From an uncultured Clostridia bacterium (lineage in GTDB: Bacteria; Bacillota; Clostridia; TANB77; CAG-508), in NCBI GenBank assembly GCA_947385375.1, contig CANDKR010000005.1, positions 41,907 to 105,906 on the forward strand: 64,000 bases of DNA. Reading direction: 5' to 3'. Within the stretch, counting starts at the first letter, position 1, and the number at the start of each line of letters is the position of its first letter. A model generated the notes under the pieces. It was given only the letters and a program-made list of their open reading frames with translations, did no database searches and was not told where the DNA came from. Below, piece by piece: positions 1-64,000 of the stretch. Both the position numbers and the translations under genes were made by a program.

Positions 1-26
1 ATAAATATTTATCAAGAATTTTAAAT

Positions 27-302
27 ATGTCAGATGAAATTGTATTTTTGGCAGTACCTACAAAATGTGAGTTTATGAAAGCTTTTAAATTATTTCAAGT
101 TTTTACTAAAGATTTCAAAATTGATAAAAATAAAATGACTTTGATTTTAAATAAAACTACAAATTTCGAAGTAGATGAATGTGTTTATAGAGAAAATTTA
201 GGAAATTTAGAAGTAAAGGGAAGGCTAAGATATAATGAGCAAATGGAATTAATAATGAACAAAAATGATTTAGATAGGAGGCTTGTATGGCTGGAGAATT
301 AG
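27..302 (+). CDS. hypothetical protein (91 aa)
   Basis: ORF with ATG start 6 nt after AGGA-like motif; no recognisable domain; overlaps start of next ORF by 16 nt. Confidence 0.35.
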   Translation: MSDEIVFLAVPTKCEFMKAFKLFQVFTKDFKIDKNKMTLILNKTTNFEVDECVYRENLGNLEVKGRLRYNEQMELIMNKNDLDRRLVWLEN

Positions 303-1015
303 CATTAGATTTAGATAATAGAATTACTTTAAATAATGGAATAGAAGAAAAACAAGAAAGTTTTTTAAAGAAAAATTTAGGTGTTATAGCAGATACAGCA
401 TTAGATGTAGGATTGAAAGTTATTTTACCAGATGTTATAGAAGATAAGGTTATTGAAATAAAAAATGTAATTTTTGAAAGTGGCTTAAAAGAAGGTCTAG
501 ATAGAGCAGTAGAAGAAGCAATAGATTTTGGAAAAAGCGTAGCAGGAATATTTACAGGGAAATTTGAAAATGTTGAACAAATAGATACAGTTATAAAAAA
601 AAGTGGAGTAATAGATACAATATCTGATGTATTAGACTCTAGTATCAAAAATGCGAAGAATTCTGAACTTATAGATACGAAGACTGCTAACTTAATAAAA
701 AAAGGAAAAAACACCATTTTAAGGTCAATGGAAGACAATATAGAAGATAAGTTAAGTCAACAAGTAAGAAATGTAAATAAATTAGAAACTTATTCTAATA
801 AATGGAAAGAAGCTTATGAAAAAAGAGATTTTGAAGAAATGTCAAAAGCATATAGAAATTTAGATAAATATATAGAAAGAATTATACCATTAGAAAATAC
901 AATAAGGGAAGCTAGAAAAATAGAAAATATACATAATTTAATAAAAAATAATGGTAAAAATTTTGATATTTCAGAAGAGGAAATTCAGCTTGCAGAAAAG
1001 CTTACAAATCCGTGA
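287..1015 (+). CDS. hypothetical Lys/Glu-rich protein (242 aa)
   Basis: ORF preceded by AGGAGG RBS; same strand and immediately upstream of gyrA; no recognised motif. Confidence 0.5.
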   Translation: MAGELALDLDNRITLNNGIEEKQESFLKKNLGVIADTALDVGLKVILPDVIEDKVIEIKNVIFESGLKEGLDRAVEEAIDFGKSVAGIFTGKFENVEQIDTVIKKSGVIDTISDVLDSSIKNAKNSELIDTKTANLIKKGKNTILRSMEDNIEDKLSQQVRNVNKLETYSNKWKEAYEKRDFEEMSKAYRNLDKYIERIIPLENTIREARKIENIHNLIKNNGKNFDISEEEIQLAEKLTNP

Positions 1016-1102
1016 AAAAAAGTCAATTTTTTGATTAAATTCCTTGCTTTTTTTACTTTGATTTTATATAATACAAGTAGTAAAGAAAGAGAGGAAGATT
1101 AA

Positions 1103-3547
1103 ATGGAAAGACAAGAGGAAAAGATTATTGAGCGTAACATTGAAGCTGAGATGAAAACAGCTTATATAGATTATGCTATGAGTGTTATCGTATCAAGAGC
1201 TTTACCAGATGCAAGAGATGGTTTGAAACCAGTTCATAGAAGAATTCTTTATTCAATGCACGAAGATGGAATTACTTCTGATAAAGCATATAGAAAATGC
1301 GCCAATACAGTAGGTTCTGTTTTAGGTAGATACCACCCACATGGAGACGCATCAGTTTATGACGCTATGGTTAGATTAGCGCAAGATTTCTCAATGAGAT
1401 ATACACTAATTGATGGGCATGGTAACTTTGGTTCAATAGACGGTGACCCAGCAGCTGCTATGAGGTACACTGAAGCTAGAATGGACAAGATTGCTGAGCA
1501 AATGTTGGTAGACATAGATAAAAATACAGTAAATTTTATGCCTAACTATGATGATAGACTTCAAGAACCAACAGTACTTCCAACAAGAATACCTGTATTA
1601 TTAGTAAATGGTTCATCAGGTATTGCTGTTGGTATGGCAACAAATATACCACCACATAATTTAAAAGAAGTTATAGATGGTATTATAAAAGTTATAGAAG
1701 ATCCTGATGTTAGTATTGAAGACTTAATGAAAATCATTAAAGGTCCAGATTTCCCAACTGGAGCAATGATTTTAGGAAAAGAAGGTATTAAAGAAGCTTA
1801 TACAACAGGTAGAGGAAAAATCACTATTAGAGGTGAAAGTGAAATAGAAGAAATGTCTGGAAATAGACAAAGAATTGTTGTTAGTTCACTTCCATACCAA
1901 GTAAATAAAGCTAAACTTATAGAAACAATTGCTAACTTAGTAAAAGACAAGAAAATCGAAGGTATTTCAGATATTCGTGACGAGTCAGATAGAGAAGAAA
2001 AAGTTAGAATTGTTATTGAGCTTAAGAGAGATGCAAGACCACAAGTTATCTTAAATCAATTATATAAACATACTCAATTACAAGATACTTTCGGTATTAT
2101 AACACTTGCATTAGTAGATGGTCAGCCTAAAATACTTACATTAAAACAATGTTTAGATGTATTTATAGATCATAGAAAAGAAGTAATTTTCAGAAGAACA
2201 AAATTTGAACTTGAAAAAGCAGAAGCTAGAGCTCATATTTTAGAAGGTTTGAAAATAGCTATTGATAATATTGATGAAATCATTAATATAATTCGTTCAG
2301 CTTATGATGATGCAAAAGAAAGATTAATGAAGAGATTTGGTTTATCAGATATACAAGCACAAGCTATTTTGGATATGCAACTTAAGAGACTATCTGGTTT
2401 GCAAAGAGAAAAACTAGAAGAAGAGTATAATGAACTTATGAAAATGATTGCATATTATAAAGAAATATTAGCTAGTGAGACATTAGTATATAATATAATC
2501 AAAGACGAATTACTTGAAATCAAAGAAAAATTCGGTGATGAAAGATTAACAAAAATTTGTGCAGCAGAAGGCGAATTTAATGAGGAAGACTTAGTTAAAG
2601 AAGAACAAGTTGTTATTACATTATCACACTTTGGATATATTAAGAGAATGCCAGTAGATACATATAAGAGTCAAAGACGTGGAGGAAAAGGTATTACAGG
2701 TATGGCAACTAGAGAAGAAGACTTTGTAAAAGATATCTTTACAGCTTCTTCACATGATACAATCTTATTCTTCAGTAACTTAGGTAAGATGTATAGACTA
2801 CGTGGCTTTGAAATTCCAGAAGCTGGTAGAACAGCTAAAGGAACAGCTATAGTAAACTTATTAAATCTTGAAGCAGGTGAAAAGATTTCAGCAATTATTC
2901 CAATTCAAAACTTTGCTGATGGTAAGTATATTCTTATGGCAACAAAGAATGGTTTAATTAAGAAAACACCACTTAAAGAATATGATTCTTCAAGAAAAAC
3001 AGGATTACTTGGAATAACATTAAAAGAGGAAGACAGCTTAATAGATGTTAGATTAACAGATGGAGAAGATAATGTAGTCTTAGTTACAAAGAAGGGTATG
3101 AGTATTACATTTGATGAAAAAGATGTTAGACCAGTAGGAAGAGTAACACAAGGTGTTATTGGAATGAGACTTGACGATGATGACAGTATTATAGGAATGG
3201 AACCGATAATTGCTGGTGGAAAAGCAACACTTCTTGCTATCACTGAAAATGGTTTTGGAAAGAGAACAGAACTTGATGAGTATAGAGTACAAAACAGAGG
3301 TGGTAGAGGAGTTATAACATATAAGATTACACCAAAAACAGGTGATATTGTTGGTATTAGAATTGTTAATGGTGATGAAGATGTTATGCTTATAACAGAT
3401 ACTGGAACAATTATAAGACTTAATGTAGAAGAAATCAGTATATTAGGAAGAGCAACACAAGGTGTTACTTTAATGAGAACAAATGATGGAGGAAAAGTAG
3501 TAAGTATTGAAACAATAGCACCAGAACAAGATGAAGAAGAAAAATAA
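1103..3547 (+). CDS. gyrA: DNA gyrase subunit A
   Basis: 814 aa; motifs YSMHEDGITSDKAYRKCANTVG, GRYHPHGDASVYDAM, GNFGSIDGDPAAAMRYTE, C-terminal beta-pinwheel repeats. Confidence 0.97.
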   Translation: MERQEEKIIERNIEAEMKTAYIDYAMSVIVSRALPDARDGLKPVHRRILYSMHEDGITSDKAYRKCANTVGSVLGRYHPHGDASVYDAMVRLAQDFSMRYTLIDGHGNFGSIDGDPAAAMRYTEARMDKIAEQMLVDIDKNTVNFMPNYDDRLQEPTVLPTRIPVLLVNGSSGIAVGMATNIPPHNLKEVIDGIIKVIEDPDVSIEDLMKIIKGPDFPTGAMILGKEGIKEAYTTGRGKITIRGESEIEEMSGNRQRIVVSSLPYQVNKAKLIETIANLVKDKKIEGISDIRDESDREEKVRIVIELKRDARPQVILNQLYKHTQLQDTFGIITLALVDGQPKILTLKQCLDVFIDHRKEVIFRRTKFELEKAEARAHILEGLKIAIDNIDEIINIIRSAYDDAKERLMKRFGLSDIQAQAILDMQLKRLSGLQREKLEEEYNELMKMIAYYKEILASETLVYNIIKDELLEIKEKFGDERLTKICAAEGEFNEEDLVKEEQVVITLSHFGYIKRMPVDTYKSQRRGGKGITGMATREEDFVKDIFTASSHDTILFFSNLGKMYRLRGFEIPEAGRTAKGTAIVNLLNLEAGEKISAIIPIQNFADGKYILMATKNGLIKKTPLKEYDSSRKTGLLGITLKEEDSLIDVRLTDGEDNVVLVTKKGMSITFDEKDVRPVGRVTQGVIGMRLDDDDSIIGMEPIIAGGKATLLAITENGFGKRTELDEYRVQNRGGRGVITYKITPKTGDIVGIRIVNGDEDVMLITDTGTIIRLNVEEISILGRATQGVTLMRTNDGGKVVSIETIAPEQDEEEK

Positions 3548-3677
3548 TTACTGAAGAAGAGCTTAGATAATATCTAGGCTCTTTCTTGTAGCTTAAGTAA
3601 TTCTTAATAAATTCTCTATTTTTTCTTAATAAAAGTATGATAATATAATTATAGAATAATACAAAGGGGAGCATTTT

Positions 3678-4376
3678 ATGTATAATATTTTAGTTTGTGA
3701 TGATGATAAAGAAATTGTAAAAGCAATTGATATATATTTAAGTAAAGAAGATTATAATGTGCTAAAAGCCTATAATGGCAATGAAGCATTAAATATTATA
3801 AGAAATAATGAAGTTCATCTTGTAATTTTAGATATTATGATGCCAGGTAAAGATGGAATAGAGACTTTAGAAGAAATACGAAAAGAGTTTACAATTCCAG
3901 TGCTTATGCTTTCTGCTAAATCAGAAGATAGTGATAAAATTATAGGATTGGATTTAGGTGCAGATGATTATGTAACAAAACCTTTTAATCCAATGGAATT
4001 AATAGCAAGAGTAAATTCTTGTATAAGAAGATATACAAAACTTGGTTCTATTGATGTAAAAGAAGGCTCTAAAATGTACAAAAGTGGAGATTTGGTTATT
4101 GATGATAATTTAAAAAAAGTAATGGTAGATGGAAATGAAGTAAAACTTACACCAACAGAATACAATATTTTGAAATTTTTATTAAAAAACAAAGGTACAG
4201 TATTTTCAATAGACCAAATTTATGAAAATGTATGGAAAGATGAGGCTTATGCAGCGGAAAATATTATTGCAGTACATATAAGACATATTAGAGAAAAAAT
4301 AGAAATAAATCCAAAAGACCCAAGATATTTAAAAGTAATTTGGGGAATTGGATATAAAATAGAAAAAATAGATTAA
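3678..4376 (+). CDS. two-component response regulator, OmpR/PhoB family (REC + winged-helix)
   Basis: N-terminal receiver (ILVCDDDKEI, LVILDIMMPGKDG), C-terminal trans_reg_C (LTPTEYNILKFLL, RYLKVIWGIGYK). Confidence 0.9.
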   Translation: MYNILVCDDDKEIVKAIDIYLSKEDYNVLKAYNGNEALNIIRNNEVHLVILDIMMPGKDGIETLEEIRKEFTIPVLMLSAKSEDSDKIIGLDLGADDYVTKPFNPMELIARVNSCIRRYTKLGSIDVKEGSKMYKSGDLVIDDNLKKVMVDGNEVKLTPTEYNILKFLLKNKGTVFSIDQIYENVWKDEAYAAENIIAVHIRHIREKIEINPKDPRYLKVIWGIGYKIEKID

Positions 4377-4387
4377 GGGGGATTGTT

Positions 4388-6707
4388 ATGAAAAATAGCA
4401 GTTTGTTAAGAGGTATTGGCTATATACTAATGCCTATATTAGTTGCGGTAATTATACTCTCTAGTTTTTATGTTTTTGCTATAAATGAAGGCTCATTTAT
4501 AACAGAAGAAGAATTTTTTAACCGGAGTGAATTTTAAATCTGCATATTTAGGTAGAATAAGAAGTGAAATGGAAGAGCTTATATTTGCAAATGACAGTTA
4601 TAAGATGATTCAAGATGGAGCAAATAGAATTTATTATACCAGTTATTATCCGATATATGGTATAGATGATTGTGGAAATTTCTTAATTATCTATAAAGAT
4701 AAGGCATTAACTAATATAAAATTTTCTAATGAAACTAATACACTTGCAGAAATAAAAGAAGAAGTTTTAAAACAGGAAAACAATAAAGTTACTTTCTGTT
4801 ATGAAAATAATCAATATATTTCAAATAAAGAAAGTTTCTTAGATGATTATACTACAGTTTTTTTAGATCATAAGACTACAATTACATATTATTCTAGTAA
4901 AAAAACAGGTGCTATTACTAGAAATGATTATTCAGGCTATGGATATGGATATAATTATGATAGCTCAGGGTATGAGGAAATTCCTGAAATTGAAGATGTT
5001 ATTGAGGCAACTGAAAATTCAGTAAATTATGTAGTACCAGATACTTCAACAGCTATGTTAACAGTGTCACCAGATGGTTCAACTAATACAGTAACAGCCA
5101 ATACTACAAATGAAATAGAGAGTGAAACAGCTCAAGAAAGAGATGTTGAACAATATACAGCAACATTAGAAGATTTTACAATTTATACATCTTTTATACC
5201 AGAGTTACCAGAGGGTAGTGATATAAAATTCGTAATTAATATAATGTCACAATTAAGACCTTATGAGCAACAAATAATGATTGCATTACCCGTATCTGTA
5301 ATTTTAACATTATTTATATCTATATTCTTAATAAATTCAATAGGACATGTAAAAGGCAAAGACGAAATACAATTAACAGATTTTGATAAAATACCATTAG
5401 AGCTTATGTTATGTATAGTTCTTATAATATTTGCACTTTTTGGAGTTAGCATAGAAGAAATAGGCTCAGATCTTATAAGAACGCAAGATACGTTTTTATC
5501 TACAATTGCAACTATATATATAATAGTTTTTGTTGTATTAGAAATATTTATGGTTACTTTAATAACTAGAATAAAAGCAAAGAAATTCTTAGACACTTGT
5601 ATTTGTGGAAGAATATTTAAGTGGACAGTAAAGACATTAAGTAAAATGTTAGATATTATAAAAAGCTGGCTATCAAAAATCTTTGGAGGCTTAAATAAAG
5701 CAAAACAGAAGATAGGTGAGAATATAAAACTTACTTGGAAGGTAATTGGATATCTTTCTATATGTATGCTTATAGCAATACTTGCATTATTAATTTTTGG
5801 TGGTGGAGGCATAATTATAGATGGTTTCTTAATACTATTTGTTATGTTCCAAATAATTGCTAGAGTAAACAGTTTTGCTAGATTAGAAGCAGGACTTAAA
5901 GAAATATATGAAGGAAATAATACTGTAAGACTATATAAAGATGATTTTTCAAAAGAATTTGAAAACTGTGTAGACTATGTAAATGACATATCAAATGGAT
6001 TTGAAAATGCAATAGAAGAGGGGTTAAAATCAGAAAGATTAAAAACTGAACTTATTACAAATGTTTCACATGATATAAAAACACCGCTTACATCAATTAT
6101 AAATTATGTTGATTTAATAAAAAAAGAGAACATAGACAATGAAAAACTTAAAGAATATGTTGATATATTAGATAATAAATCACAACGCTTAAAGAAACTA
6201 ACAGAAGACCTTGTAGAAGCTTCAAAAGCCTCTTCTGGTAATGTTAGTCTAAACTTAGAAGAAATCGGCTTAATTGAGCTTTTAAATCAATTAATAGGTG
6301 AATATAAAGATAAGTTTGAAGAGAAGAACTTAGAAGTAGTTACAAACTTATCTAAGGTAAATATAAAAGTAAAAGCAGATAGTAGGTATTTGTATAGAGT
6401 TATAGACAATCTATTTGGAAATATTTCAAAGTATGCTTTAGATGGTTCAAGAGTATATGTAGAAACAGAAATACTAGAAGCTGGACGTGTAAAAGTTATC
6501 CTAAAAAATATCTCTAAAGATAAATTAAATATCTCAGAAGAGGAATTAATGCAAAGATTTGTTAGAGGAGATAAATCAAGAACTACTGAAGGAAGTGGAC
6601 TGGGATTAGCAATAGCAAGAAGCTTAACAGAACTTCAAAAAGGAACCTTAAATTGTAAGATAGATGGAGATTTATTTAAAGTAGAAGTTGAATTCAATTT
6701 AATATAA
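4388..6707 (+). pseudogene. sensor histidine kinase cognate to the upstream regulator; N-terminal TM1 segment (4388..4537) is in a different frame from the main ORF (4527..6707)
   Basis: GGGGGA RBS then ATG at 4388 encodes a TM helix ending at 4537; the main ORF is open only from 4503 and lacks TM1. Removing one T from the T6 run at 4514-4519 fuses the frames. HisKA (SHDIKTPLTSI) and HATPase (GSGLGLAIA) motifs present. Confidence 0.8.
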
Positions 6708-6713
6708 TAAACA

Positions 6714-6742
6714 AAAAACGCTTGCAGATGCAAGCGTTTTTT
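6714..6742. terminator. bidirectional intrinsic terminator hairpin (AAAAAACGCTTGCA-GATG-CAAGCGTTTTTT)
   Basis: perfect 10-bp stem flanked by A-run and T-run between convergent genes. Confidence 0.65.
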
Positions 6743-6747
6743 GATTT

Positions 6748-7774
6748 CTATTCAGCATTTTTCTTAAGCTTTCTCATTCTTAAATCTTCTCCGAAGAAAC
6801 GAAGAAAACGATAGTTACCAGCAAGTCTTGAACCAATACGTGGTGTGTACATCTTGAAAAGTTCTTCTGGAGTAAGATTTGTAGAGATAATAGTTTTTGT
6901 TATCTTATGGTTTTGATTTAAAAGTCTGGTATTTATTATATTAAATAATTCCTCAATTTTATAGTCATTAACAGTTTCTGTACCTAAGTCGTCTATGATA
7001 AGTAAGTCGACATTTAATACATTATCAAATAGATTTATATTAGAATTTTCTTTTCCAAATTTAGCATCAATAATGCTATTTAGCATAACTGGTGCTGTTT
7101 GATAAAGTACAGTTTTTCCTTCTTTTAATAGTTCATTTGCAAGGCAGTTAGTAAGAAAAGTTTTTCCGAACGCCAGTATTTCCTGTGAAAAGTAAGTTTT
7201 TTTCAGCTGGGTCATCAAAATTATCTATAAAACTTTGTACTTTTTCTTTTATTAGTTTAATATTTTGTCTAGGAGATATATCTGATTTATATATTTCTTT
7301 ATTAACTTTATCTGAGAAAATTCTAGAGTCAAAAGTAGAGAAATTTTCAAGTTCTAAGTTTCCCATATTAGACTTATTATAAGCTATATCATAGATACGT
7401 TGCTTGAAACAAGTACACATCTTTGATACACCATCTCTTAAAACATAACCTGTATCTTTGCACATTTTGCACTCAAATTGTGGATTAAGGAAGTCAGAAT
7501 CTTTTGATAAAGATTTTAAAAATGCAGATTTTTCTTTTATAAGTGCATTAGTTTTTTTCTTTAAATCACTAAGTAATTTTTCTTTTTCACTTTCATTTGA
7601 AATCAAAATTGCTTTAGTAGTTTGCAAAGAAAGATTAGCAAGCTCTTTTTCTATTTCAGATAAACGTGGATTTACTGCTAAAAGTTCGGCTTTACGTTTT
7701 TCAGCAAGAAGATTTGCTTTATTTCTTTTTTCATCATATTCGTGTAAAATCTGTTTTAGCAGTGATTTCTCCAT
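6748..7774 (-). pseudogene. DnaC/DnaI-like helicase loader (IstB-like AAA+), frameshifted inside the Walker A motif
   Basis: Upstream ORF ends LLFTGNTGVRKNFSY* and downstream ORF carries FGKTFLTNCLANELL...LLIIDDLGTE. Deleting one base (coding-strand GGCGTT[C]GGAAAAAC, plus strand near 7168) restores GNTGVGKTFLTNC. Confidence 0.8.
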
Positions 7775-7785
7775 TTTTCCTCCAA

Positions 7786-8739
7786 TTAATTATCATATAA
7801 GGAATCTAAATTGTCGAAAGTACTTTGAGTATAACTAAATTCAGGTATCCTTTTTTCAATTTGTTTTATTTTAGTTGATTTGTCTTTTTTTGATTGTTTA
7901 TAAGTTTCTATTTCTTCAACTGTATTTAAGCCTTTTTCGTGCCAGTCTGTAAGGATTTTATCAAAATAATTTAAACTTGCATTTGCTGTTGAAGTAGAAG
8001 CTTTTAGTGCAAGCTCAATTATAGAAATATCATAATTGAATTCTTCTGACCATTTTCTAATAAGTTCTTCATCGAAAGCAGTTATAGTACGGCGTAATTT
8101 CTTGCCAATATCTTTTGATAAAATATGTAATTTATCTTGTTTTAGCTCGTATGCTTCTAAATCATTAAAGTCCTTTATGTTGTGGCTTGCCCAAGCATCT
8201 GCTACTGTTTGGATATATCCACGAGTCATTGCTTTTTTATCAAAGCAGTAGCCAAAAAGTGCAAGCATAACTTGTTCATCAAATCCGTATTTATTAAACC
8301 AAAAATCAATATCATTATACCAAGTAGTGTTCATAACACCTTGGAAAAATAGTGTATTTATATTTTCAATTGCTTGAGCTCTATATTGATTTTGATGTGT
8401 TTTTTCTATATCTTCTGGTGAAGAAGTAATCTTTGGTGAATATAGTTTTGTAAGTTCTAATTCTTGGATATTTGTAACAGAATAGCCTTCAGGTAATTTT
8501 ATAAGTAAATTCTGATTCATTAGATGTTGAAGAGCTTCTTCTACATCAGGATAAGGGATAGCTAGTCTTTTTGATAAATCATTGATTTTAACGTCCTTAT
8601 TGTGTTTTGCAAGAAAAAGGACATACAAATAAACCTTCAAAAAATTTCCATTCATTGAAGGCATATATTCAGTAAAAAATACATCTGGTATCTCTGTACA
8701 AGAGAACAACTGAGATTTATCACTAAGTTCTAACTTCAT
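7786..8739 (-). CDS. DnaD-domain replication initiation/membrane attachment protein (DnaB/DnaD-like)
   Basis: 317 aa; N-terminal wHTH-like region, C-terminal DnaD-like repeat with NYFDKILTDWHEKGLNTVEEIE; immediately upstream of DnaI-like gene as in Firmicutes dnaB-dnaI operons or phage replication modules. Confidence 0.7.
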   Translation of the reverse strand: MKLELSDKSQLFSCTEIPDVFFTEYMPSMNGNFLKVYLYVLFLAKHNKDVKINDLSKRLAIPYPDVEEALQHLMNQNLLIKLPEGYSVTNIQELELTKLYSPKITSSPEDIEKTHQNQYRAQAIENINTLFFQGVMNTTWYNDIDFWFNKYGFDEQVMLALFGYCFDKKAMTRGYIQTVADAWASHNIKDFNDLEAYELKQDKLHILSKDIGKKLRRTITAFDEELIRKWSEEFNYDISIIELALKASTSTANASLNYFDKILTDWHEKGLNTVEEIETYKQSKKDKSTKIKQIEKRIPEFSYTQSTFDNLDSLYDN

Positions 8740-8871
8740 TTTAAAAACCCCTTTTATATTTAATTATTATCTTTTGTACAGTACCTGAAATTATATCACA
8801 TAAAAAATAAAAAAGCTATATACATAAAAAAATATTTTTGATATTATAGTAATTAAAGAAATGGAGTAAAT

Positions 8872-9828
8872 ATGAAAAAAAGATATATGTTTTTAAGTGC
8901 AGTAGCAGTTGGAATAATAATGTTTATTTTGTATCTAATAAATGTTGAATTTCTAAAACTATATATAGTTTTTTTTATGGTTTTAGCGATGCTACTTATT
9001 GTACCAATGTTTATAGTTGATGTTCAAGCAAAACCACCAATTAGTACGATTATACAGTATAATCTAAAAGAAGAAAGATTTAAAAATAGAAAAGTTTTTA
9101 TAATTACTTCTAAACAAAATAGCGATATGAGTGATAAATATATTTTATATTTGCATGGTGGAGCTTATGTAATGGAAGCAAGCTACAAGCATTGGCAGTT
9201 TTTAGAGGAGATAGTGGATAGAACAGGTATGACACTTGTACTTCCAGATTATCCATTAACACCTAAGAATACTTATAAAAAAGTGTTTGAAATGATAGAA
9301 CCTTTGTATAGAGATTTAATTGCTAAAGTAGGAAAAGAAAGATTAATATTGATGGGTGATTCAGCAGGTGGGGGAATGGCACTTGGACTACTTGAAAAAA
9401 TGGGCGAGATTGGTGAAAAAATGCCGTATAAGACAATTTTATTATCGCCTTGGCTTGATGTTACAATGACAAATCCAGAAGTAGAAGAAAAAGAGAAAGT
9501 AGATCCTGTACTTTTAAAAGAAGCCTTAATTGTAGCTGGTAAAAAATATGCTGGAGAAGATGGAATGGATAGCTACTTAGTAAACCCAATAAGGCGGACC
9601 ATTACAAAAATTAGAAAATATTACAATATATACAGGAACTTATGATATGCTAAATCCAGACGTACACGTATTTATGGAAAAAGCTGAAAAGGCAGGACTA
9701 AAAATAGATTTACGTGAAAAAGAAAAGGCTATACATATTTGGATGACACATATTGAAAATAAAAAAGTTTCTTATGCGAGAGAAACATTTGAAGATATTG
9801 TGAGTTTATTACAAGAGAAAGGTTAATT
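8872..9828 (+). pseudogene. alpha/beta-hydrolase esterase/lipase (hormone-sensitive-lipase family, HGG and GDSAG motifs), frameshifted near 9591
   Basis: N-terminal TM anchor, LHGGAYV and GDSAGGGMALG motifs; the reading frame continues in another frame (GGPLQKLENITIYTGTYDMLNPDVHVFMEKAEKAGLKIDLRE...) until 9828. Removing one A at CCAATA[A]GGCGGA joins them. Confidence 0.75.
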
Positions 9829-11094
9829 ATGAGATATAAAAGGAAAGAAGGGTTAGCGTGGAGAAGACTTGATAATTATGCTAAGCTTTTCCCACTTGCG
9901 TCAACTAAAAAATATAAAACTGTTTTCAGAATTTCTGCTGTATTAAAAGAGCAGATTGATCCTGAAATATTAGAAAAATCAGTTAGAGTAGCACTTAATA
10001 AGTTTAAGTTCTTTAAAGTAAGAATGAGAAAAGGACTATTTTGGTACTACTTTGAGAATAATAGTAAAAACCCTGTGGTAGAAGAGGAAAACGACTATCC
10101 TTGTAAATTTATTGATTTACCTCTTAATAATGATTATTTATTTCAAGTAACATATTTCGATTGTAAAATAAACTTAGAAATATTCCATTGTTTAACTGAT
10201 GGTAGCAGTGCAACACATTTCTTAAAAGAGATTGTTTATAATTATATTGAAATGAAGTATTTAAAGCACAGTAGCACAGCATTAACTAGTGAAAGAAAAA
10301 TACAATATACTTCTGAAGACATTTATAGTAAGAATTATGATAAGAAAATAAAGGCTAAAAGAGAAGTAAAAAGAGCGTATAATTTAAAGGGCAGACTACT
10401 TCCACCAGGAGTAGTTGGCGTTACTCATGAATATATGAGTTCTAATAAAATAAGAGAGGTTGCTAAATCTAAAGGTGCTACAATTACTCAGTTTTTAACG
10501 GCTAGTCTTATATATGCTATACATAAAGCAGGAGTGGAAAAGGATAAAAATAAAAGAGAAGTCAGAATTCAAGTGCCAGTAAACTTAAAGAAATATTTTC
10601 CATCATATACGAGTAGCAATTCGTTTTCATATATAGATGTTAATGTAGATACTGATAAAGCTGGAAGTTATGATAATATCTTAGAAGAAGTAAAAAAACA
10701 ATTTGCAGAAAAACTTACAGAAGAAGAACTATTAAAAACTATTGCAGTAAATCTAAAACTTTCTAATAATTGGATTTTAAGATGTGTACCACTATTTTTA
10801 AAGAAAATAGCAGTATCACACGCACATAAGAAAATTAGAACTTATAATACAACAACACTATCAAATGTTGGCAGAATAGGTATAATGTCAGAATATAAAC
10901 CATATATAGATAAGTTTTTATTACTTATTGCACCTGAAAATGTTGAAAAAATCAAATGTACAGTTTGTGCTTATGAGGATATCACAGTATTTTCAATTAC
11001 TTCTGTTATAGAAGAAAAAAGTGTTGAAAATACTTTAAAAGAAATCTTAGAAAGTCAAGGAATTGAAGTACAAATTGAAGGAAATGAGGTGTAA
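9829..11094 (+). CDS. acyltransferase-like protein with HxxxDG motif (condensation/WS-DGAT/CAT-like fold)
   Basis: 421 aa; motif FHCLTDGSSATHF; translationally coupled to the upstream esterase (stop TAA 4 nt before ATG). Confidence 0.5.
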   Translation: MRYKRKEGLAWRRLDNYAKLFPLASTKKYKTVFRISAVLKEQIDPEILEKSVRVALNKFKFFKVRMRKGLFWYYFENNSKNPVVEEENDYPCKFIDLPLNNDYLFQVTYFDCKINLEIFHCLTDGSSATHFLKEIVYNYIEMKYLKHSSTALTSERKIQYTSEDIYSKNYDKKIKAKREVKRAYNLKGRLLPPGVVGVTHEYMSSNKIREVAKSKGATITQFLTASLIYAIHKAGVEKDKNKREVRIQVPVNLKKYFPSYTSSNSFSYIDVNVDTDKAGSYDNILEEVKKQFAEKLTEEELLKTIAVNLKLSNNWILRCVPLFLKKIAVSHAHKKIRTYNTTTLSNVGRIGIMSEYKPYIDKFLLLIAPENVEKIKCTVCAYEDITVFSITSVIEEKSVENTLKEILESQGIEVQIEGNEV

Positions 11095-11095
11095 T

Positions 11096-11659
11096 ATGTT
11101 ATATCCAAAGATTACAAATGTAAAAAAAAGCAGAGATATTTGGACAATATTAATTATCTTATCCGTATTTTTAGATGTGACACTTATGACAATTAATTTA
11201 ATGTTTAGCGGTAGATTAAATTGGTCAATCATTGCGATAGTTAGTGAGATTTACCTTTGGATTTCTATTACTTATGCTTTAGATAAAAACGTTAACTTAG
11301 CATCATATACTTTAATTCAAATGCTAGTAATATCACTGTTTTTATTTATTATAGACTTAGTTTTTGGGTTCTATAAATGGTCTTTTAGTATAGGAATACC
11401 AATAGTTATAATGGTTTCAAATATAACAATGTTAATTATCACTATGATAAAACAAAAAAAGTATGTAAAATATGCTTTTTATGAAATTTTAATTTTATTG
11501 TTTAGTATTGCTTATGATGTGTTCATAAGTATGGTTTCAATACATATTCCACTTCTAAATATCATTACAATATGGGTATGTATAACCAATTTGTCTTTTG
11601 TCTTAATACTTAACTTTGATGTTTTAAAAGTAGAAGTTCAAAAGAAATTTCATATATGA
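11096..11659 (+). CDS. polytopic membrane protein (about 6 TM helices), hypothetical
   Basis: ATG at 11096 after GAGGTG RBS; the longer ORF from 11063 overlaps the upstream gene and lacks an RBS. Confidence 0.5.
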   Translation: MLYPKITNVKKSRDIWTILIILSVFLDVTLMTINLMFSGRLNWSIIAIVSEIYLWISITYALDKNVNLASYTLIQMLVISLFLFIIDLVFGFYKWSFSIGIPIVIMVSNITMLIITMIKQKKYVKYAFYEILILLFSIAYDVFISMVSIHIPLLNIITIWVCITNLSFVLILNFDVLKVEVQKKFHI

Positions 11660-21385: not shown

Positions 21386-21415
21386 GAGAGCAGACCATTT
21401 TACTGGTCTGCTCTC
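21386..21415. terminator. bidirectional terminator hairpin GAGAGCAGACCA-TTTTAC-TGGTCTGCTCTC at the left edge of the GC-rich island
   Basis: 12-bp perfect stem between convergent genes. Confidence 0.6.
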
Positions 21416-21430
21416 AGGTTTATATGGCAT

Positions 21431-21856
21431 TTATTGCTGGGGTCGTTTGACATATGCCAACTGGATGCGCTTCACAGCGTTGACCACAGTAATTGTCTTG
21501 TGATTGTGATAGAACTTTCTGACTGTGGAATAGTCGGCAGGGTAGAACTCGTGCTGGAAAAGCTCGAAGCCGTCGTCATAGACGTTGATTACCAGCACAG
21601 GCTTGGGCCGGTCATATACGGCGAACTTGCTCATCGGGTGAGAATCTCCATAGGGCAGGTTTTTCAGCCGGATAAACTCGTTGCTGATAATTTCTGCCAG
21701 CTCCTGAATCTCCTGCTCAGACATCGTCTCCTTGAAGTGCTCGGTGAGCTGGGTGGTGATGTCCTGAAGGGATGGGATTTCCACGGGAGTGTTCTCCGGC
21801 AGTTGGCCCTCACTGGACTCTGTTCTCGTTATTGTTTTTACCTTTACGCATGCCAT
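21431..21856 (-). CDS. hypothetical protein (141 aa) encoded in GC-rich foreign DNA
   Basis: start MACVKVK after AAAGGAGG RBS; GC-rich codon usage unlike neighbours; a 5' UTR hairpin CTTTGGAGGC-GCAA-GCCTCCAAAG lies just upstream. Confidence 0.5.
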   Translation of the reverse strand: MACVKVKTITRTESSEGQLPENTPVEIPSLQDITTQLTEHFKETMSEQEIQELAEIISNEFIRLKNLPYGDSHPMSKFAVYDRPKPVLVINVYDDGFELFQHEFYPADYSTVRKFYHNHKTITVVNAVKRIQLAYVKRPQQ

Positions 21857-21979
21857 TTTTGTAGCCTCCTTTGAAGTGCCTTTGGAGGCTTGCGCCTCCA
21901 AAGTTTTTGTGTTTTGGGTGCGCAATATAAGATTACTTACAATACCTATTATAACACAGTTTACATAAAGATTCAAATT

Positions 21980-22008
21980 TTGACACTAATTTGTAGATAT
22001 GGTATAAT
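21980..22008 (+). promoter_or_regulatory. perfect consensus promoter TTGACA-N17-TATAAT driving the secreted-protein gene
   Basis: both hexamers match consensus exactly; downstream TAAGGAGG RBS 9 nt before ATG 22164. Confidence 0.5.
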
Positions 22009-22072
22009 AAAGTTAGATTGATGCGCTTTGCGTATCCGTCTTTCATATATATGTCGCGACCTTTTGCGACAA

Positions 22073-22085
22073 GAATTCAGCTAGC
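22073..22085. repeat. left copy of a 13-bp perfect inverted repeat GAATTCAGCTAGC (EcoRI + NheI sites)
   Basis: reverse complement GCTAGCTGAATTC occurs at 23463..23475; the pair brackets the secreted-protein gene. Confidence 0.7.
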
Positions 22086-22163
22086 AGCATATCCGGTAAT
22101 ACCCTGCAAGATCCTGAAATCAAGTAACAACAACACGACTTAGCCTAAGGAGGGCTCAACACT

Positions 22164-23420
22164 ATGAAAAAAATGGTTTCTATGTTTTTGGCAGTGCTGG
22201 CTATGCTCAGCCTGACCTGCACCGCCTTCGCGGCGGACACTTCGTCCTACGTTTATGTCTGGCAGGACGATGAAAGCAAATTGCTGCATGTGCAGCATTA
22301 CGAGTACGACGTGGTCGGCGCCTATATGGACATTGATGACCGCGTCACCGTCAAGGGCAGCAACCTGTACGACATGGCCGGCATTTTGATCACCAACGAC
22401 CTTGCGTCTTACAGTGACAACAAGCCGTCTGTGGGCCTGAACGACAGCGGACTGTATTTCCTGTCGAAAGACGGAGAACTCCGCTATATGGAACACAGCA
22501 CTGACCAGACCTACTCGGTTGCAAACGTTACCGCCGATTATATCGAGCTCGACATTGAGTCGATGGCGGTGAACGCAGTTTCCGGCCGGAAGAGCTGGGC
22601 TCTTCGGAACCTGACTTTCTCTGGCAACTACAAGCGCAATGATGACCCTGCGGTCGTAAACGGCGCTTATGTCAAGTCCTATGCGGACAAGGAAGACCCC
22701 GAGCGGATTGGCTATGATGCGTACTACAATGGTAAGCGTCTCCTGTCGACTTTCTGCCGTATCAGCAATGTGTGGCAGAGCGACTACAATGTGCTCCTGA
22801 GCAGCACCTGCAAGGGTGCTAAGTTCTGCGGTTACACCAGCGCGTATTCCATCTACCTGTATGATATGCAGACCAAGACGGTTTACGAGTTCAAGCTTGC
22901 CGACAAGTTCAAGACCGCCTACACGGTTCTGAAGGGCGAGACGGTGTATCTCTTTGAGCGCAATGATGCAGGTTTCATTTCCGCCATCGTCACTGACAAG
23001 GGCACTCACTCGGTGAGCACCACTGTGACGAATCCGTCTGCACTGGCGCCGAATCCCGGCAATAACGGTGGCAATAACGGAGGTAACGGCGGCAACACTG
23101 CCACTGGCAACATCACGTCTGTGAAGAACTTCTTGGACAAGAGTATGGCGTATGAGGGCAAAACTCTTTACGGCACTCTGTCCTACTCTGATGGCTCTTT
23201 GAGCTGGAAGGGCACCGTGATTTACAACGGAACCGATGTTGTCGACTTCGGCGTTACGAAGGACGGCGCTGCTGTGTTTACCAAGTCGAACGGTGACACG
23301 TATGTCTACCGGAACGGCAGTAACAGCAGAGTGGCAACCTCTGTGAACCAGGTGGTTTATGACGACAACGGCAGAGCCGAGGCAGTCAAGACTACTGGCA
23401 ATAAGACTCTGTACCTGTAA
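22164..23420 (+). CDS. secreted protein of unknown function (signal peptide, Gly/Asn-rich linker), about 55% GC
   Basis: 418 aa; signal peptide MKKMVSMFLAVLAMLSLTCTAFA|AD; low-complexity NPGNNGGNNGGNGGNTATGN linker; the antisense 432-aa ORF is a high-GC artefact. Confidence 0.7.
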   Translation: MKKMVSMFLAVLAMLSLTCTAFAADTSSYVYVWQDDESKLLHVQHYEYDVVGAYMDIDDRVTVKGSNLYDMAGILITNDLASYSDNKPSVGLNDSGLYFLSKDGELRYMEHSTDQTYSVANVTADYIELDIESMAVNAVSGRKSWALRNLTFSGNYKRNDDPAVVNGAYVKSYADKEDPERIGYDAYYNGKRLLSTFCRISNVWQSDYNVLLSSTCKGAKFCGYTSAYSIYLYDMQTKTVYEFKLADKFKTAYTVLKGETVYLFERNDAGFISAIVTDKGTHSVSTTVTNPSALAPNPGNNGGNNGGNGGNTATGNITSVKNFLDKSMAYEGKTLYGTLSYSDGSLSWKGTVIYNGTDVVDFGVTKDGAAVFTKSNGDTYVYRNGSNSRVATSVNQVVYDDNGRAEAVKTTGNKTLYL

Positions 23421-23462
23421 GCCCACGACTGAGGGCACGGGACAGTAACGATATATTTGCTT

Positions 23463-23475
23463 GCTAGCTGAATTC
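23463..23475. repeat. right copy of the 13-bp inverted repeat (GCTAGCTGAATTC)
   Basis: exact reverse complement of 22073..22085. Confidence 0.7.
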
Positions 23476-23486
23476 TAAAAAGGGAT

Positions 23487-23512
23487 TTCGGGTGCGTCAT
23501 AGTGACGCACCC
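23487..23512. terminator. GC-rich hairpin GGGTGCGTCA-TAG-TGACGCACCC at the right edge of the island
   Basis: 10-bp perfect stem directly after the right inverted repeat; a second AT-rich hairpin AGTGCAAACA...TGTTTGCACT follows at about 23542-23577. Confidence 0.5.
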
Positions 23513-23604
23513 GTACCCAATTTATTTTGAAAATTATTTAAGTGCAAACATTACTTTATTGTTCTTGTTTGCACTTTTTGTCTAAATATGTTAGTATATA
23601 GAGT

Positions 23605-24087
23605 ATGGAAGATAAAGAAAAGTTTATGAAAGCAGCTCTAAAAGAAGCAGGTAAAGCATATAGTAAAGAGGAAGTCCCAGTCGGAGCTGTAATTGTTAAA
23701 GATAATAAAATAATTGCAAGAGCGCACAATTTAAAGGAAACAAAGGCAAATGCAGTATCACATGCAGAGATTTTAGCAATAGAAAAAGCTTGTAAAAAAC
23801 TAGGTTCTTGGAGATTAACTGATTGTGATATGTATGTGACTTTAGAGCCTTGTACAATGTGTACAGGTGCTTTAATAAATGCTAGGATTAGAAAACTATA
23901 CATAGGTACAAATGACCCGAAAACAGGTGCTTGTGGCTCAAGGATAAATTTAATAGAAGATATTGAATTTAATCATAAGATTGAGATTGAACGAGAAATT
24001 TTGCAAAAAGAATGTGAGAAAATCTTAAAAGACTTTTTCAAATTCTTAAGAGAAAGGAATAAAAATGGAAAAGCAAAAAATATTTAA
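23605..24087 (+). CDS. tadA: tRNA-specific adenosine deaminase
   Basis: 160 aa; CMP/dCMP deaminase zinc motifs HAEILAI and PCTMCTGA. Confidence 0.9.
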   Translation: MEDKEKFMKAALKEAGKAYSKEEVPVGAVIVKDNKIIARAHNLKETKANAVSHAEILAIEKACKKLGSWRLTDCDMYVTLEPCTMCTGALINARIRKLYIGTNDPKTGACGSRINLIEDIEFNHKIEIEREILQKECEKILKDFFKFLRERNKNGKAKNI

Positions 24088-24793
24088 GAGATGTGCTTTT
24101 ATTGCAGTCGTGGTAATACTTATAACGATTGCACTTACAATTATGCTTAAATATGAAGTTGAAGGTGAGCAGTCATTGCCTTATGCAATCGATAAAATAC
24201 TTATGGTAAGTACAGTTGATGGTGACTTTGTCGATGATAGTGAGCATATTTGGAATATCAATGTAACAGAGATAAATGATTTATATATGTACATTTCTCA
24301 AAGTAAAGAAACAGAAGAGACTATTAAACAGATAACTATTGAGAATTTTAATTTGGATAAAAAACCACAAAAAGGAAATGTTAAAATATACAGACCAACT
24401 TCAGATTTAGACAACCTATACACTTATAGTGAACAGGATTATTTAAATGATAAAATTGTATATACGGGTGCAAAAATAGATGATATGAAAACTTTAGAAA
24501 TTGCTAATAATGGTGGTATGTTAGGCTTTAGACTATCTTTGGAAGATTTAGGAACATATATATCAAATGAAGACACAGAAATCATTTATGATGGGCGCTT
24601 ACTTCAAAATTTAGGTGTTTCTTTGGAAGAAATAAAGCTACAACTAAGTTTTGATATAATTATTGAAACAAATTCAAATGTAAGTTATAAAGGTTCTTTG
24701 TTAATGGAAATGCCAACAGATGAAATAATAGAGAAAGGTTCATCACAAATTGAGATAACAGATTTCTCAGATGTTATATTTAAAAGAATATAA
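24065..24793 (+). CDS. membrane-anchored hypothetical protein (single N-terminal TM)
   Basis: 242 aa, TM helix CAFIAVVVILITIALTIML, overlaps tadA stop by 23 nt. Confidence 0.5.
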   Translation: MEKQKIFKRCAFIAVVVILITIALTIMLKYEVEGEQSLPYAIDKILMVSTVDGDFVDDSEHIWNINVTEINDLYMYISQSKETEETIKQITIENFNLDKKPQKGNVKIYRPTSDLDNLYTYSEQDYLNDKIVYTGAKIDDMKTLEIANNGGMLGFRLSLEDLGTYISNEDTEIIYDGRLLQNLGVSLEEIKLQLSFDIIIETNSNVSYKGSLLMEMPTDEIIEKGSSQIEITDFSDVIFKRI

Positions 24794-24854
24794 AAAGGTA
24801 TTGCAAAAAGGAAAATTCCATTATATAATCATAAAAGAATTTAAGAGGGCTTTT

Positions 24855-24956
24855 CTTTAGGAAGGTATACTTCAATAAAAAGCTATGAATCTCGTCAGGT
24901 TCGGAAGGAAGCAGCGATAAGTAGTGCATTTATGTGAATAGTATGCCTTCCTAAAG
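24855..24956 (+). ncRNA. ffs: small SRP RNA (ffs, 4.5S/scRNA-type)
   Basis: conserved domain IV sequence GTCAGGTTCGGAAGGAAGCAGCG, closing stem CTTTAGGAAGGTATAC / GTATGCCTTCCTAAAG, canonical position directly upstream of dnaX-ybaB-recR. Confidence 0.7.
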
Positions 24957-24989
24957 AGAAGTCTTTTCTTTTAAATTAAGGGGGCAAAA

Positions 24990-26576
24990 ATGGCATATAC
25001 AGCTTTATATAGAGCATTTAGACCAACCACCTTTGCAGATATGGTTGGACAAGATCATATAACTAAAACTTTGAAAAATCAGATAATGGCAGGAAGAGTA
25101 GGGCATGCATATTTATTTAATGGTGGTCGTGGTACAGGAAAAACTACTTCTGCAAAAATACTTGCAAGAGCAGTAAATTGCTTAAATCCAAAAGATGGTG
25201 AGCCTTGTAACGAATGTGAAATTTGCAAAGAAATCTTAAGTGGTTCACTAACTGATGTAGTAGAAATGGATGCAGCTTCAAACAATAGCGTTGAAGATAT
25301 TAGAACTATTAGAGATGAAGTAAATTTCTTACCAACTAAAGCAAAATATAGAGTATATATAATTGATGAGGTTCATATGTTATCAGTAGGTGCTTTTAAT
25401 GCACTACTTAAAACTTTAGAAGAACCACCAGAGCATGTTAAATTTATTTTAGCTACTACTGAGCCTCAAAAATTACCAACTACAATACTTTCAAGATGCC
25501 AAAGATTTGATTTTAAGAAAATTTCAGATGAATATATTATAAAAAGACTTAAAGTTATTTGTGAAGGCGCTAATATTAAAATTAGTGAAGAAGCTATGAA
25601 GATTATTGCTGTACTTTCAGAAGGTGCAATGCGTGATGCGATAAGTATATTAGAAAGATGTAGCCAAGAAAGTAGCGATGAGATTTCAGCAGATATGGTT
25701 AAAGAATTAGTTGGAATTCCTAACTTAGAATACATTAGTAGGATTTCAAAAGCAATGCTTGCAAATGACGAAATATCAGCACTTGGAGTTATTGATGAAG
25801 TTATAAAAGAGGGAAAAGACTTATATAATTTCTTATGGGAAATTATTAAGTACATAAAAGATGTGCTTGTATATAAAGCAACTAATCATTTAGAGTTATA
25901 TTCAACAGAAGAGTTACAGCAGATAAAAGAAATTGCTGAAACTAGTGAAAAAGATAGACTTTTAAGCATTATATATGAATTATCAGAATTAGAAAACAGT
26001 TTGAAATGGTCTAATCAAAAAACTATTTTATTTCAAACAGGTGTAATAAAAGCTTGTATGGGCGGAAATTTTGCAAGCGGAGATGTACAAGAATTACAAA
26101 ATAGAATAGAAAAATTAGAAGCAAAAATTAGTAATATAAATCCATCAGAAATGATGAAAAGCTCACAAAATAATTATGTGAGAGAAGAAAAGCAAGAGCA
26201 AGCAATATCAGTACCTGCTCCAGAAAAGAAAATACCAGATTTACCAAAACAAAAGGGTAATGATTTTTGGAAAAGAGTAATGGACACTTTAAAACGTAGT
26301 AATAAAATGACTCTTTATGCGACACTTATTAATAGTAGAGCTACACTTATAAATGATTTTAGTCTTGAAATCGAGTTTCCAAACGGACTTACAGCTTTTA
26401 ATGAGAGTTTCTTAAATAATGCGAATAATAGAACAGACTTAATAAAAGCTGTGCAAGCAGTTACTGGAAATCAAGTAAGTATAACTATAAAAGACGGCAG
26501 AACAAAGGCATCAGAAGTAAAAGAAACAAAAACTCCTATGCAAGATTTAGGCATAGATATAAATATAATAGATTAA
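24990..26576 (+). CDS. dnaX: DNA polymerase III subunits gamma/tau
   Basis: 528 aa; Walker [10 protein letters not shown], zinc module CNECEIC, Walker B IIDEVHML, sensor motifs. Confidence 0.95.
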
Positions 26577-26589
26577 GGAGGATAAGACA

Positions 26590-26934
26590 ATGGCAAAAAG
26601 AGGAGGATTCCCAGGCGGAATGGGAGGATTTGGCGGAATGAATATCAATCAACTTATGAAAGAAGCTAAAAAAATGCAAGCAGATATTGAAAATTCACAA
26701 AATGAGCTTGCAAGTAAGGAATTTGAAGCAACAGCAGGTGGAGGAGCAGTAACAGTAAAAGTTAGCGGAGCAAAATTTATAAAAGAAATCAAGTTACAAA
26801 AAGATGTAGTTGATCCAGATGATATTGAAATGTTACAAGACTTGATTTTAACTGCAACTAATGAAGCTTTAAGGAAAGTTGATGACGCTCAAGCAGCACA
26901 AATGGGAAAATATAATATACCAGGATTAATGTAA
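26590..26934 (+). CDS. ybaB: nucleoid-associated protein YbaB/EbfC
   Basis: 114 aa, Gly-rich N-terminus, conserved YbaB core ([32 protein letters not shown]). Confidence 0.9.
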
Positions 26935-26951
26935 GATAAAGAGGAAGAAAA

Positions 26952-27552
26952 ATGTCACTTTACGCACCATCAATAGAAAAGTTAATTGAGAGTTTTGAGA
27001 AACTACCAAGTATTCGGGCATAAAACAGCTCAAAGGCTAGCTTTCTATATGTTAGATTTAAGTAGTGAAGAAGTAGAAGAGTTTACTTCTTCAATAATAA
27101 ACGCTAAGAAAAATTTAAAATTCTGTTCAAAATGTTTTAATATCTCAGATACAGAACCTTGTAATATTTGTTCAAATCCTAAAAGGGATGAAAGCACTAT
27201 CTGTGTAGTAGAAGATGTTAGAGATGTTTTAGCAATGGAAAGGACACACGAGTATAATGGTGTTTATCACGTTTTACACGGTTCGATATCACCAATGAAT
27301 GGTGTAGGTCCAGATGATATTAAAATAAAAGAATTACTTTCAAGGATAATGGGTGGAGAAGTTAAGGAAATTATTTTGGCTACCAACCCTAGAGTAGAAG
27401 GAGAAGCAACCTCAATGTATATATCAAAACTTGTAAAACCACTTGGAGTAAAAGTTACTAGAATTGCTAGAGGTATTCCAATTGGTGGAGATTTAGAGTA
27501 TACAGACGAAGTTACTTTAAGTAAAGCCTTAGAAGGTAGAAGTGAAATGTAA
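26952..27552 (+). pseudogene. recR: recombination protein RecR, frameshifted after codon 22
   Basis: [23 protein letters not shown] then [11 protein letters not shown]...C4 zinc finger ([17 protein letters not shown]) and Toprim domain in a second frame. Deleting C at 27015 (AGTATT[C]GGGCAT) restores [14 protein letters not shown]. Confidence 0.85.
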
Positions 27553-27578
27553 AAAAATAAGCCTTATGGCTTATTTTT

Positions 27579-29013
27579 TTATCTTGCTTCAACTTGTAAA
27601 TTTTGACTATCTTTACCAATAAATTTATTATATGCTTGAATAATTGGCGAATAGAAAGTTTCAATATGCTGTTTTTCCATTTGAGCAACAGATAGTAGGA
27701 AATATTGTCCTTCTCTGTCATGTGGTGTTTTATAATCTGTAGTTTCTATGAATGATCTTAAAGATTCTTGACCTGGTATGTCTGCTACTTGCCCAGAAGA
27801 ACGCATTCTTTTTACTAAAAATTCTGATGCTTGTTCACTATGCTCAAGTTCAGGATGTTGAGATATAAAAGCTTTTACTAGTAAGTCTTTTCTTAATCCA
27901 TCAGAAATGTAACCAGATACAGAGTTTTCCAAAAGTATTTCTGCCATAAAACCAGATACAGCATTGTTCATATCAGCTTCCTCTAATAAAGTTGAACTTG
28001 AATAATCATGTGGTTGTATTTTTGTACTTTCAAGCATAGAAATTAATTCTTGAGCTTTTTGCGAAGTTACAATGTCTCCTGATAAAGTTCCTAAATCTTC
28101 TTGTATTCTTGTTAAAATTCTTCTTTCTTCTAATTTTAAATATGCAGAATATATCAAATTATCTTCACTTTGCACACTTTGAGCAGTTTCGGCACATTCT
28201 AAAATAGCATTTCTTCTAATAATACCTTCTTGTGATTCAGTTTGCTCATCTTTTAGCATTGCTAAAATTGCAGCAGGTGTAGCATCTTTTTCTTTAGATT
28301 TCATAAAGTTTATCAAAGAACTTTCATAAGAAAGGGTTTGTTCAGGCCTTTTAATGCTTTTTAAAGCTTCAAGCCTAGTAGCTAAAGCCTCTCCATATTG
28401 CATAAGCTCATCAAAAGGAATGCTACTTACATTAATAGATTGAGGTAGGTCTTTTTCAAAAGCACTATAATCTACTTGAAGATCTGGATTAAGTATAAGC
28501 TGTGTTTTAACATTAATATTTTCAAGGACTTTATAAAAGTCTGGTGTTAATGTAATATTTTTTTCTTTAGCAAGTGTTTCTATTTCTCTTTTTGCAATGT
28601 TTCTAAATTGTGCTAAGGTATGTGGATTTGAGCCGCCTTTTTCTCTTGGTCTATCTAACTCGCTGTCTAAAAGAGTTACGATATATTTAAAAGTATCTTT
28701 GTCTACTCTTTCAAGCATTGTTCCTAGTTCTACCATTTCACCTGACATAACTTTTCTTTTTAATTTTATAATAATATCTCCAGTTTGTTCGTCAGTTTCA
28801 GGAAGTACAACTGTTTTAGAGTCAGGCATTAAAATCCAATCAGCTTCTTTTCCGTACTTCAACTGGTGGTCTTGAAATAGGAGTTTGTATATCATAATTA
28901 ACTTTATACTGTGCTAAACCATCTTGAAGTGGCTGAGTACTACCTTTTTCAGGTTCAGGTCCACTAGGTAAAGCAGAGGCTTTATTTTTACGAAATCTAT
29001 CTAATAGTCCCAT
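27579..29013 (-). pseudogene. hypothetical protein (about 478 aa if joined), frameshift in an A4/T4 run near 28848-28851
   Basis: 77-aa N-terminal ORF with AAAGGAG RBS (MGLLDRFRKN...) ends 28840; the 438-aa ORF continues in the +1 frame with no RBS of its own; removing one A joins ...PISRPPVEVRK-EADWILMPD. Confidence 0.5.
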
Positions 29014-29088
29014 AAGTTTCTCCTTTGTATAGTAATCTAATTTTATTGTATTATATAAACTAATCAAAAGCAATTACATTTATGTAAC

Positions 29089-29118
29089 AAAAACGCTACT
29101 ATTGTAGTAGCGTTTTAC
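29089..29118. terminator. hairpin AAAACGCTACTA-TTG-TAGTAGCGTTTT overlapping the ugtP-like stop codon
   Basis: 12-bp perfect stem flanked by A/T runs. Confidence 0.55.
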
Positions 29119-30224
29119 AAATATTTTTAGTTGAATTTGGTCTTGATAAATTTTCTGTGGCTTTCTTCATATTTTCTAGTAGTTCAGGATGTCTATATAG
29201 ATTTTTCAAATGTCTTGCAACATTGTCATGTTTTTTTATCCAAATACCAGCACCATTTTTTTCAAGAAAATCAGCATTTTCTTCTTCTTGACCGAGGTAT
29301 AGGGTTCATAATTAGTATTGGCAAATTTGAAGTTAAAGCTTCTGTGATGGTAAGTCCACCGGGTTTTGTTATAACAAATTTTGAAATTGACATAAGCTCA
29401 GGAACTTTGTTAGTAAATTCTACGATTTTAATTCTATCTTCGCTTTCAGTGGCTTTTACTAAACTCTTAAATTTGTCGTTCATTTTAGGATTTCTTCCTG
29501 AGATTGCAACGACTTGTAGTTTAGAAAATAAACGAATTAGAGCTTTAAGCATTAAAATAGTTGTATTTCTTCCAAGTCCGAATTCGCCACCAGCAAAGAA
29601 CAAAACAACTTCATTATCTGGATTTAAATCAAATTCTTCACATACTTTTTTTCTATCATAATTTTCTAAAAATCTTTCAGAGACTGGAATACCAGTAACA
29701 TAGACTTTAGTACCATTTACACCTGCATTTACCATATCAGTTCTCATTTGTTCATTTGAAACAAAGAAATAGTCTTGAAATTCAGAGAATTCTAACCATT
29801 GTTCATGAATTTGAAAATCTGTAAGTATGGTTGCTATCTTGCAATGTAATTTATTCTTTTTCTTTAAAAATCCACACATTTGTGTACTAAATGGGTGGGT
29901 AGATATAATTAAATCTGGTGCAAATTCTTCGATATACACATTTAATTTATGAGCCATTACCTTATTTGATGTAGTTGAGATTTTAGCAAGAGCTCCATCT
30001 TTTGAATCTTTATAAAGTTGTTTCCAAGCCCAAGGAGCTTTTTTTGCCATCTCTTTATAGGCACCAGTAGTAACTTTATTTACATATTTATTAATATATT
30101 CAATACAATCTACCATATCTACTTTAATATCTGGATATTTTTCCTCTAAGTAGCTTCTAATAGATTTTGCAGCAGAGAGATGCCCTCCACCATATGAACC
30201 ATAGAAAATTAAAATTTTTTTCAT
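29099..30224 (-). pseudogene. diacylglycerol glycosyltransferase (MGDG synthase/UgtP-like, GT28 family), frameshifted near the C-terminus
   Basis: N-terminus MKKILIFYGSYGGGHLSAAKSI typical of UgtP/MGDG synthases; ORF ends IMNPIPRSRRRKC* while the +1 frame continues GQEEENADFLEKNGAGIWIKK...; deleting C in CCTATACCT[C]GGTCAA restores it. Confidence 0.75.
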
Positions 30225-30356
30225 ATAAGTACCTCTTAATTTATTGTATGCACATTATATCACTAATTTTAAAATAAATAAATAGTAGCTGGAAAAATAA
30301 GTATATTTTAAATATTTAAGGAAAAAATATAAATATTAATTTTAAGGAGATATATA

Positions 30357-31697
30357 ATGAGAAGATTTTTACAAGATAATTTAAAAACAGCAATAATAAT
30401 AGTTTTATTTTTACTTATGCTTATAACTGGATATTATGCTTATGTTCTTAGAGAACAGTATATTAATACAAGACTTAATACGTATAATGAGGCTTTTTCA
30501 AATTTAGTAAATTATGTGAATAATGTTGAAAATTACTTAGCAAAGGCGATGATTTCAAAAACTCCTGAGTATTCGGCAGATACATTAGTACAGATTTGGA
30601 GAGATTCAAACCTTGCAAGTGCATATCTATCACAAATTCCTTTAACAAATGACGCACTTATGCAGACTTCAAAATTTTTAAATCAAGTAAGTGATTATTC
30701 TTATACGATTTCAAAGAAGAATATAAGACAAGAGGAGCTAACTCCAGAAGATTTTGAAAATTTAGAAACTTTTCATAGATTTGCTTTAGATTTAGAAAAT
30801 ACTTTAAACACTTTAGCAAACGAATTAAATAATCAGTTTTGGAATTGGGAAAATATTGCACCAACCAATCAGTTTGCACAAGCAGTAGCAAATATTGATA
30901 TGTTTGAAAATATAGACAGTAACTTAAATGAATATGAAGGACTAATTTATGATGGCGCATATTCTGATCATGTAGAGAAAATTGAGAAGAAAGGTCTTAC
31001 GGGTGAGGACATTACAGAAGATAAGGCAGAAAAAATTGCAAGAGAAGTTTTTGTAGGTAAAATAATAAATGTAAATCGAAATGGACTTATAAAAAATGCA
31101 CAAATCCCATATTATGATTTTTCTATTAATTATTCAGAAGACAGAAGTGCAAATATTGCAATATCTAAGAAAGGCGGACATATAATTTATGCTTCTTTAG
31201 ATAGAATGGTCGAAGAAAATAAACTTTCTCAAGAAGAAGCAAATGAAAAAGGAAAGGAATTCTTAGAAGCACACGAATTTACTAATATGAAAGAAACATA
31301 TTATATGAAAGAAGAAAATATTGTTACAATAAATTATGCTTACGAACAAGATGGAGTTATAATGTATCCTGATTTAATAAAAGTAAAAGTTGCTTTAGAC
31401 GACGGAGAAATTCTTGGCATTGAGACAACTGGATACTTAAATTCTCATACTGAACGAGAGCTTGTAAGTGAAGAAATATCAATAGAAGAAGCTCGTGAGA
31501 ATATTAATGAAAATTTAGAAATTACGTCAGAGAGAAAAGCAGTTATTCCGACAAAATGGAAAAGTGAAATTTTATGTTATGAATTTCAAGGCAAAGTAAA
31601 TGATAAAGAATTTTTAGTATATATAAATGTGGAAACAGGTAAGGAAGAAGATATACTTGTTATCTTAAATACTCCGGGCGGAACACTAACCACATAA
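30357..31697 (+). CDS. YpeB-like sporulation/germination protein (N-terminal TM, C-terminal PepSY-like repeats)
   Basis: 446 aa; N-terminal TM helix, long coiled region, C-terminal repeated beta-rich modules as in YpeB family. Confidence 0.5.
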   Translation: MRRFLQDNLKTAIIIVLFLLMLITGYYAYVLREQYINTRLNTYNEAFSNLVNYVNNVENYLAKAMISKTPEYSADTLVQIWRDSNLASAYLSQIPLTNDALMQTSKFLNQVSDYSYTISKKNIRQEELTPEDFENLETFHRFALDLENTLNTLANELNNQFWNWENIAPTNQFAQAVANIDMFENIDSNLNEYEGLIYDGAYSDHVEKIEKKGLTGEDITEDKAEKIAREVFVGKIINVNRNGLIKNAQIPYYDFSINYSEDRSANIAISKKGGHIIYASLDRMVEENKLSQEEANEKGKEFLEAHEFTNMKETYYMKEENIVTINYAYEQDGVIMYPDLIKVKVALDDGEILGIETTGYLNSHTERELVSEEISIEEARENINENLEITSERKAVIPTKWKSEILCYEFQGKVNDKEFLVYINVETGKEEDILVILNTPGGTLTT

Positions 31698-31836
31698 TTT
31701 AAACAAGGACTTGCAAACCTTAGGGAAATGGTATATTATATTGGTAGCAAAAACTAGAAATTTGAATAAATTATAGTAAGTTTATTCACAGATGTTTACC
31801 ACCTGTGGATAACTATACATATAAAGGAGAGAAACG

Positions 31837-32616
31837 GTGCAAATAAAAATAAAAGACTGGAACATAAATTACGAAGTTTATGGCGAAGGCATACCAGTGA
31901 TTTTTTTACATGGCTGGCTTACAGATTTAGAGACTATGAGACCAATGGCAGATGCTTTAAAAGATAAATTTAAAGTTTATTTGATTGATGTTGTCGGCTT
32001 TGGTAAAAGTGATTTACCAGAACAGCCATTAACTAGCAACGATTTTGGAGATTTTTTAGCAGAGTTAGTAGAGAAGTTAGAAGTTAAAAATCCTATTTTA
32101 ATTGGACATTCAAATGGTGGAAGAATTATTATAAATGCAGTCGGAAGAGGGCTTGTAAATCCTAGAAAAGTTGTACTTATTGATAGTGCAGGGATAGTTC
32201 CAAAACATAGTATGAGTTATTATACTAAAATTGGTTTTGTAAAATGTGGAAAATTTGCTTTAAACTTATTACCAAATGTTTCGGCTATTAAAGGCTTTAA
32301 AGAGAAAATTTTAAACTCAGTTGGTTCAAGTGATTATAAGGCTTCACCAGTCGTTTTAAAAGAGACTATGAAGATAATACTAGGTGAAGATGTAAAACAT
32401 TTGCTTCCAAATATAAAAGCACCAACACTTTTGATATGGGGAACAAATGATGACGCAACACCACTTTCAGATGCACTTACAATGGAAAAACTTATTCCAG
32501 ATGCAGGACTTGTAAAATATGTTGGTGGTAGTCATTTTGCATATTTAGAAAATATTCAAAATGTTAATGCAGTACTTAATGAATTTTTCAAAAATGATAT
32601 ACAAGTTGAAAAATAG
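31837..32616 (+). CDS. alpha/beta-fold hydrolase
   Basis: 259 aa; nucleophile elbow IGHSNGG, HGW N-terminal motif; GTG start after AAGGAGAG RBS; a DnaA-box-like TTATCCACA lies 35 nt upstream. Confidence 0.7.
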   Translation: MQIKIKDWNINYEVYGEGIPVIFLHGWLTDLETMRPMADALKDKFKVYLIDVVGFGKSDLPEQPLTSNDFGDFLAELVEKLEVKNPILIGHSNGGRIIINAVGRGLVNPRKVVLIDSAGIVPKHSMSYYTKIGFVKCGKFALNLLPNVSAIKGFKEKILNSVGSSDYKASPVVLKETMKIILGEDVKHLLPNIKAPTLLIWGTNDDATPLSDALTMEKLIPDAGLVKYVGGSHFAYLENIQNVNAVLNEFFKNDIQVEK

Positions 32617-32649
32617 TTACAATTAAGTATAGGAAGGAAATGATAAATA

Positions 32650-34233
32650 ATGATAAGAATAAATATAAGAATTGTGATTTTTGCGTTAAAATATTTATTT
32701 TTGCCCAATTTACTTTTTGCAATATATTTTTATAAGAAAAACCGTCATGGCTTACATATATTACAGCTAGAAAATTATTACAATGATAGATATTTAGCTT
32801 GGATGAAAAACAATTTAAAAACAGTTTTTGATGTAAAGGCAATTGGACTTCTTATAATTCCAATGGTTGTTATGTATTTATTTAATTTTAGGTTAGGATT
32901 TTGGCTTAATATTATTGCTTATTTAACACTTATATTTACATCAAAAAGACCTAAAGAAAAAAAGCCATTTGTGGCTACATCAAGAATTAATAGAATGGCA
33001 GTTACTTATGCTATAATAATCTTAGCAATATGCTATATCTCAATGCTTTATGGGATTTATATAGCTAACATATGTGCAATTTTTGCTTATGTATTTGTAT
33101 ATATTGTAAACTTAATAAATAGACCAGTAGAGAAGGCTATAAGAGCAGGTTTTTGTAGGAAAGCCACTAAGAATTTAGAGAGTATAAAAGGTTTAGAAGT
33201 AGTTGGCATAACAGGAAGTTATGGCAAAACTAGTACAAAACATATTGTAAATACAATACTTTCACAAAAGTATAATACTTTAATGACACCAGAGAGCTAT
33301 AATACAACAATGGGAGTTGTAAGAACAGTTAATGAAAAGCTTTCAAGAACAGATAATCTATTTGTTTGTGAAATGGGAGCAAAATATGTAGGAGATATTA
33401 AAGAAATTTGTGATATAGTTCATCCTACGTATGGAATAGTTACAGCAATTGGTGAGCAACATTTAGAGACTTTTAAAAGTTTAGATAATATTAGAAAAAC
33501 AAAATTAGAGCTTGTAGATAGTTTGCCAGAAGATAAAGGCATTGCCTTTGTAAACTGGGAAGATGAGAATATTAGAAATTCAAAAATAACTAAAAATATG
33601 GTTAAATACGGGCTTAGTAAAGAGGCAGATTATTATGCTACAAATATTGAAATAACTGAAAGAGGTTCAAATTTTGATGTAGTTATTCCAGGAAAAGAAC
33701 CTATTTCTATAAAAACAAAACTACTTGGAAACTTGAACATATTAAATATAGTAGGAGCAGTTGCAGTAGCAGATAAACTTGGCTTAACAGAAGAACAAAT
33801 TAAAACTGGTGCAAAATACATAAAACCAGTTACACATAGATTGGAATTAAAACCAAATCCAAATGGTAGCATAATCATTGATGACGCATATAATTCAAAT
33901 ATTAGAGGCGCAAAAATGGCTCTTGAAGTGCTTAAAAACTTCAAAAACAGAAAAAGAATTTTAATAACACCGGGTATTGTAGACTTAGGAGATAAAGCTT
34001 TTGAGATAAATAAAGAGCTTGGAAAAGCAGCTGCTAGCTCTTGTGATTTTGCAATACTTGTTGGTAATAAGCCAGCAGAGCCAATATATGCAGGACTAAA
34101 AGAAGAAAAATATGCAGAGGAAAAAATATTTATTGCTAAAGATTTAGAAGAGGCTTTGGTAAAAATGAATCAAATTATGGATTCTACTAGTGTTATACTA
34201 TTAGAAAATGATTTACCAGATAATTACCTATAA
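32650..34233 (+). CDS. Mur ligase family protein (MurF-like UDP-MurNAc-tripeptide--D-Ala-D-Ala ligase) with about 150-aa N-terminal polytopic membrane extension
   Basis: 527 aa; P-loop GITGSYGKTSTK, Mur ligase middle and C-terminal domains (DDAYNSN); 4 N-terminal TM helices. Confidence 0.75.
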   Translation: MIRINIRIVIFALKYLFLPNLLFAIYFYKKNRHGLHILQLENYYNDRYLAWMKNNLKTVFDVKAIGLLIIPMVVMYLFNFRLGFWLNIIAYLTLIFTSKRPKEKKPFVATSRINRMAVTYAIIILAICYISMLYGIYIANICAIFAYVFVYIVNLINRPVEKAIRAGFCRKATKNLESIKGLEVVGITGSYGKTSTKHIVNTILSQKYNTLMTPESYNTTMGVVRTVNEKLSRTDNLFVCEMGAKYVGDIKEICDIVHPTYGIVTAIGEQHLETFKSLDNIRKTKLELVDSLPEDKGIAFVNWEDENIRNSKITKNMVKYGLSKEADYYATNIEITERGSNFDVVIPGKEPISIKTKLLGNLNILNIVGAVAVADKLGLTEEQIKTGAKYIKPVTHRLELKPNPNGSIIIDDAYNSNIRGAKMALEVLKNFKNRKRILITPGIVDLGDKAFEINKELGKAAASSCDFAILVGNKPAEPIYAGLKEEKYAEEKIFIAKDLEEALVKMNQIMDSTSVILLENDLPDNYL

Positions 34234-34268
34234 AATAAGCGGACATAATGAAAAGGGAGGAATAGAAA

Positions 34269-35516
34269 ATGATAAAAGTTGGAGTGTTTTTTGGTGGAAA
34301 ATCAGTGGAACACGAAGTGTCAGTAATTACAATGCACCAAGCTATAGATAGCTTAAATCCTGAAAAATATGAGGTAGTACCTATATATATTGCTAAAGAC
34401 GGTATAATGTATACAGGTGATGATTTATTAGATTTATATTCTTTCAGAGATATGGATGTATTATTAAAAAGATGTTATAAAGTAGCAGTAGTAAAGACAG
34501 AGAAAGAAGTGCAAGTTGTAAGATGTCCAGCAACACTATTTGGAAAAAATGTCATAAATACTATTGATGTTGCTTTTCCAATAGTACATGGAACTAACTG
34601 TGAAGATGGTACTTTAGCAGGATTTTTAAACTTATTAGATTTACCTTATGTAGGACCAGATATTATGGGGTCAAGTGTTGGTATGGATAAGATTATGCAA
34701 AAGAAAGTCCTAAGAGGAAGTGGACTTCCGGTTGTGGATTTTGTAGATTTCTATGCAATGGATTACATAAAAGATGAAGAAAAAATCTTGAAGGATATAG
34801 AAGAAAAATTAGAATATCCAGTTATTGTAAAACCAGGTAACTTAGGCTCTAGCGTAGGAATCAAGAAAGCAGATAATAAAGCAGAACTTGAAGAAGCTAT
34901 TGATTTTGCTATGGAATTTGCTGATAGAGTAATTATTGAGCAGGCAGTTACAGATTTAAAAGAAATTAATTGTGCAGTAATAGGAAATCTATCAGATAGC
35001 GAGACATCTATTTGTGAAGAGCCAATCTTCTCAGATGAAATCTTAAGTTATGCAGATAAATATATAGGAGATGGAAAGACTAAAGGTGGAACAATAGGTG
35101 GTGGAAAGGCTGGAGCAGTTAAAACAGCAGGAATGAAGTCAGGTGGTAAGACATCAGGAAGTTCTGATGGAAATTTTGCAAATAAGAAAATACCAGCTGA
35201 TATCAGTAAAGAAAAATCAGAAGAAATTCAAGAATTAACTAAGGCAGCATTTAAAACTTTAGGTTGTAGTGGTTTTTCAAGGGTAGACTTTTTAATGGAT
35301 AATAAAACTGGTAAAGTATATATAAATGAGATAAATACAATACCTGGAGCACTTTCATTCTATTTATGGGAAGCAAGTGGAAAATCTTTTGAAGAAAAAT
35401 TAGATCAAGCAATTGATATAGCACTTAAGAGATATCGTGAGAGACAAAGTTTAACTTTCTCTTATGATCAAAATATTTTAGCAATGCAAGGCGGAGTAAA
35501 AGGAAGCAAAAAATAA
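34269..35516 (+). CDS. ddl: D-alanine--D-alanine ligase with a 40-aa Gly/Lys-rich insertion
   Basis: 415 aa; ATP-grasp motifs (EYPVIVKPGNLGSSVGI, SRVDFLMD, YINEINTIPG); insertion GDGKTKGGTIGGGKAGAVKTAGMKSGGKTSGSSDGNFANKK near residues 265-305. Confidence 0.85.
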   Translation: MIKVGVFFGGKSVEHEVSVITMHQAIDSLNPEKYEVVPIYIAKDGIMYTGDDLLDLYSFRDMDVLLKRCYKVAVVKTEKEVQVVRCPATLFGKNVINTIDVAFPIVHGTNCEDGTLAGFLNLLDLPYVGPDIMGSSVGMDKIMQKKVLRGSGLPVVDFVDFYAMDYIKDEEKILKDIEEKLEYPVIVKPGNLGSSVGIKKADNKAELEEAIDFAMEFADRVIIEQAVTDLKEINCAVIGNLSDSETSICEEPIFSDEILSYADKYIGDGKTKGGTIGGGKAGAVKTAGMKSGGKTSGSSDGNFANKKIPADISKEKSEEIQELTKAAFKTLGCSGFSRVDFLMDNKTGKVYINEINTIPGALSFYLWEASGKSFEEKLDQAIDIALKRYRERQSLTFSYDQNILAMQGGVKGSKK

Positions 35517-36073
35517 TGAAAAGTTATGAAGAAGTATATAAAGTAGTAAAAAATGGATTATCAGCTAGTAGGTTCAAACATTCTGAAAATGTTATGGATA
35601 GATGTGTGGAATTTGCAAAACTTTATGATGAAGATGTGGAAAAAGCAAAACTAGTTGGTATCGCACATGATATAGCTAAAGAATTCCCTAAGGAAAAAAG
35701 AGTAAGAACAGCAGAGCAAGACGGTGTAAAATTAACAGAGTTTGAAAAAAATCATTTGTCTTTAATACATGCAAAACACGGAGCAATTATATGTGAGAAA
35801 GACTTTGGCTTTTCAGAAGATATGTGTGACGCCATAAGTTTTCATTCTACTGCAAAAGCAGGAATGTCAAAACTTGCTAAGATTTTATATCTAGCAGATT
35901 TTTGTGAAAAGGATAGACCTTTTGTAGAGGCTGAAAAAGCTTATGAAAAGGGAAAAGAAAATTTAGATGAAGCATATTTATATGCACTAAGCGAAAATAT
36001 AAAGTTTATGATAGAAGATAGAAACCAGATTGATATTGCTTCTATCGAGGCTTATAATGATATGTTAAAATAG
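35516..36073 (+). CDS. yqeK: HD-domain hydrolase, YqeK family
   Basis: 185 aa; HxxRV...GIAHDIAK...HSTAKA motifs characteristic of YqeK. Confidence 0.65.
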   Translation: MKSYEEVYKVVKNGLSASRFKHSENVMDRCVEFAKLYDEDVEKAKLVGIAHDIAKEFPKEKRVRTAEQDGVKLTEFEKNHLSLIHAKHGAIICEKDFGFSEDMCDAISFHSTAKAGMSKLAKILYLADFCEKDRPFVEAEKAYEKGKENLDEAYLYALSENIKFMIEDRNQIDIASIEAYNDMLK

Positions 36074-36206
36074 ATACATAATGAAGTACGGGAAAGCCTT
36101 TTTTCCGTACTATTTTTTTGTAAAAAAATCTTGAATTTTACTTCACAAATTTTTATGAACGTGATATAATCAATTTGAATTTTTATAAAGTTCGGAGGAT
36201 GTTTAA

Positions 36207-37088
36207 ATGATTTTTAAAGACTACTACAAAATATTGAATTTAGAAACTAATAGAGTAAGTATAAATGAAATAAAAATCGCTTACAGAGAACAAGCAAAGA
36301 AGTATCACCCAGATGTTAATGTAGGAAACAAAAATTGTGAAGAACGATTTAAAGATATAAATGAAGCTTATAAGGTTTTATCAGAACCAACTAGTAAGAA
36401 AAGGTATGACAGAATATGGAATAGAAATATAGGAAATAAGAATTCTACATATAAATATACACCAAAGGGCGATTTTTTTACTATCTTTTTCGGAAATCTA
36501 GAGGAAGAAAAAAAAGACAAAGTAAATACTAAAATAGCAGCAAAAGGTGAAAATGTAGAGACAGAGATTAGCTTAAGACTAGAAGAAGCCTTTAGAGGTG
36601 CTAAAAAAAGCATATCACTTCGTACAGTAGATGGAACTTTAAAAACTATAAACATAGATGTCCCACAAGGAATTAGACCTAATGAAAAGATAAGAATTAT
36701 GGGACAAGGTAAGCCAGGTAAAAATGGTGGTAAAAATGGGGATTTACTAATAAAAGTTAAAATAAAAGATGATGAAGAGTTTTCTTTAGAAGGATATAAT
36801 ATTAGAAAGTTATTATACTTATCACCTTGGGAAGCAGCACTAGGAACTAAAATAAAGATAAGTGGCATTAATGAAGATATTTCAGTATATATACCAGCAG
36901 GCATTTGTTCAGGCGAAATTATTAGTATAGAAGACAAAGGTTACAAAGATGGTAAGGGTGGAAGAGGCAGTCTTATATTGGAAGCAAGAATACTAATGCC
37001 GAAAGAGTTTACGGAAAAAGAGAAAGAGCTATTTTCAGAACTTAAAAAAATTTCCAAATTTAATGCAAGAAAAGTTAACATAAATTAA
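36207..37088 (+). CDS. DnaJ-class co-chaperone without zinc finger (CbpA-like J-domain protein)
   Basis: J domain with KKYHPD motif, Gly-rich linker, two C-terminal DnaJ beta-domains. Confidence 0.75.
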   Translation: MIFKDYYKILNLETNRVSINEIKIAYREQAKKYHPDVNVGNKNCEERFKDINEAYKVLSEPTSKKRYDRIWNRNIGNKNSTYKYTPKGDFFTIFFGNLEEEKKDKVNTKIAAKGENVETEISLRLEEAFRGAKKSISLRTVDGTLKTINIDVPQGIRPNEKIRIMGQGKPGKNGGKNGDLLIKVKIKDDEEFSLEGYNIRKLLYLSPWEAALGTKIKISGINEDISVYIPAGICSGEIISIEDKGYKDGKGGRGSLILEARILMPKEFTEKEKELFSELKKISKFNARKVNIN

Positions 37089-37191
37089 AAATATTGTTGA
37101 CATATAATGTGCGATACGATATAATAGCTAAGTGAAATCATACGAAAGACGTACATTTTGAAATAATGTATAAAGGGGTGTATTAAAACTA

Positions 37192-37728
37192 ATGGAAGAA
37201 GAAAACAATTTACAAGGAAAATTTTTCAGTATAACGGAACCACAAGGTACAAGCACCGTTATCTATCAAGTAAATAGAACTGAGAAAGAATATTTAAAAA
37301 CTTCTCCTAAATATACAGTTGAAAGACTTGGCTTTTCAGAGGAATTTGTTGGGAAGAATAAAAAGAAGACATTTTTTGTCGAAAACCCAGCACCCGAAGG
37401 AAATCCTTTAGTCATTCTTTCTTTTGCTAAAGAAAGAGTTGTTGTTAATATGGGGTTTTTAGATTATGATACTGTAAAAATATCTAGAAAACCAATTCCT
37501 ATAAAATGCAGTTCAATTTATAATGAGGAAGAAACTGAGTTTAAGGAATTTGAATATACACCAAATATGAAAAGACCAATTTCTATAATTGATCCAGAAA
37601 CAACAGAAGAAATTAAACCAACATTATATTTTGATGATGAAACAAATGAAGTAAAGGGAAAGTGTAAACTGAAACCTAATAAACAATATTTTGCATTTGA
37701 GGTTGCAGACAGAAAGAAAAAAGGGTAA
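37192..37728 (+). CDS. hypothetical protein (178 aa)
   Basis: ORF with RBS; no recognisable motif. Confidence 0.45.
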   Translation: MEEENNLQGKFFSITEPQGTSTVIYQVNRTEKEYLKTSPKYTVERLGFSEEFVGKNKKKTFFVENPAPEGNPLVILSFAKERVVVNMGFLDYDTVKISRKPIPIKCSSIYNEEETEFKEFEYTPNMKRPISIIDPETTEEIKPTLYFDDETNEVKGKCKLKPNKQYFAFEVADRKKKG

Positions 37729-37740
37729 AAACGAGGAGGA

Positions 37741-38124
37741 TTGGCAATGAGTGCTACTAATTCTGATAATTCAGAAATGAAAGTAATAAGAGTAAAACCA
37801 GAAGAAATACAGTCATATCTAGATGGTATTGGTTGCAAGAATTTAACGGTTTCAGGAACATTCTGCAAAGTACTAGATGAAAGAGAACAAAACTTAGATA
37901 CTTATGCAGGAGGTAGTTCCGATAATGGTTCAGATACAGGTGCTACTGATGCTTCTACATCATCAGCTTCTGGAGCAAATAAGGCAAATATCGAGTTCGG
38001 AGATGCAAATATTGCATTTATAATGGATTTATTACAACCAGATAGATTACAAGAACTAAAACTTGTAGATCCAACAAAGAAGAAAGAAACAAGAACTCAA
38101 CCATCAAAGGACGAGCGTGAATAA
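37741..38124 (+). CDS. hypothetical protein (127 aa) with Ser/Gly/Asp-rich central segment
   Basis: AGGAGG RBS; no recognisable motif. Confidence 0.45.
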   Translation: MAMSATNSDNSEMKVIRVKPEEIQSYLDGIGCKNLTVSGTFCKVLDEREQNLDTYAGGSSDNGSDTGATDASTSSASGANKANIEFGDANIAFIMDLLQPDRLQELKLVDPTKKKETRTQPSKDERE

Positions 38125-38165
38125 AATATGTGCTTTATATTTACAGAGGAAAAAGGTGATTTGAT

Positions 38166-40233
38166 ATGAGTTTTATGGAAAAATTAAAAAGTGCATTAAA
38201 AAGAATAAAAGGCAAACTAATAGTAGCTGCAATTTTGGTGCTAATAATTCTGTTTTGGGCAGTTGCACCATTTACTGTAGCTATTAAATCTGCTTATGTT
38301 CCCGTGATAGACGAAGAAACACAAGAATTTGTTGTAGATGAAAATGGAATGGTAAAAGAGCAGTTTGATTGGGATAAATTTTTTACAGAACTATTAGGTG
38401 TTGATACAATGGGAGAACAAACAGAGCTTGGATGTGGCTTGAGGAATCCATTTGCAGCAGTAGCTAAATGTTTTACTGATTATTTTAATGCATATATGTA
38501 TACTTGTAAATGGTTTATACTATTTTATGCAGGTTTTGTGTTAGTAGGAATAATTAAAGCATTTCCAAAACATGAATTTGAAAACATTGAAAATGGTTCA
38601 AGTGATTGGAGTGAAAACGGAGAACAATACCAAGTATTAAGTAGAAATAAAGGTATTATCTTAGCAGAGAAGAACTACTTACCAACAGATAAACGTGGTA
38701 ACGTAAACGTACTTGTTGTACGGAGGTTCTGGTGCTGGTAAATCAGCTTCTTACGTTATTCCAAATGCTACACAGCTTTTAGGTTCTTATGTATTCACAG
38801 ACCCTAAAGGAGAACTATATGATAAAACAGCAGGTTTCTTTAAAGCCAAAGGTTATGACATAAAAGTATTAAACTTAGTAAAACCACAAAACAGTGATGG
38901 TTACAACCCATTACATCATATAAATAATGAAATTGACGTTGACGTTATTGCAAATACAATTGTTAAGGGTCAAGGTGATGGAAAAGCACAAGATCCATTC
39001 TGGGATGATATGTCAGAAATGCTATTAAAAGCTTTGATTTATTATCTAAAGGCAGTTAGACCACCAGAGGAGCAAAACTTGGCTAGCTGTTCAGAACTTA
39101 TTAGAGCAGCAAATAACAACAATGGAGACAACTTACTTACAAATTTAATTAATCAATTACCTTATGACCACCCAGCAAGAATGTTTTATAAATCTATTGA
39201 ATTAGCTCCTGAAAAGACATTTAGTTCTATCTTGAGTTCATTACAATCAAAACTAGGTAAATTCGATTCAAGAGAGATTGCAGAAGTTACTTCAACAGAT
39301 ACAATAGATTTTACAAAAATAGGTAGCCAAAAAACAGCAGTGTATGTTATATCTTCAGATACACATACAGCATATGACTTCTTACTTACAATATTCTTCT
39401 CACAAATGATTCAACAGTTATATGATTTTGCTGATGCAAATGGCGGAGCGCTTCCAGTTCCTACATACTTCATACTAGACGAGTTTGCAAACATTGGTCA
39501 AATACCTGATTTTGATAAGAAAATATCAACTTCAAGAAGTAGAAAGATTTCATTTAGTGTTATCTTACAGAACTTAGACCAATTAGAAGCAGTTTATAAA
39601 GAAGCTTATGAAACAATTATCGGTAACTGTGATACTCACCTTTTCTTAGGTTCTAACTCACAAAAAACAGTTGAGTATTTCTCTAAAGCACTTGGTGAGA
39701 AAACAATTACAAGAGATAGCGTTTCAGTAAATAAAGATAGAGAAGACTGGAAACAAGGTAAGAGTGAGTCTGACCAAGTTATGGGTAGAGCTCTTATGAC
39801 GCCAGATGAGCTTCGTAGAATGGATACAGATCAATGTATTATTTACGAAAAAGGTATTAAGCCAGTTAAAGCTAATAAATACTACTACTTTAAATATCCA
39901 ATTGGAAAGAGTATAACAAAGTTTAAAGTAGACCATAATGATGTCGAAATTGAGAGAGGACCTTGGAGAAAATACAATCCATATAATCCTTATCAAGAAG
40001 GCGACGAGAACTCTGGTAAAGGTGGAGGTGCACAACAATCATTGGAATCATTAGACGAACTATTTTCTGATATAGATAATGCAGATGACAAACACCAAAC
40101 ACCACTTGAAGTAAATCAGCCAACAGCTGAAGAAGCAGCAAAGGCAGAGGAAAAACGTCAAGAAGAATTATCAGATATCCAAAAAGAATTAGAAGCAAAA
40201 TTTGATGAATTATTCGGTTCAATAGAACCATAA
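38166..40233 (+). pseudogene. VirD4/TraG/TraD-family type IV coupling protein (2 N-terminal TM + ATPase + TraG-D_C region), frameshifted inside the Walker A motif
   Basis: ORF1 ends NVNVLVVRRFWCW*; ORF2 begins GGSGAGKSAS; deleting C at 38721 (GTA[C]GGAGGT) gives LVVGGSGAGKS; downstream DEFANIGQIPDF and RSRKISFSVILQNLDQL motifs typical of T4CP. Confidence 0.7.
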
Positions 40234-40370
40234 ATAAAATCCCATAGAAATATGGGATTTTTAAATTATACGTATAACGAACAAACTTTCTTTGACGACG
40301 TTGACTTTTGAGGGAAATTGTGATAAAATCTAGGCACAAATAGCGCAGATAAAAGAAGGAAGTAGAAATA

Positions 40371-41441
40371 ATGAATTTTGTACATATAGCAGATATGCAC
40401 TTTGATGCTCCTTTTACAAGCCTTAGTAGCTTAGAAAATATGGGAGATATCAGAAGATTAGAGCAAAGAAAAATCTTCAAAAAAGTGATTGATTTTATAA
40501 AAGAAAATGAAATTGGATATTTATTTATCTCAGGTGATTTATATGAAAATGAGTATGTTAGATTATCAACTATTGAGTATATAAATAATTTATTTAAAGA
40601 AATTCCAAATACTAAAATTTTCATATCACCTGGAAATCACGACCCATATATGAAAGGCACTTATTATGATACTTTTAAATTTGCAGATAATGTTCATATT
40701 TTTAAAGGCGGAATTGAAAGAGTAGAAACAGAGGATGCCAATATTTATGGTATGGGCTTCAATTCGTTTAGTATGTCAAATTCAGAAATTTCACAATTTA
40801 TTTTACCTATATCATATAAACCAAATGTATTTGTGGTTCATTGCGATTTAAATGGCGGTAGAGACAAAAATGGAATAGAGTATAACCCAGTTACTGAAGC
40901 AAGATTAAAACTCTTTAATTTTGATTATATTGCGATGGGGCATATACATAAAACAAATTATAGAAATGATAAAAATATTATTTATCCAGGTTCACCAATC
41001 TCTTTTGGTTTTGACGAACTTGGTGAGCATGGAATGGTAGTAGGAGAGCTTGAAAAAGGCAGATTACAAACGGCTTTCATAAAACTAGATGAGAGAGAGT
41101 TTGTAGAATTTGAGCTTAATATAGAAGGTGTTTTATCTAAAGAGGATTTAGTAGAACAGATTTCGGCGCTTGAATTAGAAGAGAACAAAATGTATAAGAT
41201 TATACTTGTAGGAAGTAGAAATTTCGAGATAGATACTAGAGAAATACTAAGATTAGTTAGTTTAAAAAATGTATTAAAAATAAAAGATGAGACTTTTATA
41301 AATTATGATTTAGAGGCTATTGCTAAGGAAAATAATATAAAAGGTATATTTGTTAGAGAAGCTATGCAAATGTTAGAAAAAGGAAAGTACAGCGAAGAAG
41401 AAATTATGAAAGCAATTGAAATAGGATTAGAGGTAATGTAA
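40371..41441 (+). CDS. SbcD/Mre11-like metallophosphoesterase nuclease (YhaO-like)
   Basis: 356 aa; motifs HIADMHFD, GDLYE, GNHD, GHIH. Confidence 0.8.
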   Translation: MNFVHIADMHFDAPFTSLSSLENMGDIRRLEQRKIFKKVIDFIKENEIGYLFISGDLYENEYVRLSTIEYINNLFKEIPNTKIFISPGNHDPYMKGTYYDTFKFADNVHIFKGGIERVETEDANIYGMGFNSFSMSNSEISQFILPISYKPNVFVVHCDLNGGRDKNGIEYNPVTEARLKLFNFDYIAMGHIHKTNYRNDKNIIYPGSPISFGFDELGEHGMVVGELEKGRLQTAFIKLDEREFVEFELNIEGVLSKEDLVEQISALELEENKMYKIILVGSRNFEIDTREILRLVSLKNVLKIKDETFINYDLEAIAKENNIKGIFVREAMQMLEKGKYSEEEIMKAIEIGLEVM

Positions 41442-51371: not shown

Positions 51372-53657
51372 ATGGGATTATTAGACGAATTAAATGATAA
51401 ACAATATGAAGCAGTAGTGAAAACAGAAGGTCCTTGCCTTATTATAGCAGGTGCAGGAAGCGGAAAAACAAAGGTATTAACACATAAAATAGCGTATTTG
51501 ATAGAAGAAAAAGATGTGAAACCTTGGGATATTTTGGCCATTACTTTTACCAATAAAGCAGCAAACGAAATGAAGGAAAGGGTTACAAACTTAGTTGGTG
51601 AGATTGCTAATGATATGTGGATTGGAACTTTCCACTCTGTATGCGTTAGGATTTTAAGAAAATTTATTGACAGATTAGGTTTTGAAACTTCTTTTGTTAT
51701 TTTTGATACATCAGACCAAAAAACTATGATGAAACAGATTTTGAAGGCACAAAATATAGATGATAAGCTATTTTCAGATAAAAGTGTTTTATATGAAATT
51801 AGTAATGCAAAAAACGATATGCTAGAGCCTGAAGAGTATGCAGAGAAATATAAAGGTGATTACAGAAAAGAGCAGATTGCTGAGTTATATAAGATATATC
51901 AAAGAAAATTAAAAGAAAATAATGCGATAGATTTTGATGATATTATCAATTTTACAATTAAGATTTTAACAGATAATCCAGATATTTTGGAGTATTATTC
52001 TAATAAATTCAAATATGTTTTAGTAGATGAGTACCAAGATACAAATAAGGCACAATTTACTTTAGTAACATTATTTGCTAGCAGATATGGAAATATAACT
52101 GTTGTTGGAGATAATGACCAAGGTATTTATTCATTTAGAGGTGCTGATATTTCTAATATTTTGAATTTTGAAAAAGATTTTCCAGGAACTACTATTATAA
52201 AATTAGAGCAAAATTATAGATGTACGGGAAGCATCTTAAATGTAGCAAATGAAGTTATTAAGAATAATGAGACGAAGTATGATAAGACCTTATGGACTAA
52301 AAATGAAGTAGGGACTTTGCCTAAGGTGTATAGAGGTTCAGACGAGTATGATGAGGCAAATTACATTGTTGAACAAATAAATTCTTTGAAGAGAGAAGAG
52401 TATTATAAATATTCAGATTTTGCAGTTCTATATAGAATGAATACGCAGTCACGTAGTATAGAGGATATTTTAAGGAGAGAGGATATTCCATATAAAATCG
52501 TAGGTGGTCTAAAATTCTATGAAAGAAAAGAAATTAAAGATCTTATTGCATATTTAAGGTTAATACAAAATCCGGCAGATAACCTAAGTTTAACAAGAAT
52601 TATAAACGAGCCTAAAAGAGGTGTAGGTAAAACAAGTCTAGATAAAGTTGCGGAGATTTCAGATAAAGAAGGAATTTCAATGTTTGAAATAATTAAAGAA
52701 GCTGACAAATATGGGCTAGGTAGAGTATATGCAAATACTAGAGATTTTGTACAAGTTATTGAAGACTTAAGAAATAAAAAAGATAATATGAGTATTTCTG
52801 AGTTAGTTAAAGATACTTTAACAACTTCAGGATATACAAAGGCTTTAGAGCTAGAGGATACTATCGAGGCAGAAAATAGAATACAGAACTTGGACGAGTT
52901 CTTAACAGTAGCAATAGAGTTTGAGGAAGAATCAGCAGAAAACACTTTGGGTGATTTCTTAGAAGGAATGGCATTAAGTTCTGATTTAGATAATATGCAA
53001 GATACAGACGATTCTGTTACATTAATGACATTACATAGTGCCAAAGGTCTAGAGTTCCCAGTGGTATTTTTAGTTGGTATGGAAGAAGGAATTTTTCCAG
53101 GTTATAAATCAATAAATGAGCCACAAGAGTTAGAAGAAGAAAGACGTCTTTGTTATGTTGGTATTACTAGGGCAAAAGAGAAATTACATCTAACTTGTGC
53201 AAGACAAAGAACGATTTATGGTTCAACAAGTTGTAATAATGTTTCAAGATTTTTAAAAGAGATACCAGAGAGTATGCTAGATGGATGTGTAGAGGCATTT
53301 GAAGGAAATAGTAGTAATGACTTGTTTTCTTCTGATAGTAGATTTGAGTGGAGTTATGGGAAAGTTACTTCATATAAAGATAGTTCTATTGGAAGTAGTA
53401 GCAAATCAGCTACACCAGCATTTCAATTTAGAACAGCAGATAGTTTCTTACAAGGATTGGCAAGTCAAAAGAAGGGTAAAGATGTTGATTTATCAGCATA
53501 TAGGTCAGGAGTCAAAGTATTCCATAAGAAATTTGGAGAAGGTGTTATTAGTAAAGTTGAAGCAGAAGGAGAGGACTTGAAGGTGGATATTGATTTTACA
53601 AAGGCAGGACATAAGAGATTGATGGCGAAATTTGCTGGACTAGAAGTAATTGAATAA
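51372..53657 (+). CDS. pcrA: ATP-dependent DNA helicase PcrA (UvrD family)
   Basis: 761 aa; Walker A AGAGSGKT, helicase motifs (DEYQDTN, FRGADISNI, TLHSAKGLEFP, VGITRAKE). Confidence 0.95.
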   Translation: MGLLDELNDKQYEAVVKTEGPCLIIAGAGSGKTKVLTHKIAYLIEEKDVKPWDILAITFTNKAANEMKERVTNLVGEIANDMWIGTFHSVCVRILRKFIDRLGFETSFVIFDTSDQKTMMKQILKAQNIDDKLFSDKSVLYEISNAKNDMLEPEEYAEKYKGDYRKEQIAELYKIYQRKLKENNAIDFDDIINFTIKILTDNPDILEYYSNKFKYVLVDEYQDTNKAQFTLVTLFASRYGNITVVGDNDQGIYSFRGADISNILNFEKDFPGTTIIKLEQNYRCTGSILNVANEVIKNNETKYDKTLWTKNEVGTLPKVYRGSDEYDEANYIVEQINSLKREEYYKYSDFAVLYRMNTQSRSIEDILRREDIPYKIVGGLKFYERKEIKDLIAYLRLIQNPADNLSLTRIINEPKRGVGKTSLDKVAEISDKEGISMFEIIKEADKYGLGRVYANTRDFVQVIEDLRNKKDNMSISELVKDTLTTSGYTKALELEDTIEAENRIQNLDEFLTVAIEFEEESAENTLGDFLEGMALSSDLDNMQDTDDSVTLMTLHSAKGLEFPVVFLVGMEEGIFPGYKSINEPQELEEERRLCYVGITRAKEKLHLTCARQRTIYGSTSCNNVSRFLKEIPESMLDGCVEAFEGNSSNDLFSSDSRFEWSYGKVTSYKDSSIGSSSKSATPAFQFRTADSFLQGLASQKKGKDVDLSAYRSGVKVFHKKFGEGVISKVEAEGEDLKVDIDFTKAGHKRLMAKFAGLEVIE

Positions 53658-53675
53658 TTGTGAATAAAAAAGGGA

Positions 53676-53772
53676 AGGACGAACTGGTGGAGTTCGTCCT
53701 TTTTGTAGCGTCGTAAGAGAGTGGTGGTTTCTCTTACGATAGGTTAGTCATACGTTTGGTGGAATGTATGAC
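53676..53772 (+). terminator. three tandem stem-loops, each with TGGTGG in the loop (53676-53700, 53712-53738, 53747-53772); the first is followed by a T-run and serves as the pcrA terminator
   Basis: AGGACGAACT-ggtgg-AGTTCGTCCT TTTT; CGTAAGAGAG-tggtggttt-CTCTTACG; GTCATAC-gtttggtggaat-GTATGAC. Confidence 0.5.
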
Positions 53773-53833
53773 CTATATATAATTTAATACAAATTTGTTC
53801 AAAAATCAAGTCTTTTTTTATTAATTTTCTTTG

Positions 53834-55426
53834 TTAATTTTTGCTAGTTTGTTCTTCAATATAATCATCATAAGTACATTCTCTAATTATTACATTATTA
53901 TTAGATATATCCACGATTTTATTTGCAACGGTTTGAGTTAATTGGTGGTCGTGTGATGTGAAAATCATAATTCCTTTATATTTTTGCATACCTTCGTTTA
54001 AAGCTGTGATACTTTCCATATCTAAGTGGTTAGTAGGTTCGTCAAACATTAAGAAGTTAGCACCTGAAAGCATTAATTTTGAAAGCACGCATCTAACTTT
54101 TTCACCACCAGATAATACATCAACATTTTTAAGTGCTTCTTCACCAGAGAATAACATTCTGCCTAAGAAACTTCTAACATAAGTCTCATCTGGGTCTTTT
54201 GAGTATTGTCTTAACCAATCAACGATAGTTATTTTTTCAGTGAATAGATAGTTATTATCTTTTGGAAAATAGTCTTTACTAATTGTAGTTCCCCAAACAA
54301 GCTCACCACTATCTGGTTCTATTTCGCCAGCTAATATTTGGAATAACACTGTTTTTGCAATTTCATTATCTGATAGAAGTGCAATTTTATCTTCTCTTTT
54401 AACAGTGAAGCTAATATTATCAAGGATTTTTTCACCATTGATAGTTTTAGAAATGTTTTTTATTTCAAGAACTTCTTTACCTTGTTCTCTGTCAGGTTTA
54501 AAGTCAATATATGGATATTTTCTGTTTGATGGCTTAATTTCATCAAGTTCTATTTTCTCTAAAGATTTTTTCCTAGAAGTAGCTTGCTTAGATTTTGAAG
54601 CATTAGCACTAAATCTAGCAATAAATTCTTGTAATTCTTTAATTCTTTCTTCTTTTTTCTTGTTAGCATCACGCATTTGTTTTAATGCAAGCTGACTAGA
54701 TTCATACCAGAAATCGTAGTTACCAGGATAAACTTTGATTTTACCAAAGTCAACATCTGCGATGTGTGTACAAACTTTATTTAAGAAATATCTATCGTGA
54801 GATACAACAATAACTGTATTTTCAAAATCGATAAGGAAGTCTTGAAGCCAGTTAATTGTTTTGATGTCTAAGTCGTTAGTAGGCTCGTCTAATAGAAGTA
54901 CATCAGGGTTACCAAATAAGCTCTGAGCAAGAAGCACTTTTACTTTGTCTTTTGCTTCAATTTCACTCATATATTTATAGTGTAAATCAACATCAATACC
55001 TAAGTCATTAAGCATTTTTGCTGCGTCTGCTTCTGCATTCCAACCATCAAGTTCAGCAAATCTTTCTTCAAGTTTTGCAGCACGCATTCCATCTTCTTCA
55101 GAAAAGTCTGGTTTTGCGTAGATAGCGTCTTTTTCTTTCATGATTTTATAAAGTTCACTATTACCCATCATAACAGTGTCTAAAACTGTATAGCCTTCAA
55201 AAGCATAGTGATCCTGTTTTAAAACAGATAATCTCTCACCTTTATCTAAAACAACTTCACCTTTGTTTGGCTCAATTTCTCCTGATAATATCTTTAAAAA
55301 TGTTGATTTACCAGCACCATTAGCACCGATTAAACCATAGCAATTTCCTTTTGTAAACTTGATATTTACATCTTCAAATAAAACTCTTTTACCAAATCTA
55401 AGTGTAACTCCACTTGAAAGTAGCAT
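53834..55426 (-). CDS. ABC-F family ATP-binding cassette protein (two ABC domains, no TMD)
   Basis: 530 aa; two Walker A (GANGAGKST, and a second after the linker), two LSGGE signature motifs; AGGAGG RBS. Confidence 0.85.
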   Translation of the reverse strand: MLLSSGVTLRFGKRVLFEDVNIKFTKGNCYGLIGANGAGKSTFLKILSGEIEPNKGEVVLDKGERLSVLKQDHYAFEGYTVLDTVMMGNSELYKIMKEKDAIYAKPDFSEEDGMRAAKLEERFAELDGWNAEADAAKMLNDLGIDVDLHYKYMSEIEAKDKVKVLLAQSLFGNPDVLLLDEPTNDLDIKTINWLQDFLIDFENTVIVVSHDRYFLNKVCTHIADVDFGKIKVYPGNYDFWYESSQLALKQMRDANKKKEERIKELQEFIARFSANASKSKQATSRKKSLEKIELDEIKPSNRKYPYIDFKPDREQGKEVLEIKNISKTINGEKILDNISFTVKREDKIALLSDNEIAKTVLFQILAGEIEPDSGELVWGTTISKDYFPKDNNYLFTEKITIVDWLRQYSKDPDETYVRSFLGRMLFSGEEALKNVDVLSGGEKVRCVLSKLMLSGANFLMFDEPTNHLDMESITALNEGMQKYKGIMIFTSHDHQLTQTVANKIVDISNNNVIIRECTYDDYIEEQTSKN

Positions 55427-55458
55427 TTCAAAATCCTCCTAAAATTTATGTTTAAGTC

Positions 55459-55492
55459 TATTTATTATACCTTATTTATTAGAATATTGCAA
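55459..55492 (-). promoter_or_regulatory. 34-bp repeat copy 1 = ABC-F promoter (TTGCAA-N17-TATAAT on minus strand)
   Basis: sequence TATTTATTATACCTTATTTATTAGAATATTGCAA repeated exactly at 55999..56032; the reverse complement contains -35/-10 hexamers about 30 nt upstream of the ABC-F RBS. Confidence 0.55.
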
Positions 55493-55791
55493 GCATTGAA
55501 GATGGGGAGTTTGGTTATTAATTTTAGAGAATAAAAAAGTGATATGCGTTCCTACCGCATATCACGTGCAATATAATGTCTGGATACATTTTTAATGCTA
55601 ATGTTATTATAACATCTTTTGTTATTTTATGCAAGCATTTTATTTTTTATCCTGATTTAGCTTAAAATGATATATGAAATTAAAGTGAACATTTTGTTTT
55701 TATATTATAGAAATGTGTTGCATTATATTCCATAATGTTGTATACTAGCGATATCCTTTTATGAGGAAATCTCAAGAAAGGAGGTGCATAT

Positions 55792-55887
55792 ATGTCTGGA
55801 TATATGTTGGTATATATCTTGCTTCAGAAGATTGAAAAATTGGAAGAAGAGTTGAGAAAATACCAAAATAGCGAAGAGAAAAACTGA
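55792..55887 (+). CDS. 31-aa small ORF (MSGYMLVYILLQKIEKLEEELRKYQNSEEKN) with strong RBS
   Basis: AAAGGAGGTG 7 nt before ATG; followed by an intrinsic terminator at 55898-55927; below the ORF-track length cutoff. Confidence 0.35.
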   Translation: MSGYMLVYILLQKIEKLEEELRKYQNSEEKN

Positions 55888-55897
55888 TGTATCAGTT

Positions 55898-55927
55898 CAG
55901 AGCAGTTCCTACCTGCTCTGTTTTTTT
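55898..55927 (+). terminator. intrinsic terminator CAGAGCAG-ttcctacc-TGCTCTG + T7
   Basis: hairpin plus 7-T run 10 nt after the small ORF stop; loop identical to that of hairpin 55539-55565. Confidence 0.55.
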
Positions 55928-55998
55928 GAAATAAAAAAAGATATGTGTCATCACCACATATCAGATACTACATTATGAACGGCTAGCTCATTAATGTA

Positions 55999-56032
55999 TA
56001 TTTATTATACCTTATTTATTAGAATATTGCAA
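55999..56032 (-). repeat. 34-bp repeat copy 2 (second copy of the ABC-F promoter sequence)
   Basis: identical to 55459..55492; points leftward toward hairpin 55940-55962, which is followed on the minus strand by a T-run. Confidence 0.55.
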
Positions 56033-56073
56033 CAAAAAAGATGGCATTTAAGCCATCTTTAAAACTTTTTATA

Positions 56074-56502
56074 TTAATCGTCCATGCTTCTTCCATCTTC
56101 GTGAAATACTGGTTGAATAGATGAATCACTTAGAATTAGTGGGGTACTTTTTGAAGCTTCTGACATTACAAGTATTCTACATTGTAAAGCAAGCATAAGT
56201 AAAGCTGTTGCATCTTTTGCTGTTCCCCAAGGCTTTTTATCTTTGTCAAAAGCAAGTTCTTTTGCATAATAAAAAGAAGATGGATGTTGTTTTAAGTAGT
56301 GATATGGATATGTTTGCCCTAATAAATATTTTAATTCTAAACTGCCATTACCGCGAAAGTATTTTGGCTGTTGATACTTGTAATTTTTCTCCACTTACTG
56401 TTGTATATGTATAAAATCTTTTTGCAGTGGTATCAATATTTCTTTTTGCTAAATCGTCTAATGATTTTCTTGATAATTTTTCTTTTCTAAATTTTTCTGC
56501 CA
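56074..56502 (-). pseudogene. hypothetical protein (about 142 aa if joined), frameshift in an A5/T5 run at 56384-56388
   Basis: N-terminal ORF MAEKFRKEKLSRKSLDDLAKRN... with GGGGGAAAA RBS stops after 51 codons; the 106-aa ORF continues in the +1 frame; removing one A joins ...TVSGE-NYKYQQPKYF. Confidence 0.45.
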
Positions 56503-56664
56503 TATTTTATTTTCCCCCTAAATTAAAAATACTTCTTTATTATATCATGTTTACATAAGAAAGTCAAACAGTTGTAAAGAAAACGTAACACCTATGTAAT
56601 TGAAGTAGAAAAAATAAAGAGATATAATAATTATGTAAAATTATATTTACAAAGGAATAAGAGT

Positions 56665-58557
56665 ATGGCTGCACCAGATAAACGAATGGGAAAAGAGGAT
56701 TTAGCAAGTTTCTTAAAACAACAATTTCCTAAAAGTAATGAAGTAAATAATTTACTAGAACAAATAATAGCTAGTAAAAATTCGATGGAAAAAGCAATGG
56801 GTGAAGAAATTCCGTCTTTTTATGGTACAATTTCTAGACTTATAAGTGCACATACTGTGAATGGTATTTCAGACTGGGTTAATAGTAATGGACAAGTTAA
56901 TATAAATCGTATAAACAAAGCAGCTGAAATAGCTAAAAAAGAGTTTGAAGTAAAAAAAATACAAGAAGAAAACGAGAGACAAGGACGAGAGCAGATTAAA
57001 AGTAACTTTGAAAATATAGATAATAAAGAAATAGAAGAGAAAATAAGTAAAATTGATTTTGACCATATAACAAAGGATGAATATATACAAGTAGCTAAAT
57101 GGTTTGACAAATTGTCTAAAGACCAACAAAAAAAAGTAAATAATAGAACAGATGAGATTATGGGGACGGCTGATGTTTACAAGATGTTGGAAAAAGCTTT
57201 GGATGATCCTTCTATACTGGATAGTCTAGAGTTTCAAACAATGTTAGAAAAGTTTCCTGATATAAAACAAAGATTTTTTCCTAATGGTAGTTTAGACTTT
57301 GAAGCAGTTAAGGATTTTAGAAACAAAAAGAATATTTTAAGTGGACAGTTAGTGGAAGAATCTCAAGAAAGAAAGTTAACAGAGCAAGAAATTAAACAGA
57401 GAATAGAAAAATTTGGTTTAAAACCAGAAGCTTTTAATATAGTAGAACTCAAGAAAAAACTTGATAGTGGAGAATTGGGTTTAGAAGTTAGAGATAATAA
57501 TGCTAGGATTGATGAGCAGGTTCGAAAAGATTTAGAACATCGAGAAGCGGAACAAGAAATGGTACGACAAGAAGAGGATATTCAAAAAGATAAAATGGTG
57601 AAAGTTGCTACTGAAATTGCAACAGGTGATACAAAAGCAGTATATGAACTTGAAGAAGATTTTACTGCTATGTTTGAAGATGCTATGGATAGTATGATGG
57701 AAGGTGCTATTGATTTAGCCGAAGAATTAACTCCAGATATGGATGGTGTTCATATTGGAGAAGGATTTATGTATGCTATAGAAGGTGAAGAGCGTGGACA
57801 GGCAGGTATAGATGGACAGGAAATTGGTGAAGCAGAGGATACTATAATAGGGCAAGTTGGCGAAGTGGCAGAAATGATGCAACAGGGAGAAGATAGAACA
57901 GGTGAGGAAGTTAGACAAGATGTAGCAAGAGATACATTGGATAGAAGAACAGGACAAGAGGATAAAACACAAAATAGCGATGAAATGGCAAGAGGGCAAG
58001 TTGCACCAAATGCAATGGGAATTATTGGACAATTACAAAATGCAGCAAGAGAAGAGCCTAACGATTATACACAAGAAGATACATATCAAACACCTACTTT
58101 AGACAATCTAGAAGAGGATAAGAAAGGTGGAATACTAGGATTTTTCTCTAAGATAAAAGAGGCAATACAAGCAAGGTTTGCTAAAAAGCCTGAACAGAAG
58201 AGATTAAATCCAAGTAGTGAACAAAGAACAGATGAGAATGGTTGGAATATTACAACTTATGATGGTAATGGAAAAGACTTAGTACCAAAAAGTACAGGAA
58301 TTAGAAATGCTATGGTAAGGTTTGCAGAAAATACTATTGGCAAAGTTGCAAAATTAACTACAAACGCACCACGTTCAAGTGAGCCAATTAATACACCTTA
58401 TGTAATTCCAACAAATGTACAAAGTAGAGAAGATAAACAGCAAGTTGTTACAAAAGATAAAACAAACCAATGGGCAGTTGACCCATCTAGATTATCACCT
58501 TTAGAACATGGTAAAAAAGATAAAGATGAGCAAGTTCAAGGTGATGGGGAAAGATAG
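56665..58557 (+). CDS. large acidic hypothetical protein (630 aa, Glu/Asp/Gln-rich, no TM)
   Basis: single long ORF with RBS; no recognisable catalytic motif. Confidence 0.5.
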   Translation: MAAPDKRMGKEDLASFLKQQFPKSNEVNNLLEQIIASKNSMEKAMGEEIPSFYGTISRLISAHTVNGISDWVNSNGQVNINRINKAAEIAKKEFEVKKIQEENERQGREQIKSNFENIDNKEIEEKISKIDFDHITKDEYIQVAKWFDKLSKDQQKKVNNRTDEIMGTADVYKMLEKALDDPSILDSLEFQTMLEKFPDIKQRFFPNGSLDFEAVKDFRNKKNILSGQLVEESQERKLTEQEIKQRIEKFGLKPEAFNIVELKKKLDSGELGLEVRDNNARIDEQVRKDLEHREAEQEMVRQEEDIQKDKMVKVATEIATGDTKAVYELEEDFTAMFEDAMDSMMEGAIDLAEELTPDMDGVHIGEGFMYAIEGEERGQAGIDGQEIGEAEDTIIGQVGEVAEMMQQGEDRTGEEVRQDVARDTLDRRTGQEDKTQNSDEMARGQVAPNAMGIIGQLQNAAREEPNDYTQEDTYQTPTLDNLEEDKKGGILGFFSKIKEAIQARFAKKPEQKRLNPSSEQRTDENGWNITTYDGNGKDLVPKSTGIRNAMVRFAENTIGKVAKLTTNAPRSSEPINTPYVIPTNVQSREDKQQVVTKDKTNQWAVDPSRLSPLEHGKKDKDEQVQGDGER

Positions 58558-58648
58558 AAACTAAAGATAATTACTAAAGATAAATAAAAAACGCAATAAT
58601 TTTGTTGTTGCGCTTTTTAATTGGAACAAACAAAGAAAGAGGGAGAAA

Positions 58649-60802
58649 ATGGACAAGATTTTTAAGAAAATTGCAGAAGAATTAAGCATAAGAGAGGCAC
58701 AAGTTGAAGCAACAGTTAAACTTATTGATGATGGAAACACAATTCCTTTTATTGCACGTTACAGAAAAGAAGTAACAGGAAATTTAAGTGATGAAACACT
58801 TAGAGATTTAGACGAAAGATTAAAATATCTAAGAAACTTAGAAACTAGAAAAGAAGAGATTATTAGACTTATTGACGAACAAGGTAAACTTACAGACGAA
58901 TTAACAGTTAAGATTGCAAGTACGATGGTATTATCTGAACTTGAAGACATTTATAGGCCATTTAAGCCAAAGAAGAGGACAAAAGCTACTATTGCGAAGG
59001 AGAAAGGCTTAGAACCACTTAGTCAAATTATCTATTTGCAAATGGAGAAAAACAGCATTTATGAAATTGCAAAAGAATACATAAACGAAGAAAAAGGAGT
59101 TAACAATGAAGATGAGGCAATTGCTGGCGCATTAGACATTATTGCAGAAAATATTGCAGATGATAGTGATTACAGAAAGAGAATAAAATCTTTCTGTTTT
59201 AGAGAAGCAGTTATTGCTAGTAAGTCATCAAAAGAAGAGGAAAAATCAGCTTATGAGATGTACTATGATTACAGTGAGCCTATATTAAAAATGCCAAGTC
59301 ACAGAATTTTAGCTATTAACAGAGGCGAAAAGGAAGAATTCTTAAAAGTAAAACTTGAAAAGCCAGAAGATAAGATTATAGATTATTTGAAAAAACAAGT
59401 AATTAGAGATTACAAAAGCCAGTTCGCAGAAATGCTAGAGAATACAATAACCGATGCTTGGAAAAGACTAATCGAACCTTCTATTGAAAGAGAGATAAGA
59501 AGTGACTTAACAGAAAAAGCAGAAGTTCAAGCGATTAAAGTTTTTGGTAAGAATGCAAAACAGCTTTTAATGCAACCACCTATTAAGAATATGACAGTTA
59601 TGGGATTTGACCCAGCTTATAGAACAGGTTGCAAAATTGCAGTTATTGATAAGACAGGTAAATTACTTGCTACTACAACCGTTTATCCAACAGAGCCTCA
59701 GAACGACGTAGAAGGGTCAAAAAAGGTTTTAAAAGACTTAATAGTAAAATTACAGGTTAATATGATTGCAATCGGAAATGGGACAGCCTCACGCGAATCT
59801 GAGATGTTTGTTTCAGATATGATAAAAGAAATAGATGGGGAGATTTATTATGCAATTGTAAGTGAAGCTGGAGCATCTGTATATTCAGCTTCAAAACTTG
59901 CAACTGAAGAATATCCTGATATCAATGTTTCTTTAAGAGGTGCAATATCTATTGCAAGGCGTCTTCAAGATCCATTATCAGAACTTGTTAAAATTGATCC
60001 TAAGGCAATAGGAGTAGGACAATATCAACATGATGTAAACCAAAAGAAACTAAGTGAGAGTTTGACAGGTGTGGTAGAAGACGCTGTAAATTCAGTAGGT
60101 GTAGATGTAAACACTGCAACACCATCACTACTTTCTTATGTTTCTGGAATTAATATGAGTATTGCTAAAAACATAGTGAAATATAGAGATGAAAATGGTG
60201 AATTAAAACTAAGAAAAGATTTACTTAAAGTTCCAAAGCTAGGACCTGCGGCGTATAAGCAATGTGCTGGATTTATAAGAATTTTCGATGGAAAAAATCC
60301 ACTTGAAGTAACAGCAGTTCACCCAGAAAGTTATGAAGTGGCTGAAAAGTTATTAACAAAATTGGGATATTCTGTGGAAATCTTAAAGGAAAAATCAAAA
60401 TTAGAGGAAGTTAAATCTGCTTTGTCAAAAGTTGATGTTAGTAAAACAGCAGATGAACTACAAGTTGGAACTTTAACTTTAAAAGATATTATTGAAGAAC
60501 TTTCAAAACCTGGTCGTGACCCAAGAGAGAGTATGCCAAAACCAATTTTGAGAAGTGATGTTTTAAAATTTGATGACTTACAAGAAGGTATGCTCCTTAC
60601 TGGAACAGTAAGAAATGTAATCGATTTCGGTGCATTTGTAGACATAGGAGTAAAACATGATGGGTTAGTTCATATTTCAGAAATGGCAGATAAATTTGTT
60701 AGAAATCCATCAGAAATAGTATCAGTAGGAGATATTGTAAAAGTAAAAGTTATTGGAATAGATAGAGAAAAACAAAAAGTAAAATTATCAATGAAAGTAT
60801 AA
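58649..60802 (+). CDS. tex: transcription accessory protein Tex (YqgF/RNase H-like, HhH, S1 domains)
   Basis: 717 aa; N-terminal Tex region (IPFIARYRKEVTG), YqgF domain, C-terminal S1 domain (GTVRNVIDFGAFVDIGVKHDGLVHISE). Confidence 0.9.
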   Translation: MDKIFKKIAEELSIREAQVEATVKLIDDGNTIPFIARYRKEVTGNLSDETLRDLDERLKYLRNLETRKEEIIRLIDEQGKLTDELTVKIASTMVLSELEDIYRPFKPKKRTKATIAKEKGLEPLSQIIYLQMEKNSIYEIAKEYINEEKGVNNEDEAIAGALDIIAENIADDSDYRKRIKSFCFREAVIASKSSKEEEKSAYEMYYDYSEPILKMPSHRILAINRGEKEEFLKVKLEKPEDKIIDYLKKQVIRDYKSQFAEMLENTITDAWKRLIEPSIEREIRSDLTEKAEVQAIKVFGKNAKQLLMQPPIKNMTVMGFDPAYRTGCKIAVIDKTGKLLATTTVYPTEPQNDVEGSKKVLKDLIVKLQVNMIAIGNGTASRESEMFVSDMIKEIDGEIYYAIVSEAGASVYSASKLATEEYPDINVSLRGAISIARRLQDPLSELVKIDPKAIGVGQYQHDVNQKKLSESLTGVVEDAVNSVGVDVNTATPSLLSYVSGINMSIAKNIVKYRDENGELKLRKDLLKVPKLGPAAYKQCAGFIRIFDGKNPLEVTAVHPESYEVAEKLLTKLGYSVEILKEKSKLEEVKSALSKVDVSKTADELQVGTLTLKDIIEELSKPGRDPRESMPKPILRSDVLKFDDLQEGMLLTGTVRNVIDFGAFVDIGVKHDGLVHISEMADKFVRNPSEIVSVGDIVKVKVIGIDREKQKVKLSMKV

Positions 60803-60837
60803 AAAATGCTCTCCAAATAGGAGAGCTTTTAAAATAT

Positions 60838-61623
60838 CTATTTTTCGTCATTTGCTTCTTCATGAAATACTTTAATTGAAGTGATAAGATAAGGCATTAG
60901 TAGAAGCATTCCAATCCAATTTAAAATCATTGCAATATTTTCACCAAATTGCATTTTTCCAATTGCTACAATTACTGCAAGGGTTATAAACCAACCTAAG
61001 AATGAAAGGATAAGTTTTACAAAATTCCATTTTCTATTTTCCATTAAACTTGCACTAGTGTTTACAATTTCTTTTGCAGTTAAATCTTTATTTGCTGCTA
61101 GTATGTAAGAAGAAAGTACATAAGGCATTGCAGAAAGTGCGATACCAATTAGTCCTGCATAGAAAAGTAACAATATATATAAAGCATATCCTGATGTGAT
61201 ATCAGGTTTAATTGGTATGTTTTTTGCTGTTAAAAATAATATACCAGCTACTGCTATAATGATAATTATAGAAGGTAGAAGCATTTTCAAAACTGTTAGT
61301 AGAAAAATCTTAATAGTTTTAGTAAAGTTTAAAATACCTTCATTGAAAAGTGTTGTTGCAGTAATTTTCTTACCATCATAAAGTTTTGACATACTTGATA
61401 TGAAGCCAAAAGATAGAGGTAAGAAGAGTGCTAAGTAAATAAGGCTTATTACAGTGTTAAATATTGGTGTATTTTGTGATAAGGCTGATAAATAAGTTAC
61501 TGCATAAGATAAAGCTGCACTTGCAAGTACAAAAACTGTTGAAACTTGAAGAGCTTGTTTCCAGTCAAGCTTATTTAAAGCTGCTTTTTTTATTTCTTTA
61601 GAGTTTATCATTTGTTCCTCCAT
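60838..61623 (-). CDS. DUF975-like polytopic membrane protein
   Basis: 261 aa, 5-6 TM helices; stop overlaps the downstream regulator gene start. Confidence 0.5.
   Translation of the reverse strand: MEEQMINSKEIKKAALNKLDWKQALQVSTVFVLASAALSYAVTYLSALSQNTPIFNTVISLIYLALFLPLSFGFISSMSKLYDGKKITATTLFNEGILNFTKTIKIFLLTVLKMLLPSIIIIIAVAGILFLTAKNIPIKPDITSGYALYILLLFYAGLIGIALSAMPYVLSSYILAANKDLTAKEIVNTSASLMENRKWNFVKLILSFLGWFITLAVIVAIGKMQFGENIAMILNWIGMLLLMPYLITSIKVFHEEANDEK

Positions 61624-64000: not shown

Follow-up and report, generated by a model that had tools for sequence, protein, structure and literature searches.

Pairing between the two ends of an mRNA has been described in Firmicutes. In B. subtilis, an interaction of 14 bp between the untranslated regions (UTRs) at the 5' and 3' ends of hbs shields this mRNA from RNase Y (Braun, Durand and Condon 2017, PMC5737220), and the mRNAs of the same species commonly form long-range duplexes, 10-36 bp in length (PMC11780869). 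In S. aureus, pairing of the icaR 3' UTR with the Shine-Dalgarno (SD) sequence of the same mRNA blocks translation and triggers cleavage by RNase III (Ruiz de los Mozos 2013, reviewed in PMC7821165).

Here we analyze a gene for a protein of 418 amino acids in a stretch of 64,000 nucleotides from an uncultured Clostridia bacterium (hereafter the window). With hbs it shares the properties of a Firmicute monocistronic mRNA whose protein is expected to be abundant, with a structured 5' UTR, a strong SD and a 5'/3' UTR duplex of similar length (14 bp in hbs and 15-18 bp here). The two cases differ in that the hbs transcript is of ~0.4 kb whereas the arms of the duplex span here an open reading frame (ORF) of 1.26 kb, in that the helix described here, known from sequence alone, is kept across paralogues with different arms, and in that the whole transcript is compositionally unlike its genome. 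The likeness to icaR is that the two UTRs of a Firmicute mRNA form an intramolecular duplex, but the arm lies here ~57 nt upstream of the SD, which is left free. The locus also resembles GC-atypical genomic islands in its sharp step in GC content from 0.30 to 0.53, its extent of ~2.1 kb and its orphan genes, although no mobility genes were seen there, an adjacent tRNA and flanking direct repeats are missing, and the gene occupies the same place in all relatives sampled. The moderate interest of the locus comes mainly from these RNA and composition features.

Predicted transcript and the pairing of its ends

The most unusual feature of the locus is the conserved pairing of the 5' UTR with the 3' UTR around the ORF, which the earlier, sequence-only reading of this DNA had overlooked. 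The gene is preceded by a sigma-70-type consensus promoter (21980..22008, + strand; TTGACA-17-TATAAT, 12/12, with the extended -10 TG) that is conserved in 9 loci of our alignment and that would place the transcription start at ~22015. Hairpin 1, a 5'-terminal stem-loop (22015..22041, +; core 22020-22036, pairing at alignment columns 7-23), leaves zero unpaired 5' nucleotides at this presumed start and shows one- and two-sided changes in the alignment. Hairpin 2 of the 5' UTR (22052..22071, +; tGTCGCGA-CCTT-TTGCGACa; alignment columns 45-66) has kept 8 of its 8 pairs. Next to it lies the 5' arm of the helix that brackets the ORF (22072..22089, +; AGAATTCAGCTAGCA followed by GCA), and the SD, AAGGAGG (22147..22153, +), conserved in the alignment, stands 10 nt before the ATG. 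Beyond the coding sequence we found the 3' arm of the helix (23458..23476, +; TGCT-T-GCTAGCTGAATTCT), both arms being recognized by complementarity and alignment, and a GC-rich hairpin of 11 bp at the 3' end (23489..23513, +; alignment columns 139-165), with compensatory changes in 6 of 12 pairs, which probably acts as an intrinsic terminator. This hairpin has a poor U-tract in the window, and a simple scan missed it there because the T-run begins 8 nt past the stem, while canonical T-runs are present at the related loci L019 and L030. The predicted promoter precedes the 5' arm, and the terminator-like hairpin follows the 3' arm.

The arms are 100% complementary over 15 nt, or form 18 bp with 1 bulge (-28.9 kcal/mol), and RNAalifold also predicts this helix joining the 5' UTR to the 3' UTR. 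Examination of covariation in 10-12 loci, which include few independent events, showed that 94.6% of the cells pair and that 3 pairs are compensatory, with 0 of 500 shuffles reaching the score. U.G wobbles, valid on the sense strand only, occur in the arms of 4 loci. At the same positions, paralogues carry arms of unrelated sequence, GAACTCAAACCAGC and AAACTCAAACCAGC (14 nt, perfect) and TCTTGGCTGGC (11 nt); the arm pairing of L025 (AGTGCTT(T)GGGATT), read by eye, needs a bulge. Among the 50 ORFs of the window with at least 150 codons, the 15-nt bracket is the longest, the next one being of 11 nt and the median of 8. When G.U pairs are tolerated, chance helices of 10-14 bp are common between AT-rich UTRs, and in matrices of cognate versus non-cognate UTR pairs, whether from RNAduplex or built with G.U pairs tolerated, large internal loops and such helices drowned the signal. 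Scanning positions 21300-25100 against Rfam with E values up to 1 yielded just the SRP RNA and a chance match to NrrF, the leader belonging to no known family of riboswitches or leaders. When the window and 13 loci were searched with a covariance model of this leader (R1), no copies were recovered beyond the sequences that had trained the model, indicating that the leader is not shared with other genes there.

Taking these features together with those of the protein described below, we propose with middling confidence that the locus produces an exported, non-enzymatic binding or structural protein that is strongly expressed from the stabilized mRNA of a resident gene, this mRNA being GC-enriched and paired at its ends in the manner of hbs. 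The gene would be transcribed alone from its perfect consensus promoter into an mRNA built for stability and high output, with a 5'-terminal stem-loop, a second hairpin and a strong SD. The GC-enriched and strongly folded body of the mRNA and the hairpin at its 3' end would add stability, and the helix of 15-18 bp between the UTRs would close the transcript. The ends of the transcript are predicted, and a stabilizing role, both for the helix and for the GC content, is inferred.

The same helix could instead serve as a processing or repression element, that is, as an RNase III site like those in rRNA stalks or icaR, in which case cleavage would strip the mRNA of its 5' hairpins and of the terminator at its 3' end and either mature or destabilize it. 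Its 15-18 bp are within the 10-36 bp of the long-range intramolecular substrates in B. subtilis (PMC11780869), and pairing of the 5' and 3' ends does make an RNase III substrate of icaR (PMC7821165). However, the pairs mapped in B. subtilis span at most ~505 nt (PMC11780869), against 1.37 kb here, the helix ends well clear of the SD, unlike that of icaR, and the combination of consensus promoter, 5'-terminal stem and strong SD points to high output rather than to repression. We consider such a processing role unlikely.

Composition and history of the GC-rich block

The GC-rich composition that had been claimed for this region was borne out by our analysis, with GC content stepping from 0.30 to 0.53 over ~2.1 kb. 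The 418-aa gene itself has a GC content of 0.53 and a third-position value (GC3) of 0.70, compared with GC3 values of 0.11-0.32 in all other window ORFs that reach 150 aa. GC content is also raised in its UTRs (0.44 and 0.52), the promoter block having a value of 0.33. The claim that this gene is the only cargo of the island did not hold, as the block (~21385-23515) also contains a divergent orphan gene of 141 aa (MACVKVK...; 21431..21856, - strand; GC 0.50) that encodes no signal peptide and has a promoter-like site of its own (21948..21976, -; TTGAAT-17-TATAAT, 10/12, TG present). The left edge of the block is marked by a bidirectional terminator hairpin with a 14-bp stem (21384..21417), which serves an anti-sigma gene on the + strand and the 141-aa gene on the - strand and is kept with compensatory changes in L009. 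The 141-aa gene is called at that length in the related contigs L001 and L003-L006, and its homologues form 9 clusters with 59-99% identity and dN/dS values of 0.19-0.31. Searches with its product in PADLOC, PHROGs, NCBIfam and PDB sequences returned nothing, and the gene is absent at three orthologous loci of deeper relatives (L011, L019 and L024).

The sharp compositional step invites the explanation that the 2.1-kb block is a foreign island, received from a bacterium of ~55-60% GC and still showing the un-ameliorated composition of its donor. In favor of this are the GC content itself (0.53 versus 0.30) and the foreign-looking codon usage (CTG, GGC and AAG preferred; A3 = 0.06). Moreover, the window and L009 share 98-100% identity over the 141-aa gene and its promoter but 85-93% over the flanks, so that parts of the block have recently moved between lineages. 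The position of the 418-aa gene argues against a recent arrival. It lies upstream of tadA-242aa-dnaX-ybaB-recR, and it does so in relatives of 40-100% identity, even in lineages whose DnaX proteins are just 76-87% identical. No integrase or transposase domain was found among the neighboring genes examined for domains, no direct repeats were found flanking the block, and the nearest tRNA is 6 kb off, with no other within several kb. Among 5.8 billion clusters and 1.84 billion representatives we found neither a homologue in another context nor a GC-rich donor, and tblastn against plasmids and phages gave zero matches, leaving an origin of the 418-aa gene in mobile elements unsupported. The protein moreover has an amino acid composition of the low-GC type (K 6.3% versus R 3.0%, N 7.9%, Y 8.4%), and the dS values of the gene (0.74-1.0) match those of host genes (0.47-1.05, excluding a low tadA value for L028).

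The GC excess is, in addition, long-lived. GC3 is 0.68-0.74 in 8 alleles and 0.46, 0.37, 0.34 and 0.26 in L011, L024, L031 and L025, respectively, whereas the host genes tested have values of 0.07-0.25. In the comparisons of the window with L011 and L024, host genes have retained just 7-29% of their G/C third positions, and the excess therefore persists where host synonymous sites appear to be saturated. The third positions compared between the window and L019 (SS.54, SW.16, WS.20, WW.09) are compatible both with third positions saturated at a stationary GC3 and with their independent decay since an ancestor that was all GC, and by themselves they do not discriminate. If the slow rate of tadA is assumed, neutral decay since an ancestor very rich in GC is conceivable for the window clade taken by itself. 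Polarized singletons in the terminal branches of the in-group comprised 19 S-to-W and 1 W-to-S changes; we rejected this bias as evidence of amelioration because under any stationary GC3 of ~0.7 the agreement required of the other seven sequences strongly favors long-lived S sites.

The fresh acquisition implied by the sequence-only reading is thus at odds with the relatives sampled, all of which, down to 40% identity, are syntenic and GC-enriched, and with borders at which no mobility genes or adjacent tRNA were seen. Because the same locus and the GC excess are found in every relative sampled, a recent import of the 'island' is improbable. We regard the foreign-island explanation as rather unlikely, and the 418-aa gene seems to have resided for long at one fixed place upstream of tadA. 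Synteny, matching dS values, an amino acid composition of low-GC type and deep persistence together argue that the GC excess is being maintained in place. In shuffles of synonymous codons, the folding z-scores of three orthologues were -3.5, -3.3 and -3.7, exceeding just modestly those of two host genes (-2.1 and -0.6). A bolder extension of our proposal, offered tentatively and as somewhat doubtful, is that selection has kept the genes of a single family of secreted proteins compositionally 'foreign' in Clostridia of ~30% GC, through an mRNA that is over-folded, closed by a helix and GC-enriched throughout, in the UTRs as well, that would be ultra-stable or evade RNases, the co-evolving closing helix being stacked between the leader hairpin and the terminator.

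Export signal, modules and family of the protein

The 418-aa ORF that had been claimed is present at 22164..23420 on the + strand and encodes a protein of ~43 kDa with a mature pI of ~5.1. Its N-terminus, MKKMVSMFLAVLAMLSLTCTAFA|AD, contains two Lys and an A-x-A at -3/-1, giving a signal peptide of residues 1-24 (nt 22164-22235). The n-region is positive (M-K-K, residues 1-3), with K2 kept in at least 90% of 12 close homologues, and the h-region (residues 5-19, VSMFLAVLAMLSLTC) comprises 15 residues with a mean Kyte-Doolittle value of 2.27, residues 2-15 being helical in the AlphaFold model. The motif 'TAFA-A' is nearly invariant among 35 family members (A23 in at least 90%). The cleavage site is A-F-A|A-D, with no lipobox Cys at +1; Cys19, which is variable among close homologues, is not a lipobox because it follows a Thr and stands at -5. 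The Sec signal peptide proposed earlier is hence supported, with the charged n-region, the h-region and the conserved AxA of a substrate of signal peptidase I, and by these sequence rules and their conservation the protein would be Sec-exported.

An AlphaFold model built from 35 sequences (pLDDT 83.5) consists of three all-beta modules and two disordered linkers; we used it instead of an earlier model from 12 sequences, in which the N-terminal part was poor (pLDDT 55.8). The modules comprise residues 25-160 (~26-160 in the model), 167-290 and 318-418, and they stand separate on the disordered linkers, the pTM of the whole model being 0.47. At ~105-135 aa each, they are mutually homologous (hhalign probability 90-95%, E values of 1e-6 to 2e-8), and two-module members also occur in the family. 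The model and the hhalign comparisons replace the two-domain architecture of the sequence-only reading with three homologous beta modules. Its low-complexity, flexible Gly/Asn linker was recovered (residues ~293-317, nt 23040-23114): the segment NPGNNGGNNGGNGGNTATGN is present, residues 293-313 are disordered in the model (pLDDT < 50), its length differs among alleles, and a 12-nt tandem duplication at 23058-23081 encodes part of it. The other linker is short (residues 161-166).

In the model, the modules resemble beta-propeller blades, ~3 blades per module, the blades being four-stranded and antiparallel, with TM-scores of just 0.1-0.2 for the Foldseek matches and nothing meaningful in a viral fold library (TM at most 0.19). 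EUBREC_1955 of Eubacterium rectale (PDB 3s25, a '7-bladed beta-propeller-like protein'), which we take to be DUF5050, is likewise all-beta, comes from a gut Firmicute and has four-stranded, antiparallel, blade-like repeats, and each module aligns to ~3 blades, as in the designed 3-blade fragments Cake3 and 6r5z. Unlike beta-propellers such as Tricorn, prolyl oligopeptidase and WD40 proteins, the 418-aa protein is modeled as three separate modules of ~3 blades and not as a closed ring, and neither the query nor any of the 35 members scored above threshold for a Pfam propeller family, with Tachylectin, SSL_N and Hira giving isolated, sub-threshold matches. No catalytic motif was recognized, in agreement with the earlier reading, whose comparison with secreted binding or adhesion proteins survives in the suitability of a blade-like fold for a binding or structural role but not in its two-domain basis. 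Because a blade-like repeat fold fits such a role better than an enzymatic one, the protein is probably non-enzymatic, and we would place it among extracellular binding or structural proteins (lectin-, adhesin- or matrix-like).

The novelty that had been claimed stands, since a confident match to a characterized family was sought in Pfam, NCBIfam, PHROG, PADLOC and PDB sequences and none was found. The family amounts to only 12 clusters when grouped at 90% identity and to 34 representatives at the 50% level, the relatives coming from metagenome-assembled genomes of mouse-gut and deer-cecum Clostridia. As judged from these sequences, it is a small uncharacterized family confined to uncultured, low-GC gut Clostridia.

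The back-to-back promoters of a secreted orphan and a small cytoplasmic orphan could also suggest a toxin or bacteriocin-like effector with the divergent 141-aa gene as its immunity or chaperone partner, and the 418-aa gene does evolve faster than housekeeping genes (dN/dS 0.12-0.17 versus 0.03-0.12 in the window-clade comparisons). Searches for toxin and defense domains gave no match, however, the supposed partner is missing at the three deeper orthologous loci, and all three modules have one beta-repeat fold, with no separate effector domain. An effector role is in our view very unlikely, and a binding or structural role remains our preferred reading of the protein.

Least credible of all is phase variation at the DNA level, in which the ORF would flip between inverted repeats relative to a fixed promoter (ON/OFF) and an open antisense frame might be expressed after the flip: the ORF is indeed bracketed by a perfect inverted repeat of 15 nt with the promoter outside, an antisense ORF of 432 aa (22140-23438) is open in 6 of 8 alleles (seven of the window clade and L019) and TTA, CTA and TCA codons are depleted, but a single orientation relative to tadA was found in all contigs examined (8 alleles), no recombinase was found among the annotated neighbors in the window and related loci, the T.G positions in the arms of four loci pair only as sense-strand RNA, the arms of paralogues are unrelated, which a site-specific recombinase would not tolerate, the antisense ORF has no SD, and antisense-stop codons are also depleted where the antisense frame is closed. 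Flipped and normal junction patterns were both absent from the JGI metagenomes, so that this search carries no weight either way. An antisense gene as the main reading of the locus was rejected as well, this frame having no SD and being broken in L015, L030, L011 and L024, with the codon depletion also seen where it is closed.

Implications

Where an AT-rich genome contains patches of high GC content, these are routinely taken to signal horizontal transfer. If the GC excess of this gene has indeed been kept by selection, a trait selected at the RNA level, and not transfer, can underlie a strong GC anomaly, which would call for caution with composition-based island callers. If the excess is tied to the 5'-3' helix, the locus would represent a natural whole-transcript design for mRNA stability, and a gene family, supported by phylogenetic covariation, would join hbs, the only Firmicute case studied well. 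At the protein level, these genes would define a family, not described before, of exported beta-repeat proteins with three modules that is specific to uncultured Clostridia of the mouse and ruminant gut. Being specific to gut Clostridia and probably strongly expressed, the protein is therefore a candidate surface, matrix or host-interaction factor.

Evidence for a helix that brackets the ORF

The gene encoding the 418-aa protein (22164-23420, plus strand) is preceded by a promoter (21980-22008, plus strand) with a 12/12 match to the consensus and an extended -10, which is of the sigma-A type and not of the ECF type. From the inferred start (~22015) the leader is predicted to fold into a 5'-terminal stem-loop and then a second hairpin, immediately followed by AGAATTCAGCTAGCA, whose perfect 15-nt complement lies 41 nt past the stop codon and 12 nt ahead of the 3'-end hairpin. 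Three further pairs and one bulge extend this duplex to 18 bp (5' arm, 22072..22089; 3' arm, 23458..23476), with a computed energy of -28.9 kcal/mol. When bracketing complements were compared across the window's 50 ORFs that reach 150 aa or more, that of the 418-aa gene was the longest (15 nt; next 11 nt, median 8 nt). Analysis of ten loci in RNAalifold recovered all four helices, and the long-range helix was paired in 94.6% of the cells of the alignment, with compensatory double changes at three pairs (UA to CG twice, and GC to AU) and a covariation score that was equalled by 0/500 shuffles. The same order of hairpins, arm, ORF, arm and terminator is common to other genes of the family, their arm sequences being unrelated and the spacers between the elements not being conserved. 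A second family member lies directly downstream of the orthologue in two deeper lineages (L011 9534-10757 and L024 7486-8703), and these paralogues carry their own perfect 14-nt arms, GAACTCAAACCAGC and AAACTCAAACCAGC, between which one G-C pair is replaced by A-U in a compensatory manner. Two distant members located elsewhere show an 11-nt arm TCTTGGCTGGC (P0017) and, found by eye, the complementarity AGTGCTT(T)GGGATT versus AATCCCAAGCACT (P0039). The UTRs of the 418-aa gene have GC contents of 0.44 and 0.52 against 0.33 in the promoter block, and, set against shuffles of synonymous codons, the coding region has the more stable fold in three divergent orthologues (z of -3.5, -3.3 and -3.7), the values for two host genes being -2.1 and -0.6. 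Bracket length, covariation, the layout shared by unrelated arms, the GC-enriched UTRs and the over-stable coding fold provide sequence-based evidence that the bracketing helix is functional.

The main rival on the role of the helix is that the duplex could be a processing site for RNase III, a reading that we disfavour because the helix leaves the SD free and all other features of the design point to high expression. That the inverted repeats form a DNA inversion switch is unlikely, as a single orientation was found across all contigs examined, no recombinase was seen nearby, the arms are unrelated among paralogues, and the U.G wobbles of the helix in four loci are valid only in sense-strand RNA.

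Origin of the GC-rich block

The block spans ~2.1 kb (about 21385-23515) with a GC content of 0.46-0.53 against a window mean of 0.31, and GC3 is 0.70 in the 418-aa gene versus 0.11-0.32 in all other ORFs of 150 aa or longer across the 64 kb. The sequence-only reading took this gene to be the sole cargo of a GC-rich island, which is mistaken, since the block also holds a divergent 141-aa orphan gene (21431-21856, minus strand; GC 0.50) with its own putative promoter (21976-21948, minus strand), which stands back-to-back to the one driving the 418-aa gene, and a 5'-UTR hairpin (21880-21903, minus strand). Homologues of the 141-aa protein form only 9 clusters, all from the same clade, with no family match and no PDB sequence match, and three deeper loci that carry an orthologue of the 418-aa gene (L011, L019 and L024) lack the 141-aa gene. 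Upstream of the block, the stretch 18269-21367 encodes a Fic-domain protein on the minus strand as well as a sigma factor of the ECF type (19516-20004) together with an anti-sigma factor of the zf-HC2 type (19994-21367); in related MAGs a second sigma/anti-sigma pair is inserted there.

Orthologues at 40-100% identity share one locus, directly upstream of a series made up of tadA, a conserved gene of 242 aa, SRP RNA, dnaX, ybaB and recR, in lineages whose DnaX identity is only 76-87%. The SRP RNA was annotated in the window only (bacterial small SRP RNA RF00169, 24859-24955, plus strand, between the 242-aa gene and dnaX; 57.9 bits, E 2.5e-11). The GC excess goes along with the gene from lineage to lineage: GC3 is 0.68-0.74 in the eight alleles that comprise L019 and seven from the window clade (host genes 0.14-0.25), 0.46 in L011 (host genes 0.10-0.16) and 0.37 in L024 (0.11-0.17), and the downstream paralogues of the latter two have a milder 0.28-0.31. 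The distant members reach 0.34 (P0017, at L031; flank GC 0.27) and 0.26 (P0039; neighbours 0.07-0.09). The last of these (L025 3915-7239) directly follows spoVAC-spoVAD-spoVAEb, a possible link to sporulation, and has its own sigma-A-like promoter.

A neutral GC-rich gene under AT-biased host mutation would show a synonymous rate ~2.5x that of the host, and at such distances little of its high GC3 would be left. Simple amelioration is disfavoured because dS in the window clade is equal for the 418-aa gene (0.74-1.0) and for host genes (0.47-1.05, leaving out one low tadA value, L028). It is further disfavoured because GC3 stays at 0.37-0.74 in lineages where host retention nears background: where a host gene of the window has G/C at a synonymous third position, partners from the clade keep it at a rate of 21-65%, and L011 and L024 at only 7-29%. 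The low-GC type of amino-acid composition (Lys exceeding Arg, with Asn and Tyr high) speaks against a donor of very high GC; searches of 5.8 billion clusters, of 1.84 billion representatives and of plasmids and phages found no homologue in a donor, and no adjacent tRNA, direct repeats or mobility genes were seen at the borders. The block is probably not a recent island. One qualification is a sign of recent recombination between lineages at this locus, which comes from alignment with a MAG locus (window 21420-22090 versus L009 7240-7915), because the 141-aa gene and both promoters are 98-100% identical and the flanks 85-93%; identity drops sharply a few bases past the 5' arm of the helix. GC-biased gene conversion may contribute to the GC excess.

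The codon-aligned antisense frame of the gene is fully open (22140-23438, minus strand, a 432-aa ORF), and in eight alleles the codons TTA, CTA and TCA are scarce (0-1 observed, 2.6-4.8 expected). Since L011 and L024 show this depletion too, although their antisense frame is closed, it probably stems from codon preference, which is also the best explanation of the open frame. Arginine codons are CGN in 10/12 cases, six of them CGT or CGC, the codons decoded by the tRNA-Arg in which TadA creates inosine; these codons and the fixed position just upstream of tadA are probably a coincidence.

A new family of putatively secreted proteins

All three classical regions of a signal peptidase I signal can be recognised in the N-terminus MKKMVSMFLAVLAMLSLTCTAFA|AD, with a hydrophobic core of mean Kyte-Doolittle 2.27 and a 'TAFA-A' site kept throughout the family, and the Gly/Asn linker is disordered in the AlphaFold model. 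The earlier description of a novel protein, putatively secreted, with a flexible linker is essentially right. Because alleles differ in linker length (whole proteins 411-420 aa) and part of the linker is encoded by a 12-nt tandem duplication (23058-23081, GGCAATAACGGT / GGCAATAACGGA), slippage is suggested to drive these changes. With a pI of 5.1 the mature protein is acidic, and its abundant residues are Ser, Thr, Asp, Tyr, Asn, Gly and Val. No known cell-wall anchor domain was detected in it, since no LPXTG motif was seen in the sequence and Pfam gave zero matches of any sort, anchor domains such as SLH or CWB2 included. We agree with the earlier reading that no catalytic motif is evident. 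Searches of Pfam, NCBIfam, PHROGs, PADLOC and the sequences of PDB entries matched no family. The gene is under purifying selection, yet it evolves quicker than adjacent housekeeping genes (dN/dS 0.12-0.17 versus 0.03-0.12 in window-clade comparisons).

The family is small, with 12 of 5.8 billion clusters at 90% identity and 34 of 1.84 billion representatives at 50%, nearly all of ~410 aa with a few of ~300 aa and two modules, from MAGs labelled uncultured Clostridia in mouse gut catalogues and water-deer cecum. AlphaFold was run twice, poorly with a 12-sequence alignment and with a pLDDT of 83.5 with 35 sequences. The latter model, together with profile-profile comparison (probability 90-95%), replaces the two-domain architecture first proposed by three mutually homologous all-beta modules of 12-13 strands each (~26-160, 167-290 and 318-418), separated by disordered linkers at residues 162-166 and 293-313. 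Fold searches with the model point to a single class, and we assign only this class, of tandem modules with about three blades each, and no family, the Foldseek matches including WD40-type propellers at TM 0.1-0.2 only. The three modules may or may not close into one ring (pTM 0.47). The nearest solved relative is the uncharacterised propeller-like protein EUBREC_1955. The protein is a new family inside an already known fold class.

A proposed role in mRNA stability

In B. subtilis, a 14-bp duplex joining the 5' UTR of hbs to its 3' UTR guards the leader against RNase Y, and RNase J1 is stopped by a strong SD (PMC5737220), and long-range intramolecular duplexes are common among mRNAs of this species (PMC11780869). 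By analogy with hbs, we propose that the mRNA of the 418-aa gene would be a stabilised, high-output transcript, in which the 5' end would be hidden inside a stem, the helix would hold leader and 3' end together, and the GC-rich body would present few AU-rich single-stranded sites to endonucleases; how such structures would lead to stability is inferred at every step. Elements of this sort are already described in hbs and in icaR of S. aureus, and the closure is a further variant, unusual in its covarying conservation across a gene family and in its coupling to a persistent, transcript-wide GC anomaly. That selected GC enrichment of the whole transcript and end-pairing form one design for mRNA stability is a tentative idea, to which we give rather less than even weight. 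The main interest of the locus lies in these compositional and RNA features, all of them computationally derived.

Follow-up and report, generated by a model that had tools for sequence, protein, structure and literature searches.

The 647-nt spacer between ybiT and an upstream 106-aa ORF, in a 64,000-nt stretch of DNA (the window), probably contains a module composed of a small peptide and an antisense sRNA, of the type I toxin-antitoxin kind and with a par-like logic, together with two extra part copies of the sRNA gene. That a 31-aa peptide gene (p31) and a cognate sRNA (sRNA-A) form a module with two-site recognition is very likely; that p31 is a toxin is plausible, but falls a little short of being the expected outcome. 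This adds a peptide family (p31) and a sRNA family, neither of which has an entry in Pfam, NCBIfam or Rfam. The features are listed below by window coordinates, with the basis for each in parentheses.

53834-55426, minus strand: ybiT, a YbiT-type ABC-F gene of 530 aa (Pfam ABC_tran/ABC_tran_Xtn, NCBIfam, PDB, synteny)
55459-55492, minus strand: P1, a sRNA-type promoter copy that would now drive ybiT, an exact 34-nt repeat of P2, with -35 at 55492-55487 and -10 at 55469-55464 (promoter scan)
55532-55599, minus strand: sRNA-A, predicted at ~68 nt (nhmmer, duplex energy)
55565-55539, minus strand: hairpin A, loop ttcctac on the plus strand (terminator scan)
55606-55634, minus strand: PA, the sRNA-A promoter, TTGCAT (55634-55629), N17, TATAAT (55611-55606), with a TGn extended -10 (read from the sequence)
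55718-55746, plus strand: p31 mRNA promoter, TTGCAT (55718-55723), N17, TATACT (55741-55746) (read from the sequence)
55753-55791, plus strand: p31 5′ UTR with anti-SD elements UCCUUUU and UCUCA and the SD AAAGGAGGUG (55777-55786)
55792-55887, plus strand: p31, 31-aa peptide gene, MSGYMLVYILLQKIEKLEEELRKYQNSEEKN (homologues, coding constraint)
55884-55895, plus strand: mini-hairpin around the p31 stop codon
55898-55920, plus strand: hairpin of Term1, the p31 mRNA terminator, stem 55898-55905/55913-55920, loop UUCCUAC at 55906-55912 (ttcctac, identical to the hairpin A loop), followed by a U-run at 55921-55927 (terminator scan)
55933-55997, minus strand: sRNA-B, predicted at ~65 nt, in the canonical convergent position (nhmmer, fold)
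55962-55940, minus strand: hairpin B, loop tcatcac on the plus strand (terminator scan)
55999-56032, minus strand: P2, the sRNA-B promoter, with -35 at 56032-56027 and -10 at 56009-56004 (promoter scan, family alignment)
56037-56060, both strands: bidirectional terminator of the upstream 106-aa ORF, also the right-hand module edge (terminator scan)

The 34-nt repeat described in an earlier, sequence-only reading of this DNA is present at 55459-55492 and 55999-56032 with 100% identity, extends to 42 nt at 93%, and carries a minus-strand TTGCAA-N17-TATAAT in both copies, which the promoter scan also found. The three hairpins of that reading and the loop common to hairpin A and Term1 were recovered at the same positions by the terminator scan, in which the spacer gave 5 terminator-like sites vs 0.2 expected from shuffles. 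As for the dispersal of the 34-mer that had been raised as a possibility, a 33-mer of the repeat gave exactly 2 matches in the 64-kb window at ≤3 mismatches (0 expected, 100 shuffles), and the exact 26-mer core of the repeat had no match in JGI metagenome contigs. Rfam models gave nothing better than E 1.5 over 55440-56070, all far under gathering scores, and the neighboring 106-aa and 630-aa ORFs matched no family in Pfam, NCBIfam, PADLOC or PHROGs.

The 31-aa ORF, which had been proposed together with a ribosome-binding site, has AAAGGAGGTG 5 nt ahead of its ATG and is best read as a real gene. A phmmer search of 1.84e9 representatives returned 11 homologues that cover the full 31 aa at 61-79% identity (E 2e-5 to 8e-4). 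Across the family, variable columns are distributed 12/8/17 by codon position, pairwise codon differences are 2789 synonymous vs 2418 non-synonymous, and alternative frames are closed in 37/37. The peptide consensus is MxGYMLIWILLQKIEKLEEELNTYKN..KN and mean column identity is 78%, a conservation higher than would be expected of type I toxins. At 31 aa, p31 is under 60 aa and lacks the transmembrane-length segment that type I toxins typically have: a hydrophobic run of ~8-9 residues (YMLVYILL) is followed by a charged, heptad-patterned helix. A single helix with heptad positions L6, L10, I14, L17, L21 and Y24 is predicted, and the AlphaFold2 single-sequence model places a helix at residues 2-30 with pLDDT 94.8. 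Searches against Fst, Pfam, PDB and PHROGs gave nothing significant (hhalign of p31 vs Fst, probability 0.1%), and the family had no member in 2.9 million viral contigs. Weak sub-threshold matches of p31 were to coiled-coil segments, for example MerR_2.

The p31 mRNA is predicted to start near 55753 and to run ~175 nt, to 55927. Its promoter scores under the threshold of the consensus promoter scanner; across 44 aligned modules its -10 and -35 columns are conserved. The SD is paired in the minimum-free-energy fold (whole-mRNA z = -3.9), and anti-SD/SD pairs covary in the family (UCUUU:AAAGG, CCCUU:AAGGG, UCCCU:AGGGA), so that sequestration of the SD by an intramolecular 5′ structure is predicted. 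Homologues show compensatory changes in the Term1 stem (GAGCAG/CTGCTC, GGACAG/CTGTCC, GAGTAG/CTACTC), and the Term1 loop covaries with the sRNA terminator loop across the family.

The predicted sRNA-A is assigned to the p31 mRNA as its cognate antisense RNA. Its promoter, PA, is a third on the minus strand and aligns with the family promoter consensus TTGACA-N17-TGcTATACT; hairpin A is therefore the terminator of a sRNA gene of its own, with RNA loop GUAGGAA and a U-run at 55538-55532, and the target-recognition part lies at 55566-55599. A nhmmer profile built without the window matched exactly two sRNA genes in the 64 kb, sRNA-A (55640-55523, E 3.8e-15) and sRNA-B (56027-55921, E 1.6e-14), and no further module or sRNA copy was present in the window. 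The duplex of sRNA-A with the p31 translation initiation region (TIR) had an energy of -29.6 kcal/mol, matched by 0/300 shuffles, with a cofold gain of -18.0 and 14/14 pairs at ATG+11, and the sRNA-A terminator loop is perfectly complementary to that of the p31 mRNA. sRNA-A lies upstream of p31 and is divergent from it, where the canonical position would be convergent, which makes the locus a mosaic; the two transcripts do not overlap, and any regulation would have to act in trans.

A ~27-nt direct repeat, 55566-55592/55783-55808, reads GTGCAATATAATGTCTGGATACATTTT in the first copy and GTGC-ATAT-ATGTCTGGATATATGTT in the second; both it and PA had been overlooked in the earlier reading. Within it, the first 17 nt of a 29-aa ORF (55576-55665, plus strand) mirror, on the plus strand, the segment of sRNA-A directed against the start codon (repeat D4, 55576-55592/55792-55808). 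As a second peptide or type I toxin this ORF was rejected: it has no SD and its reading frame is not conserved, and in the closest module (L102) the matching segment, ATGTCTGGATACATTTAA, reaches a stop after 5 codons.

The ~65-nt terminated minus-strand RNA that had been expected from the second promoter copy is predicted here as sRNA-B, defined by P2 and hairpin B (RNA loop GUGAUGA), with a fold z of -3.35; P2 occupies the position of the sRNA promoter in every homologous module. sRNA-B was tried as a p31 partner and rejected at both contact sites: its duplex with the p31 TIR (-16.5 kcal/mol) is inside the shuffle range, with a cofold gain of only -2.8 and 9/14 pairs, and the loops are not complementary. 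It is instead a paralogue of other specificity and, having no target in the window, is an orphan. Its 5′ part suits a start region of the ATG-AAC-GGC type, the best-fitting TIRs being those of L140, L129 and L131, and its cognate is predicted to be a peptide mRNA with ATGAACGGCTA at the start and a UCAUCAC terminator loop. In L096-99 and L166, too, there is a second sRNA that is an orphan with another specificity.

Homology of the modules, coding constraint on the ORF, covariation at two sites and the assignment of cognate and non-cognate partners were established by computation. The module was found at 82 other loci, none of them next to an ABC-F gene; family loci comprised the 11 phmmer homologues and 69 further ones from metagenomes, with 58 distinct modules. 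The family source is gut and rumen metagenomes, and the single placed example is a Clostridia genome. Each module consists of a gene for a helical peptide of 30-32 aa, its own terminator and a convergent sRNA of ~65-75 nt, and promoter, UTR, ORF, both terminators and sRNA promoter align across modules one by one. In all aligned modules the promoters of the peptide mRNA and the sRNA face each other, a conserved convergent arrangement; in the window only sRNA-B is convergent. The sRNA promoter is near the full consensus TTGACA-N17-TGnTATACT in about 40 modules.

At site 1, complementarity between the 5′ part of the sRNA and the mRNA runs from the SD through the first codons, and it covaries in the family. 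Mean duplex energy was -30.9 kcal/mol for cognate vs -18.5 kcal/mol for non-cognate pairs and the cognate sRNA ranked first or second in 29/40 modules, figures that, like the other covariation statistics, are inflated to some degree because related sequences are not independent. At least 10 variants of codons 2-3 are accompanied by matching sRNA changes, including the synonymous Ser codons TCT, TCA, AGC and AGT. Paired positions averaged 10.5/14 vs 9.15 ± 0.20 (maximum 9.9) in 2000 partner shuffles, in a fixed-register count that mis-registers one subgroup (L093 and L104-L112, sRNAs shifted 2 nt); the energy-based cognate/non-cognate analysis is independent of register. At site 2, at least 6 nt (plus strand) are common to the mRNA loop and the sRNA loop in 39/40 modules, the loops fall into at least 7 classes, non-cognate loop sharing averages 4.0 nt, and the stems are constant in the family. 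A poorly matching convergent sRNA was found in 3/40 modules, one of them the module in the window, with its sRNA-B.

Taken as a mechanism, p31 mRNA (~175 nt, plus strand) would be made from its own promoter, with the SD partly hidden by the local anti-SD element, and sRNA-A (~68 nt, minus strand) would be made divergently from PA, 150 nt upstream. The sRNA-A terminator loop GUAGGAA could kiss the mRNA terminator loop UUCCUAC, while its 5′ ~30 nt could pair with the end of the SD, the AUG and on to about codon 6; this pairing should block the ribosome-binding site and keep the p31 mRNA silent. The positions of transcript ends, the translational repression and the toxicity of p31 are all inferred. 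sRNA-B, expressed from P2, would carry the sRNA-A scaffold with another "address" at both sites, and may be a remnant, or may protect against some related module at another locus.

A different role had been suggested for the hairpins together with the short RNA and small ORF, namely control of the ABC-F gene as an attenuator or through a sRNA, by analogy with ABC-F proteins of the resistance type (Vga/Lsa/VmlR). Antibiotic-resistance (ARE) ABC-F genes (vmlR, vga(A), lsa, msr type) are under leader/attenuator control, which calls for a long transcribed leader that offers terminator/antiterminator alternatives and encodes a leader peptide on the gene's own strand, and in the window the elements adjoin the ABC-F gene, an identical promoter precedes that gene and the short RNA, and hairpin A would halt read-through just ahead of P1. 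The ABC-F product, however, matches YbiT of E. coli in the PDB (E 4e-167, residues 1-525) and NCBIfam model PRK15064 (684 bits), whereas the ARE models (Vga, Lsa, Msr, Sal, OptrA) reach 193-279 bits vs cut-offs of 680-1450, scores that class it as a YbiT-type housekeeping factor and not as a member of an antibiotic-resistance subfamily. The ybiT transcript is predicted to start near 55457, with 38 nt from the end of the P1 -10 to the ATG and AGGAGG at 55440-55435, and its leader, at ~30 nt, is too short to form alternative structures; P1 lies downstream of all the hairpins, and the ORF is encoded on the other strand. Against the ybiT 5′ end the two sRNAs show no more complementarity than expected by chance (matched by fractions 0.44 and 0.53 of shuffles), the 82 homologous modules have no ABC-F neighbor, and the ybiT loci of 80 relatives have no module. 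Such control is scarcely credible, its sole likeness to ARE ABC-F leaders being hairpins and a short ORF that adjoin an ABC-F gene; the module is independent of ABC-F, and ybiT is its neighbor, outside the module proper. The same reading had offered a tiny repeat-bounded insertion with a peptide gene, of which the self-contained peptide unit stood and the boundary role of the repeats did not. A 540-bp miniature mobile insertion that landed in the ybiT promoter, with the repeats as target duplication or att sites, would fit exact 34-nt direct repeats 540 bp apart and a module that occurs in many unrelated contexts and is missing from the syntenic site in relatives. Yet the right repeat is at the standard sRNA promoter position and the left aligns with the same promoter family, including the first transcribed bases, so that the repeats are functional paralogues and not scars; other modules have no flanking direct repeats, with the single exception of L091, a second sRNA gene. 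There are no terminal inverted repeats or recombinase, distant blastn of the spacer against phage and plasmid collections gave no DNA match, the gene layout is the same in each of the 39 contigs read for this species, and the 8 fetched loci (5 distinct records) all have a 647/648-nt spacer, with no empty site seen; an insertion of this kind is improbable. More improbable still is that the loop identity and the start-region repeat are duplication leftovers with no RNA-RNA function and the short RNAs terminators with spurious promoters. Related sequences do share ancestry, and promoter-like hexamers are common because the region is AT-rich (9 vs 6.4 expected), but the two stems are unrelated (CAGAGCAG vs GATATGTG) and constant while only the loops change, jointly, and neither the co-change of TIR and sRNA over codon variants that include synonymous ones nor the near-consensus sRNA promoter of about 40 modules fits leftovers.

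The RNA logic could also hold as proposed with p31 as a regulatory or structural coiled-coil peptide gated by the sRNA, not a toxin, so that the locus would be a regulated gene for a small protein and no addiction or defense module. This is unlikely but to be reckoned with: p31 has no transmembrane-length hydrophobic segment, its heptad positions are strongly conserved, the model is a single helix, the sub-threshold matches are to coiled-coil segments, and the module is in 0 of the 2.9 million viral contigs. On the other hand, two-site architecture, SD sequestration and orphan sRNA copies are typical of type I toxin-antitoxin loci, as are scattered unrelated contexts and occasional frameshifted or extended ORFs, and the need of a harmless peptide for a dedicated, highly specific, constitutively promoted antisense RNA is hard to explain. 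If the type I toxin-antitoxin reading is taken further, the modules might represent an undescribed, widespread family of par-like type I systems in gut and rumen bacteria, in which a two-part RNA address (a kissing-loop code and a start-codon-region code) diversifies and reassorts, orphan antitoxin sRNAs of other specificities persist beside complete modules for cross-immunity (anti-addiction), the effector is a coiled-coil peptide, soluble or peripheral instead of membrane-spanning, and one strong constitutive sRNA promoter has been domesticated for ybiT; this extension as a whole is doubtful.

The gene pair is unannotated in many uncultured gut and rumen metagenome assemblies. With about 40 variants, two covarying contact sites and fixed scaffolds, the modules provide ready-made orthogonal sRNA/mRNA pairs, which could be used for studying how type I antitoxin specificity is achieved and changes and as synthetic translational switches in Firmicutes. 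Should p31 prove toxic without a membrane-spanning segment, the definition of a type I toxin would be broadened.

The known systems that come closest include par and the par-like loci of Firmicutes. par has a peptide, Fst, of 33 aa and a sRNA of about 65 nt, and the module resembles it in its small ORF (31 aa here), its ~65-nt sRNA and, in the family, its facing promoters. In par of the Enterococcus faecalis plasmid pAD1, the promoters of RNA I (the Fst mRNA) and RNA II (the antitoxin) face each other, the terminator stem-loops start a kissing complex, the 5′ end of the sRNA complements the translation initiation site by virtue of DNA direct repeats, and the SD is hidden by an intramolecular stem (PMC7472228). 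The module likewise has two separate contact regions, the terminator loops and a start-site direct repeat (here 55566-55592/55783-55808), and a predicted 5′ structure that would sequester the SD. Unlike par, where one bidirectional terminator is shared and loop complementarity is automatic, the module has two terminators, adjacent but unrelated, and covariation maintains the complementarity of their loops; it has one ~27-nt direct repeat in place of DRa plus DRb, and in the window the cognate sRNA-A is divergent, not convergent. Fst-like peptides combine a hydrophobic transmembrane domain, a PXXXG(C) motif and a charged C-terminal tail; p31 has no hydrophobic domain of transmembrane length, no PXXXG motif and no Pro or Gly motif.

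SprA1/SprA1AS (PepA1) of Staphylococcus aureus is a type I toxin-antitoxin system in which the antisense RNA adjoins the toxin gene and represses translation in trans, a non-overlapping 5′ domain of SprA1AS pairing with the ribosome-binding site and start codon. The predicted trans repression through a 5′ domain at the start site is similar in the module, but the 3′ ends of the two genes overlap in the SprA1/SprA1AS system and PepA1 is a membrane peptide; we know of no covarying loop-loop code described for this system. PepA1 has been shown within the Fst family (PMC7472228). bsrG/SR4 and txpA/RatA of Bacillus subtilis and CD2517.1-RCd8 and others of Clostridioides difficile are chromosomal, multi-copy, convergent pairs of toxin mRNA and antitoxin sRNA with small peptides (PMC3834814, PMC6563280), all of which they have in common with the module. 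The pairs of these 3′-overlapping systems have long overlapping complementary regions and act mainly through mRNA decay, in contrast to the non-overlapping transcripts and two short trans-acting sites of the module, and their toxins are hydrophobic, 38-59 aa long, with lysine-rich or charged tails, whereas p31 has 31 aa.

P1 and the first transcribed bases AAATAGACTTAAAC align with the family sRNA promoters and 5′ ends AATAATAGCTTAAG, and P1 is a further copy of the sRNA promoter, whose junction with the ybiT leader lies near +12. Synteny with related species (L006-L051) shows ybiT inverted with respect to uvrD and tex, and its transcription in this species may now come from the co-opted sRNA promoter. 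In the rearrangement history that we infer, an inversion of ybiT with promoter co-option, an essential-type gene would have been re-promoted by the promoter copy of a selfish module. The ybiT loci of 80 related species have no DNA similarity to the spacer, so that orthologous comparison is impossible; the module is absent from all 80 loci, and one weak sRNA match lies 2.4 kb off the locus in one species (L041).

Analysis of the 647-nt spacer upstream of ybiT confirmed the 34-nt promoter repeat, which is identical at 55459-55492 (P1) and 55999-56032 (P2), reaches 42 nt at 93% when extended and carries a minus-strand TTGCAA-N17-TATAAT in each copy; a 33-mer of it occurred 2 times in the 64-kb window and 0 times in 100 shuffles. 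Hairpin A, the plus-strand terminator, hairpin B and the shared loop were found where the sequence-only reading had placed them, as was a 31-aa ORF (p31) with a ribosome-binding site, AAAGGAGGTG, 5 nt 5′ of its ATG. Five terminator-like sites were found within 1 kb, compared to 0.2 expected. The features were as follows.

55565-55539, minus strand: hairpin A, terminator-like, loop ttcctac (plus-strand sequence)
55792-55887, plus strand: p31 ORF
55898-55920, plus strand: p31 mRNA terminator, loop ttcctac, as in hairpin A
55962-55940, minus strand: hairpin B, loop tcatcac
56037-56060, both strands: bidirectional terminator, terminator-like site

Judged by its conservation, the p31 ORF is a real gene. 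Searched exhaustively with phmmer, 1.84 billion representatives yielded 11 proteins sharing 61-79% identity over all 31 residues, most of them terminating in KN, and back-translated searches added 69 loci from gut and rumen metagenomes and none from viral contigs; the family totals 58 distinct modules (peptide gene, terminator and sRNA gene). The consensus is MxGYMLIWILLQKIEKLEEELNTYKN..KN, with L6, L10, Q12, I14, L17, E19, E20, L21 and Y24 invariant and the hydrophobic invariants (L6, L10, I14, L17, L21, Y24) forming a heptad pattern. Variable columns by codon position were 12/8/17, the third being most variable, codon differences were 2789 synonymous versus 2418 non-synonymous, and both alternative frames were closed in 37/37 unique cores. 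AlphaFold2 modeled a single helix (residues 2-30, pLDDT 94.8). No matching family was found in Pfam, NCBIfam, PDB or PHROG, comparison of the p31 and Fst profiles was negative, and the motif was not found in the searchable literature. In the same-species locus L088 (window equivalent 55880-55884), an extra A in the A-run near the ORF end alters the last codon and lengthens the peptide by ~19 aa; L141, L162, L115 and L142 have a similar extension or an ATG out of frame, a sign that the ORF may occasionally decay.

Alignment of modules, initially from seven loci and later from about 40, gave the following layout.

Conserved parts of the module, in order
Part 1, plus strand, module 5′ end: promoter
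Part 2, plus strand, after the promoter: 5′ UTR with anti-Shine-Dalgarno (SD) elements
Part 3, plus strand, after the 5′ UTR: SD, then ORF
Part 4, plus strand, ORF end: mini-hairpin around the stop codon
Part 5, plus strand, after the mini-hairpin: GC-rich terminator CAGAGCAG-loop-CTGCTCTG and T-run, with compensatory variants
Part 6, after the GC-rich terminator: A-run, then second hairpin GATATGTG-loop-CACATATC
Part 7, between the second hairpin and the minus-strand promoter: ~35 variable nt
Part 8, minus strand, module far end: near-consensus promoter TTGACA-N17-TGcTATACT

In the mini-hairpin around the stop codon (55884-55895; aligned positions of L089-L100), a different stop codon comes with a correspondingly changed 3′ arm (cTGA..TCAg, cTAG..CTAg, cTAA..TTAg). 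The second hairpin and minus-strand promoter would constitute a convergent sRNA gene with predicted ends, 65-75 nt long. In the window, P2 and hairpin B stand at exactly this position, and P2 is the native promoter of the corresponding RNA, sRNA-B. A profile built from other loci alone detected sRNA genes at 56027-55921 (E 1.6e-14) and 55640-55523 (E 3.8e-15) and no further ones in the 64-kb window. The latter match reveals a promoter overlooked in the sequence-only reading (PA, 55634-55606) and makes hairpin A the terminator of a separate sRNA gene (sRNA-A).

Across modules, sRNA and mRNA covary at two contact sites. At site 1, the ~35 nt at the sRNA 5′ end are complementary to the module's own mRNA over a stretch that begins at the SD end, includes the start codon and reaches about codon 6-8. 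Mean duplex energies were -30.9 kcal/mol for cognate and -18.5 kcal/mol for non-cognate pairs, the cognate ranked first or second in 29/40 unique modules, and pair counts exceeded those of all 2000 partner shuffles, the sequences being related rather than independent. For codons 2-3, at least 10 sequence variants have a matching counterpart in the sRNA (TCT GGA, TCA GGC, AGC GGG, AGT AGC, ACA GGC, ACC AGT, ACT AGC, AAC GGC, AAC GGA, AAT AGC). At site 2, the loops of the mRNA and sRNA terminators have the same 6-8 nt on the plus strand and are thus complementary as RNAs, which accounts for the identical loop remarked on earlier. Loops matched in 39/40 modules (again related sequences) of at least 7 loop classes (CTCTAC, CTCCAC, TCATCAC, TCACTAC, TTCTCC, TTCCTAC, TCTTCAC), while the two stems are mutually unrelated and constant across modules. 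In L091 (4030-4190), a paralogous sRNA gene with the same promoter and hairpin scaffold is convergent to a 164-aa protein gene, whose terminator loop, GGTCAA, is identical in plus-strand sequence to that of the sRNA; the scaffold may also partner genes besides the 31-aa peptide.

For the p31 mRNA of the window, the translation initiation region (TIR) reads GTGCATATATGTCTGGATATATG and the terminator loop UUCCUAC. sRNA-A is predicted to fit this mRNA at both sites, with a duplex covering the SD end, AUG and first codons.

Fit of the two sRNAs to the p31 mRNA
Duplex with p31 TIR (kcal/mol): sRNA-A, -29.6 (0/300 shuffles as good); sRNA-B, -16.5 (inside shuffle range)
Cofold gain with p31 mRNA (kcal/mol): sRNA-A, -18.0; sRNA-B, -2.8
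Pairs at ATG+11: sRNA-A, 14/14; sRNA-B, 9/14
Terminator loop against p31 mRNA loop: sRNA-A, GUAGGAA, complementary; sRNA-B, GUGAUGA, not complementary

sRNA-B, mismatched at both sites, was rejected as the p31 partner; its 5′ part suits start regions of the ATG-AAC-GGC type, found for instance in L140 and L129. Both window sRNAs are mosaics relative to L102, the closest module, whose one sRNA joins a B-type hairpin to an A-type 5′ part. L096-99 and L166 likewise have, next to complete modules, additional sRNA genes with a foreign specificity; those at L096 1196-1326 and L166 495-612 are orphans directly behind the cognate sRNA, parallel to sRNA-B, with loop and 5′ part matching other module classes. 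A 29-aa ORF was discarded as a gene (no SD; interrupted in L102); the 11-nt identity ATGTCTGGATA, the DNA image of the sRNA-A antisense segment, is the source of its appearance.

The layout follows the logic of par of pAD1, in which facing promoters are used, terminator loops kiss first, direct repeats give the sRNA a 5′ end able to pair with the initiation site, and the SD is sequestered within an intramolecular stem (PMC7472228); all four features have predicted counterparts here. Unlike par, the module has two separate terminators, the loops of which must covary, and one repeat rather than two, and its peptide is unrelated to Fst, with neither transmembrane segment nor PXXXG motif. By this analogy the module would work like par but outside the Fst family. 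In the type I systems described from Clostridia, the antisense RNAs are long and overlapping, and the toxins are hydrophobic and ~50 aa in size (PMC6563280). For the present module, an Rfam search of the module region gave no family match. We consider the module a candidate new variation on type I toxin-antitoxin systems, with the peptide as putative toxin; a regulated small-protein gene that is not a toxin-antitoxin is a less likely alternative.

The proposal that the region is an attenuator or sRNA-based regulator of the ABC-F gene was not supported, because of the type of the protein, the P1-to-ATG distance, the hairpin positions, the ORF strand and chance-level sRNA complementarity. The gene (53834-55426, minus strand) encodes a 530-aa YbiT-type protein (PDB YbiT, E 4e-167, residues 1-525 covered; NCBIfam PRK15064, 684 bits), on which Vga, Lsa, Msr, Sal and OptrA models scored 193-279 bits against cut-offs of 680-1450. 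Its identity of 66-92% across Clostridia, Lachnospiraceae and even one Cohnella would fit a housekeeping factor. The P1 -10 element lies 38 nt from the ATG, and leaders of relatives are likewise short and unrelated. All hairpins are upstream of P1, p31 is on the strand opposite ybiT, and complementarity of sRNA-A and sRNA-B to the ybiT 5′ end was no better than chance.

The other proposal, a repeat-bounded insertion with a peptide gene, held for the conserved peptide gene, but the repeat is no target-site duplication. Flanking repeats were absent from the other modules apart from L091, whose repeat is likewise a second sRNA gene. Both P1 and the bases transcribed first from it, AAATAGACTTAAAC, can be aligned with the sRNA promoter family, in which the 5′ end AATAATAGCTTAAG is conserved; further similarity to P2 surroundings on the upstream side is weak (CCATCTT, read from the sequence), and the ybiT leader and SD begin after about +12. 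A rearrangement inverting ybiT would have fused the gene to an sRNA promoter copy. In the more than 30 related species compared, uvrD, ybiT and tex follow in that order on a single strand, whereas ybiT in the window is inverted relative to both neighbors. The ORFs between ybiT and tex were:

56074-56394, minus strand: 106-aa ORF
56348-56503, minus strand: 51-aa ORF, overlapping the 106-aa ORF; the pair resembles one frameshifted gene
56665-58557, plus strand: 630-aa ORF

None matched a family in Pfam, NCBIfam, PADLOC or PHROG or was found at relatives' loci, and the spacer had no nucleotide similarity to relatives' ybiT loci. The window (30.6% GC) comes from an uncultured lineage of Clostridia; a Candidatus Scatovivens MAG is among its nearest GTDB representatives. 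For the same species, 39 contigs were read and 8 loci fetched (L001-L005, L086-L088), amounting to 5 distinct ENA records (3 records duplicated); all 8 share the spacer of 647/648 nt, and 6 (4 distinct records) compared base by base differed by at most 1 SNP, or by 1 SNP and a 1-nt indel.

uvrD is a single intact 761-aa ORF in the window, unlike in the public contigs L001-L005 (window equivalent 51372-53657), where it is called as two overlapping genes of 282 and 496 aa, possibly through a frameshift or gene-calling artefact there. Within uvrD/pcrA, 53107-53202 (plus strand) matched Rfam RF03531 n00280, "Clostridioides difficile sRNA included into helicase gene", below threshold (53.7 bits; gathering 65.2; E 2.7e-7). 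The spacer of convergent uvrD/ybiT (53665-53775) contains three hairpins in series with TGGTGG in every loop (ctggtggag, gtggtggtt, tttggtggaat), the first being a bidirectional terminator.
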